A DNA stretch of 64,000 bases, taken from assembly GCA_009914755.4 (NCBI GenBank), contig CP068257.2, positions 43,648,001-43,712,000 on the forward strand. Direction: 5' to 3'. The first letter of the stretch is position 1. The number at the start of each line of letters is the position of its first letter. The position numbers were made by a program, and so were the translations under genes. This DNA comes from the human T2T-CHM13v2.0 reference genome, Homo sapiens. Shown here one piece after another: positions 1 to 64,000 of this stretch. Under the pieces are notes generated by a model that was not told where the DNA came from, did no database searches, and saw only the letters and a program-made list of their open reading frames with translations.

Positions 1-55
1 AGAAGGTGGCACTGTGACGCCCAAGAGGTCAGCAATTAAGATCTGCTCAAAGGCA

Positions 56-235
56 GCAGGAATAAAGCGGGAGGGAGCACCGCGCAGGTGAAGTTCTGGG
101 GCAGGAACAAAGCGGGAGGGAGCACCGCGCAGGTGAAATTCTGGGGCAGGAACAAAGCGGGAGGGAGCATCGCGCAGGTGAAGTTCTGGGGCAGGAACAA
201 AGCGGGAGGGAGCATCGCGAAGGTGAAGTTCTGGT
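56..235. repeat. 45-bp tandem repeat x4 (unit gcaggaacaaagcgggagggagcaccgcgcaggtgaagttctgggg) in POFUT2 intron 2.
   Basis: The 'gcagg' register recurs at 56, 101, 146 and 191. The copies are >90% identical. Confidence 0.95.
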
Positions 236-1632
236 ATCCTTTTTGCTCACTCATGACTGGGGGCTAAGGGCTGCGTGGCCTAAGGGCCTGAGGCCACAGC
301 TGCGGGGGCTTCTTTTAGGCTAGTGGGAGGTGGTGAAGATCCTGCACGCTGGGCGCTATGTCAGCCACATCAGGAGCTCACCGTGTGCAGTCTCTTGGCA
401 GCCTCGCCCTAGGACAGGCACCCAGTTCCTTCCCCACCTCACAGGCGAGGAAACAGCTCAGCAAAGCCCCAGGCTGGTGGATGGCAGGTAAGCGTGAGAC
501 CAGCATATGTGCCTCAGAAGCTCATTACACAGCATCTGTCTTCCCAGACCTTCCCAAGCACTTGGATGCCCAAGGCCCAGACCTGTCCGCTTCCCTGTCA
601 GGAAACCCACTGGTACCAAAGGGAGGTAAGGATAGCATCTCTGGGTTCCTATAACCCAATGTTCAGACCGAGGGCTGGCTGCTAGTTAGACCCAATACCC
701 AACCACAGCTTTCATCTTCCAGGACTCACAAGCAAATTTTAAAGTCAACTCAGGAAAGGACGCACTCCAGGAATGCTTTTTACAAGCAGCAGACTTTCTG
801 ACTTGGTATCAACAAGGATGTTGGAGGTTACCGCCTGTTGTTGCATGCCCCTAGCACTCACAAGACTGACCTTGACACAGAAAACATTTCAGAGTGACAA
901 GATCTAGGGTGCAACGAGAACCACATCCTTGAAAAATGATGACACGGGAGCCACACTCCTTGGCAGGGAGCAAAGGTCTCTAAGCCCCGAGAGTGGCTGT
1001 CGAGTAAGAACTCAACAGATGCTGGAAAGCAGGAGCCTGACTCAAAACTAACTCATTCGTCTTCAAGGCCTCTCAAGTGCAGCAGCAAAGCATCACTTAC
1101 CTTTATCTCTTCCAAACAACGCAACACAAAAAGCTCTAAATACCTTCATTCTAAGAAGAGCTTTAATTCTTCTCTTAAAATTAACTGAAAAGATGAAGCA
1201 ACACAAAATTAAACGAGACAGACCTTTATCCCTGGCGCTGCACTGAGACACCACGAAGCATACTCCACACGCAGTGCGTCTTCCTGAACGTAAAACAGCC
1301 TTTCGCACAGGGAGCCGAGTCCTGTCACTATAACACCCAGGGGTGGCCGCTTTCTTAGGGTGTAAGGGCGGCTCTAACTGAGGGAGCACAAAGCTCATCC
1401 ACTTCAGGTCCATTTCCGAGAAACATTTTGGGAAGCTCACTGCAGCGTGGGAAAGGGACTGTGCTCCTGAACGGAGGAGGTGCTGCCACAGGCCTCAGGC
1501 AGCAGCACTGGGCACTGGAGGATGCTGGTGAGGCTGGATGCAATCGTAAGCCCAACCTGATGTCTACCTTAGAAATGACTGCCTGGCCCCAGTTAAGCAA
1601 CCACGGCCTCCCAGCGTGCCGCTCGGCCTCAC

Positions 1633-1883
1633 CTGCGATGAACTGCTCATACTCGATGACAGGGATGTTTTTATTGAGACTTGGAAGATCAAAAAACTCA
1701 GACCAGGGAATCCGGACCTGGTGGATGTCAGGACTCTGCCAGTGATAGAGGCGGCCCCATGGAGGCAGGACAAGCACCCACTCCTCCGTCTTCAGCAGAG
1801 TCTTCAGGAGAGAGGCGATTCGGATATAGACATCCCTGCGCAGGTTGAAGCCTTCCGGGGGGTTGACGTCATACAGAAGATAC
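1633..1883 (-). CDS. POFUT2: POFUT2 coding exon 2 (251 nt, phase 2 in / phase 1 out). It encodes ...[84 protein letters not shown].
   Basis: The minus-strand translation matches the human POFUT2 N-terminal region as I remember it. The acceptor is a polypyrimidine tract followed by cag| at 1884-1885 (complement). The donor is CAG|GTGAGG at 1632-1627 (complement). The six-frame ORF 1355..1777(-) covers the exon and then reads into the intron. Confidence 0.9.
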
Positions 1884-3099
1884 CTGAGCAGGGAGAAGGA
1901 GGACCACAGGTCTCAAATGCTGAGGTTTCTGCACGGAAAACCCGACTGCTCACAAGTCTCAGCGCGTGGCCCGACTCTAGGCACTTAACAATGGTTCCTA
2001 GTTTGTGAAGGCAGTGAGTGGCCTGTTTCTCTATGACCAGTTACTTACGGAGCCTGTAAGCAGAAGCAGCAGACATGCTAACATCGTTTTAACAATTAGC
2101 AATAGTTCAACACTAAGGCAGAGGAATCCCAGTGACTGGAACCCAAGAATCAGTACCCACATGGTTCTCAAACTGTTTGGTCTAAAGACCCCTTTACACT
2201 GGAAACAATGACTGACGGCTGGTTATGTGCACTATGTCTATTGATACGTCCTATGTTAGACGTTAAAGCTACAAGTATTTAATTCAGCTAAAAATAAGAA
2301 GCCATTACATGTTAACAAAAACCACATATTTAAATAAAAAATAAGTGTATTTTAAAAAATGAATTAGAAGAACTGTGATGATGTTCTTAATTTTTGCAAA
2401 TCTCTTTTGGGTTTGGTGACAGCTGGATTCCCATACCCGTTTCTGCATTCAATCTGTTGTGACATCACAGATCAAGTGGTTTCTAGGAAAACTCCACAGT
2501 GCATTCATGAGAAGTGAAAAAGGCGTATAATACTCTGGTACTACTATTAAAACGGCTACAAAAGCTCAGAGATCCAGGACACACTTTAAGATCACTGCCC
2601 TAGAGGAAGGACACAAAGCGCCCCAAGGCACAGACAAGTCCCCAAGGCACAGACAAGTCCCCAAGGGCTACAGAAACCCTGTCCCTGGCGCTCTCCTTTC
2701 CCTGCTCTGCGCTGGTTTTCCATACTCCCATCGTCGCGAGTGAAGCTGCGTGCAGCGCCCAGGCCTGCGAACGCCACGAGGGGCCGTGCACACCTCTGCG
2801 TCCAGGCCCCTCCCGGGGTCCGCTTGGAGATCCCACAGCCACAGGGCGGCCGCGAAGCTCGTCTTGGCCCTGAGAATTCACTGCGGAGCGCCCGCCCGGC
2901 ACTGACTCCCGGCTCCGCACACCCAGGCCTGGACCCGTGTCACTTGCAGGGGCCTCCGGAGCCAGCCCACGCTCAGCCTGAGCAACCCGGCCCCCTTCCT
3001 GGGCTCCCGAGGCTGCGCCCCGGGCCTCGCAGACGACCCCGCCTGCAGACCCGGGCCGCAGTGACGCAGCCTCGACTACAGCCAACCCGCTGGCCCGAC

Positions 3100-3655
3100 C
3101 CTGCCCCCAGCCCCCGCCCCATCCCATCCCCCAGACTCCAGCCCGGCCCCGGCCCCTGCCCCTGCCCCTGCCCCTGTCCCGTCCCCGTCCCATCCTTCTT
3201 GGCCCCGGCTCCCGCCCCGCCCCCATCCCATCCCTCGGGCCCCCGTTCCTGCCCCCATCCCATCCCACCCCTCCTGGCCCTAGCCCCTGCCCCGCCCCCA
3301 TCCCATCCCATCACCCTGGCCCCTGCCCCGCCCCCATCCCATCCCATCGCCCTGATCCCTGCCCCGCCCCCATCCCATCCCTCCTGGCCCCTGCCCCCTG
3401 CCCCTAGACCATCACCCTGGCCCCTTACTCCGCCACATTCCTTGCCCCAGAACCCTGACCCCATCCCATTCCCCTGACCCCTGCCCCCTGACCCCGCTCC
3501 ATCCCATCCCCCTGGCCCCTGCCCCATAACTCCGCTCCATTCCATCTCCCTGGCCCCGGACCACCCTCCATCCCGTGGGCCTGCCCCTGACCCCATCCCA
3601 TCTCCCTGGCCCCTGACCCCGCCCCGCCCCCATCCCATCCTCTGACCCTGCCCGG
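3100..3655. repeat. C-rich minisatellite, ~12 imperfect units of ~40-55 bp (motif ccctgccccgcccccatcccatccc...ccctggcc). It lies inside POFUT2 intron 1, so it is G-rich on the transcribed/coding strand.
   Basis: Recurring cccatcccatccc / ctgccccgccccc blocks across 3100-3655. The six-frame proline-rich pseudo-ORF 2740..3477(+) is its translation. Confidence 0.9.
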
Positions 3656-4800
3656 TCCTGGAACCCCAGCGTTGGCACCGTGGACGCGCGTTTACCGTCT
3701 GCGGGAAGCCGCCCCCGACAGAATATCGGCCGCCGATTGTCCGGGCCAGAACTCCTGGCCGGAGGCAGAAGCCGGAGGCCAGGACACTGCCCCCAGCAGC
3801 AGGAAGACGAAGCTGAGTGTCGCCATGGCCCCGGGCGGCCACGCACTTCCGGCGGCCGCGCCCCGCCCCGGAACCACGCCCCGCCCCCGTGAAATGCGTT
3901 CCCAGTAGCCACGGCAACGCCCAGCTCCGCCCTCCCGGCGCATGCGTTATGCGCCATCACCGGCAAGCAGGGGCGGGAGGGGGAACTGCGCGTGCGCAGA
4001 GTCTCCGCCCTCCTGACCGCAGCGGCTAGAGGTTCCATTGCAGACCCGGAGGCCGTGGCTGTGGTTCGCGGCGGTGCTGTCGCGGGCGCCCTGGCGCAGC
4101 CCACGCAGGGGCTCCTGAGGGTCCGCGAGGCCGGGAGGTCCGGGGGTCGGGAGGTCCCGGGGTCGGGAAGTCGGTGGACCCTGCAGGCCAGTGGGGAGGG
4201 TACGCGAGACTGGGGGCCGGGAGGGCTGACGGCTGGTGGCGCGGGGCGGGTCCGTGGGGAGGAGGCCCGGGGCTGGTAGGGGCGGGAGGGCTGGACGGCG
4301 GGGGCGGGGCGGAGGAGGGGGTCCGTAGACGGGGTCGGCGCCGGGTGCTCTCGCCCCTCTGGAGCTGGGGTCGGGGCGGGAGCCGCGCATGAGAGCCTGG
4401 GTTTCTAGTCGGGGGGCGCCGTCGAGCTCCACACCTGCGGCCTCCTGGGTGCCCCCAACCCTGGAGCCCCGGCGAGGGGGCACCCGGGCTGAGGCCTGGC
4501 CCTCCAAGGAGCCCTGGAGGGACTGTGCTGCTAGGGCGCGGGGCTCGATGGGGTGATCTGGAGACCTGGGGGGATCCGGGGCTGCCGCCCCTGCGCTGCC
4601 AACCTCCCACCCCGCCCCTTCTGCGAGGCGTTATTAAAGGTCTGGTTTCGGGAGCCAGGTGCGTGCCCGCCGCCGCCGCTCCCCGCAGCCTCCAGGCAGC
4701 TCCCGCTGTTCCCCGAGGGCACCAGCACTGGCCGACCGACCTGGCTTGGGGCGCGGCGCTGGCAAACCCGGCCTTCTGAGGGGACGCCACGCTGACTCTA
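3640..4800. promoter_or_regulatory. TATA-less CpG island / promoter of POFUT2 (transcribed leftwards), probably bidirectional. It contains an NRF-1-like palindrome GCGCATGCG (3937-3947) and Sp1 GC boxes (e.g. GGGGCGGG at 3970-3977).
   Basis: CpG density is very high (cgcgcg, ccgg, gcgc clusters) from ~3650 to ~4790. The island sits immediately 5' of the POFUT2 ATG and there is no TATA box. Confidence 0.7.
3696..3826 (-). CDS. POFUT2: POFUT2 coding part of exon 1 (ATG at 3826-3824). It encodes [43 protein letters not shown] plus 2 nt of the next Arg codon, including a signal-peptide-like N-terminus.
   Basis: The six-frame ORF 3692..3943(-) contains [44 protein letters not shown]. The donor is acg|GTAAAC at 3695-3694 (complement), and the reading frame joins exon 2 exactly (RRR-YLLYDV). 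Confidence 0.9.
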
Positions 4801-7644
4801 GTGCAGGCAGCCCCCAAAACGGTATAATTGGACGAATTTCTTGAAGGATGCCAGTTACCAAAAAAGAAAATACTAATGCTTATTATCTGTTAAATTTGAG
4901 ATCAATTTGTTATCAAATTTTCTCACACAGAAAATTCCAGGCCCAGAGGGCCAAGCTGGTGAATCCTACTTAGAGAAGAAATAATAGGAATCCAGCCACT
5001 CAGACGATGGACGAGGAGGGGCACTTCCCTGCTCGATGTATGGGCCAGCATTGCCTTGATAGCAAAGTCAGACATCACCAGACAGTAGAACCACAGACCA
5101 ATGTCTTTCATGAACCAAGACACAGCATTTAAAAAAATTAGCAAATGGAATTTATATCTGCCTATTGTTTACAAAAAAAGCCAAACTTTGTAAAATACTT
5201 GAAGAGATTTATTCTGAGCCAAATATGACCCATGACACAGCCTCAGGACGTCCTGAGAACTTGGCCCAAGGCGGTTGTTTTACTGCTTGGTTTTATTCAT
5301 TTCAGGGAGACATAAGACATCAGTCAGTACATGTGAGGTGTGCATTGGATTGATCCAGAAAGTCAGGACGACTCCAAGTGGAAAGGCCTCCAGGTAATAG
5401 GTGGATTCAAAGATGTTTCTGATTGGCAGTTGGTTGAAAGAAGTTACTATCTGAAGGCTTGGAATCAATAGAAAGGAGTGTCTGGGTTAAGAGAAGGGGC
5501 TGTGGAGACCGAGGTCCTTATTATGTGGATGAAATCTCATAGGTGTCCGCCCTCAGAGGCAATACATGGCAAATGTTTCCTATTCAGACCTTCAAAAGGC
5601 ACTAGACTCTCAGCCAGTCTCCTCAGGATCAGAAAAAGAGCTGGAAAGGGAAGGGGAGTCTACAGAATATGAATTTCCCCACAAGACACCGCTTTGCGGG
5701 GCCATTTCAAAATTTGTCAAAGAGATATATTTTGGGGTAAAATACATTGATACTTTGAGGGCCTGTTGTCACGTGATGCTATACCAGCGTCAGATTGGAA
5801 CTTGGTGTCTTGCTGCTATGGAGTCTGCTGTCAGTCTGGTCAGCTGCACCTGAACTCCAAAGGGAGGTGGGTATAATGAGCCATGTCCAATCCCCGTCCC
5901 TTCCTGGCCTGAGCTCATTTTTCAGGTTCTTCAGAATCCCCCTGGTGGAGATGAGGGATCCGTTCAGTGGGTTGGGGAAGCTTAGAGTTTTATTTTTGAT
6001 TTACACTATGTGAAGCAGAAATTAAAATACTGTAACCCTGATAGGGTTATTTTAAAGCTGCAGGAATCAAGGCAGGTTGCCGTGGGTAAGAGGATAGACA
6101 GGCAGGTCATGTAGCAGGACGAGCTGCGGACAAAACCCCTCAGACACCAGGTTAAGGAAGGATTTGGCTTTATTCGGCCGGGAGCTTCGGCAGACTCGCG
6201 TCTCAAGAACCGAGCTCCCCGAAAACAGAGTTCCTGGCCCTTTTAAGGGCTTACACCTCTAAGGGGTCCACGTGAAAGGGTCGTGATAGATTGAGATCAC
6301 ATGTGGTTAGAGTGGGAGGGGGGGGTAATCTTTTAACCTCAGGCCTGGTCATCGGTGGCACCGGCTGGTCTTGCTGCTGACTTCATTCCTGTTGTTTTTC
6401 AACTTTTACTTCATCCTTCTCTTCAGAGACAGGAGACAGTAAAAGAAATGGCCTCTCTCCTCTGTCAGAGTGGAGTCCCGAGCTCCCAGAAATGCCACAT
6501 GATGGACAAACGCTTGGGGGAAAAAAAAAAAAAGGAGACCTCAGTCGGACACAAAAGCAGGAGCTTTAAAAGAAAAAATAAGAGATAAGTTGAACTTCAC
6601 CAAAAAATAAGCGTTTCTGGTCTTTGAAAGACACTTAAAATGAAAAGGCAAGCCATCGATGGGGAAAATACTCAGAATAATGGATCTGACAGAGGGCTGT
6701 ATCTAGAATATATGAAGATATTTTAAAATCCAGTAATTTGACATAAAGATGGTAGCCAGCCTGACACACAAAGGAACCCGAATGGCCAATGGACAGGAAG
6801 GGAACCCGTATGGCCGATGGACAGAAAGGGAAGTGAACGTGAACATCTCATTGGGGATGCCGTTATCACCACTGGAATAGTCAAAAACATGGACACCAAG
6901 TATTGGTGGGTGAGTGGAATGGCGGGAACCCACATACACGGTCGATGGGAGCTGCACCCTTTGGAAATCATTTCACAGTTTGTGCTCCATCCTGGCCAAA
7001 CCCACAGCTGGAGTCTTTCCAAAAACAGTGACGGGAGTTTCCACCAGGGAGTGCCTCAAACCATCCCGAGATGGGGCTGGTTGGGATTCCAGGGAGAGGC
7101 ACTCGTTGCCAGGGTGATCCGTCCAGAGCACTTCCTAGGGGATCTGGCATAAGGAGGGCTGCAGTGTATCCTCAGGACAGATAGGACAGATAGTGTATCT
7201 TTGGGACAGACGGCAAGATGGGGATTCCACCCAGGTCTGTCTGCAGCGAGTTGATATGAGAGTTTAAGGAATTTGGACCAGGGCTGCTTTGTTTCAGGGT
7301 TTTGGGCAATGACCTAAACACCTTTATCAGTGCCTGGGAATGCTCAAGGCCCAGCTTGAGTTCAGGCCTGCAGGGAAAACCTGCAACTGGCCGGGCCGCA
7401 GAGTGGTCAGGGCACGGAAAGCCAGAAGCTGGGGACACACCTGCTGTATGATCCAGCCGTTCGTCTTTACCTGGGAGAAATGGCACCACCTGGCTGAACA
7501 TAACTTCTTACACACCCGTGAGTCCTCCTGGACAGGTGCTGTGACCTCGTGCAGCCTTGGGGACCCTGACACTCCCACGGACAGGCCAAGGGGTTTGCCT
7601 GGGCCCTGTGGGCACAGAGTCCCTTGAGATGGGTTTCCCTATGC

Positions 7645-7797
7645 AGCCCCCCACCCCCCACCGGGGACCCATGGCACTGCAGCCCTCACCCCCCCTCTAG
7701 GGACCCACAACACTGCAGCCCTCGCCCCCCTCCGGGGTCCCACAGCACTGCAGCCCTCGCCCCCCATCGGGGACCCACAGCACTGCAGCCACGCCCA
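7645..7797. repeat. ~35-bp tandem repeat x4 (ggacccacagcactgcagccctcgcccccctccgg).
   Basis: 'cactgcagcc' recurs at 7675, 7711, 7746 and 7781. Confidence 0.9.
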
Positions 7798-10700
7798 GGC
7801 CACCGCCTCCAAACACAGGGCCGCTGCTGTTTCTGTGAACAGATACTTCTTGCAGATGTCAATGGTTAATGGATGGGGAGGTGACCGCCCAAGCAGAAGC
7901 CGACCCTCTTCATGAAGGGGCCACAGGTCACCCCGAAGCAGAAATCCATAGAACAGCCAAGGCCACAGCGGAACCGAGCAGGCCACGCCTCTGCCTCTGG
8001 GCCGCTCAGGGCCAGGCCTCCCTGACCCCACTGGCTCTATTGTGAGGACTCAGGGTGGAGCTCTGCTGGGCTCAGTGGCCTTCACAGCCGGGGTCCACAG
8101 ACCCGGGTCCTACGGGCAGTACTGTGCTCACCTAGAGGCCACGGTCCATGCCCTGTCTCCAGCAGGCCCAAGTCACTTGTCCATGGCGAAGGCCCGGCCT
8201 TGCTTCAGGCCCCGGGCGCGCTCCCCCTGCTCCCCCTGCCCACCGTTTCTTCCCAGGTGACAGAGGCGGGAGAGCAGGCGAGCCACGTGCCGGGCGCCGC
8301 AGCAGGGGGCACTCCAGGCTGGCGCCCCTCTGCCTCTCTGTGGGCTCTGACCTTTCTTCTCCCCGCCTGGGCAGCCTCCTTCAGGTTGGGGAGTCTTTTG
8401 TTGACCCCTGGATTAAAGTCCTAATCAGGAATGACCCGGAAGAGGTCTTATGAGGCTTTCCTCAAGAGAAGAAAATCTGTCCCTGAGTATCAGGAAGTGG
8501 CCCCTTTCCCTGCACCGCAGTCTTCTGTGACCAGCGGCTCACACAGCGAAGGAGGGGCTGGCGGCCCCCACAGGCCACTGCCCCGAGGCCGCCACGAGAG
8601 GGCAGGAGAGCCCTTCCTGGGAGCTCTGTGCCACGGGGAAACGCAGCCCCGCCAAGCACAGCATGGATGTTTCCAGCAGGGAATGAAGAGAGAGGCCCCA
8701 GCACATGAGAGAAGAGCACACTGGGCGGCCCCTGTCGGAGCCTCTCCTGTCCCCAGCGACCCCTGAGAGCAGGCCCTGGGCCTCTGCGGCCCCTCCCGGA
8801 GCCACTCTTCAACTGCTGACCTGCTCCCAGCTCTTCTGTGCCCTGCCCAGCTCCCTGCAAAACCTCACCTGAGGGGAAGGAGGCCCTGTTTGGGCTCAGA
8901 CGCAGCAGGTGCAGCTTGTGGTCCTGGGGCCACACCTGTTAGAGCCCATCCTTCTACCCCTGCTGGGCCCTGAGTGTCGTCCGTCCCCACAGAACTCAGC
9001 AGGGTCAGGTCTGGGCACTCCAGGCCGCCAGCCCCCTGAGTGAGCCCTGGGCCCGAGGTAGTTGTGGGTCACAGGCACCCCAGCCAGAACACCCACAGTG
9101 GGTAGATGTGTGGGGACCGGATGTGGGTCCTTTCCTGAGAGACGTGCAGATGGGGAGAGGCTGGGCAGTTCTCAGCACAGCTGGAGCATCTACCTGTCAC
9201 CACCTCGGAGCCTCCTGGCCCCGTGGGGGCGGCCCTGGGAGCAGGGTCGGCAGTGAAGAGCAGAGAAAGGCAGTTGGGGATGTTGCCACTGTCCCCCGAG
9301 ACCACCCTGCCATGGAGACGAGGGAGCTGTCCCTTCGCGGAAGGGGGCTGGCCAGCAAGAAGGACAGAGAGTGGACTGGCCGAGGACCGCTGAGCTCAGG
9401 ACCCAAGGAGGACTCTTCTAGGAGACGAGAGAGCGAACGCCAGGGACCCTGTGCAGGCCTGCTCCTCCGTTTGCAAGGTGAGTTACCAGGTTCACGTGTT
9501 TGGAGTTTCTGGACTCATTGCGGAGTTCCACCCCTGCACGTTGCGGTTCCCCAGTAATCAAATCCTGGCTTTTGTGCCTGGAAGTGCACAGGGAGGGGAC
9601 AACTTTGTGAGTCAGTGGCAGGGCAGGGAGTTCTGGTTCTCCAGAGCCAGAGGCCGTGCTCAGAAGGATTTCTTAGCAGGAGCCTTGGGGCCCCCAGTCA
9701 ACACTTCCCTACGGACAGCCTGGCCAGCTCTGTGCACGGAGCAGGCGCCCGAGGGTCCCAGGTCACCAAGTGACCAAGTCGTGAAGGCGCCCAGGGTTTC
9801 CTGGGGGTGCGCTGATCCCAAGGAAGCCACGTGTGGTCAGCATGGGGGAGGGGACCAGCGCCCCGGGGGGCCTGCAGCACAGCAGGGCCTGCCCTCCTGG
9901 GTGAGACTGGCCGGTGCCTGTGGGGATCTGGGGGGCTACAGTCAGGGCTCTGTGCTCCCGAGGGCCACGCCAGCCCACCTGCCCTGGAACAGAACCCGAG
10001 GCTTCTGCCTAGGGGAGTACCTGGGCACCTGCCTCCTGTGCTGCCCTGGACACATCCCAGCGGCTGCACATAGGGGAGGCACAGCCTGGGCTCAGGGCCA
10101 GGGTCCACTCTGTGGGGATACTAGACCCGGGGGTGACAATGCCAGCTCAGAACTTCCCCCCACACCTGGGCTCCTCCAGCCTGGCCTTTCCTGGGGAAGG
10201 GAGGGCCTGTCCTTCCTCAGCACTGTGGGAGGGAGGCAAGGCCTGCGGTTGAAGCGTCCCCAACACGGGGCTCCAGGAGAGAAAGCACCACATCTCAGGG
10301 AATGAAAACAGAGACGGGGCCGCCCAGTGCACTCGGTGGCTCGGAAATCATTAAAGAATGTTCTGAGCCCCCGATTTTGGCTGTAAAAGGGACTGGCCGG
10401 CTTGTGACCGCTCCCCTGTCTGTGCCTTGAGACGGGAGTGTTCAGCGTTGGGGGCAGCTTTCCCTCCAAGAGGAGCTTCACAAACATCCGCTCTCTGCGG
10501 GGCCGCCTCTCCGTGGCCTGGGGCCGCTGTCGGAGGAAGGCTCTCCAGCTGCCGTCATCTGGGAAACGTGGGGGGCGAGCAGGGGTCACGGATGGGGCTC
10601 ACTGGGGACTGTGAGAATCTGTCCCGCAGGACTTTCTGGGATGGAAACGCTGGCAGAGGTGAAGCCTGCGTCATGTGCTTTACTGAACCCGGCTGCTTAT

Positions 10701-11589
10701 TTATGTTCGGAGGGCTGGTTTCAAGGACTCCACGTCTCCCTCTCCAATGATAGCGTCAGCGGAAATGCAGACGGGGACGGGGCTGCTGGGTTTCCTCCCT
10801 GGAATGAAGCACAGCCGGAGGTTTTGCTGATTCACCAGCAGGCCCTGACCGCTGAGTTCAGGGTAACAAATCCACATGGATCCTGAGCCCGCATAGCTCC
10901 CTGGGCCTCAGCATAAACATCGTAAACCTCCGGGCCCTGGCAGTGTCTGTTTCATCCCCTCCAGAGCAAGTGCAAGTGTGAGATTTAGAGATTCTAAGAG
11001 GGGAAGGGCCAGAGGTCTTGAAAACGACCTTCATTCGTTCATTCATTCGAGAAGTTTGCGAGGGCCTCCGTGTCCTGCGTTTAGTGGGGCCTAGGACGCA
11101 GATGTGAAGGGCGCTGCTCTCAGGAGCAGACAGAGGTGGGGATGAATCAGTACACGCCCACCTCGGGCCCACAGGGGAGGATGCGCGGAGCTGTGGGTGT
11201 GGGGAGGAGACCCCTCTGCGTCATGCTGACGGTGTCGGCAGAGTCGCCAGCTTCTGCAGGAGCGGTACCTGTGGGTTCTTCTGTGACTTGTTTAACCGCA
11301 TCTTTTGCCCAGTAGTTAGTCTTTTCCTGTTGGGACACCATGTTGGTAGTTTGGAAATGGTTTCTTCCATCCATTGCCTGCCTTTTAGCTTTGTCGATGG
11401 TGTTCTGTTGTAAATTTTGGTGCACGTTTAATGTGAACAATGGTTATGAGACGAGTGCCATGAGTTCCTGTGTGCCTGTCACCCAGCCCGGCCACAAGAG
11501 GTGCTGGGGGCAGTGTCCACACCCCCCTTTCTTAGGACGCCTGAGTCTCAGATGTGACTTATAGGGTATTTCTTATGGCAAGACGGTTA

Positions 11590-11900
11590 AAACAAACTTC
11601 AGCGTCTCGTCTGTCCTTCTATGGCTGTGGCTTCTGATGTTCTAATGGCGTTCTCGTCAGCCGGGGCTGAGAACAAAATAACATAGACTGTGGGGCTTAA
11701 ACAGCAGAAACTTACTTCCCACGGTTCTGGAGGTTGGGAGTCTTGGATCACCGTGTAGCATGGTCAGGTTCCTGGTGAGGGTGGGATTCCTGGCTAACGT
11801 AACGAAGGCTCCCTCTCCTGATACCGTGTCACTGGGGGTGAGGCTTCAACACAGGAATTTTGGGGGGACACATCAGCATTCACTCCATCACAGGTGGTTA
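11590..11900 (-). mobile_element. Fragment of an interspersed repeat. It belongs to the same family as the copy at 53795-54250 and is in the opposite orientation. I cannot name the family securely.
   Basis: Its reverse complement reads ...ctgtgatggagtgaatgctgatgtgtccccccaaaattcctgtgttgaagcctcacccccagtgac...ccagaaccgtgggaagtaagtttctgctgtttaagcccc. This parallels 53795-54250 (gttatgggttgaatggtgtcccctcccccc...gaagccctacaccccc...ccagatctgtgagag). Confidence 0.5.
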
Positions 11901-13370
11901 GCCCTTTAATCCGCGGGAATTTTGTTTGGGGTTGTGTGAGATACGGGTCTAACGTTTTCTTTTTCAAATACGTAGCCAGTTGTCACATCATTTATTGAAA
12001 AAGGAATCTTTTCTCCACCGACTGACATGAAATGCTACCATCATCGTAAATAAAATTCCCGTAAATACTTGCTGTCTCTGCTGTCTCAGTCCTGACTCAC
12101 GGGCTGAGTTCTCTTTCTGCACAGTAGCACTGGCATTAACTGTGACAGCTTTACAGCAGGCTCCCTCCCCGAGGCCGTTCAGAAGCATTCCTCAGCGGGT
12201 CCTACACGTTTCCTCTCCCATGTCAAGTTTAGAAGCAGTGTCAAGACCCACAGCAGTCCTGCGGGAGTTTTAAGGGATGCACGGAGTTTATGGGGACAGT
12301 TTGGAAAATTGACATTCATGTGACTTAGAGTCCTACTACTTGAAAATGGATTCCAGCTCTCAACGAATTTAGAGCTTTGGCAAAATTTTTAAGATTTCTT
12401 TGATGTCCGATGTGCTCATTTCTTGGTTTGTTCTTGAGTATTTTGTGGATTTTTATGAAATCCACAAAGTTTTTGTTATAATGAATGGGACACTTTCCCA
12501 TAAAATGTTGTAATTCTGTATTGCTGTTTTAGTAAACACTGTTGATTGATGTATATTGATGTTACACTTGGTCACTTGTAATAGTTTGTCCGTTCATTAT
12601 TTTGAACTTTTTAGGTAAACAGTCATATAATTATGCAAATAATTATAGTTGTGTCTCTGCCTTTCTAATATTTATACTTTGTGTATATTATCATGTTGGC
12701 CAGGACTCAAGCGTCTTTCTCTTGTTTCTGACTAATGCGAATGATTCTAATGCAGGGGTTTCCAAACTGGTGGCCGGGGGGCCAAATCCAGCCAATGGTC
12801 TCTTCTTGTAAATAAAGTTTTATTGGAACACAGTTACACACATTTTTCTACATATTGTCTGATGGCTACTGTCACGCCACAGCAATGCTGTTAAATAGTC
12901 CAGACAGAGGCGGTATTGCCCGAAAAACCTAGAATATTCACCATCTGAGCTTTTACGGGAAAATTTGCTAATATCTGTTCTCATGCATTAAATACAATGT
13001 TTGTTACAGGTTAAGGAAGTTTCTGACTATTTTTAGCTTTCTGAATATCTTGTGGTTGTGTGTGCTTTAAAATTAGGACTAAATATTAAATTTACCAGTT
13101 GCTTGTTAGGGGCCTATCTTTTGAGATGCCCAAAGTTTCCCTTTTTTAGTCTCTTCATGTAGTGAGTTGTACTAACAGATTCTCTAATGTTGAACCGTCT
13201 TTGCTTTCCGGAGATAGACTTTACTTGCTCCTGGTGGATTGGATTCTGTTTGTTAATACTTTTATTTTTGGGTAATTACATCCCTATTATAAATAATATG
13301 TCAGCATCATTGTGTGTAGATGTGTGTGTGTTATTCTTGCCATTAGTTTCTCAGGTTTTTGGTTAACTAT

Positions 13371-13772
13371 TGATATGGTTTGGATCTGTGTCCCCACCCA
13401 AATCCGATGTTGAATTGTAATCCCCAGTGTTGGAGGTGTGGCCTGGTGGGAGGTGGTTGGATCATGGGAGTGAATTTCTCATGAATGGTTTAGTACCTTC
13501 CTCTTGGTACTGTTCTCGCAATAGTGAGTTCTCGCGAGATCTGGTCGTTTAAATGTGTGTGGCACCTCCCTGACCCTCCTGCTTTTGCTCTGGCCATGTA
13601 AGACGCACCAGCTCCCCTTTCACCTTCTGCCACGATTGAAGGTTTCCTGAGGCCGCCCCGAAGGTTCCCATACAGCCTGCAGAACCATGAGCCAATTTAA
13701 CCTCTTTTCCTTATAAATTACCCAGTCTCAGGTATTTCTCTATAGCAATGTGAGAATAGACTCATACAACTA
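13371..13772 (+). mobile_element. Solitary MaLR LTR (MST/THE1 family).
   Basis: It begins TGATATGGTTTGGATCTGTGTCCCCACCCAAATC...TTGAATTGTAATCCCCAGTGTTGGAGGTG...GGATCATGGG and ends ...TTATAAATTACCCAGTCTCAGGTATTTCTCTATAGCAATGTGAGAATAGACT. This is the characteristic MST/THE1 LTR structure. Confidence 0.7.
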
Positions 13773-14282
13773 TATATTACAGAATGAATTGTGATACTTT
13801 TGTCTTTGTCTGTGCCTGGAAATGATAGTAATTCTTAGTAAAAATTCACCTGTATCAAGTTCTTCCTATTGCAACAAACACAATTCTATATATTTTACAT
13901 GAGTTAAGTCCTTAACCTGGAAGTCATCCCTGTGAACTAGGTATTGCTTTCGTGTCCATCTGACAGATGAAGAGGCTGAGAGTTTAAGTAGTCTGCCTAA
14001 GGTCACCAGCCATGGGGGCGAAGATGGAATTTGAACTGAGCCGTTGGCCTTCAGAGGACAGGTTCCTAAACGGTCATTCTGTCTCTCTGTTGCAGAGATC
14101 AGTCCTGCATATTCCTGTAAAAAACTGCCTGAGCTTGGTGCTTTTTTAAAGGATATCATTTGACTACTTTTTTTTTTTTCTGTTTCCTGCCCATGTCCCA
14201 TAGGGCTAATCAGATTTTCTATTTCTACTTGAGTCAATGTTATACTTTATATTTTCATTTTTGTTGTTTTTAAATGTTACAC

Positions 14283-14562
14283 TATTTTTTGAGATAGAGT
14301 CTCGCTCTGTTGCCCAGGCTGGAGTGATCTCTGCTTATTGCAACCTCTGCCTCTCAGGCTCAAGCAATTCTCCTGCCTCAGCCTTCTGAGTAGCTGGGAT
14401 TACAGGTGTGTGCCACCACACCCGGCTAATTTTTGTATTTTTAGTAGAGATGGGGTTTTACCATGTTGGCCAGGCTGGTCTTGAACTCCTGACCTCAAGT
14501 GATCCACCTGCCTCGGCCTCCCGAAGTGCAGAGATTACAGGCATGAGCTACTGTGCCCAGCC
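14283..14562 (-). mobile_element. Alu (AluS-like), antisense.
   Basis: A poly-T head is followed by gagatagagtctcgctctgttgcccaggctggagtg...ctgggattacaggtgtgtgccaccacacccggctaatttttgtatttttagtagagatgggg...cctcccgaagtgc. Confidence 0.9.
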
Positions 14563-15132
14563 ATACTTTATATTTTCTAAGAAAATCATCTGTTTAACCT
14601 GGCTTTTAAAATGTGTCAGTATAAGCCAGAACATGGTGGTTTTATAATTGAAAAAACCTAGTGTCTGCCTGTGTCTTCCCCGAGGTCTTCTGGGTGGAGA
14701 CTGGGAAGCAGGGGCCAGTCCACAAACACACCTCATGTTACCGTTCCCTGTAGGAACCCTCAGCTCTGTGGCCATCTCAGATTAACATCCACTCCTCCTG
14801 CAGAATTTGAAAGGAGAGTTGCTATCACCAAATCCCTTCAGGTCTCAACATTTACCCAGGTTACCTTGATTCCAGAGATGGCTCTTAACTTGATTTCTAT
14901 AAACCAGTAGAGAATGTGTCTGATGGCACAGAGGAAAACACTGTCAACACGAAGTTCCTGAACAGTTTAAAGAGATGACACAGATGTTTTTTAAAGTAAC
15001 CCATCTAAATCACTGGAAATGCCCCTTTCTCCCTATTTTGTCAATGGATGGAAATGTGTTGAGAAAGGTGCTTATTGTAAGAGAAACAGAACAGAATTAA
15101 AGCTACTAATACCAATTCAAAATTGGGGAATG

Positions 15133-15450
15133 GCTGGGCGTGGTGGCTTATGCCTGTAAGCCAAGCACTTTGGGAGGCGAAGGCGGGAGGATTGCTTGAG
15201 CCCAGGAGTTCGAGACCAGCCTGGGCAGGATGGCAAGACCCCGTCTTTACAAAAAAAATTTTTTTTAATTAGCCAGGGGTGGTGGCAGACAACTGTAGTC
15301 CCAGCTACTCAGGAGGCTGAAGTGGGAGGATGGCTTGAGCCGAGGAGGTGAGGGCTGCACTTTTAATTTTTTTTTGTTTGCTTGCTTGTTTGAGATAGTG
15401 TCCAGCCTGGATGACAGAGCAAGACCCTATCTCAAAAAAAAAACCCACAA
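15133..15450 (+). mobile_element. Alu, sense, with an internal rearrangement near the 3' arm.
   Basis: ggctgggcgtggtggcttatgcctgtaagccaagcactttgggaggc...gagaccagcctgggcag...agccaggggtggtggcag... then a poly-A tail. The segment 'cttttaatttttttttgtttgcttg' replaces part of the right arm. Confidence 0.85.
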
Positions 15451-18400
15451 AAAACAAAACTGGAGGAAAATCCAGAAAAGTAGGGGACATCAACAATCAA
15501 CACACTGTAAAACTGTCATCTCAAACACGGTAATGTGTGCGTGCCCCTCGCTGGGGCTGAGTGTGTGTGACACTGCGCAGGCTTACAGGCCCCTGCACGT
15601 TTCGGCGTCTGTCCTCTGCGGATGATAACGTGCTCCTGCCGGAGCCGCTGGGGCGGTGTCTGCACTGGGAGGAAGCCCGTTGGGCTGTCATCATACCCTG
15701 CTCTGTGGGAACCTTCCAGACGAGACGGTCACTTCGGGGCAGACATTTCCTAAAGGGGCTTAGAATCAAAATCCAGGAATAAGGACATGGAATGCTGAGT
15801 GGTTTCACAACCAAAATAGAGTTTATGTCAATATTGAATATTAAACGACAACAATTAAAGCCAGCCGGGACTGAACAGCTGCCAGTGCGCAGCCTGGGTG
15901 GGGGCTCAGGACAAGGGGCTCTTATGGAGCCCCTCGAGACCCCCAGGAGGTGGACACTGCCCCCAGCTCTTGGTGGAGCCCTTGGGCTGCAACAGCAGGA
16001 ACTGAACCCCAGGGGCTTTGGGGTTAAGAGAAGAATGTCTGGACGTTAGCGGCAAAAGCAGGCGGGTGGGGCAGTGAGCACAAGCGGGGGTGCCCCTGAT
16101 ACTGGCTACCCCTCCACATCTATCTCTGTCCGGGTCTGCCTCTGTCCTCGGCACACGGCACGCGCTGCTCCGGGGGCGGCCGCGCCACAGGTGAGCGGAA
16201 CACGGTTCGAGGAAGGTGGGCCGGGCACAGGGCGGCCCGTGGTTGCAGGTACCAGAGCTTGCTGGAGCTGGCTGGGCTTTGAGGATCAATCACCTGGTTC
16301 TGCAGATGTAGAAGTATGTAAAGTAATCAGCACTTTCACCAGGGCAGGACTCGGATCCAGGCCAGCAGCTGCCCAGCCCAAGGCTCCTTGCACCACCGTG
16401 TGAGCCACATACTTTCCGGATAGGAGAAGGTCCAGAAGGTGAAGTCTGCGCCCAGGACCTGCAGAGGTGAGAGGTGAGAGGTGAGGGTCAAGCATTCCAT
16501 ACCCCGGGTTCCCTGGGGCCCCGCCCCTCTGCACAGTGACAGTCGTTTGGGAGAGGTTTCCCACAGCTGGCCTTCCCTTCAGACCACTTGAGACTCCCAT
16601 CGATGGAATGTTCATCCTCTAACTGCACAATTTTTTGCAAACCACAACTTTCTATCTTAATCTCATGAAACTGGGAATCCCAGACCATGAGAAAGTCAGG
16701 AAATGGCTTTGAACACCGGCAGGCGCTGCACAGCGCTGGGGGAGGGGGACGAGCCTGGGAACTGTCTCTGCTGAGGATCTCGGCCCCACGTAGCCCGTCC
16801 TTCAGACCCTCATGCGGTTCATCCCCTTCTGTGGCTCTTTTTCGGAGCCCCCCTACCCAGAACGTCCCACCCCAAGGCACGCAGTGGGTGCCCCTGCGGG
16901 GTCTCAGGCAGCTCCTGACTTCCAGTGAGTCCTGGGCGCCGCCTGCAGGAGGTGAAGACGCCAGGACCGTCGCTCGGGCCTCTCGGGTGGCTCTCGGGTC
17001 AGAGGGCCGCCCTACACCCTCACCTGTCCCAGAAGCCCCCCACACCCGCAGCTGTCCACTCCCCTCCGGGGGCCTCTGCTCTTCCCCTGCTGCCTCCCCC
17101 AGGACTTGCTCCTCCCTCATCCTCCATCCTCCTCCGCCTCAGCATCCCGTTAGCTCAACACCACCCTTCAGCACTGCTCAGCCACAGGCAAAGCAGAGTA
17201 AAACCCGAAACCGCCCCGAGATCCCCACGTCTCCAGTCGGACCCTGCTTCCCGGAGCGCCGCCCCCGCCTGCTGCCCGGTGTCACCCGCCTCGTGCCACC
17301 CCCGTGGCCCCGGCCGCCCCTGAGGCTCCCCAGGTGGGGGGCATGTGGCCGCCTCCCTGTTTTCGCTGTGGGTGATCCTGTGACTTCATCCGCCCCAAAC
17401 TCGCCGGCTCCTTGGCAGCAACTTGATTTGTCTTTTGTGGGGCAGGTGCTCTCTTCCCCCACGTGGGTCCTGCTCTCTGTGGCCTCCCTCGAGGTCACCT
17501 GCAGGGGCCTCTGTAGGTTGCATTGAGAGGGGCCTGTGGGTCCTGCCCCCCATCCGACACTGAGCGTTGTAGGACTCACATCGGGGAGCCCCTGCCACGT
17601 TTAGGCCTCACAGCAGCCCTGGGGGTGGACGGGTCCCACAGGTTGGCCACAGCCCCCCAGTGCCTCCCTGTGAGCCATCCTGACCGCCAGAAGGCCCCCG
17701 GTGACACCAGCACAGTCTCCCTCTGGGTTCCCACACCCAGGCCACAGGGCACTCAGGGGCAGGCTCGGCAGGGAGTCTAGTCCAGGAATTGGTACCGACT
17801 TTTCCTGGCTTCTCGAAGGTTCAGCTCTGGCCAGGGTCAGGCCCAGGAGGCAGAGCAAAACCCAAAGCTCCCTGAGACCCCCACCTTTTCTGACGGGGCC
17901 CCCGGGGACCTCGGGGTATGGAACGCTTGACCCTCGCCTCTGCCTCTTTTGAGCTGCAGTCTGGGGCAGGTGTGCGCCTCCCCGCTCAACCCAACAAGAG
18001 GCTGATCTAAGCCCCGGCCCCATGCGGGGCTGCATCCCTGCAGCACGGACCAGATGCAGTCCTGGCTGTGCCCGGCACCTCCCATCTCGCAGCTGAGGGT
18101 AACCAGGGTGGTGTGGGGCTTGTCCCAGGGCTGGCGGTTGCTGAGGAGAAGGGACACACGTGCTGACTGGGAAATGCAGGCCCGGCTCTGACGGCGAGGT
18201 CCGGGTTGCGGTTTCCACGTCTTCGTCACGAAGCCTCGAAGTGCTGCCTGTGCTTAGCAGTGAAAATATTTACTTGGAGATGTTCAGTTTCACAGAAGCC
18301 AGGAAGGGGCGGGGGTGGTGCGGAAGCATTGTTCCCCAGAGCACGCGGGAGGCGGCCCAGCCCTCAGCCAGGACGCTCCCCCACCTCACCCTCGCTGGGC

Positions 18401-21322
18401 TGTGGCCCTGGGGACGCCACCACTGGCCTCACACCGTGGAGCGTGGATAGGCCGCTCTGGCCTGTCTGCAGGGGAAATGGCTGTCACTTCCATCAGAGAT
18501 GACGGACACAGCAGGGCCTGTCTCTGCCAAAACCAGAGTCGAGGCAGTCCCCGGCAGCCGGTGTATGGGGAACCCCTCAGCTTCCGTGTGGAGGGTCAGG
18601 GAGGCTGGATGGCTTTTCCTTCCGTTCCTGTAGGCCCGAAGCCTTCCCCGGATGCACTCATGACCGGGGCCTGGCCAGCAGGCGTCCGGGAGTCAGCGGC
18701 TGCTTGGGGAACCAGGGCCCCACTCACACGCGGGAAGGTGATGGTGGCAGGCAGACTGGTAGCTGAGAGCGAAAGGTGTGGCGGGATCCGCCTGGCTGCT
18801 GCTGGAGCCCCAGGCTCGTGAATCGCCTCTGCGTCCCGTCCCCTGCGTTGGGCAGCTTCACCTGCTCATCCTGCTCGGCCTGGGTGTTTCTGCTCCTAAG
18901 CGCCCCCCTCACGGTGGTCTTGGGAGGCTGATGTGAGAGATCCCCGCTGGCTGCAGTCTCCAGGGAAGCCGGCATTCGGGGCACACGGAGGTCCTGCCTT
19001 GGTGCCCAGCCTTGGGACACCCCACAGTGAATGCCTCCTCTCCACGGTCTCCATGTCCCTGAGCTCCTGCTTAGGCCCCCAGAGCTGGCACTAAGGGTGG
19101 ATGCAGCAGCTGGTGCACATGACAGGGACGGCAGAGCCCATCCGAAGGGACATGCCACCTGGAAGCCACCTGCACCGGCTCTGTCTGGTGTCTGACGTGG
19201 GAAGGACGTGCTGGAAGCCCATGGGTGTGTGGGAGGCCCGGGCCTCGAGCCATGTCTTGGTGCGTGTCGGGGGGACGTGTTCTGTGAAGATGCCGCAGCT
19301 GCCTCACCTCCTTTCCATGTGCGGGGATGGGTGGGCAGCGTCCTTGCCAGGGGTGTTCCCGGCAGAGGGAGGAGAGCATCACCCTTGGGCCAACACCGCC
19401 ACCAGCAGCGGCCGGACCATGGAGCTGAGCATCAGCTGGACCCAGGGCAGCGAGGGGCTGTGGGCGGCACCTGTGCAGCAAATGTCAGCACCTGGTTATG
19501 AATGATGTTTAACGACAGAAGTGTGGTCACAGCGAATTCATCACCCTTGGAATTTGAGGCATGCTCTGTCCAGCGCAGTGTCAGGGCTGAGTGGGGCCCC
19601 CAAAATCCATATACTGGATCCTCAACTCCCAGGACCTCAGAGTGGGACTGGATTTGGAGGTGGGGCCTTTAAGGAGGTGATTACAGTAAAAGGGAGTCAC
19701 TGGGGTGGCCCTGTCCAGTCTGACTCCCAAGAAGGAGATGAGGACCCAGAGCGCACAGAGGGGCCCTGGGAGGGTGGGAGGAGCCATTGACTGCCAGCCA
19801 GGGGGGTCCCGGAGGCCCTGGCCCCGCAGCACCTGGACAGTGGGCCCCACCCTGCAGGACTGTGGGAGAATCGATGTGGGACGCCAAGCCCCCGTTCATG
19901 GTCCTCCGTCCCAGCTGCCGAGCAGACTAATCTGACCGCAAGGTTTGGGCCACACTGGGCTGGGCTCGGCTCGTTATTGGTCAGCCCTTGGGCACTGTGA
20001 GTTCAGCCAGAACTGCCTCCCACATCAACCATCTCCCTGTAAACACGGACCCTCGGACAGCCCTTTCCTGAGGCATAATCCCACCCTTCAAGGTAGAGCC
20101 CTCAAGGGCGTTCCCACCTCAGCAACTCCCCCAGCCATCACACCAAACATAGCCCAGACCAAAGCCAGACGCTCTCTGAGCTCCAAGGACCGGCTTGGGC
20201 CCACACCTTCCCACCATGTTTACCCCTGCTGGTGTCATCTGTTCAGTTCCAGCCAGACCACAGGGCCTCTCACCTTCCCTCCCACTGTGGCTGCCATCCT
20301 CTGGCCTGGACCGTGTCACCCTTCCACCCTCCTGGCTGAGCTTGCCCACCTTCTTGGAACGCTCTCACAAGCCCCCCTGCCAGAAGGCTCTCCTCTGGAC
20401 CACCTGACCCCACAGGCCCCTCCGCTGCTCCCCTGGCCACACCTCTCCGTGAGGCTGTCCATCTGTGGCAGCCGTGGTGTGGGTGAATTTCATCATGCTG
20501 ACACTCCTCCACACCTGCTCCGTGCCTGGCAGTCATGGTCCAGGGGCTGGATGCCCAGGGTAAAGTGGGGAAGAAGGTGATAGGCACCCAGCCACATGCT
20601 CCGTGCCCACAGATCCCTGGGGCCAGCCAAGCTGCAGGTGCCCTCCCTCAGGTGAGAGTCCACTCGGCCTTGTGATTCCTACAGAATAGCCCTTCTCTCC
20701 TTCTCCTGTGTCTCTCCAGGGGCCAGGGAGGAGATGCTAGGGGCAGAGAGCCAAGGTGGGGTCTCAGCCTGGGAGCGATGGCACTGCTGTGGTTTCAATG
20801 TCTGTGTTCCTCCGAAATCCATGTTGAAACTTAATCCCCAGCGCAACAGTGTTCAGAGGTGAGGCCTTCGGGAGGGTTAGGCCGTGAGGGTTCCACCGTC
20901 AAGGGTAGGATTAGAGCCTTACGAAAGGGCTGTCTGACTGGCCAGGCCCCTTTTGCCCTCCTGCCTTCTGCTATGAGAGGACACAGTAACAAGGGGACCA
21001 CCTTGGAAGCAGAGAGCAGTCCTCGCCAAACACCAAACCTGCCGGGGCCCTGGTTTCAGACTTCCCAGACTCCAGAGCTGTGAGCAGTACATTTCTGCTC
21101 CTTATGAGTCACCCAGTCACAGGTACCTTCTTACAGCAGCACAAAGGGGCCACGGCAGCCTGGGACCGCCCAGCCCCACCATGCTTCCTGCAGATGCGAG
21201 CAGCCAGGGTGCCAGCCACACAGGGTGCTTCTCGCTTTTAATTTTACTTTTTATTTCAAAACAATTTCAAATACACCAAAAAGTTGCAAGAATAGTACAA
21301 AGAGTACGTATTCTTCACCTAG

Positions 21323-21658
<336 letters not shown>

Positions 21659-23544
21659 TATAAGACTTCATGCTCATCCTCAACCTGGAACAGTCCTCAG
21701 TCTTTCCTTGACTTCTAAGACCTTGACTCTGTGGAAAAGAGAAATACTGTCAGTTTCGGTTTATTTCATGGTTAGACGCAGGTTGTCGGTGGAGGGAGCT
21801 GGTTCATCTGGGTTGGGAGGTGGGCGTACCGATGTGTCCACTCCAGGGGGCATTGACCTTGACCATCTGGGGAACGTGGCGTCTGCAGGGGTCTCCACTG
21901 GAAATTCCTTCCTTCTCTGTCATTCATGCACATTTCGTGGGGACACTCAGAGGTGATGTAAAACCCCATTCTTCACTCCACGTTCACCACCAGGTTTGGC
22001 ACTGACTGATGTTCTTGTTGCCTGAATTAATTGTGACAGCAACGGCTGCTGGGGGGAATTCCTCATGCGGTCACTTATCAACTGGAATTCTACCGGGGTG
22101 GGTGAGCTTTCTTTTTCCCCCATTTATTAATTAAGTATATTGACATCTATATAGAACCACAGAGTCTCATTTTATGCATGGGCCATCATCTGTTCCTGTC
22201 CTTCTTCAGTTTATTTTGTTGTTAAGTTTGTCTCAGCGGGGGACCCTTCAGGCTGGCATCTGTGTCTTTTCCATCCATGTTTCCTGGCATTTTCTTACTT
22301 TGCAGACGCACGCACACACACATTTCATCTGCAGATTCTTCTACCTATTTGTATTGGGAACCCTGCATTCCGGTGCTACCGAGGTGAATCTAATACCGTG
22401 TGCGCCGCTGTGGCTGCCGTCCTCTCTACATCGCACCTCCCGTCAGCCCCGCCGGCCTCCCTGCATGTGCTCACGTGCTCGGTCTCCTGTGCGTAACCGG
22501 TCTTCTGACCCTTGGGGCTCAGACCGGCCTAGAGGCTGCGTCCCCTAAAGCTGCCCGCTGTCCTGCTCCAATACCTCCTCCATGGAGCCCAGACCCCCAC
22601 CGGGCACCCTCCCTGCCTGCGTGGGAAGGAGTGGGTCTTTCTGAATTCAGCTTTCTCTGAAATGAGGGTGGAGTCTCTGGTGGAAGGGGGGCCCTCGCTC
22701 TGCCGCACCCTCTGCGGGAGGGAGCGGTGAGGTGCAGGCTCTGCTGGTCCTAGGGCAGCTGTGCTCAGGCCAGGCAACAGAGGAAGGGGTGCCTACAGAG
22801 GCTGCAGGGTACCTCAGGCCACCCTTGCTGCCCCATCCTCAGGTGACATGGGGAGGACCTCGCAGGGAGCCTGGCTGGTCCACTGTCCCTCCTGCTTCAT
22901 CTCTCACTCAGGCCCTAGGACTCTGCCCCAGCCAAAGCTAGCGTGGGCGATTCATGGCTCGCCGCTGCGGCAGCTGAGCACCATCAGAAGTGACCCCATT
23001 TGTGACTGTCTTGGCCTGAGAATGTTCCACGAGTGAGAACGTGCCCCTCCCTGCAGCCAGTGTCCCAGACTCCCCCGCAGCCCAGGCAGGGGCTGGGCTC
23101 GGGCGCTGACGCAACAAGGAGAGCGCTTGTCTCCGGGCAGCCAGGCGGCCAGACAGCCGGTCCACTTAGCTTCGCTGCTGCGGCCACAGCTGCCCATGGC
23201 ACACAAAGGGCCCTTGTTCCCACCCAGCATGTGCTCCCGGCGCCCCCCCACCGACCTCTCCCGGACATGATTAGGTGTGGGAACTATTTTCCTTAGGGCT
23301 GCATTTGACATTTGCCGTTCATTTGGGAGGAGGCGTCTGAACCGAAGGAGCCCTCGCCAGCCTCCCCTCCCATTCCCATCTCAGTGCAGGAGGTTTAGGA
23401 GCAGGCGGCCCTGACATGCCTGTGACCCCAGACGGGCCTGTGCAACCCAGGCCTTCGTTGCCTTCCACTCAGAACAGGAGAGTCTGGCCCAGGAGGGCGG
23501 CGGGCAGAGAGGACGAGAGGAAGACGGAGCCGGGGTGCACAAGC

Positions 23545-24180
23545 ACACACATGCGTGCACGTGCAAATACACATCAGGGACACACGTGCACAGACATGCT
23601 CCAGGAACATGAACGCATGTGCAAATACACACCAGGAACACACGTGCACAGACACACTCCAGGAATATGCATACTTGTGCAAATACACACCAGGAACACA
23701 CGTGCACAGACACACTCCAGGAATATGCACGCATGTGCAAATACACACCAGAAACACACGTGCACAGACACACTCCAGGAATATGCATACTTGTGCAAAT
23801 ACACAGCGGGAACACACGTGCACAGACACACTCCAGGAATATGCATGCATGTGCAAATACACAGCGGGAACACACGTGCACAGACACACTCCAGGAATAT
23901 GCATACTTGTGCAAATACACACCGGGAACACACGTGCACAGACACACTCCAGGAATATGCATACTTGTGCAAATACACACCAGTAACACGTGCACAGACA
24001 CACTCCAGGAATATGCATGCATGTGCAAATACACACCGGGAACACACATACACAGACACACTCCAGGAATATGCATGAACAATACACCAGGAACATACGT
24101 GTACAGACACACTCCAGAACACACACAGATGGCAGATGTGCAAATACACACCAGGAATGCACACGTAGAAATGCACAAAA
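23545..24180. repeat. 59-bp VNTR, ~10.5 copies (unit gtgcaaatacacaccaggaacacacgtgcacagacacactccaggaatatgcatacttgt).
   Basis: 'gtgcaaatacaca' recurs every 58-59 bp from 23561 onwards. Several overlapping Cys/His-rich pseudo-ORFs in the track (23381..24223 -, 23395..24162 -, 23416..24078 +, etc.) are translations of this array. Confidence 0.95.
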
Positions 24181-25989
24181 AGACGAAATGCTCTGTGTGG
24201 AACAGTGAAGACACGCAACCCATTCCCTAAGGACATTTACTCACATGTTCACGCCCACAGCCCAGCCGGCCAGCCCCAGCAGAGCTGCGGCCTCATGACA
24301 GCAGGGGCTTGCTGGGCAGTGGGACTTCAGGGTCTATCTCTCACCTGCCCCACTCACGGGCTGCCCGTGCCCTACTCTCGTCCTCGCACAGTGGGACCCA
24401 AGATGCATTTGGGCACAGCAGGAGGGAATGTCCTGGTGTGTGAGGAATGGCAGCCGGTGGGAGCTCCGTGAACTGCCTGGCCACAAACCCGCACTGGGAG
24501 CATTGTTGAAACTGCCCTCAAAACCACAGTTGAGAGCCGGGTGGGCCCTGGGAGTTTACAGTGTGCTGGGGCAGTGGGGAGAGCCTCTGATAAACACTGG
24601 AGGAGATTGCAAAATCGTGGGTCTGAAATGTGGAGCCGAAGTTCAGTTGTAGGCTGGGGCCTCCGGCGGGGCCAGAGTACCTGGGGCAGTGCCTGGCAGG
24701 CTGGGCTGGGCCTGGCGCTCTGTTCTTCCTGAGCCCAGGCTGCCATCTGCAGACAACTGCTGCCTGCCTGCTGTCTCGTGCCGCTGGGGGGCAGAAAGGG
24801 TCCTGTGGCACCGTGGGCAGGGTGGCGGCTGATCCCCTCTTCCCGCAAGGGACCCTTTTCCTGAAGTCCACGGCACTGGTGCCCCCCAGCAGCCTTGGCC
24901 CTCCTCCAGCTTAGCCGCCCCTACATCGTGTTTGACCCCTGGAGCCTGTGGATGGGACCCTGTCTAAGAGGGAGTCTTGTGGGTGAGGTGAGGTCAGGCT
25001 CTTGAGGCAAGGAGAGGGTCTGGTCTATTGGAGGGGGGACCTAGATGACATCTCAAGGGTCCTTAGGAGAGAGAAGAGAACAGGGCGCAATCCAGCCAAG
25101 GGACTCCGGGGCTTCCCAGAGCTGGAGGAGGCAGGAAGGATCCGCCTGGCAGCCCCTGGCGCCCCCTGGAGGGAGGTGGCCCCGTGACACTTTCCTTTCA
25201 GACTCCGGCCTCGGACCTGGAGAGCACATTTCTGATGCTGAAAGCACCAAGCTCATGACACTTTGTTACCACAGCCCCAGGACACATGCAGACTCTCACC
25301 TTGACCCAAAGGAGCGTATTTTATTCAAATTTCACAAAACTGAGGACTAGGGGACATTCCAGCTGCTCAGAGAAAAGCTCGTCTGACTTATCTGTAGGAA
25401 GATGAGTTACCAGTGATGAGTCACGGCTTTTACCATTTCCAAAAATACCTGTTTTTTCCTGAACTTTTAGTTCTCTCTACCCTGATCAGAAAATTAAAAA
25501 CAAAACAACAACACTTCGTGGACCAGCCCCGACAGCTGCCGTTCTGTTTTCTCCAGGCCAGCGCTGAGCAGAGCCGAGGTGGGGAGACCTGGGCAGTGCC
25601 AGGGCTGGCCCTGCTGCTGCTTCCTGGCTTCTGGACGGGGCTTCCTCTTGGCTCAGGGCCGGGGAAGCCCAGCCTCTGAACAAAGTTAGGGTCAATATCT
25701 GCATCCCTGCCCTGGCCAGGCACCGCATCTCACATGGGAAAGACCTATTTGTCCTTAAATGGGAGAGGAGACGGAATCCCAGAAGGGGGCAGTGACCCAA
25801 CTAAGGTCAAAGGGCTGCCCCCGGGAAACCAGCCGCTTCTCATCCCCAAGGCAGCCTGCCCGCCCTGGAGAGCCCGGGATCCCCAGATACTGTCGACGAA
25901 AGGGGCAGGGCCTGTGAGCGACGCTGGCCTTAGGCCTGGACTGCAAGGGGTGGCCCTGGCTAGAGATGGGACTGCACACCCTTCCAGGC

Positions 25990-26345
25990 ACCATCCTGGG
26001 TAATGGAGACACTCTGGGAACACGTATGTGCACATGCACATGCTTACACACACATGCACACTCATGCAATTACACATGCATACACAGCCATGTGCACACA
26101 CACATCCATACACACATCCATACACATGAACACACATCCACACACATCCATACACGGGTGCACACACTTGCAGTCACACATGCACACACAGCCATGTGCA
26201 CACACATCCACACGTGTACACACATGCAAAACATGCATATGCAGTCATGTGCCCACACATGTGCACACACATATACACACATACAAGCCCCCACACACTC
26301 AGCATGTCCACAGGTGGAGGTGGGTGGGGAGGGTGTTCTGGGGGA
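25990..26345. repeat. CA/CAT-rich cryptic simple repeat (acacacatccatacacac..., cacacatgcacac...). It ends in the unique tag gcatgtccacaggtggaggtgggtggggagggtgttc, which is duplicated at 27755-27800.
   Basis: Directly visible low-complexity sequence. The tag matches 27755-27800 at ~90%. Confidence 0.85.
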
Positions 26346-26793
26346 GCTGGGCAGGTGGGGGCAGCTCTAGGATGGCGGTGCCCGAGCTCAGCCCGGCCTC
26401 TGCTTCCTAGGTGCCACCCTAAGGACCAAATCCCCAGAAGCCAGGTGAGGACATCGGAGAACCGGGCTGCTCCGTAGCAGACCCATAGACCCTGATGCAT
26501 GGCTGGGCACCCTGGCCTGTCCCAGAGCCTGCAGAAGGGCGGAAGCCTAGACAAACTCATCCGCTTCTGCTGTCCCAAGATGACTTTCAGCCCAGGTCAG
26601 CCCAGGTAAGTCCGTGTCCACCAGCTGCCCGGTCTGCTCTGGAGGCAGAGGCTTGCAGTTCCGGGAGACAGACCCGCCACCTGGCAGAGGTTGTGGGAGG
26701 CTTGTCACCGTTGGTTGGCCCCCTGGCACCTGCCTCTCCTCCCAGGGAGCAGGGATGAGTCAGCTCCCTGGCCCTTGGACTTAGGAAGCCTCA

Positions 26794-27188
<395 letters not shown>

Positions 27189-27429
27189 GGTAGAGGAAGG
27201 GAGAATTATCTCTCTGCCTGACTGCTTGAGAGGTGGCACCTTCTCCTGTCCTCCAGCTGGGACTTGAACCCACAGCCCCACTCATGTGCAGGCCTTCAAC
27301 TCAAACTGGAACCACAACACCGGCTCTCCTAGGTCTCTGGCTTGCAGATGGCAGATCGTGAGGCTTTTCAGCTTCCAAAATCATGTGAGCCAACTCCTCA
27401 GAATAAACTTCTCTCTTTCTCTCATGTAA

Positions 27430-27700
27430 CCACACACATATAAACATGCATGTGCGTGTTTTCCTGCCCTCTCATCTCTGCTCCGTTGACTTATTTCGCT
27501 ATTCCTGCTTCATTTACTCTAGTTTTCTTAGGCATGTCCATTAACGCAGCTTGTCCTTCTTCGCTTTTTAAAATAGACTTTACTTTTTAGGGAAGGTTTA
27601 GGTTCACAGTAAAATCAAGCAGGCAGTACAGAGTTCCCATGCACCCTCTGCTCCACCACAAACATGCAGCCTCCCTCACCATCAACACCCACACCAGAGT
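27430..27700 (-). repeat. Left arm of an inverted duplication. It is an inverted copy of 29230-29530, i.e. the L1 3' terminus plus ~130 bp of its flanking DNA. It abuts a (CA)n at 27727-27762, a duplicated tag at 27755-27800 and a (CCAT)n at 27827-27885.
   Basis: The reverse complement of 29230-29530 aligns to 27430-27700 at roughly 85-90% identity by eye (ttttcctgccctctca...ttatttc.ctattcctgcttcatttactct...ttaacgcagcttgtccttctt...tttagggaaggtttaggttcacagtaaaatc.agcagg...atgcagcctccctcaccatcaacacccacacc). The track ORFs 27639..27827(+) and 29087..29317(-) give the same peptide, [18 protein letters not shown]. Confidence 0.85.
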
Positions 27701-27725
27701 GGCCCAGGAAAACGTGTACACATGT

Positions 27726-27763
<38 letters not shown>

Positions 27764-27939
27764 CATGTCCACAGGTGGAGGTGTGTGGGGAGGATGTTCC
27801 GGGCCCAGTGACAGCACGAACACATGAACCCATCCATCCATCCATCCATCCATCCATCCATTCATCCATCCATCCATCCATCCACCAATCCTCTTGGCTC
27901 TGCTTCTCTGGAGAGCACTGTGCACACAGATGCACACAG

Positions 27940-29395
27940 ATATCTTCACTTGGTCTTCAACCCCGGAGCACAGGCAGTGCAATGGACTAAAGATAGCCTT
28001 TTCAACAAATGGTGCTGGAACAACTGGACATCCACATGCAGAAAAAACAAATGAATCTAGACACAAACCATAAAACCTTCATAAAAATTAACTCACAATT
28101 TATCACAGACCTAAATGTCAAATGCAAAACTATAAAACTCCTAGAAGGTATCGCAAGAGAAAATCTAGATGACTTAGGATTTGGTGATGTTTTTAAAGTA
28201 CAACATCAAAGGCTGATCCATGAAAAAATATCAGTGATAAGCTGGACCTCATTAAAATTAAAACCCTCTGCCCTGCAAAAGACAAAGTCAAAAGAATGGG
28301 AAGATGAGCCACAAACTGAAAGAAAGTGTTTGCAAAATACACATCTGATAAAGGACTGTTATCCAAAATATATAAAGAACTCTTAAAACTCAACAGTAAG
28401 AAAACAAACAACCCGATTAAAAAATGGGCAAAAGACCTGAACAGACACTTCATTGGAGAAGATGCACAGATGGCAAAGAAGCACATGTAAAGATTGTAAG
28501 AAATGCACCTAAAACAACAATGAGATGCCACCACACACCTGTTAGGAAGTCAGATTCCAGAACACTGACCACTGAATGCTGGTGAGGGTGTGGAGCAAAG
28601 TTTGGCATTCACTCATCACTGGTGGGAATGCAGAACAGCACAGCTACTTTGGAAGCCAGTTTGCAGTTTCTTACAAAACTAAATGTGTTCTTACTATACA
28701 TTCTAGCAATTACATTTATTGGCATTTACCCAAAGGAAGTGAACATTTATTTCCATACAATCACCTCCATGCAGATGTTTATAGAAGCTTTATTCATAAT
28801 TGCCAGAACTTGGAAGCAACCAAGATGTCCTTCAGTAGGTGAAAGGGGTAGGTGGACCGTGGCACACCCAGACAGTGGAATATGATGCAGTGCTAGAAAG
28901 AAATGTGCTGTCAAGCAGCCAGGAGAAAACATGCAGGAGCCTTGACTATGTATTACTACGTGAAAGAAGCCATGCAGAGAAGTCTACAGACGGTGTGATT
29001 CTAACCATGTGACACTCTGGAAAAGGCAATATCGTGGTCGCCAGCGCTCAGGAGGGAGGGACAGACAGGCAGAGCCCAGGGGATCTTCAGGGCGCAGAAC
29101 CGCTCTGTGTGGGACTGCAGTGGTGGATCCATGCCATTGCACATCTGTCCAAACCCACGGCATGAAGAGCACCAAGAGCGAGCCCTCGTGTGGACCAGGG
29201 TCTTTGGGTGCTGACAATGTGGCCACGCAGGCTCATGGCTTGTAATAAATGGGCCGCTCCGGTGTGGGTGTTGATGGTGAGGGAGGCTGCATGTTTGTGG
29301 TGGGGCAGAGGGTGCATGGGAACTCTGTACCGCCTGCTCGATTTTACTGTGAACCTAAACCTTCCCTAAAAAATAAAGTCTATTTAAAAAAAAAC
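27940..29395 (+). mobile_element. Old L1 (L1M/L1P-type) 3' portion: ORF2 C-terminal region plus 3' UTR ending in a poly-A at ~29384-29395. Its last ~165 bp (29230-29395), together with ~135 bp of 3' flank, form the right arm of the inverted duplication.
   Basis: The plus-strand ORF 28009..28386 translates as L1 ORF2 C-terminus (...[15 protein letters not shown]... earlier; KTIKLLEGIARENLDDLGFGDVF...). The terminus is L1-typical: ...gggaactctgtaccgcctgctcgattttactgtgaacctaaaccttccctaaaaaataaagtctatttaaaaaaaaa. Confidence 0.8.
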
Positions 29396-29769
29396 TAAGA
29401 AGGACAAGCTGCGTTAATAGACATGCATAAGAAAGCGAGAGTAAATGAAGCAGGAATAGAGAAATAAACCAGCGGAGTGGAGTTGAGAGGGCAGGAAAAG
29501 TTCCACGCAACTGTGGGAGTCCCATTCGTGATAAGGGCGGTTTCTCAAATGAGGGGTATGCGATGGACTCCCCAGTACATGTGAAGTCAGACCCTCGCAA
29601 GACTGAACCAAGAAGAAGTTGAATCCTGAATAGACCAATAACAAGTTCTGAAATTGAGGTAGTAATAAATAGCCATTCCTCCCATTCCTCACTTCATTCC
29701 CAAAAACATGTTTCACAGACAGTAAAAGCCTAAACAGGAAGGGAAACTATAAGATATCAGAGGATGGGA

Positions 29770-30840
29770 GTTCACTCATGATTTGGGTTTCTGCTTATCT
29801 GTTGTTGGTGTATAGGAATGCTTGTGATTTCTGCACGTTGATTTTGTGTCCTGAGACTTTGCTAAAGTTGTTTATCAGCTTAAGAAGCTTTTGGGCTGAG
29901 ACGATAGGGTTTTCTACATACAGGATCATGTCATCTGCAAACAAAGACAATTTGACTTCCTCTCTTCCTATTTGAAACCCTTTATTTCTTTTTCTCGCCT
30001 GATTGCCCTGGAGTCAGAACTTCCAACACTATGTTGGGAAAGAGTGGTGAGAGAGGGCATCCCTGTCTTGTGCTGGTTTTCAATGGGAATGCTTCCAGCT
30101 TTTGCCCATTCAGTATGATATTGCCCATGGGTTTGTCATAAATGGCTCTTACTATTTCAAGGTATGTTCCTTTAATACCTAGTTTATTGAGAGTTTTTAA
30201 CACGAAGGGTGTTGAATTTTATGAAAGGCCCTTTCTGCATCTATTGAGATAATCATGTGGTTTTTGTCATTGGTTCTGTTTATGTGATGGATTACGTTTA
30301 TTGACTTGTGTATGTTGAACCAGCCTTGCATCCCAGGGATGAAGCTGACTTGATCGTGGTGGATAAGCTTTTTGATGTGCTGCTGGATTTGGTTCGCCTG
30401 TGTTTTATAGAGGATTTTCACATTGGTGTTCATCAGGGATATTGGCCTGAAGTTTTCTTTTTTGTTGTTGTGTCTCTGCCAGGTTTTGCTATCAGGATGA
30501 TGCTGGTCTCATAAAATGAGTTAGGGAGGAGTCTCTCCTTTTCAATTATTTGGAATAGTTTCAGAAGAAACGGTACCAGCTCGTCTTCATACTTCTGATA
30601 GAATTCAGCTGTAAATCCATCTGGACCTGGGCTTTTTTAGGTTGGCAGGCCATTTATTACTGCCTCAATTTTAGAACTTGTTATTGGTCTATTCAGGGAT
30701 TCAACTTCTTGGTTCAGTCTTGGGAGGATGTATGTGCCCAGGAATTTATCCATTTCTTCTAGATTTTCCAGTTTATTTGCATAGAGTTCAAAATAACTAT
30801 GAATACAGCTAACAAGGGAAGTGAAGGACCTGTTCAAGGA
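29770..30840 (-). mobile_element. Inverted 5' segment of a twin-primed L1 insertion. It is the ORF2 reverse-transcriptase region on the minus strand.
   Basis: The minus-strand ORFs 30637..30837 ([48 protein letters not shown]), 30197..30433 ([61 protein letters not shown]) and 29982..30203 ([50 protein letters not shown]) are L1 ORF2 in order. The left end at 29770 is the reverse complement of ...ccaaatcatgagtgaactcccatcc. Confidence 0.85.
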
Positions 30841-32510
30841 GAACTACAAACTGCTGCTCAAGGAAACCAGAGAGGACACAAGCAGATGGAAAAACATTCC
30901 ACGCTCATGGATAGAAAGAATCAATGTTATGAAAATGGCCATACTGCTCAAAGCAATTTATAGATTCAATGCTATTCCCATTAAACTACCATTGACATTC
31001 TTCACAGAATTAGAAAAAACTATTTAAAAATCCATACGGAACCAAAAAAGAGCTCTCATAGCTAAGACAATCTTAAGCAAAAATAACAAAGCTGGAGGCA
31101 TCATGCTACCTGACTTCAAAATATACTACAAGGCCACAGTAACCAAAACAGCATGGTACTGGTACAAAAACAGACACATAGACCAATGGAACAGAATAGA
31201 GAACTCAGAAATAACACCATATGTCTACAACCATCTGGTCTTCGACAAGCCAAACAAAAACACGCAATGGGGAAAGGATTTCCTAGTTAATAAATGGTGC
31301 TGGGAGAACTGGCTAGCCATATGCAGAAAATTGAAACTGGACACCTTCCTTACACCTTATGCAAAAATTAACTCAAAGTGGATTAAAGCCTTAAATGTAA
31401 AACCCAAAACTATAAAAACCCTAGAAGAAAATCTAGGCAATGCCATTCAGGACATGGGCACAGGCAAAGATTTTATGATGAAAATGCCAAAAGCAATGGC
31501 AACAAAAGCAAAAACTGACAAATGGGATCTAAATAAACTAAAGAGCTTCTGCACAGCAAACGAAACTATCATTAGAGTGAACAGACAACCTACAGAATGG
31601 GAGAACATTTTTTGCAATCTGTTTGTCTGACAAAGGTTTAACACTTAGAATCTACAAGGAACTTAAGCAAATTTACAAGAGAAAAACAAACAACCCCATT
31701 AAAAAGTGCACAAAGGATATGAACAGACACTTCTCAAAAAAAGACATACATGCAGCCAACAAATGCATGAAAAAAGGCTTAACATCGCTGGTCATTAGAG
31801 AAATGCAAATCAAAACCACAATGAGTTCTCATGCCAGTCAGAATGGTAATTATGAAAAAGTCAGGAAACAGCACATGCTGGCAAGGCTGTGGAGAAATAG
31901 GAACACTTTTACACTGCCGGTGGGAATGTAAATTAGTTCAACCATTGTGGAAGACAGTGTGGTGATTCCTCCAAGATTGAGAACCAGAAATACCATTTGA
32001 GAAGCTATCCCATAACTGGGTATATACCCAAAGGAATATAAATTATTATAAAGATACATGCACACGTATGTTCACTGCAGCACTATTCACAATAGCAAAG
32101 ACATGGAATCAACCCAAATGCCCATCAGTGATAGACTGGATAAAGAAAATGTGGTACATATAGACCATGGAATACTATGCAGCTATAAAAAGGAACGAGA
32201 TCACGTCCTTTGCAGGGACATGGATGAAGCTGAAAGCCATTATCCTCTGCAAACTAACAAAGGAACAGAAAACCAAACACCGCATGTTCACTTATAAGTG
32301 GGAGCTGAACAATGAAAACATACGGACACAGGGTGGAGAACAACACACACCAGGTCCTGTTGGGGGAGGGTGGGGGTGGAGAGCATTAGGGAAAAGAGCT
32401 AATGTGTGCTGGGCTTCATACCTAGGTGATGGGTTGATAGGTGCGGCAAACCACCATGGGACATGTTTACCCATGTAACACACCTGCACATATACACCGG
32501 AACTTAAAAA
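30800..32510 (+). mobile_element. Sense 3' segment of the same primate-specific L1 (L1PA-like): ORF2 C-terminal third plus 3' UTR. Its L1 position continues directly from where the inverted segment stops. About 30 bp around ...SKRIKYLGI... is missing at the junction.
   Basis: Plus-strand ORFs: 30821..31027 ([67 protein letters not shown]), 31103..31630 ([36 protein letters not shown]...[18 protein letters not shown]...) and 31623..31931. The 3' UTR carries the G-rich stretch ggagggtgggggtggagag and ends ...cacctgcacatatacaccggaacttaaaaag. Confidence 0.85.
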
Positions 32511-35500
32511 GATATTAGAGGAGAACACGGACCTTAGAATAGCAACTCTCCCAAACAAAGACGCAGCCCCACGTGGAGCAGAGGAGGAGAAGATAAAGTG
32601 GACTGCAGCAGAAGCTAACACAACTTTATCACCAAAGACCCCAGAAACCAAGTCAGAAGGCCAGTGGTGGACATGGGAATGATAGATGCTAAAGAATGCT
32701 CAGCTTATAGTAGCCAGAGAAAATCCTGGCAAAGGTGGAAAGTGTGAAGGCACCAGGCATCAGTGGCACGCGAGTGTGATCTCCGGAGGCGGGGGAGGTG
32801 GGGGAGGCCGGGGCGTGAGGGGCTGTGGTTATCAAAGGGAACCGGCTCTCTTAGGGGGGCTCTTTTACTTTCTCTGTTACTCAGAGCAGGGACCAGCCAG
32901 CTCTGTCGAGGCCTGGAAAGTAATGGATTTAAGCTTTGCGGCCACATGGTCCGTGCACCCACTCTGCTCTGTCCATGTTTTTCTTTGTATTTTTCTCCAA
33001 GCATTTAAACACGTGCAAACCATCCTTAGCCCAAATGCAGCCAAAAGCTCCTGTGGGTGGAGTTTACTGTCTTACGCCCGGGAGCGGCTCAAAGTGTGCC
33101 CCAACCAGCAGCCTGGGCACCCTTGGTGCTGTAGGAATGCAGGTGCCCTGGCCCACCCGGACCCTGGTGTGGGGGGGGGGCCCACCCAGGCCTCTAAGAA
33201 GCCGTCTAAGGGTGCCGCCCAGGTCTTTGAGAAGGGCAGCCTTGGCCAAATGGTCATACCTGTACACGGGCCGGGCCGCACGACTTCTTTAGAGCTGGGG
33301 CCAATGGAAGCCCCCTGAGTGCTCCTCAACAGGGGCCTGGAACCCCGGCTCTTGTTAAAATGCAGATTCTGACTCAGCAGGTCTGGGCTGGAGCCTGGGA
33401 CTCTGCATTTCTACCCAGCGCCCAGGGGTGCCCAGGCTGCTTCTGGGACCTCACTTCCTGGCCGTGGTACCTTCACAGCACCAGCCACTAGCGTGGAACT
33501 TGCACTGCAGCTTCCGACAGCTGCAGAAATGGGCATGTAGGTGGGGTGGGGGCTGGGACCTGAGCTTGTTGTCTGTCCCTCCCTTTCTCACTGGGGCATT
33601 GAGGACACACATGAAAGAGGCGAGGGGGCGAGAAACAATGCTGGCATCTCCATCCTGGGAAGAGGCTGGGAAGAGTGACTCAGTCACAAAAAATAAACAA
33701 CACCAGCTTTTGTCTTAGAAATTCACCCTGTTTGACTTCATGGATTCCCATCGGTCTGCAAGGACCCGGGTTAGCCTGGGATCCTCTTCTGTGGCTTTGG
33801 TGAGCAGATCCCCACTCCGCCTCCTCTTAGGACGCCTAGTCCTGCCGTGATTGGCCTTGGGGGCCCGGGGGTGACCTCAAGTGTCCCCAGCCAGGCCGCC
33901 CACCCCAATCTCAAGAAGAAACAGGGTGGGAGGAAGCAGGGCAATCTCAGCACCCATGGCAGAGGAGGCCACGGTGGAGGAGGCCACGCCTGGCTCAGCC
34001 TGGAGTTGGGGACGTGAGGAGGGGCTGAGACGGTCACCCCAAGACCCCCACTTCAGGCCAGCTCAGAGGGTCCAGGGTGGGGGTACTTGGGAGAAGGCTT
34101 GTGAGGGGGTCCCTGTGGCCTTCAGGGAATCCCACCCCATTTGGATGTTACCTCCAGGCTGGTCCTAGGGGCTGGGCACCCACAGGCCAGAGGCCAAGGA
34201 ACCAGGAAGTGCCCCCCGACATGCGCTTGGGGAGCCCCAAGCTCCTCCACTCATGAAAAATCGAACCCCCCCACCACCTCCAGGTCAGTCACCGTCTCCA
34301 GGACGTGGGTGGCTGCCCCCACTCCTCTGGCCCCCACTTCTCTGGCTGAGAAACTCCACGTGCACCACCCCAGGGGCTTCAGGCTCCTCCAGAGGGGCTC
34401 CATTCCCCTTCCTGCCCCGTCCCCTGATGTTCCTTCCCCACCAAGCCCTGGGCCATCTTCCCACAGCCTGGGACTAGCCTTCTGGTCACCTGCAGTGGCT
34501 GCCAGGTGGGCTGGGGTGGGGGCTGTCCCTGGGTGCCCAGGCCTCTCGGGGACCCCTGCATGCACTGGGCATGACATGGAGGGTGCCTTTCCCCACCCAG
34601 GGCCCAATGAACCTGGAGGTCACAGCCCCGACCCCGGCCCAGCTCCAGGGTGAGGCCGGGCCCCTCTGGAGCCCCACTCTGGCCTCCTCTCCTGCCCCCA
34701 CCCCCATCCTGCCCCTTCCTGCCCTGGCCCTGTGTCTATCTGCTCTGCAGGCCGTGCTCTGGGAGCCTTGAGGCCCTGCGTCCACCCCCTGGCAGTTCTT
34801 CTAGGCTGGGCTCCAGGATTGGGGCCTGTTACCTGGAGGTGGACTGGCCTCCCTGCTGTCAGGCAGGGCCATTGGGATGGGCGTGGTCACAACTGCTGCA
34901 GACCTGGGTCTGGGAGGACAAGCGCCTTCCTTCCCAGCGGCGAGGTTTTCCATGACTCACTTCAGAGCCAGGCCAAGGTCAAAGGGCACCGGACGCCGGT
35001 CCCTCCTCAGGCAGAGGGAGACAGGAAGGGACACCCAGGCCCCAAGGGGGAAGGGCTGCTGCAGTCGGGACAGGGAGCATGTGTGAGCGTGAGTGAGGGC
35101 GTGAGGCCTGTGTGCAGGCAGCAGGTCAGGTGGACAGGCCGGAGGAATGGCCCTGACTCCACAGGGACCCCACCAGACAGCTGATTGGCAATGCCGAGAG
35201 ATGCTGTGCTGCTGGTCCTTCCTGCAGGGTCGTGGAGGAGCTCGGCCACTTGTGAAGCTGGACGGGAGAGGACAGTGGTGGCAGCCAGACCGGACTCACA
35301 TGTATTCCATCAACACAGTTGAAATGTTTTATGACCGCATGGCAGTATGTTCGGGTGAGGGTCCTGTATGTTTTACACGACACATGTTTAAACGGCATTC
35401 TGTGAGCCCAGAGGCTTTGCCTGCCGGCCAGCAAGGTGCAGTAGAAAAGGTTGAGGGTCCTAGTCTGGTCCCGTGTGGGCACTGCCTGACCAGGTGGGGT

Positions 35501-37046
35501 CAGCACCAGGATGAGAGCCCCAGCCTGCACCTGCCAGCCGCGGTGCCACGTCCTTCCTCCACTTCCCTTCCCGCAGCCCTGGGAAACCCCAGCCCAGTGG
35601 GCTGGCAGGAAGGAGGCCGGTGTGCATGTGCCTGACTGGCCCCTGGTTGGCGCCAGGCACTCTCTGCAGGACCCTGGCGCCAGCCCGTCGGAAGACAAAG
35701 CCTGGAGGCTATTCTTGGAGCATGTGTCACAACCCCAGGAGCGCCTTATAAGGCTCTGTCCAGGCTCAAGATGCTCTCTGAGCGCCAGGGTCTGCCCTGA
35801 CAATGGCCTGCAGCTGGACGTGGGGCCACACGGCCACCTGGCTGCTCCTGGCCCGTTTCGCCCTGGGGTCCAGACTCCCTCCTGTTTCCTGTGAGTCTCC
35901 CCTAAGATTTGAAGGAATTTGACCAACACCTTGGCCTGGGGGGACCTGGGAGAGAAGAGGGGGATGGAGCTCAGAGCTGGCCCTCGGCAGCCTTACATGG
36001 TGATCGTCTGGTCCCGCTAAGCCGCGCCTTGGAGGCTCTGCTGTGGGAGCCTAGCAAGTGTTTATTTTTAGAAGCTCTTACTCCAACACCAGGGCTGGGC
36101 CCAAATAACACATGTATTTTAGTGGTTCAAAAATACAAGTTTATGGTAAGTCATTCGATGTGGAGAAAGTGCCAAACCAGTGAGTGCAGTGAGAGGTTTC
36201 CTGGGGCCACGGGCCTCCTCCTGCAGGTGGCCCAGGTGCACTTGACTAGCTGGAGCGTGTGGCTATAATCCCAGGAAATGTATCCCTCCTCTCGGAGGGA
36301 CTCGGGCTCAGGAGCACACACTGAAGATGGGAGGCCAGGACCCAGAGTGTGACCGTCCTGGCCCTAGGAGGGCAGGGCAGCCTTTGGTTTGCTATCAGAG
36401 CCTCGAGGCCTGGCACTGAGCCCGGCGTCCCCTGGAGCTCCCTGCTGCATTGGATCAGCAGCTGGCAGACAGGTGGGCCAGCGGGCCGAGTTTTCCCCAG
36501 GACTGGGTGAAGGAGGCATTGCTAGGAAGTCCCCAGATGCAGCAGGCACCCAGAACAGCCGGCCCTCCCTGTCCTGGGAGAGGCATCTACCCCACTGGAG
36601 GCTGAGCCCTCGCCCCACCACCGTGGCCCCTGCTCCACATCACCATCACCAGTGGCTTGTTAGAGATGCGGATGGACCCTCAGTCCCCATCACACGGGTG
36701 GTGGATCTCATAAAACCTCCCAGACCAGGCTCTGCAGCTGCGGGGCTCAGCTGGTGGCTCTCGCTCAGGGACTCCTGAAGGGCACCCAAGTGGCTCAGCG
36801 CAGGGAGGGCAGGAAGGGCAGGCGGCTGGGGTGGGGCTCAGCTTGGGCTGTTGGCTGAGGCCACCCCACGTGGCCACACTGGGGCTTTGCAGAGCCGGCA
36901 GCAGCTGGGATCCGAGGGGGAGCATCCCCAGAGACCCAGGCGGGTGCTGCCAGGCCCCTTAAGATGTAACCCTGGGAACCCCAGAAAGTCTGTCTCACTT
37001 CTGCTGGTTGAGCAAGTCAGATTTGAGGAGACGGGACTCAGACGCC

Positions 37047-37347
37047 GTGTGTGGGTGGGGAGTCATGGCCCCCTGGTGTGTGGATGGGGAGTCATGGCCC
37101 CCTCGTGTGTGGGTGGGGGCTCAGGGTCCCCTCGTGTGTGGGTGGGGGTCAGGGTCCCCTCGTGTGCATCCTGGGGTCAGGGTCCCCTCGTGTGTGGGTG
37201 GGGGTCAGGGTCCCCTCGTGTGCATCCTGGGGTCAGGGTCCCCTCATGTGTGGGTGGGGATCAAGGTCCCCTCATGTGTACGTGGGGGGTCAGGGTCCCC
37301 TCATGTGCATCCTGGGGTCAGGGTCCTCTCGTGTGCATCCTGGGGTT
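37047..37347. repeat. ~28-30-bp VNTR, ~10 copies (ggggtcagggtcccctcgtgtgtgggtg / ...gtgcatcct).
   Basis: 'gtcagggtcccctc' recurs regularly. The pseudo-ORFs 36851..37540(+), 37008..37376(+) and 37051..37611(+) (...GPLVCGWGSGSPRV...) are its translations. Confidence 0.9.
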
Positions 37348-37840
37348 GCACCTCCAGAACCCACATCTGCACTTAGTCAGATTCTGGCTTCTCTGTGGCT
37401 CATTGAAGGGGGAGAAGTCGGGGGGCTGGTTTCGGGGGAAGCTCACGCCCCTGCTGAGCCTCAGGCGGTGGCCAAGGTCCTGCCCACAGGCCAGCCGGGG
37501 AGCGGGCAGGCGGACCAGGGGTCAGCAAACTGCTCTGTAATGAGCCAGAGAATGAATATTTTAGGCTTTTTTTGGCCAGTCACAACTCAACTCTGCCACT
37601 GTGGATTCTAACCTCATGGCATCTGTGTCACACAAGGCGATGTCTGCCGATTCCTGAGGTTAGGACGGAGACACCCTAGGGGGCCTGGTTCAGCCACCAC
37701 AGCCACCTCCAAATAACGCTCTGGGGTAGCGGGGGCTGGACGACGGAGCCTCCCATCCCCCTCCCGCCCCATAACGACATCACTGTCCCATTACTTATCC
37801 CCACGCCATGACCACCCAGCACAATTAGGAATCGGAAAAC

Positions 37841-38125
<285 letters not shown>

Positions 38126-40369
38126 CTCCCCGCCCCCCAAAAAGGGTAAGAAAGCAGAAGGCTCTCTCTGTCCTTCCTTTCCCCTTCTCTGACACTCCTC
38201 CTTGCTGTGGACCTGAGTTTCTGACCTGTCCCATGCCGGCAGCCCCAACAAGGCGGCCAGACCTCAGCCCCAGCCTGGCTCTGAGAGCCACACTTCCTAG
38301 CGGGCAAGGAGGGCTGTTGGCCGAGGCAGGCTGGCTCCTGGGACAGAGGGTCTCCTGGGACGGCCCCTTCCTGCACCTGCCTACCCCATCCTGCACGCTC
38401 TTCCCTCTACGGCTTCTGAAGAGCTAGATCTGGGGTATGTCTGGTGTAAACAGGATAGAGTTGGGTTTTGCTGGGTGAGCCCATACAGCCACTTTTATCT
38501 TCACGGGTGAGTGGAAGCTGACGGGGCCACACCAGCTCAGCCGCGCTGTTCTGTTTACTGTGGTCTCTCCCTGAATGGCCGCTTTGGCTTTTTGAATTCA
38601 TTTATGCAGATTTGTACGTTTCCTCACGGCTCATTTGTGCTCATATGTATGATATTTGTGCGTACACAACACCCACCTCCTCTTCCTCACGTGGGTTCTC
38701 CTGTCCCAGCCCCGCCCTCCTCTTCCTCGCGTGGGTTCTGCCCTCCCGGTCCCGCCCCTCCTCCCCCTGCTCCGTGTTTAGTCCTCAGGTCAAGGTCACG
38801 GACCAGACCCTGTCCCCTGAACCCACCCTCCCCTCAGGCAGGGACTGGACTCTTCGGATCTCTGTGTGGTGCTCTCTGCTCATGGCAGTCCCTCTGATGC
38901 CACCTCTGGGCTGGCCGAGCCTCACAGCATCTGGCGGTGCCCCAGGATGGAGTCGGGGGCAGGGCCCGAGTTCCCCCTTGCTGAGCTGTTTCCCAATCCC
39001 TGAGGCGTTCAGGACAGCGTGGGGGGAAAGCCACGCCCACCGTCTCGCCTCCACCCAGGTCCTGTCCTGCACGGGGCTCTCGGGAGGCCTCAGCATTCTC
39101 CTTGAAGATGCCCAAACTTTACCAACCCCTGTGCCCAGCCCTGGCCCACACCCACGGAAGCAGGGAACTGACCCCATCCCAGCCAGAGCGGGTACTCCAG
39201 GCGGGCCCAGAACCTGGAGCTGGTGCCACCAAACTCGCATGAAGAGTCTGGCTGTCTGTCAGGAGGAGGCGTCTGGGCGCCCCCTGATGCCAGGACGGCT
39301 CTGCCCATTGTCTGCGTCCCTGACTCGAGAGCTTGAGCCCGGGGTGGGCCTCCAGAGGCTGGTGCTCTGTGCCAGCCATACGGGCACCCATGTAGCTGCC
39401 CCTCTGTCTTCTTGCCAAGCTCGGGACCCTCCCCACCTGGGACAAAGTCACCTCCAACCTCTGCGCTTCACTCATCAAAATCACCTCTGCTTAATAAACC
39501 TTGAAGGTCTCAGGTGCTGCCGGCATGGGAGGCTCCTGCCTGCAGGCCTGGGGCCAGGCCCTGGAAAGCGCTTAGGGAGGGCTGGGCTGGCAGCTGCACA
39601 AGGGCAGCCTCGTGAGATGCTGGTCAAGCAGAAAATCCCCAGGGATGTGAGCTGGTTTTTTGTGGGAACTCTGAAAGTGAAAACATCAACTCCCCGAACT
39701 GGGAGGCCACCAGCCCCAGAGGGCCCTCCCCAAGCCCCCGCGGGGTCCCAGCCAGGGCCATGGATGTGGGCAGGCCTACAGCTCACTGGCCAGCTCCCCT
39801 CTGCTTCCTCCCGGGCCACAGCATTCCTGGGGCCACCAGGGTCTCATTGTCCCTCACCTGGCCAGGGTCTCCGTGCCCCTCACCTCCTCTTTGCTGGAAC
39901 ATTCCACACATTCCTTCCCCCGACAGGGCAGGGTTCCTGGGCTGAGGCTGGGGCAGGTGTGCTGGGCCTGGAGCTCTCCCTAAGGTCTCCAGCTGATGTG
40001 GGCTCCTGGGATCTGCACCGTCTCCCCTGGGCCACCCTCGCTGGGCTCATCCTAAAGAAGCCTCCTCCGCCTGCCCCTCCTCCCTCCCAACCCTCAGCCT
40101 CCCCACCCCCCGGCACCCACCATGAGCTGAGCCTGCTGTGAGGAGGGGGGCAGCCCCAGGACCCCACACAGGTGGGGCTCAGCAGCTTCCAGTGAGAAAC
40201 CCATGCAAACTGCCTGGGGAGTTCCGGCAGCGATGGGAGAAGGCACTGTCCTACCCAGGGGGCTGAGAAGGCTGAGCCTTGAATGAATGGCAGTGAGCAG
40301 ACATCAGTGGAGGTGGACAGGACACTGAGGACAGAGTCACCCTCCCAGGGAGTCAGAAATGAGGGGTGC

Positions 40370-40890
40370 AGGGGAGTGGGAGGGAGGTGAGGGGGTGGGG
40401 GTGGGAGGGAGGTGAGGGGGTGGGGATGGGAGGGAGGTGAGGGGGGTGAGAGGGAGGTGAGGGGGGTGGGGGTGAGAGGGAGGTGAGGGTGGGGGCAGGA
40501 GGGAGGTGAGGGGCGTGGTGGTGGGAGGGAGGTGAGGGGGGTGAGAGGGAGGTGAGAGGGTGGGGGCAGGAGGGAGGTGAGAGGGTGGGGGCAGGAGGGA
40601 GGTGAGGGGGGTGGGGGCGGGAGGGAGGTGAGGGGGTGGGGGTGGGAGGGAGGTGAGGGGATCAGTGTGGGAGGGAGGTGACAGGGTGGGAGGGAGGTGA
40701 GGGGGTGGGGGTGGGAGGGAGGTGAGGGGCGTGGTGGTGGGAGGGAGGTGAGGGGGGTGAGAGGGAGGTGAGAGGGTGGGGGCAGGAGGGAGGTGAGGGG
40801 GTGGGGGTGGGAGGGAGGTGAGAGGGTGGGGGCAGGAGGGAGGTGAGGGGGTGGGGGTGGGAGGGAGGTGAGGGGGTAGGGTGGGGTGAA
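40370..40890. repeat. G-rich VNTR, ~20 units of ~25 bp (gggagggaggtgagggggtgggggt, with variants).
   Basis: 'gggagggaggtgag' recurs every 24-39 bp. The 488-aa proline-rich pseudo-ORF 39880..41346(-) (PPSHPHPLTSLPPPP...) is its minus-strand translation. Confidence 0.95.
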
Positions 40891-42450
40891 GGATGTGGAG
40901 GGGTCTCCTGGGCTCTGGCCTGAGCTAGGAAGGGGCAGGGCTGGGTCAGGAAGCTGGGTCTGGGCGCTGTGGTGCATCCTGGGTGACTGTGGGACGCTGG
41001 AAGAGGAAGAGTTCCCGCATTTGCGTCTGGGTTGGGACTGTCTAGGCGAAAGCTCAGTGTGAATTGTCTGCTGTGTTCCCGGTGTCCAAGGCCCCCAGGG
41101 GCTGGGTGAGTCCCAAGAGGGATGTAGGCCGAGCAGAGTTGGGCACTGAACCCCCAGGCTCCCCTTGTTGACCACCCAGCCAGAAATTCCCAGGGCAGAA
41201 GGTGGGGTCTGCTCACCCATGGGGCAGGCGGTCTGGGGATGTCTGACGCCTGGGCCTCTGGCCAGCAGGATGTGGACAGAAGTGGCCGCTGGGTGGGGCT
41301 GAGTGCAGAGGGCAGTGCCCATCTGCAGCGTGGCTATGCGCCCCACAGAGTGTGGGCCTGAAGCGGGGAAAGGACCCCCCTCAACACCTCAGGCCGGCGG
41401 GTCCCATTCCAGCTGCCACCCGGACTCAGCCTGAGGCCTCCTCACCTGCACCAGCTTAACTCGGATCCCCAGCCACCACGGCACCATAGCGCCCGATTCC
41501 CATCCCGGTGCCCCTGCTTCGGGCTCACTCACATCCCAGAGAGTCGGTGCCAGCAGGGCAGGGGACAGATCACGTGGGGCTCCTGGGGGACGAACAGTCG
41601 TGGGAGGCAGGGCTGCAAGGAGCCTGTGCGGAGGGGCCTCGAGGCTGGGGTGCAGGGAAGACCCCAAGGAGGAACTGTGCGGGGAGGGGCGAGTGCCCTG
41701 CGGGTGGGGGACCCCTGCCCAGCGGGACAGCCCTGAGAAGCTGGGGCCCAGCGTGGCAGGCAGGCACATCCTTCCCACCCCAGCTTCCCCCATCGCCCAC
41801 GACACCCGTCCACACCTGTGGCCCAGCCACCTACACCCCGGCAAGTCCCACCGGCCTGTTCCACTGGGAAAACCCGCACACCCCCTTATCTGCAGGACAC
41901 TGGCGCCCAAGCTTGTGGGAGGCCTGAGCCGTGGGCAGAGTGGGGGAGGGAGGGAGCCACTGGTTCCCGGGAGAGCTTCCTCTCCCCAACCCCCACAACA
42001 GGTGGCAATACCTGATCCCCAGGAGAAGGTGCTTCCTTCTGCTACCCGGCCTCACTTTCCCACCCTGGGATTCCCGAGCAGCCTCAGTGAGCAGCAGACT
42101 CCAGGCTGGGTCCCCATGAAGCGGGGGACTGCTATGCCTGCAGCCCAGGAGCAAGGTGCACGGTGCACCCGGGGGTGTCTCCAACCTGGTTCTACCTGGC
42201 TCCACGGGCAACGGTCCCAGTGGGCTGTGGTCCCTCCACGAGCTGTGGTTCTGTGGGCTGTGGTTTCGTGGGCTGTGGTCCCTGTGGGCTGTGCTGTGGC
42301 TCTCATCTGCCCCCCAAGGGGCCTGGCTGGACCTCTGTCTCCTCTGACGCTGCACTTGTCTGTGTCTCGGCCTTGGCTGCCGCTCCCCTGCCATGCGGGC
42401 TCGTCCCACACGGCCCCTGCCTTGAAGACATCTTCACATGGAGTTGGCAA

Positions 42451-42572
42451 AGCCCCGGGAGGCTCTGGGCCCTTGTATCGGGGTTGGGGGCGTTAACCAG
42501 CCCCCCGGGAGGCTCTGGGCCCTTGTATCAGGGTTGGGGGGTTAACCAGCCCCCTGGGAGGCTCTGGGCCCA
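42451..42572. repeat. ~47-bp tandem repeat x2.6 (ccccgggaggctctgggcccttgtatcggggttgggggcgttaaccag).
   Basis: Three near-identical copies, starting at 42454, 42503 and 42551. Confidence 0.9.
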
Positions 42573-44727
42573 CTCTGTTTCTAACTGAGTCAGAGCCAAG
42601 ATTAGAAAAGGCTGAAACCACCCCCTACAACCCAGGGCCCTGGCGCCTTTGCCAGCTGTTTCTAATCAGTCCGTGGTGTCAACCACATGGTGTTGCCCCA
42701 GGATCCCCGAAGCCAAGTCAGCCTTCACTGTGGAGGAGCAGGGCGGCCTTGAAAGGAGCTCTGTCCTCCATGGGGCCTCGGCCAGGAAGGCACAAAGGGG
42801 CTTTGTCCCCAGCCCAAGCCTGGAAGACCCTCCTCCAGCTGTGGCCCTCGGGACTGTCTGGCCGGCTCGTCCTTGGGGGTTGCATCTCCCCAGGCTGCAG
42901 CATGGGCCCCAGTCAGCCGCTGAGGTGCAGAGGATGAGAAATTCCACAGAAAAGCATGTACGGACACCTTGGGGAAGCTTCCGGAAGAATGCATGCAGGA
43001 GGCTAGCCACATGCCCAGGGTGGGACTCGGGTCCAGTTCCCTGCTCCTGCCCCCACAGCATCCTCAAAGCACTGAAACATGAGCGCATGGGCCGTGGGGA
43101 CGCACTGTCGGAGGTCACTGCCTGACCCGGTGCCCAGTGTCTGCCCTGGCCCGTACGGTCCCATCGATCTGCCCCAGACGTGCTGCAGCCGTGTGTTCAG
43201 GGCCCCAGGTCCCCCTAACTCCCGGGCTTGGCTTCCCCCGATACCACCCACGCTGGTCATCTCTTAGTCACCCTGACAATGGCCACTGCTCACAGGACAG
43301 TCCCACGCTCTGTGGCTGGGTGTGGAGGCCCCCACTGGCCCTTCCTGATACCTCTGCCCCCTCTTTTCTCCTCTCTCCCTCCTGTCCCACCCCTGGCTGC
43401 AGTTGACTCTAACATTTCACTGGCATTCACCCCGGCACAGCTCACAGGCTGCATTGCTACCTCTGGGCTTTGCTGCCTGGTGAGGTGTGGGCATCCTTCA
43501 AAGCCCAGTTCCCCAATCACCTCTTCCGGGAAGCCTCCCCTGACTGCCTGGGTGGCAATGACTCCTCCCCTTCTGTGTGCAATGGAAACAGGTGGCCTGA
43601 GGAGTCAAACGGTGCAAACCCTGCCCCACTCTGTTTGGGAAGCACCTGCTGTGTGGCAGGCGCTGCGCTTGGTGCTGGGGATAGACCATGGGGAAGAAAC
43701 ACACAGAACCTGCCCTGCTCTCAAGGAACAGGCCCTGGGGGCGGCCGGGGGCAGAGACCCAAGGCAGACACCCACACAGTGGCGTAATGACAGTGCTTAT
43801 GGTGGGGACCTGGCTGCACAGCAGGTCAGCAAGGGGATGTTCAGGTGACACTGGGGGCACGGAGACCCAGGGGAGAGTGGATTGACAGAGGGGACGCTGG
43901 GCAAATGTCCCGAGGCTGAGGTGGAGTTGCGGGAAGGAGGAGGCTGCCGGGCAGAGGCGCAGAGAGCTTTGCAGGTGTTGGCAGAGACCAGCAGGCCCTG
44001 CGAGGCCTGGGGTGTGTCCTCAGCTGGGAGGGCCATAGAAGGATCTGGGCTTGCAGATGCTGGTGCAGACTGGAGGCCTGGGGTGTGAGAGTCCAGGCGG
44101 GGCTCCTGCCAACACCCAGGGGAGTGGGCCTGGGCCAGGTGGACCGGGAGCTGGCACGGTGGTCAGGTGCTTGGAGGCTGCGTGCCACGCTGGGGACCTG
44201 GAGGTGTGTGAGGAGGTGTCTGTTGCTCCTGGGGCTGCCGCCTGCAGGGCTGGGTGTGCAGCAGTGCGGGGCAATGAAGTGGGCGGGTTCTGGGATGGTG
44301 GACGTTCCCTTTGTTGGGAACGTGTTGGTGCCAAGCTGCCATTTGAGTTTGGCTCTGAGGGGTCTGGGCAGGGGACACACAGGGAATCACACAGGATGGA
44401 GTGAGTTCCCAGGGACCCAGGGTGGCTTGGCCTGAGAACAGCTCCCACTCCCAGATGTGTGGGAAGCCCTCGGCACCAAGCCTCAGCCTCTCCATCTGTG
44501 AAATGGAGACAACGTCACTGGACTTGCAGGCTGTCCATGAGGGTGATGCGATCAGAAAGGGTGGAGTTCCTGAACGCCCCGGGGTCGGGGTCTCACAGCA
44601 GGAGCTTAGCTGGTGTCGGCATCTCCTGGACCCGTCCTCAGCTCCGAGCGCCCAGTCCTGCCACCTGTGTCCAAGTCTGCACTGTGCCCACGAGGCCCTC
44701 AAGGCCGCAGACAGCCCCACACTTCTC

Positions 44728-44868
44728 GGACGCCGCCCCAGCACGGTCCTTGTGTGAGGTGGACACTCCTTCTGGACGCCGCCCCAGCACGGTCCTTGTG
44801 TGAGGTGGACACTCCTTCTGGACGCCGCCCCAGTACGGTCCTTGTGTGAGGTGGACACTCCTTCTAGG
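44728..44868. repeat. ~46-bp tandem repeat x3 (gacgccgccccagcacggtccttgtgtgaggtggacactccttctg).
   Basis: Three copies. The track ORFs 44401..44757, 44459..44803 and 44613..44849 all end ...RRPSTVLV because of it. Confidence 0.9.
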
Positions 44869-47004
44869 GAAGGAGTAGTAACTCTTGGGTGGTCGGGTAG
44901 TTGCCATGGAAAGGGGCAGTAATGCCCAGGTATTGCCGTGGCAACCGTAAACTGACATGGCGCACTGGAGGGCGTGCCTCATGGAAAGCTACCTGTGCCC
45001 CTGCCCTGTGTTAGCTAGGCCTCAATGTGGTCCAGTATCTGAGCCCCGCCTCCTGCCTCAGATGTTCCCGTCTGTCACCCCATTACCAGGGCGGCACTTC
45101 GGGTCCTTTCCAGCCATCATTGTCCTGGCATTGCCACAGTGGACACTGCCACACAGGCTTGTGTGCTTGCGCGTACCCAGGTCCTCACCTCTCTGGGATA
45201 AACCAGGCACGTGGCGGCCGCCCCATTTTCCACCGGCCAGCGGTGGAGGAGTTGCCCAGCCTTGCAGGAAAACAGCTCTCATGCCAGCAGCGGAGCATCC
45301 TATTCAAGTTTTCTCAGGGCTGCCAGCACAAATGCTGCATGCCGGGCGGCTTCCTCAGCAGACCGTTGTTTCTCTGCGTCCTGGAGGCTGGACGTCCCAG
45401 GTCCCCGTGTGGCAGGCCCGGTTCCTCCCGCAGCCTCTCCTTGGCTTGTGGGCGGCGTCTCCTCCCTGGGTCCTCGCAGGGCCACCCCTCCGTGTGTCTG
45501 TGTCCTCCCTCCCCTTATAAGGACCCCAGGCAGACTGGATCAGGGCCTGCCCTAAGGACTGAATTTTACCTTAATCACCTCTTTAAAAGCTGTCTCCAAA
45601 TACAGTCACCTTCTGGGGTCCTGGCTGTTAGGGCTTTGATGCATGGATTTGGGGGACACCGCTCAGCCCCTAACAGCCCCCATCCTCTGCCTGCCTTTAC
45701 CATGGGGCTGAGCCCAGCCCTGCAGGAGTCCCCTGGTTTGATGTCTGCTGTGGCCACGGCGACCCTCAGGCTGCTCCAGCCGCACTTGTGCTTGTCTCTG
45801 CCTGGCCCTGGGGCTTCACCTCCTGAGGGGGTGGAGAGAGAGAGACCTGTCCCTCCCAGCTCTCCTGGCCTTGCCCACTGCAGAGCCCAGAGGGACATCC
45901 TCCACCGTGGGCCTGGGCTCAGGTGTGCTCCGCGTTCTCCGGCCCCTCCTCCAGGTGCGCTGCTCACAGCACACGTCTCCACGTCCTGGCATCCCGGGCC
46001 TCCCTGGGCTCCGTGGCCCCGGAGGGTGCCCCTCCCTCAGCCAGTACTGTGGGAAGAGCCCGGTCCCTCTGGGGCCAGATGAGCAGGGCAGAGTGAGCAG
46101 GTCCCCCTTTGGTGGAGATTCACGATCTCCACCCCGCCCAGCAGCCATCCCAGGCCGCAGTCTGCTGACTATCCCCAGCTCACACTTCTCACCAGCTGAC
46201 ACGGTGATCTGGCCGGGCACCTGCCCAGGGTCCCACCCGCAGAGGAACCCGCCTCTTCCAGGTTGGTTCCGGGCTCCTGGACGGATCACGCGCTGTTGAC
46301 ATGCAGTTGTAGCTTTTTTCTTGTGGGTGGGAGCAATGCTCTTCCCAGCTCCACCTGGAATTCCACCAGGGATGGGTGCAGCATCCTAACCCCGCCTTCC
46401 CTTGGAGAATTCACTGCTCTGGACAGACGCCTGGCCCAGGATTTCAAAGGCGCATCTGTTATGGACCGGGCCCCCAGAGGAGACGTCTTTTTGCCATTTT
46501 GTTTTCTGACCGGAGGGTTTTTTGGAGGTTGCCCTCCCACCCACCGGGTTGCTGGCAGCCCAGCCCGTGCTGTTTTCAGTGGACCCTTTTGCAAATGTCT
46601 TCACAGGCTCCCGGGAAGCTGAGCTGAACAGTGACCTCAGCCTTGAGCAATCCCGAGGATGTGTTTGCTGAGGAAATCATTAAACAGGGAGATGAGAGCA
46701 CTCAACCCCCCACATGCCAGGCTCTGCGGGAGGCTGCTTATTCCTGTGGCCTCGGGCCAGGTGCCCCAGCATTTGCTGCCCTTGGTAGACACTTGTCTGG
46801 CCTGAGCCCTCGGGCACCATACACCGACATGGTTAGGGCAGCCAGGGTCAGCCCGGGCCCCTGGGAGAGCTGAGTGGAGGGACCACTGGCCAAGCACAGA
46901 GGGTGCAGGGTGCCCAGGACCAGGCGTCACCTGATGGTCACCTGGGGGAACCTGCTCACTCCGCCCTGCTGCCCTGCTCACTGCTCGGGGGCCCAGCCAG
47001 GCCG

Positions 47005-47136
47005 GGGACCAGGGCCTCAGAGTGGAGGGGGGTCAGGGCCCAGGGCCTCAGGGTGGAGGATGGTCAGGACTCAGGGCCTCAGGGTGGAGGCAGTCAGGAC
47101 TCAGGGCCTGAGGATGGAGGGGGTCAGGCCTCAGGG
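47005..47136. repeat. 31-bp tandem repeat x~4 (agggcctcagggtggaggnngtcaggactc).
   Basis: 'agggcctcag' recurs at 47011, 47042, 47073 and 47104. Confidence 0.9.
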
Positions 47137-48342
47137 CACTGGACAGCTGACTGGCTTCTTCCCAACCCTTTTCCTTCTTTTCGCCCAACATAACCACTGG
47201 GAGGTATCCACAGAAGGGGGCTCCTCAAACACTGCCTGGTGTCCTCTGTCTCAGCCCCAGGGGAAAGGACTCGCACGGGGCGGAGTGGGAACTTTGGGTG
47301 AAACTGGGCAGGGGGTGCTGGCCAAGGCGGGGGAGAGGGTGGACTCCCATCAGGTCAGGAGCTCCGAGGTGAGGCCTCTGCTAGGGTGGAGGGTCTCAAG
47401 ATGGGGAGGGAGGGGTTGTGGGAAAGGGGAGGGGAGGTGGAGCCGCTCCAGGAGCCTCACGGGCCTTCGGGATGGAGCCGCTGGGCGTTGGCGAGAGGCT
47501 TCCGTCCACGGCACAGCCCCGCACGGGGGCAGAGGACGGGAAGGGACCCAGGGCAGCCCCGAACCACCTCAGACTTTTGGAAAATGAACTGGAAAGAAAC
47601 AAGACTTCTTTTGAAAAGAAGAATGTCCTTTTTTATTTTGACTTTTTGTCATCGATATTTTTTGCGTTACTCCTGGTTTTAAAAAGAATTGCATTAAAAT
47701 ACCGCTTTTCTGATGAGTGAGTTTTTGGAACACCCCCCTGCTCCCTGCTTTAATTTTGCCCTGGAGAGGAGCACCTCATTCTACTCTGGGCTGTGCATCT
47801 TTGGAAGGAATGCTGAGACCCCCGGTTCCCACTGTCCCCGTGGGCCATACCCCGTGAGCCAGCGGGACCAGCTCCGAAGGCAGAAGGTCAGCCCGGGGTC
47901 AGCTTCAGCCTTGGCGGGGGCAGCCGCTCAGCAGAGGGTGGCCCAGGGAGGCCAGGCTGGCTAAGGGCAGGGCCAGGACCACCCAGAATGGGAGGCCCAC
48001 AGCCCACCAAGGGGTTGCCCCGTGGGAAGACATGGGGAATGGGTCTGGCCCTCTCAGCACGCTGTGGAGTGTGGCAGAGGGCGGGGGTCGTGTCCTGGAA
48101 GGAGGAGGCTGAGCCTCCAGAGAGCAGCGTCGGGCTGGAAGATTAGGGGAATGCTGTGTGTACAAGGCCCAGCCATGACAAGCAGTGACTGTGGTTTTAG
48201 CCAAGAGTGGGCAGTGAGGGAGGGGACACACGTGGCGGATAGGGTGGGGAGTGGCCCCCACAGGACATCAGGAGGGACCTAAGTGAAGGAGGAAGCGCTG
48301 GCAGGCCAGGCACCCACCCTCGGGGGCCAACTATCCAGAGAG

Positions 48343-48537
48343 GGGCAGGGGGAGGGCAGGGGGAGGGGGCTGAGAGCGGGCAGAGGGAGGGCTGGAGCAG
48401 GGGCTGAGAGCAGGCATGGGGAGGGCAGGGGGAAGGGGCTGAGAGCAGGCAGGGGGAAGGGGCTGAGAGTGGGCAGGGGCTGAGAGCGGGCAGGGGCTGA
48501 GAGCGGGCAGGGGGAGGGCCGGGGCAGGGGCTGCTGC
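48343..48537. repeat. G-rich tandem repeat (ggggctgagagcgggcag, with longer gggcagggggagggg variants), ~8-10 units.
   Basis: Directly visible. The track ORF 48283..48483(+) reads GEGRGRGLRAGRG... periodically. Confidence 0.9.
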
Positions 48538-48704
48538 CTCCTGGAAACGTTTCATGTTGTCCTTGCACTATTTACAGTGAGGATTATTTATAAAACCCAA
48601 ATCGCTTTAAAGCCATTTCCAGGTTTTACATGAACAAAAATCTATTTGAAAAAAGAAAATAATAAAATAAACATTTAAAAATCTTTCTTAGAATTCCCTA
48701 AATT

Positions 48705-49235
48705 TCAGGGCCGTGTGTGTGCCCATGTGTGGTATTTGTGTGTGTGCGTCTGTGCATCTGTGTCAGTGTGTCTGTGTCTGTGAGTCTGTGTGTCTGTATC
48801 TGTGTGTCGGTGCATCTCTGTGTCTGTGTGTGTCTGTGTCTGTGTGCCTGTGTGTGTGTCTGTCACTGTGTGTGTGTCTGTGTGTCTGTGCATCTGTGTG
48901 TCTGTGTGTGTCAGTGTGTCTGTGTGTGTGTCTCAGTGTGTCTGTATCTGTGTGTTGGTGCATCTGTGTGTCTGTGTCTGTGTCTGTGTGCTTGGGTGTC
49001 TGTCACTGTGCGTCCGTGTGTCTGTGCATCCGTGTGTCTCTGCATATGTGTGTGTGTGTCAGTGTGTCTGTATCTGTGTGTTGGTGCATCTCTATGTCTG
49101 TGTATGTGTGTCAATGTGTCTGTGTGCTTGTGTGTCTGTCACTGTGTCTGTGCATCCATGTGTCTGTGCGTCTGTGTGTCTGTGCATCCGTGTGTCTGTG
49201 CATATATGTCTGTGTACGCACACAGCTGATCCTCT
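48705..49235. repeat. ~530 bp GT-rich cryptic minisatellite (tgtgtctgtg / tgtgcatctgtg units).
   Basis: Continuous (TGTGTCTG)-like periodicity. The multi-frame Cys/Val-rich and His/Thr-rich pseudo-ORFs 48713..49237(+), 48717..49229(+), 48790..49320(+) and the minus-strand set come from it. Confidence 0.9.
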
Positions 49236-51399
49236 GACACCGAGGAGGAGACACAGTGGGGATTCTGGGTCTGGCAGGCTCTCTCCTCTGCATCTCTCAA
49301 GCCTCCCACAACCCCCTTAGTGTCCACCCATGCTGTAAGAGGAGACCATCTGGAGTCCCAGGTGTTTTAGAGACTGGAAACCAGCCCACGGGGCCCCTGG
49401 AGGAACAAAAACCAGCTCCCAGCCAGCGCATGCACACCTGAGACACGCCCTCAGCCACTGGCTTCTGCCACTGCTTTACTGGGTCAGCCATGAGTGGGGC
49501 TGAGGAGCCCGCCCTCCCATCAACGTGTTGCTACCTGGAGAGCATTGACAGACTTGGGCCATTCCTCTCCGTGGCGGGTGCCCCTGTCTTCCTGTCTACA
49601 TGAGTCCAGGGGCCCTGTGGTGCATGGGAACAGCCAGGAGGGGTGGCTCAGCAGGACTAAGATGAGAGACTATCATGAGACCCGGGCACATTCTCACCAA
49701 CAGCGGGTTCCTTTCCGTCCCCGCATCTTCCCTCACCAGCAAGCCCCTGTGCAGATCCCAGACTCCACAAAGGCCCATCAGTCATCACTGTCCACATGTG
49801 CATCCGATGTGTAGGGTGGCGGCGGGGATGAGGCTCAGACAGACAAGACACCCCAGGGTCAGCCAGGCCGGCCTGTCCCACTTGAGCTGGGCTGAGACAC
49901 CAATGTCACCCCTCTTGAAGCCCCCAAAGCTTGCTCTCTGGCCGACAGCTGGCTTTTGAGCCAGAAGGCTGGTGACCCTGTTAGGATCTGGCAGACCCGC
50001 CAGGGTGGCTCCCAACTCACCCACTTCCCGCCCTGAGGTCCTCTCCTCCCTCCCCACCCTCTGGCTACATGGACTCTCCATCCTGGAACACCGGGCATGA
50101 CCTGACTCGCCTTTGCCTCGCCGTTCCCTCTGCCTGCGATGCTGTTTCCCCGACCACACAGGCCTCCCTGGCTCCTGGCCTCCTCCAGTCTTTTCTCAGG
50201 GTCTTCTCCGTGAGGCCCCTCTGACAACCCCGTTCACATTCCTAACCAGCACCCAGCAGCCTGTCTCATTGTCTCTTACTGGAATGTGTGTTTGCACGGC
50301 AGGGATTTTCCCCCTGCTGTGTGGTGATGGATCCCCAGCGTCTGGAACTGCTTCCAATGCGAAGGAGCTCGGAAGCCTTCAGTGTGGGGATGAGTGAGTG
50401 AGGCAGGCGGCTGCCGGTGCGGGGAAGACAGTTAGGGTTGTTCTTACATGATAGTTTTTAAAGATGCCATCTTTTCAACCAAGAAATTCTACTTCTAGGC
50501 CCCTGCCCTGGAGAAACAATGAACTGGTGGGGAAGAGTTTCATCATTTCAAATGCTCGGCCATGGTTTCTGTGACCTGTGGGTCTGGTTCCTCCATGGAT
50601 GGAGCAGATGTCAGCGGCCTTTGACTGGAGAAGGTCGTGGGTCTTGCAGGCTTCAAAAGCTTCTTCGTTTATGTTGTGCCAAGAAAGCTATGGCTGGGAA
50701 CGGTTCCCTCCCTCAGTGTCTGCTTGTGGCAGCTCCCGGGCGTTTCTGGGCTGCCTCACCCCGCACTGCACTGGCCTCAGAGCCAGGCCTTCATCTGACC
50801 AAGTCCCCACCTCCTGCTGTCTTCACTAGTGCTGTTCTTTATCTGTCTTTGGGTTCCTTTTAGTATTTTCCCCTAAATTTTCAAATGATGTGTCTGGTTG
50901 GTTGAATGTGAACCTTTCTTGATTACTAGGTAAATGCATCTGGTCTTCCTGGTGTGGCCGAGTCCCACAGGTGCAGTGTGGGGCACCCACGTGCCTTCCC
51001 TGGAGTGAGGAGTCCGAGCTCTCCTCTCCGTCTCTGCTCATGATGGGGGCCATGCTCCCCCGTGCCCTTCCCAGCAAAGATGGGGCCTCCAGGGCTCCAC
51101 TCCCACTCCCGAGCCCCTTCAGTGTGGACACATCTCACTGTTACCCTGGTATCCGTTCACAGTCACTGAGACTTGGCCAGCAGCTTTGCTGCCTTTGTGT
51201 TGGTTTTTGTCAACACTCTGTTCTGTGTCCCATGCCAGCCGAGAGGCCTGTGGGGGTGGCTAGTGGGGGGAAGCTTGGCCTGCAGGTGAAGGCAGGGCTG
51301 GGGGCCCTTCTGGGCCATGGTGCCAGCCTGTCACCTTCGTGTTTTCTGCCATCAGGTGTCAGGGTCCCACTGGGCCTTCAGCTGCCTGTGCTACCTGGG

Positions 51400-51915
51400 C
51401 ATGTGCCCCCTCCCCAAATATGTGCCCCTCCCCAGACCTGTGCCCCCTCCCCAGATCTGTGCCCCTCCCCACACCTGTGCCCCCTCCCCGGATCTGTGCC
51501 CCCTCCCCGGACCTGTGCCCCCTCCCCAGACCTGTGCCCCCTCCCCGGACCTGTGCCCCCTCCCCAGACCTGTGCCCCCTCCCAGGCCTGTGCCCCCTCC
51601 CGGGCCTGTGCCCCCTCCCTGGATCTGTGCCCCCTCGCCGGGCCAGTGCCCTCTCCCTGGACCTGTGCCCCCTCCCCAGGCCTGTGCCCCCTCCCTGGAT
51701 CTGTGCCCCTCCCCGGACCTGTGCCCCCTCCCTGGATCTGTGCCCCCTCGCTGGGCCAGTGCCCTCTCCCTGGACCTGTGCCCCCTCCCCAGGCCTGTGC
51801 CCCCTCCCCGGACCTGTGCCCCCTCCCAGACCTGTGCCCCCTCCCCAGACCTGTGCCCCCTCCCCAGACCTGTGCCCCCTCCCCAGGCCTGTGCCCCCTC
51901 TCTGGGCCTGTGTTT
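51400..51915. repeat. 19-bp VNTR, ~27 copies (agacctgtgccccctcccc, with variants ggacc / ggatc / ggcc).
   Basis: Strict 19-bp periodicity. The 351-aa pseudo-ORF 50971..52026(+) (...PSPDLCPLPGPVPPPQTCA... with a 19-aa period) and three minus-strand Gly/Arg-rich ORFs are its translations. Confidence 0.95.
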
Positions 51916-53794
51916 TCCCAAACATACCCCATGGAGAGGAGCTGGGTCCTCACAGGTTCAAAATTGTCCTATAACCCTGGGGGGGTTACGGTGTGTGCGA
52001 GGGATGGAAACCAGACTCTGAGGTAGACGTGTGTGTGAGGAGTGTCAGCCCCCGTCCCTGGAGGGCGAGGAGGGGAGTCCAGGGAGGCCCCACCCCTGGC
52101 CTGGGGAGATGGGTCTCGGTGAAGAACCAGGGCCACACTGGCATCACAGGCAGGCCCAGTCCTGGTGGATATGTCCAGGCCGCCCCTTTTCCTCCCCTCC
52201 ATCCAGGGTGCACCAGGCTCCTCCCCTCAGAGACCACCCAGCCGGAAGCCCAGGCTCCCCAGGTCACCAAAAGGGGCTTGCAGGGCCTCCTAGGTGCCAC
52301 AGGGTGCCGGGGGTGAAATGTGACTCTACCAGGCAGCCGTCAAAGAAACAGGTGTAACTGCATCCCCAGCGTGGAGAGGAGGCTGGCTCGGGCCAGCAGG
52401 GTCCCAGAGAGAGCCCAGGGTCCGGGAAGCAGAGCAACCTCAGGCAGCTCCAGGGGGACGTTGATGGAGGGACCATTGGCAACGGTGGAGCAGGGAGTAG
52501 GGAGAAAGCGAGCCCATGGCTGGAGCGCGCCAGGAGGGTGAGGTGAGGGCGGGGCCCCTGGAGCCTTAGTGCAGGGAGACAGGCTGCCTGTGCACCTGCC
52601 GAGAAGGAGCCCTCCCCGACCTTGGACTGCCAATACCCGAGGCCAAACCCACCCTCCCCAGCCTGTGCCAGCCCCAGGGTCAGCCTGGGCAGAGCGTGGT
52701 GGGGAGAGGTGCCCAGGGCACCTGGAGGGGTAGGAGGGGACACCTGCCCTGCTGTACACAGTCCCTGCTTCCCCCATGTGCTCCCCACCAGCCTGCAGGG
52801 AGCATGGAGTTGCTTTCACTTCATCAAGATCCTGGAGCACCTCTTCCTGCTGCCTCGAGTGGCCCACAGTTTCCACGACACCTCTCTGGTTTCCGGAGCT
52901 CCTGAGCTGGGATGTAAGCCACCAGCATTCATCTCTGGCCCCTGCCTCAGGCCCTTCGACTCCCAAAATAATGGGCAGGAGTGGGAGCTTCATCCAAGGC
53001 CCCTGCACACTGCCTTGGTTCACAGTGAAATCTGGAACACGGCATCTTGGTTTCCAGGAAAACTGCCTTGGGTGCCATGGCGCAGCCTGCCCACACTTCA
53101 GGCACAGAGCACAGAAGATTCTGTGGTTTCCATACCTGGGAAGAGAAAAGAAAAACCTTCCAGGTACTTTAAAGTTCCAGAAAAATGAGAAATGCTTGGC
53201 CACAGGTACACCTACAAACCCTGCTGTCTGCACAAACCTTGCTGCAGAAGTCACAGGAAGGCTCTAAGGAGCAAAGAAGGAAGAGCCGGCCCCTCCTCTC
53301 TGGGAGACTGTAGGAGAATGAAGGAACCCTAGGTGGCAGCGGCTGAGCTCATGGTCCGCTGACGACATTGCCTGGGGTGGGAAGGAAGCCCAGCCAGCCC
53401 AGGCAGCCATGGGCCAGCCATGGGTCTCAGAGGGAGAACAGAGGCCTCCCGCCACCAGCAGCACTAGTGTGCCAGCCACGTGCCTGGACCTGGACCCTGC
53501 AGCCCTGGGGAGGCTCTCGGATGACAGTGGCCCCAGAGGCATCCAACTGCAGCCTCATGAGAGCCCTGTGCCCCAGCGCCCAGCTAAGCTGTGCTGGATT
53601 TCCTGGCTCAGAGGAACTGTGAGGATAAGGAAGGTTTATTGTAGGTTGTTGTGAGCCATTAAACTTGGGGTGCTTTGTTAGGACACAATGGATAGCAAAT
53701 ACACCACTGACCGGTTAGGAGCCCCCAAACTGGGGAGAAAGTCTCACAGGGGAGCCTGTGCTCACAGGGACGGAGTCAGCCTCACACACAGACA

Positions 53795-54250
53795 CATTTT
53801 GTTATGGGTTGAATGGTGTCCCCTCCCCCCAAAAAAGGACGCACTGAAGCCCTACACCCCCATACCTGTGTGTGTGACCCTACTTGGAAATAAGGTCTTT
53901 GCAGATTTAATCACGTTAAATCAAGTTCATTAGGATGGGCTGTAATCCAATGTGACTGTGTCATCACCAAAAGGGGAAATGTGGACACAGACACAGACCC
54001 ACAAGGAGGAGGCCACATGAAGATGGAGGCAGAGACTGGAGTGATGCACAGGCCAGGGGACACTGGGGGCTGCTGGGAGCTGGGAGAGGCGGGAGGGATC
54101 CTCCCCAGAGCCTCTGGAGGGGGCACGGCCCCACCCACACCTTGATCTGGGACTTCTGGCTCCAGATCTGTGAGAGAACCTCTGTTCTTAGCCATCAGTT
54201 TTGTGGAACAGTGTTGCAGCAGCCCCAGAAAACGAATGCAGATTTCTGCA
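53795..54250 (+). mobile_element. Interspersed repeat, near-complete copy. It belongs to the same family as 11590-11900. I cannot name the family securely.
   Basis: gttatgggttgaatggtgtcccctcccccc...gaagccctacaccccc...ctacttggaaataaggtctttgcagatttaatcacgttaa...ggatgggctgtaatccaatgtgactg...ggaaatgtggacacagacacag...catgaagatggaggcagagactggagtgatgca...tctggctccagatctgtgagagaacc. This is the recognisable structure of a common mammalian medium-reiteration repeat. Confidence 0.55.
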
Positions 54251-54270
54251 CCTTTTAAGAGCAAAGACAG

Positions 54271-54565
<295 letters not shown>

Positions 54566-55420
54566 AGAAAAGACAATCAAAACACAGCTCAAGTGAGCAG
54601 CATTTGTACTGAATCAATTGGCCTCTGTTTAGTACTATTAATTAGACAAGAAAAAAGGGAGTTGTCTTTGTGTACCACTGGGGGTTTGCAGTTTTTAGAT
54701 AATAAGTTTATTTTAAGTAACTATGATTTTCATTTTCTTTCAGTGTTCAGGTAGCCACAACTTGACCATGGGGACCCCTTGAACTGGCACGACCTCCCGT
54801 CCGCACCCAAGTCCCCACCAGCCTGTCCCTCTGATGGTTCTGGGCTGGGTGTGGCAGGGAAAGGGCAGAAGTGAGACTTTGACCTGGTGGGTGCACACGC
54901 CTAGGTGTAAATCTAGCTCCAACATCTTACATGAGAATGAATTGAATTCAGATTCTTTAATGGCTCACCCTGGAGTTTTATCCCTCCTGGTAATAATTTC
55001 ATGACCAACACAATTCTTTGTTTAGCTGAGTATTTTGATTCTGGTGAGCATCATTTCATGTGTGTGGTGTTGTCAACAGCCACAGGTGAGTCTAAAATAA
55101 TAGCACAGGGTCTTGTGACGGTGCTGGGAACCTCTCCGCTCATACTGGCCCGCATGTCTTCGGACGGGAGTCGCAGCGCAAGCTTGCAGGTGGTCATTGC
55201 TGGGAGTGTTAAGGCAATACAGGTCTCTGAGAAGAGAGAAAAAGGTGTCTTTATATTCAGAATAGTCAGGGAACAGCGCTGGTGTTTACAGCTGATGTGA
55301 AGTGACCAACACAGAGAAGAAACAGACACGCCCAGGTCAAGGGAATTTGTCTTTAACATATTTTTTTTAAATAACCCACAATTTGGTGTTGAATTCTAAT
55401 TTTTAAAAGACACTCAGGTA

Positions 55421-55712
55421 TTTATTTATTTGAGACGGAGTCTCGCTCTGTCGCCCAGGCTGGAGTGCAGTGGTGCAATCTTGGCTCACTGCAAGCTCCG
55501 CCTCACGGGTTCACGCCATTCTCCTGCCTCAGCCTCCTGAGTAGCTGGGACTACAGGTGCCAGCCATCATGCCTGGCTGATTTTTTGTATTTTTAGTAGA
55601 GATGGGGTTTCACCGTGTTAGCCAGGATGCTCTCGATCTCCTGACCTCATGATCCGCCCGCCTCCGCCTCCCAAAGTGCTGGGATTACAGGTGTGAGCCA
55701 CCGTGCCCGGCC
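55421..55712 (-). mobile_element. AluY-like element, antisense.
   Basis: tttatttatttgagacggagtctcgctctgtcgcccaggctggagtgcagtggtgcaatcttggctcactgcaagctccgcctcacgggttcacgccattctcctgcctcagcctcctgagtagctgggactacaggtgccagccatcatgcctggctgattttttgtatttttagtagagatggggtttcaccgtgttagccaggatgctctcgatctcctgacctcatgatccgcccgcctccgcctcccaaagtgctgggattacaggtgtgagccaccgtgcccggcc. Confidence 0.92.
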
Positions 55713-56164
55713 AGGTATTTATTTCTTAATGCCCTATTCCTACAAAGTGCAAAGGCCATTTGAGAATGTCAGAAACTATAATGAAATAAGATCAAAATAC
55801 AATAGCTTTCCACATGGATATTATTAGAGATGCTTGCCCTTAAATTTCACCCTGCAATTCAGGTTAAGGAGCAATTTTATAGGCCTTTATAACATTATGA
55901 TATAATCAATGCTTCTATAAAATCCCGTTTATGAACGACAAGGGACCCATCGTGTGTGTCAGAGTCACTCACAAAACGTTTAATGAGCTGTTCAGGTAAT
56001 GACATGACCCAACAGGGGATTTCCAAAACGCCCAGTCTTTCAAAAACGATATGAAAATCTCCAAATCGGACATTTAAAATGATTCATATTATTATTAGGA
56101 AAAGCATATAAGATGTATTAAAGAAGAAGCATGGTTTGGCTCCTTTTTAAACATTTTAATTAGT

Positions 56165-56420
56165 GGACTTTGTTACTTAGAGCAGTTTTAGGTTTACAGA
56201 AAAACTGAGTCTCAGGTCCAGGGAGCCCCAGTGTCTCGGCTCCCCTGCGACTGACATCCTGCTTCCTGTGCTGCGTTTGTTACAATTATCAGTCGCGCGA
56301 ACACACGGCTCACATTAGGGCTCACTCCTTGCGTCGAACATTTTATGGGTTTTGACAAGTGTGTCATGACATGGATCCACTAGTTGTGGTCCCTTTTATC
56401 AGGTTAAAAATAAAACGGGG
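56165..56420 (-). mobile_element. Old L1 3'-UTR fragment, antisense.
   Basis: ttttaggtttacagaaaaactgag...cccagtg...tgttacaattatcag...acattttatgggttttgacaagtgtgtcatgacatggatccac...ttatcagg. It parallels the reverse complement of the L1 3' end seen at 29230-29395. Confidence 0.65.
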
Positions 56421-56741
56421 CCTTGCAGAGATTTAAATGTGGTAGTAATCACCTTTGTTATATTTTTCCTTCTGAAAATATTAGCCTTGGAAGGAAATGT
56501 TTTAACAACTAGCCACTGTTCTGTGTCTGGGCACATGTCCATAGTGAGCGTATTCTCTTATCTGCTTCATGCTGTTGCCAATTTACAGACCAGTCGCTCA
56601 GAAGCTGTGATTTTTCTTCTGAGCATAAGCTTATCCTCAATATGGAAACTTTAATTCAAAATACAGTTTGGTCTCATAGGAGCATTGTAGTCTTGCTGGC
56701 TGGAATTCACGTGGAGACCGATGCCAGTGCCTCTTTCCTCT

Positions 56742-57722
56742 GCATCCATCCATCCATCCATCCATCCATCCATCCACCCACCCACCCATCCATCCATCCA
56801 TCCATCCATCCATCCATCCACCCACCCGTCCATCCATCCATCCATCCGCCCACCCGTCCATCTATCCACCCATCCATCCACCCACCCGTCCATCTATCCA
56901 CCCATCCATCCACCCACCCGTCCATCCATCCACCCATCCATCCATCTATTTATCCATCCATCCATCTATCCACCCACCCATCCATCCATCCACCCATCCA
57001 TCCATCCATCCACCCATCCACCCGTCCATCCATCCATCCATCCACCCACTCGTCCATCCATCCATCCATCCATCCATCCATCCATCCATCCACCCACCCA
57101 CCCGTCCATCCATCCACCCATCCATCCATCTATCCACCCACCCGTCCATCCATCCACCCACGCGTCCATCCATCCATCCATCCACCCACCCATCCATCCA
57201 TCCACCCACCCGTCCATCCATCCACCCATCCATCCATCCATCCACCCATCCATCCATCCATCCGTCCATCCACCCACCCATCCGTCCATCCACCCACCCA
57301 CCCGTCCATCCATCCATCCATCCATCCACCCATCCATCCATCCATCCATCCATCCACCCACCCGTCCATCCATCCACCCACCCGTCCATCCATCCACCCA
57401 TCCATCCATCTATCCACCCATCCATCCATCTATCCACCCACCCGTCCATCCATCCACCCACCCGTCCATCCATCCACCCATCCATCCATCCATCCATCCA
57501 CCCATCCACCCGTCCATCCATCCATCCACCCACTCGTCCATCCATCCATCCATCCACCCACCCGTCCATCCATCCACCCACCCGTCCATCCATCCATCCA
57601 CCCATCCATCTATCCATCCATCCATCCATCCATCCATCCATCCATCCATCCATCTATCCATCCATCCATCTATTTATCCATCCATCCATCTATTTATGCA
57701 TCCGTCCATCCATCCATCCCTC
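56742..57722. repeat. ~1 kb (CCAT)n-type simple repeat with CACC/CGTC/CTAT variant units and apparent higher-order blocks. On the minus strand it is (GGAT/GGTG)n.
   Basis: Uninterrupted 4-bp periodicity, catccatccatccacccacccgtccatcc... The pseudo-ORFs 56642..57766(+), 56721..58022(+) ([16 protein letters not shown]...) and 56946..57653(-) ([12 protein letters not shown]...) are its translations. Confidence 0.97.
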
Positions 57723-59390
57723 CGTTTGCTCATTTCCACCCAGGAATCCATCATCTCTCAAACTAAGGTTTCGACATCATTCCTTCTTTTCAGAAAGTGC
57801 AAACCAAAGCTAAGACTGGCTCACACATGCCACGCGGGAGTTAGAGTGAGAGCATTTTTCAGATCCTTGTTCTCTTCTGGCCCCACCTCCCGCAGTTTCT
57901 GGAAGTCCCAGGACAGGGAAAAGGAGAGAAAGGCAGAAAAGAAATTATCGAGTGTGGCTCTTCCCTCTCCTCAGAGGAAATTGTTCACCTGCCACCCTCG
58001 GAAATTTAATTTTCAGTGTTAAAACTTGAAATTTTATAGTAGTATGTGTACCAAAGTTATAAAATGGGCAAACTTGTCTAAACGAGGATTCCTACATTGT
58101 TATGACATTTTCCCCAGAGAATCACAAGCTCTGAGATACACTTGTGAACCTTACTTATGCAGACATTCTCTTAAACTGGGATTCTTTCTCTCAGTTTACC
58201 TTAGGCTAACACAGAAACATATTTTGACACAGAAAGAATTTTTTCTCTTCATTGCTCAAGTCACCTGGAGGCAGCTCCTGCCTGGGGTGGATGCCTCCGA
58301 CCCCTGGGAATGACCCCTGCAGCCACCACTGAGCCCCCCACAGAAGGAGGCTCGTGCCTGGTCCAGCTTTCCCACCCGGGGTCTCTGTGGCTGGCTCCCC
58401 CCAGCTCGGGGCAGAAGCCTAATTCAGGGTTGTTCTGCTCAGTTGATCCAGTCGGACGCTAGGATTTGCCTGGGGGCCCGGCCTGCCAGCAGTACAGGTG
58501 AGGGGACGCAGGCTTGGTCACAAGCACCCCTGCTGACCTTCCCTACAGACCTGGCACATTTAATCTTCTTCTTTGGGGAGGAGAAGAGGATGCATTCAGA
58601 AATGCCTTTGCTGATGAGGCCCTCAGGAGCTTGTACTGGAATCACTCAAAATTCCCAAGTAGCCTGAGTGTCCTAATTCATTTCTGTGTACATCTGCCTA
58701 ATTCTCAATCCACGTCTAAGGTTAGAATGAACATTTGAATTAGCCATTCTGGACAACACACACACGCACTATACCATGCATTTAGATCTCTCTGTACCTT
58801 GCTCGTGTCAGCACAAACGCAGCCCCTCTCTTTTCAAAAGCCCGGTTCGTTTTCCAGCAGGCGCGTGCTTTCATTAGACTTTCCCTCCTGTGGGTTCTGG
58901 CAGATTTCCCAACACAAGCACGGCAGGAAGTGCATTGTGTTTGTAGAAAATCCAAAATAATCTCTAGGTGAGTGTTAGGATGAAAAATGAATTTAGTGTT
59001 GGTACAGGTTTTTGCTTGTTGTACTTTTTGTGGGGGAGGGTGATAAAAATATTCCAAAATTGATTGCGATGATGGTTGTGCAATTCTGTGAATATACTAA
59101 CAAGCACTGAACTCTATACTGCAAACAGGTGAACTGTATGGTATGTGAATTATATTTTAATAAAGCTGTTATTTTTAAAAAGTAAATTTAGCAACAACAC
59201 TGGATACAAGCTAAATATACAAAAATTAATTATCTTTATACAGACCAGCAACTAATAATTAGAAAATGAGCATTTTTAAATGATACCATTTTGGTAGTAT
59301 CAAAACCCATCAATTACCTAGTAACTGTTCAGTAAAATATTCCAAAAACAGCAAAACATTGACTAAGGTACATTAAAGAAGATTTAAATA

Positions 59391-59680
<290 letters not shown>

Positions 59681-59947
59681 TTAAATAAAGGAAGGGATAT
59701 GATATGTTTATGGATTAAAAGCAAGTTAAAAACAAGTTAACAAACACAACAATTGATCTATAAATTCCATGTAATCACCATTAAAATCCAGGCCAAAGTG
59801 TGTGAGTGTGTGTGTGTTGCGGGTTGGGGGTTGCCAAGCTAAAGTTTACGTGGGAATGGACGGGGCAAGAACAGCAAGACGACCTTGAGGACGACCAAAG
59901 CGAGGGACTCGGCCCCCAGGTGCCAGTGCCCACCACAAAGCTATAGG

Positions 59948-60172
59948 AGTCCAGGCCAGGCCACACAGCGGTCAGTGAAGTGGGATGGAAGGTCCAGACC
60001 AGGCCACACAGCGGTCAGTGAAGTGGGATGGAAGGTCCAGACCAGGCCACACAGCGGTCAGTGAAGTGGGATGGAAGGTCCAGACCAGGCCACACAGTGG
60101 TCAGTGAAGTGGGATGGAAGGTCCAGACCAGGCCACACAGCGGTCAGTGAAGTGGGATGGAAGGTCCAGAAA
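59948..60172. repeat. 43-bp tandem repeat x5 (ggtccagaccaggccacacagcggtcagtgaagtgggatggaa).
   Basis: 'ggtccagacc' recurs at 59991, 60034, 60077 and 60120. The track ORFs 60071.. and 60114..(+) both begin MEGPDQATQ.SVKWDGRSR because of it. Confidence 0.95.
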
Positions 60173-60680
60173 CACGCACATGGGACACTTGATCCACAAC
60201 AGATTCAGGATTGCAGACCAGGGGCACGGGGAACCTCTTTACTCGTGGTACCAGCTCAGTTGCAGATGCATACGGAACGCAGGAAGCCGGGGCCCCACGT
60301 TCCCCCATATGCAGTCTGCAAATGCAAACACGGAGGCTGAAACAAACACGTCTGGAAGAAATCACAGGGGAGCATCTCCCCTGCTGTGCCCAGGATCCAC
60401 GGGTGAGCAAGACAGGGTCCCTGTCCGGATGGGGTTTCATTTGGGGGTGCGGAGGGGGTGCAGAACCAAAAAAAAACCAAGCAAGCGAGTGAAACAGGGA
60501 GCTCGGAAGTGGGCGCTCGCATAGGCCAAGGTGGGGAAGGCTGGCAGGCACGTGTGTGTGCAAGGACACCAAATGTTGATCTGCAGAGCAAAGCTGGGCA
60601 ACAGCAACCACATTAACCAATAGACGTCGGCTTATCCAGGCCATGGGACGATGTGTAGCTGTTAACATAAAGGTCTATCT

Positions 60681-61316
<636 letters not shown>

Positions 61317-62114
61317 TCAGACAGAGCCTGTGGCAGAGGCCATGGAGGATTTTCTGGTGGCCACAGACTGTCCTGTGGAATTCCAGCTCGTCGTTGGTCA
61401 ATGGGATGAAGTTTGGCTTTAGAGGTGGATGAGACAAGTTGGGCTCTACCCAGAGCAAACTAAAGCTGCTCCTGGTCAACAAACACCAGCTTAGCTGGCC
61501 CAACCGATGCCTCGGCCCCGGACACACAGCTGGGGGGAGGCCGGGTGAGGAGACTCTGTCCGTGGGATTCCACCTGCCCCGTGGGAGTGAGAGCACAGGC
61601 ATCGCTCACGGCGCTGCAGACCATGTCCACCACAGTGCAGCGCAGCCCTCTAGGCTGCGCCCACATTGCCCAGGCTCCGCTCGGCCTCATCCTCGATTTC
61701 AGGCCTCTGTGACTTACCCTTGGGGCCCAGCATAGCACAGACACTATGTCTGTTTAAATAGGAGAGCATAGAAAAGCCGAGTCCCTGCAAGGGACAACCG
61801 GCTTGAGATGACAGTCAGGGTCTCAGGCGAGACGGCCTCCAGCCGCCTTCAGAGCAGGTGCCTATCAGCGGGGCCACGTGGTGGTTTCACAGTGCCTTGG
61901 TCCCCAGTGCCGAACCTGCCCCCTTGCCCGAAAGCCGGGCTAAGCCAAGCAGCTGTGGTTGACGGTTTTGCCTCAGGAATTGTGTGTGTAATTTAGCGAC
62001 AAAACAAAGCAGGCACAAGGAAGACTCAAACAGGGAGGTCCCTGAAGATGGGAGACAAATGACCAATGGACAGAATTTCATGTCCTATTGGTGGCCTAAC
62101 AGCTTGGAGAAGCA

Positions 62115-64000
62115 TTCCAACTGGATTTTCAACACAAGGAATTGGTTAGACGTCCCTGGCGGGGTGTGTCTCTTCCAGCTGGATTTTCAACACAGGGAAT
62201 TGGTAACACGTCCCTGGCGGGGTGTGTCGCTTCCAGCTGGATTTTCAACACAGGGAATTGGTTAGACGTCCCTGGCGGGGTGTGTCGCTTCCAGCTGGAT
62301 TTTCAACACAGGGAATTGGTTAGACGTCCCTGGCGGGGTGTGTCGCTTCCAGCTGGATTTTCAACACAGGGAATTGGTAACACGTCCCTGGCGGGGTGTG
62401 TCGCTTCCAGCTGGATTTTCAACACAAGGAATTGGTTAGACGTCCCTGGCGGGGTGTGTCACTTCCCACTGGATTTTCAACGCAGGGAATTGGTTACACG
62501 TCCCTGGCGGGGTGTGTCGCTTCCAGCTGGATTTTCAACACAGGGAATTGGTTAGACGTCCCTGGCGGGGTGTGTCGCTTCCCACTGGATTTTCAACACA
62601 GGGAATTGGTTAGACGTCCCTGGCGGGGTGTGTCGCTTCCCACTGGATTTTCAACGCAGGGAATTGGTTACACGTCCCTGGCGGGGTGTGTCGCTTCCAG
62701 CTGGATTTTCAACGCAGGGAATTGGTTAGACGTCCCTGGCGGGGTGTGTCGCTTCCAGCTGGATTTTCAACACAGGGAATTGGTTAGACGTCCCTGGCGG
62801 GGTGTGTCGCTTCCAGCTGGATTTTCAACACAGGGAATTGGTTAGACGTCCCTGGCGGGGTGTGTCGCTTCCCCCTGGATTTTCAACGCAGGGAATTGGT
62901 TAGACGTCCCTGGCGGGGTGTGTCGCTTCCCACTGGATTTTCAACGCAGGGAATTGGTTACACGTCCCTGGCGGGGTGTGTCGCTTCCAGCTGGATTTTC
63001 AACGCAGGGAATTGGTTAGACGTCCCTGGCGGGGTGTGTCGCTTCCAGCTGGATTTTCAACACAGGGAATTGGTTAGACGTCCCTGGCGGGGTGTGTCGC
63101 TTCCAGCTGGATTTTCAACACAGGGAATTGGTTAGACGTCCCTGGCGGGGTGTGTCGCTTCCCCCTGGATTTTCAACGCAGGGAATTGGTTACACGTCCC
63201 TGGCGGGGTGTGTCGCTTCCCACTGGATTTTCAACACAGGGAATTGGTTAGACGTCCCTGGCGGGGTGTGTCGCTTCCAGCTGGATTTTCAACACAGGGA
63301 ATTGGTAACACGTCCCTGGCGGGGTGTGTCGCTTCCCACTGGATTTTCAACACAGGGAATTGGTTAGACGTCCCTGGCGGGGTGTGTCGCTTCCCACTGG
63401 ATTTTCAATGCAGGGAATTGGTTAGACGTCCCTGGCGGGGTGTGTTGCTTCCAGCTGGATTTTCAACACAGGGAATTGGTTAGACGTCCCTGGCGGGGTG
63501 TGTCGCTTCCAGCTGGATTTTCAACACAGGGAATTGGTTAGACGTCCCTGGCGGGGTGTGTCGCTTCCAGCTGGATTTTCAACACAGGGAATTGGTTAGA
63601 CGTCCCTGGCGGGGTGTGTCGCTTCCAGCTGGATTTTCAACACAGGGAATTGGTTAGACGTCCCTGGAGGGGTGTGTCGCTTCCAGCTGGATTTTCAACA
63701 CAGGGAATTGGTTACACGTCCCTGGCGGGGTGTGTCGCTTCCAGCTGGATTTTCAACACAGGGAATTGGTTAGACGTCCCTGGCGGGGTGTGTCGCTTCC
63801 AGCTGGATTTTCAACACAGGGAATTGGTTAGACGTCCCTGGCGGGGTGTGTCGCTTCCAGCTGGATTTTCAACACAGGGAATTGGTTAGACGTCCCTGGC
63901 GGGGTGTGTCGCTTCCAGCTGGATTTTCAACACAGGGAATTGGTTAGACGTCCCTGGCGGGGTGTGTCGCTTCCAGCTGGATTTTCAACACAGGGAATTG
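62115..64000. repeat. 58-bp macrosatellite/minisatellite, >32 tandem copies (unit ctggattttcaacacagggaattggttagacgtccctggcggggtgtgtcgcttccag). It is truncated by the window edge. Unit variants: ttagacg/taacacg/ttacacg; cagctgg/ccactgg/cccctgg; caacacagg/caacgcagg.
   Basis: Exact 58-bp spacing of 'ctggattttc' (62121, 62179, 62237...). The repeat continues without change to base 64000. The track ORFs 62142.. to 63614..(+) all read ...RRPWRGVSLPAGFSTQGIG.TSLAGCVASSWIFNTGNWLDVPGGVCRFQLDFQHRELV... with a 58-aa (3-unit) period. Confidence 0.97.

What the first reader, a model, noticed from the sequence alone, without database searches (positions are those of the whole stretch)
62115..64000. 58-bp macrosatellite with more than 32 copies running off the window edge, with a stop-free 58-aa-period frame
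This is the largest array in the window. It is 1.9 kb long and not finished at base 64000. Three unit positions vary (ttagacg/taacacg/ttacacg; cagctgg/ccactgg/cccctgg; caacacagg/caacgcagg). The variants are scattered rather than simply alternating, so any higher-order structure needs the whole array to be seen. Because 58 is not divisible by 3, three units give a 174-nt, 58-codon period. One plus-strand frame stays open across many units (RRPWRGVSLPAGFSTQGIG.TSLAGCVASSWIFNTGNWLDVPGGVCRFQLDFQHRELV). I regard coding as unlikely. The persistent open frame plus a conserved ATG per trimer is unusual enough to check for transcription or translation. Its true size and boundaries cannot be judged from this window.
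Basis: seen in the sequence. Interest (0 to 1): 0.55.

Follow-up and report, generated by a model that had tools for sequence, protein, structure and literature searches.

The report
Ordinary non-coding 58-bp human minisatellite
This is a real but ordinary non-coding tandem repeat (a 58-bp minisatellite of at least 32 copies) in the gene-poor, repeat-rich end of human chromosome 21 near POFUT2; the 'open reading frame with an ATG' that made it look special is not there.

Summary
The array is real. It has a 58-bp unit, 32.5 gap-free head-to-tail copies at 96% identity, spans 62115-64000, and is cut by the window end. The feature that made it notable is not. The consensus unit carries TAG, so every plus-strand frame hits one stop per 58 codons. 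There are 27 stops in the three plus frames, and the longest open stretch is 154 aa. Neither strand of the consensus contains ATG; the array has one ATG, in unit 23. The translation has no relative among 5.8 billion proteins and no Pfam match. The window holds POFUT2 exons 1-2, with 47/47 residues identical to the human protein, plus Alu and L1 pieces. This places it at human 21q22.3, about 58 kb beyond the POFUT2 promoter, in a window that is 12% tandem repeats. Interspersed variant units, a 5-unit (290-bp) internal duplication and a homogeneous 3' block indicate unequal exchange and conversion. With a 58-bp unit it is a minisatellite (VNTR), not a macrosatellite. It meets the sequence criteria for a CpG island, and each unit carries an E-box palindrome, a CCAAT box, an ACGT core and a GC-box-like motif, so a regulatory side-effect is possible but untested. 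Interest is low.

The parts
62115..64000 (.). 58-bp minisatellite array: 32 full units plus 30 bases, cut by the window end. Consensus TTCCAGCTGGATTTTCAACACAGGGAATTGGTTAGACGTCCCTGGCGGGGTGTGTCGC.
   Evidence: TRF gives period 58, 32.5 copies, 96% matches, no indels, score 3457. There are 31 matches against 0 expected.
62115..62172 (.). First unit, the most diverged one (3 differences from consensus). It marks an abrupt 5' boundary: the sequence upstream is not unit-like.
   Evidence: Unit table. Local alignment of 61900-62114 to the unit scores no better than shuffles: 18 against a mean of 19, and 21 against 21.
62637..62926 (.). First copy of a 5-unit (290-bp) block, unit types E-G-C-C-H.
   Evidence: Unit-type map, and self-identity highest at lag 5 (0.967).
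62927..63216 (.). Second copy of the 5-unit block, types E-G-C-C-I. It differs from the first copy at one base (unit position 35). This is the footprint of an unequal exchange displaced by five units.
   Evidence: Unit-type map and unit sequences.
63449..64000 (.). Homogeneous 3' block inside the window. Seven of nine full units are the exact consensus, against 7 of 23 units further 5'.
   Evidence: Unit table. Fisher exact test p = 0.022.
1633..1885 (-). Context: POFUT2 exon 2 (approximate limits). It fixes the locus as human 21q22.3.
   Evidence: 47/47 residues identical to human POFUT2 in PDB 4AP5, E = 3.8e-28.
3700..3826 (-). Context: coding part of POFUT2 exon 1, with the start codon at 3826 ([14 protein letters not shown]...). 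The lower limit is approximate. It lies in a CpG-rich promoter region. The array starts about 58.3 kb away, on the non-transcribed side.
   Evidence: Six-frame peptide search. CpG observed/expected is 0.61-0.65 over 2001-6000.

Best explanation
The feature is a non-coding, moderately GC-rich minisatellite (VNTR) in intergenic human 21q22.3, about 58 kb beyond the POFUT2 promoter. This region is within about 1.5 Mb of the 21q telomere, where such arrays are very common. It has no gene-like function. It exists and changes because tandem copies misalign. Replication slippage, unequal sister-chromatid or meiotic exchange and patchy gene conversion duplicate, delete and homogenise units. That produces interspersed variant units, multi-unit duplications and runs of identical units. 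CpG deamination adds point variants.

Shown: the array anatomy, the absence of an open frame, the absence of protein or RNA family matches, and the genomic location. Inferred: the turnover mechanism, from the unit pattern and from established minisatellite biology. Not tested: length polymorphism between people.
For: The array is gap-free and head-to-tail with a 58-bp period. The unit length is not a multiple of 3, each plus frame has one stop per 58 codons, and there is no ATG. No protein homolog was found, and there were no Pfam, Rfam or tRNA matches.

Twelve unit types are interspersed. All four combinations occur for each pair of the three main variant sites (types C, G, E, F, H, I, L), as expected from conversion or recurrent mutation. 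A 290-bp 5-unit block is duplicated with one mismatch. The 3' block is more homogeneous than the 5' part, p = 0.022. Several variants are CpG transitions: position 20 CG/CA, position 56 C>T, position 57 G>A and position 19 C>T.

The locus is fixed by POFUT2 exons 1-2, Alu heads and an L1 ORF2 piece. The window holds 29 separate tandem arrays, 12% of its bases. This matches the reported 7- to 21-fold enrichment of long-unit GC-rich VNTRs in the last 5 Mb of human chromosome arms (PMC7608644).
Against: Length polymorphism, the defining property of a VNTR, could not be tested. The 3' end and true size are unknown. At 55% GC the array is below the >60% class that shows the strongest subtelomeric enrichment. 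Its CpG observed/expected of 0.71 and its dense transcription-factor-like motifs leave room for a regulatory role on top of neutral turnover. No RepeatMasker or Dfam comparison was possible, so origin from a transposable element is not excluded.
Confidence: 0.85

Rival explanations
1. Regulatory VNTR. The array acts as a copy-number-dependent cluster of transcription-factor sites, or as a CpG island or lncRNA promoter, influencing local methylation or the expression of neighbours such as POFUT2 or nearby lincRNAs. This would add to the best explanation rather than replace it.
For: The array meets the CpG-island sequence criteria: 1886 bp, GC 0.55, CpG observed/expected 0.71. That is the highest 2-kb value in the window, above the POFUT2 promoter at 0.65. 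Each unit carries a perfect 10-bp palindrome with an E-box (TCCAGCTGGA), a CCAAT box on the minus strand, GACGTC, GGCGGGG and a CACCC box. GC skew is +0.16. VNTR copy number is widely reported to correlate with nearby methylation and expression (bioRxiv 10.1101/2020.12.16.423078, abstract seen).
Against: The motif matches are short consensus strings recognised from memory. No binding, chromatin, methylation or expression data were available. CpG-transition variants suggest at least some germline methylation. There is no CTCF-like site in the array. No paper or held supplement links a VNTR to POFUT2 or the nearby lincRNAs.
Confidence: 0.12
2. Translated or coding repeat. The array would encode a 58-aa-period repeat peptide from the plus strand.
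For: Open stretches of 115-154 aa exist where variant units remove the TAG.
Against: There are 27 stops in the three plus frames and one TAG per consensus trimer in each frame. Neither strand of the consensus has an ATG. The unit length is not divisible by 3. No homolog exists among 5.8 billion proteins and there is no Pfam family.
Confidence: 0.01
3. The array is the internal tandem-repeat region of a transposable element (for example an SVA VNTR or an LTR U3 repeat), or a member of a dispersed satellite family shared by subtelomeres.
For: Many human VNTRs arise inside transposable elements. An 18-mer with a CCAAT box (AATGRCCAATGGACAGAA) in the 5' flank recurs at 6781-6796, which hints at a shared repeat-derived sequence nearby.
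Against: The unit has no other copy or significant weak match in the other 62 kb of the window. The 5' flank shows no SVA hexamer or Alu-like region abutting the array; the nearest Alu piece is about 1.15 kb upstream and ends in its own (AAAT)n tail. The other 58-bp array in the window is unrelated.
Confidence: 0.08
4. Assembly artefact: a collapsed or mis-assembled repeat rather than the true genomic structure.
For: Long near-identical arrays are prone to collapse. The 3' block is nearly uniform.
Against: The period is a perfect 58 bases with no indels, and the ordered, informative variant units include a clean 5-unit duplication. This looks like real sequence. The flanks are ordinary single-copy DNA.
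Confidence: 0.03

Closest known systems
Human GC-rich minisatellites / VNTRs of chromosome ends (for example MS32/D1S8, CEB1, MS205/D16S309, and the intronic VNTRs of PTPRN2, DLGAP2 and ABCA7)
   Same: The unit is in the 10-100 bp range. The array is gap-free and head-to-tail, extends for kilobases, and has interspersed variant repeats, multi-unit duplications and homogeneous runs. It lies in the repeat-dense terminal part of a chromosome arm (PMC7608644).
   Different: GC content is only 55%. There is no classical minisatellite core and no PRDM9 13-mer in the unit. Polymorphism was not measured here, and no dedicated literature on this locus was found.
Macrosatellites (D4Z4, DXZ4, RS447, TAF11-like)
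   Same: Both are tandem, CpG-rich arrays near chromosome ends with possible copy-number variation.
   Different: Macrosatellite units are kilobases long, often carry an ORF or promoter, and form arrays of tens to hundreds of kb. Here the unit is 58 bp and has no ORF. The term does not apply.
Coding VNTRs (for example the MUC1 60-bp repeat, and other mucin or LPA-type repeats)
   Same: The unit size is comparable to the MUC1 60-bp repeat, and copies are highly identical.
   Different: Coding VNTR units are multiples of 3 and keep one frame open. This unit is 58 bp with a stop in every frame and has no protein relatives.
CpG-island-like tandem repeats
   Same: The array meets the length, GC and CpG observed/expected thresholds.
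   Different: Methylation state and promoter activity are unknown. CpG-transition variants suggest that CpG sites are being lost by deamination.

Membership tests
Minisatellite / VNTR | Repeat unit of roughly 10-100 bp | tested here: met
   Period 58.
Minisatellite / VNTR | Uninterrupted head-to-tail tandem array of many copies | tested here: met
   32.5 copies, 0% indels, 96% matches.
Minisatellite / VNTR | Interspersed variant repeat units along the array (an MVR-type internal map) | tested here: met
   Twelve unit types, map ABCCBDECFEGCCHEGCCIFBFJCCCKLCCCC, and a 5-unit duplication.
Minisatellite / VNTR | Copy number varies between individuals | not testable with these tools
   Only one haplotype is available. 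The unit is absent from the searchable contig collections.
Minisatellite / VNTR | Location in the terminal, VNTR-rich part of a chromosome arm (typical of the class, not strictly defining) | tested here: met
   POFUT2 exons 1-2 are in the window. POFUT2 maps to 21q22.3, about 1.4 Mb from 21qter (from my own knowledge of the map). The window is 12% tandem repeats.
Macrosatellite | Unit length of about 1 kb or more | tested here: not met
   The unit is 58 bp. The only longer periodicity is a single 290-bp duplication.
Macrosatellite | Array spanning tens to hundreds of kb | not testable with these tools
   Only 1.9 kb is visible before the window ends.
Coding tandem repeat | Unit length divisible by 3, with one frame open through the array | tested here: not met
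   58 mod 3 = 1. Each plus frame has 8-10 stops and each minus frame has 20-22. The consensus trimer has a TAG in every plus frame.
Coding tandem repeat | Start codon, or inclusion in a protein with relatives | tested here: not met
   The consensus has no ATG. No homologs at E <= 1e-3. No Pfam families.
CpG island (Gardiner-Garden and Frommer sequence criteria) | Length >200 bp, GC >50%, CpG observed/expected >0.6 | tested here: met
   1886 bp, GC 0.551, observed/expected 0.709.
CpG island (functional sense) | Unmethylated in the germline or in tissues, with promoter-type chromatin | not testable with these tools
   No methylation or chromatin data. The CpG>TpG/CpA variants in units 6, 23 and at position 20 argue weakly against.
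SVA-type or other TE-internal VNTR | Array flanked by the element's own parts (hexamer plus Alu-like region upstream, SINE-R downstream) | tested here: inconclusive
   No such parts abut the 5' edge. The 3' side is outside the window, and no TE library was available.
Structured RNA gene family (Rfam) | Match to a curated covariance model | tested here: not met
   No match at gathering score in the window. At E <= 1 over 59500-64000 the only matches are Alu-derived ones and one weak SCARNA7 match at 59680-59844 (E = 0.73), none in the array. No tRNA.

The most novel reading that the evidence does not exclude
The array would be a copy-number-tunable regulatory module. At least 32 tandem copies of a composite site (E-box palindrome, CCAAT box, ACGT core, GC and CACCC boxes) form a CpG-island-like block. 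Its allele length would set local methylation, or the activity of a nearby lincRNA or POFUT2 promoter, on distal chromosome 21.
Probability: 0.08. Interest if true: 0.35.

Novelty: already known. Interest (0 to 1): 0.1.

Why it matters
It matters little beyond housekeeping. It is one of tens of thousands of human VNTRs, in a region where they are expected. Its only practical relevance is as a possible length-polymorphic marker, or as a local expression or methylation QTL on distal 21q. It is also a place where short-read mapping and assemblies are error-prone. The useful result here is negative: the apparent 'open frame with ATG' is a reading error, so no transcription or translation follow-up is warranted on that ground.

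Tried and rejected
1. Coding was rejected. I counted stops and ATGs in six frames, searched 5.8 billion proteins with the 149-aa open stretch and found nothing, and scanned Pfam with the array ORFs and the five flanking ORFs and found nothing.

2. RNA genes were rejected. Rfam at gathering score gave nothing. At E <= 1 there were only Alu-derived weak hits upstream plus one weak SCARNA7 match outside the array. There is no tRNA.

3. I looked for the family elsewhere. An exact 27-mer of the most conserved part gave 0 hits in the metagenome, prokaryotic-genome and viral contig collections. These collections are not designed for human DNA, so this says little.

4. I tested whether degenerate proto-units lie in the 5' flank. 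Alignment was no better than shuffles.

5. I tested for a relationship with the other 58-bp array at 23551-24117. There is none.

6. There are no CTCF-like sites or PRDM9 hotspot 13-mers in the unit.

7. Single-strand DNA folding of three units gave only modest z-scores of -1.8 and -2.8. Each unit has a 6-bp hairpin and a 10-bp palindrome, but no striking structure.

8. Literature was unproductive. I searched for the unit sequence, for POFUT2 or LINC00316 with VNTR or tandem repeat, and looked for supplements of four VNTR catalogue papers: two held files without a match, two held none. Nothing on this locus turned up. The one POFUT2 hit concerns an intronic SVA and is unrelated.

Full report
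**Observation**

The sequence from 62115 to the window end is a clean tandem array. Tandem Repeats Finder reports period 58, 32.5 copies, 96% matches, no indels and score 3457, the highest in the window. Cutting the array into 58-base units gives 32 full units and a 30-base stub. The consensus is TTCCAGCTGGATTTTCAACACAGGGAATTGGTTAGACGTCCCTGGCGGGGTGTGTCGC. A 31-base piece of the unit matches 31 times at up to 3 mismatches, always inside the array, against 0 in 100 shuffles.

- Positions 33/35: TTAGACG, TAACACG and TTACACG occur 24, 3 and 5 times.
- Positions 5-6: CAGCTGG, CCACTGG and CCCCTGG occur 23, 7 and 2 times, plus one CAACTGG.
- Position 20: A in 25 units and G in 8.

The array is the largest in the window and is cut in mid-unit at base 64000. 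That cut is a property of the window, not of the biology.

**The open-frame claim**

The consensus contains TAG (in GGTTAGACG). Because 58 = 3 x 19 + 1, that TAG enters each plus-strand frame once per three units. The consensus trimer therefore translates to the same 58-residue cycle in all three frames, with one stop (...STQGIG*TSLAG...). The minus strand has two stops per cycle.

In the real array the plus frames hold 10, 8 and 9 stops, and the longest open run is 154 aa. The minus frames hold 20-22 stops each. Those 27 plus-strand stops equal the 24 TAG units plus the 3 TAA units. Only the five TTACACG units lack a stop.

There is no ATG in the consensus on either strand. The only ATG in the array comes from a C>T change in unit 23. 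The longest open stretch has no relative at E <= 1e-3 among about 5.8 billion predicted proteins. Neither it nor the neighbouring ORFs match Pfam. Coding is excluded on the sequence alone.

**Where it is**

The window is human, or a very close ape relative. Alu 5' heads occur four times against 0.02 expected. Weak SRP/Alu-type Rfam hits lie at 59525-59650 and 60815-60964. An L1 ORF2 fragment lies at 31103-31630.

An ORF at 1355-1777 on the minus strand is 47/47 identical to human POFUT2 in PDB 4AP5, E = 3.8e-28. A peptide search places POFUT2 exon 2 at about 1633-1885 and the exon 1 start codon ([14 protein letters not shown]...) at 3826, both on the minus strand.

POFUT2 maps to 21q22.3, roughly 1.4 Mb from the 21q telomere (my own knowledge of the map). 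The array begins about 58 kb from the POFUT2 start codon on the untranscribed side, towards the telomere. This lies in the interval between POFUT2 and COL18A1, which holds only lincRNAs (again from memory).

The window contains 29 separate tandem arrays covering 12% of its bases. Published long-read comparisons report that VNTRs are enriched 7-fold in the last 5 Mb of human chromosome arms, and 21-fold for GC-rich long-unit VNTRs (PMC7608644). Another paper summarises the same enrichment and its link to double-strand breaks (PMC10097659). The array is therefore what this neighbourhood is expected to contain.

**Internal anatomy and likely dynamics**

Twelve unit types are present, and the map is ABCCBDECFEGCCHEGCCIFBFJCCCKLCCCC, where C is the consensus (14 units).

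- Units 10-14 (E-G-C-C-H, 62637-62926) and 15-19 (E-G-C-C-I, 62927-63216) are a 290-bp block duplicated with a single difference. Self-identity is highest at a lag of five units, 0.967. This is the footprint of an unequal exchange or slippage event displaced by five units.
- For each pair of the three main variant sites, all four combinations occur (types C, G, E, F, H, I, L). This is expected from patchy conversion between units or from recurrent mutation.
- The 5' part is heterogeneous (16 of 23 units are non-consensus), while the last nine full units are nearly uniform (2 of 9). Fisher exact p = 0.022. This suggests a recent local expansion of the consensus unit. Whether the trend continues beyond base 64000 is unknown.
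- The first unit is the most diverged. The upstream flank is not unit-like: alignment scores of 18 and 21 compare with shuffle means of 19 and 21. The 5' boundary is therefore abrupt.
- Several variants are CpG transitions: position 20 CG/CA, 56 C>T, 57 G>A and 19 C>T. This is the usual signature of deamination of methylated CpG.

These points are shown. That they arose by slippage, unequal exchange and conversion is inferred from established minisatellite biology.

**Other properties**

The array has GC 0.55 and CpG observed/expected 0.71. That is the highest value in the window, above the POFUT2 promoter region at 0.61-0.65 and well above the window mean of 0.375. It therefore meets the sequence criteria for a CpG island.

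Each unit contains the following:
- a perfect 10-bp palindrome holding an E-box (TCCAGCTGGA);
- a CCAAT box on the minus strand (AACCAATTC);
- GACGTC, GGCGGGG and a CACCC box;
- a 6-bp inverted repeat, CAGGGA / TCCCTG, with a 12-base loop.

Three units folded as single-stranded DNA are only modestly more stable than shuffles, with z = -1.8 on the plus strand and -2.8 on the minus strand. The array holds no CTCF-like site and no PRDM9-type 13-mer, no Rfam match and no tRNA. The motif readings are recognitions from memory of short consensus strings. They are a lead for a regulatory side-effect, not evidence of one.

**Relatives elsewhere**

The unit has no other copy or convincing weak match in the rest of the window. 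The second 58-bp array, at 23551-24117, is unrelated: its alignment scores are no better than shuffles. An exact 27-mer from the most conserved part is absent from the metagenome, prokaryotic genome and viral contig collections. These collections were not built for human DNA, so this result is uninformative about the human genome. No human or primate assembly could be searched. The full length, the 3' boundary, copy-number variation and the orthologous state in apes therefore remain untested.

**Literature**

No paper in the held library contains the unit sequence. None links POFUT2 or LINC00316 with a VNTR at this place. The single POFUT2 hit is about an intronic SVA. Of four VNTR catalogue papers, two had supplements held as text and neither mentioned the neighbouring genes; the other two had none held.

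**Comparison and verdict**

By unit size, architecture, internal variant map and location, this is a minisatellite (VNTR). The only defining feature I could not test is polymorphism.

- It is not a macrosatellite: the unit is 58 bp, not kilobases, and has no ORF.
- It is not a coding repeat: the unit is not a multiple of 3, every frame has stops, there is no ATG and there are no homologs.
- Origin inside a transposable element remains possible but has no support at the visible 5' edge.
- A regulatory role as a CpG-rich block of motifs is the most interesting reading that the data do not exclude. I put it at about 8-12%.

Overall this is an ordinary, already catalogued kind of human sequence. 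The one unusual property claimed for it does not exist, and interest is low.

Noticed in passing
window 1633-1885 (-) and 3700-3826 (-): POFUT2 exons 2 and 1, with the start codon at 3826, in a CpG-rich promoter region (CpG observed/expected 0.61-0.65 over 2001-6000). This identifies the window as human 21q22.3.
   Followed up: yes
window 1-64000: Tandem repeats are exceptionally dense: 29 separate TRF arrays cover 12% of the window, as expected for the terminal part of a human chromosome arm.
   Followed up: partly
window 56743-57723: (CATC)n of about 245 copies (981 bp, 84% matches). It produces spurious ORFs of 374-433 aa (HPSIHPSI...) on the plus strand and WMDG repeats on the minus strand.
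   Followed up: no
window 40372-40885: A G-rich 25-bp array (about 21 copies, with 165- and 216-bp higher-order periods). It carries 7 of the window's 23 exact matches to the PRDM9-type hotspot 13-mer CCNCCNTNNCCNC (23 found against 7.9 expected by chance), so it is a candidate recombination-hotspot motif cluster.
   Followed up: partly
window 23551-24117: A second array with the same 58-bp period (9.9 copies, 89% matches, CA/TG-rich). Alignment shows it is unrelated to the focal unit, so the shared period is a coincidence.
   Followed up: yes
window 6781-6796 and 62058-62073: A CCAAT-box-containing string, AATGRCCAATGGACAG (15 of 16 bases identical; by eye the match extends two further bases, AA), is shared between a 28-bp mini-array (6766-6832) and the 5' flank of the focal array. 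By my rough estimate about 0.01 such matches are expected by chance. It may be a shared repeat-derived or NF-Y-type element.
   Followed up: partly
window 59949-60170, 44722-44865, 56-234: Three short, very young-looking arrays: 43 bp x 5.2 copies at 98% matches, 46 bp x 3.1 at 97%, and 45 bp x 4.0 at 96%. They are further candidate VNTRs.
   Followed up: no
window 31103-31630; 59525-59650; 60815-61003: An L1 ORF2 fragment and two partial Alu elements, the second with an (AAAT)n tail about 1.1 kb upstream of the array. These are ordinary primate interspersed repeats.
   Followed up: partly
window 51402-51912 and 48737-49215: A 19-bp C-rich array (27 copies, with a 113-bp higher-order period) and a TG-rich 8/22-bp array. 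Both create long spurious ORFs in several frames, which cautions against reading open frames in repeats as evidence of coding.
   Followed up: no
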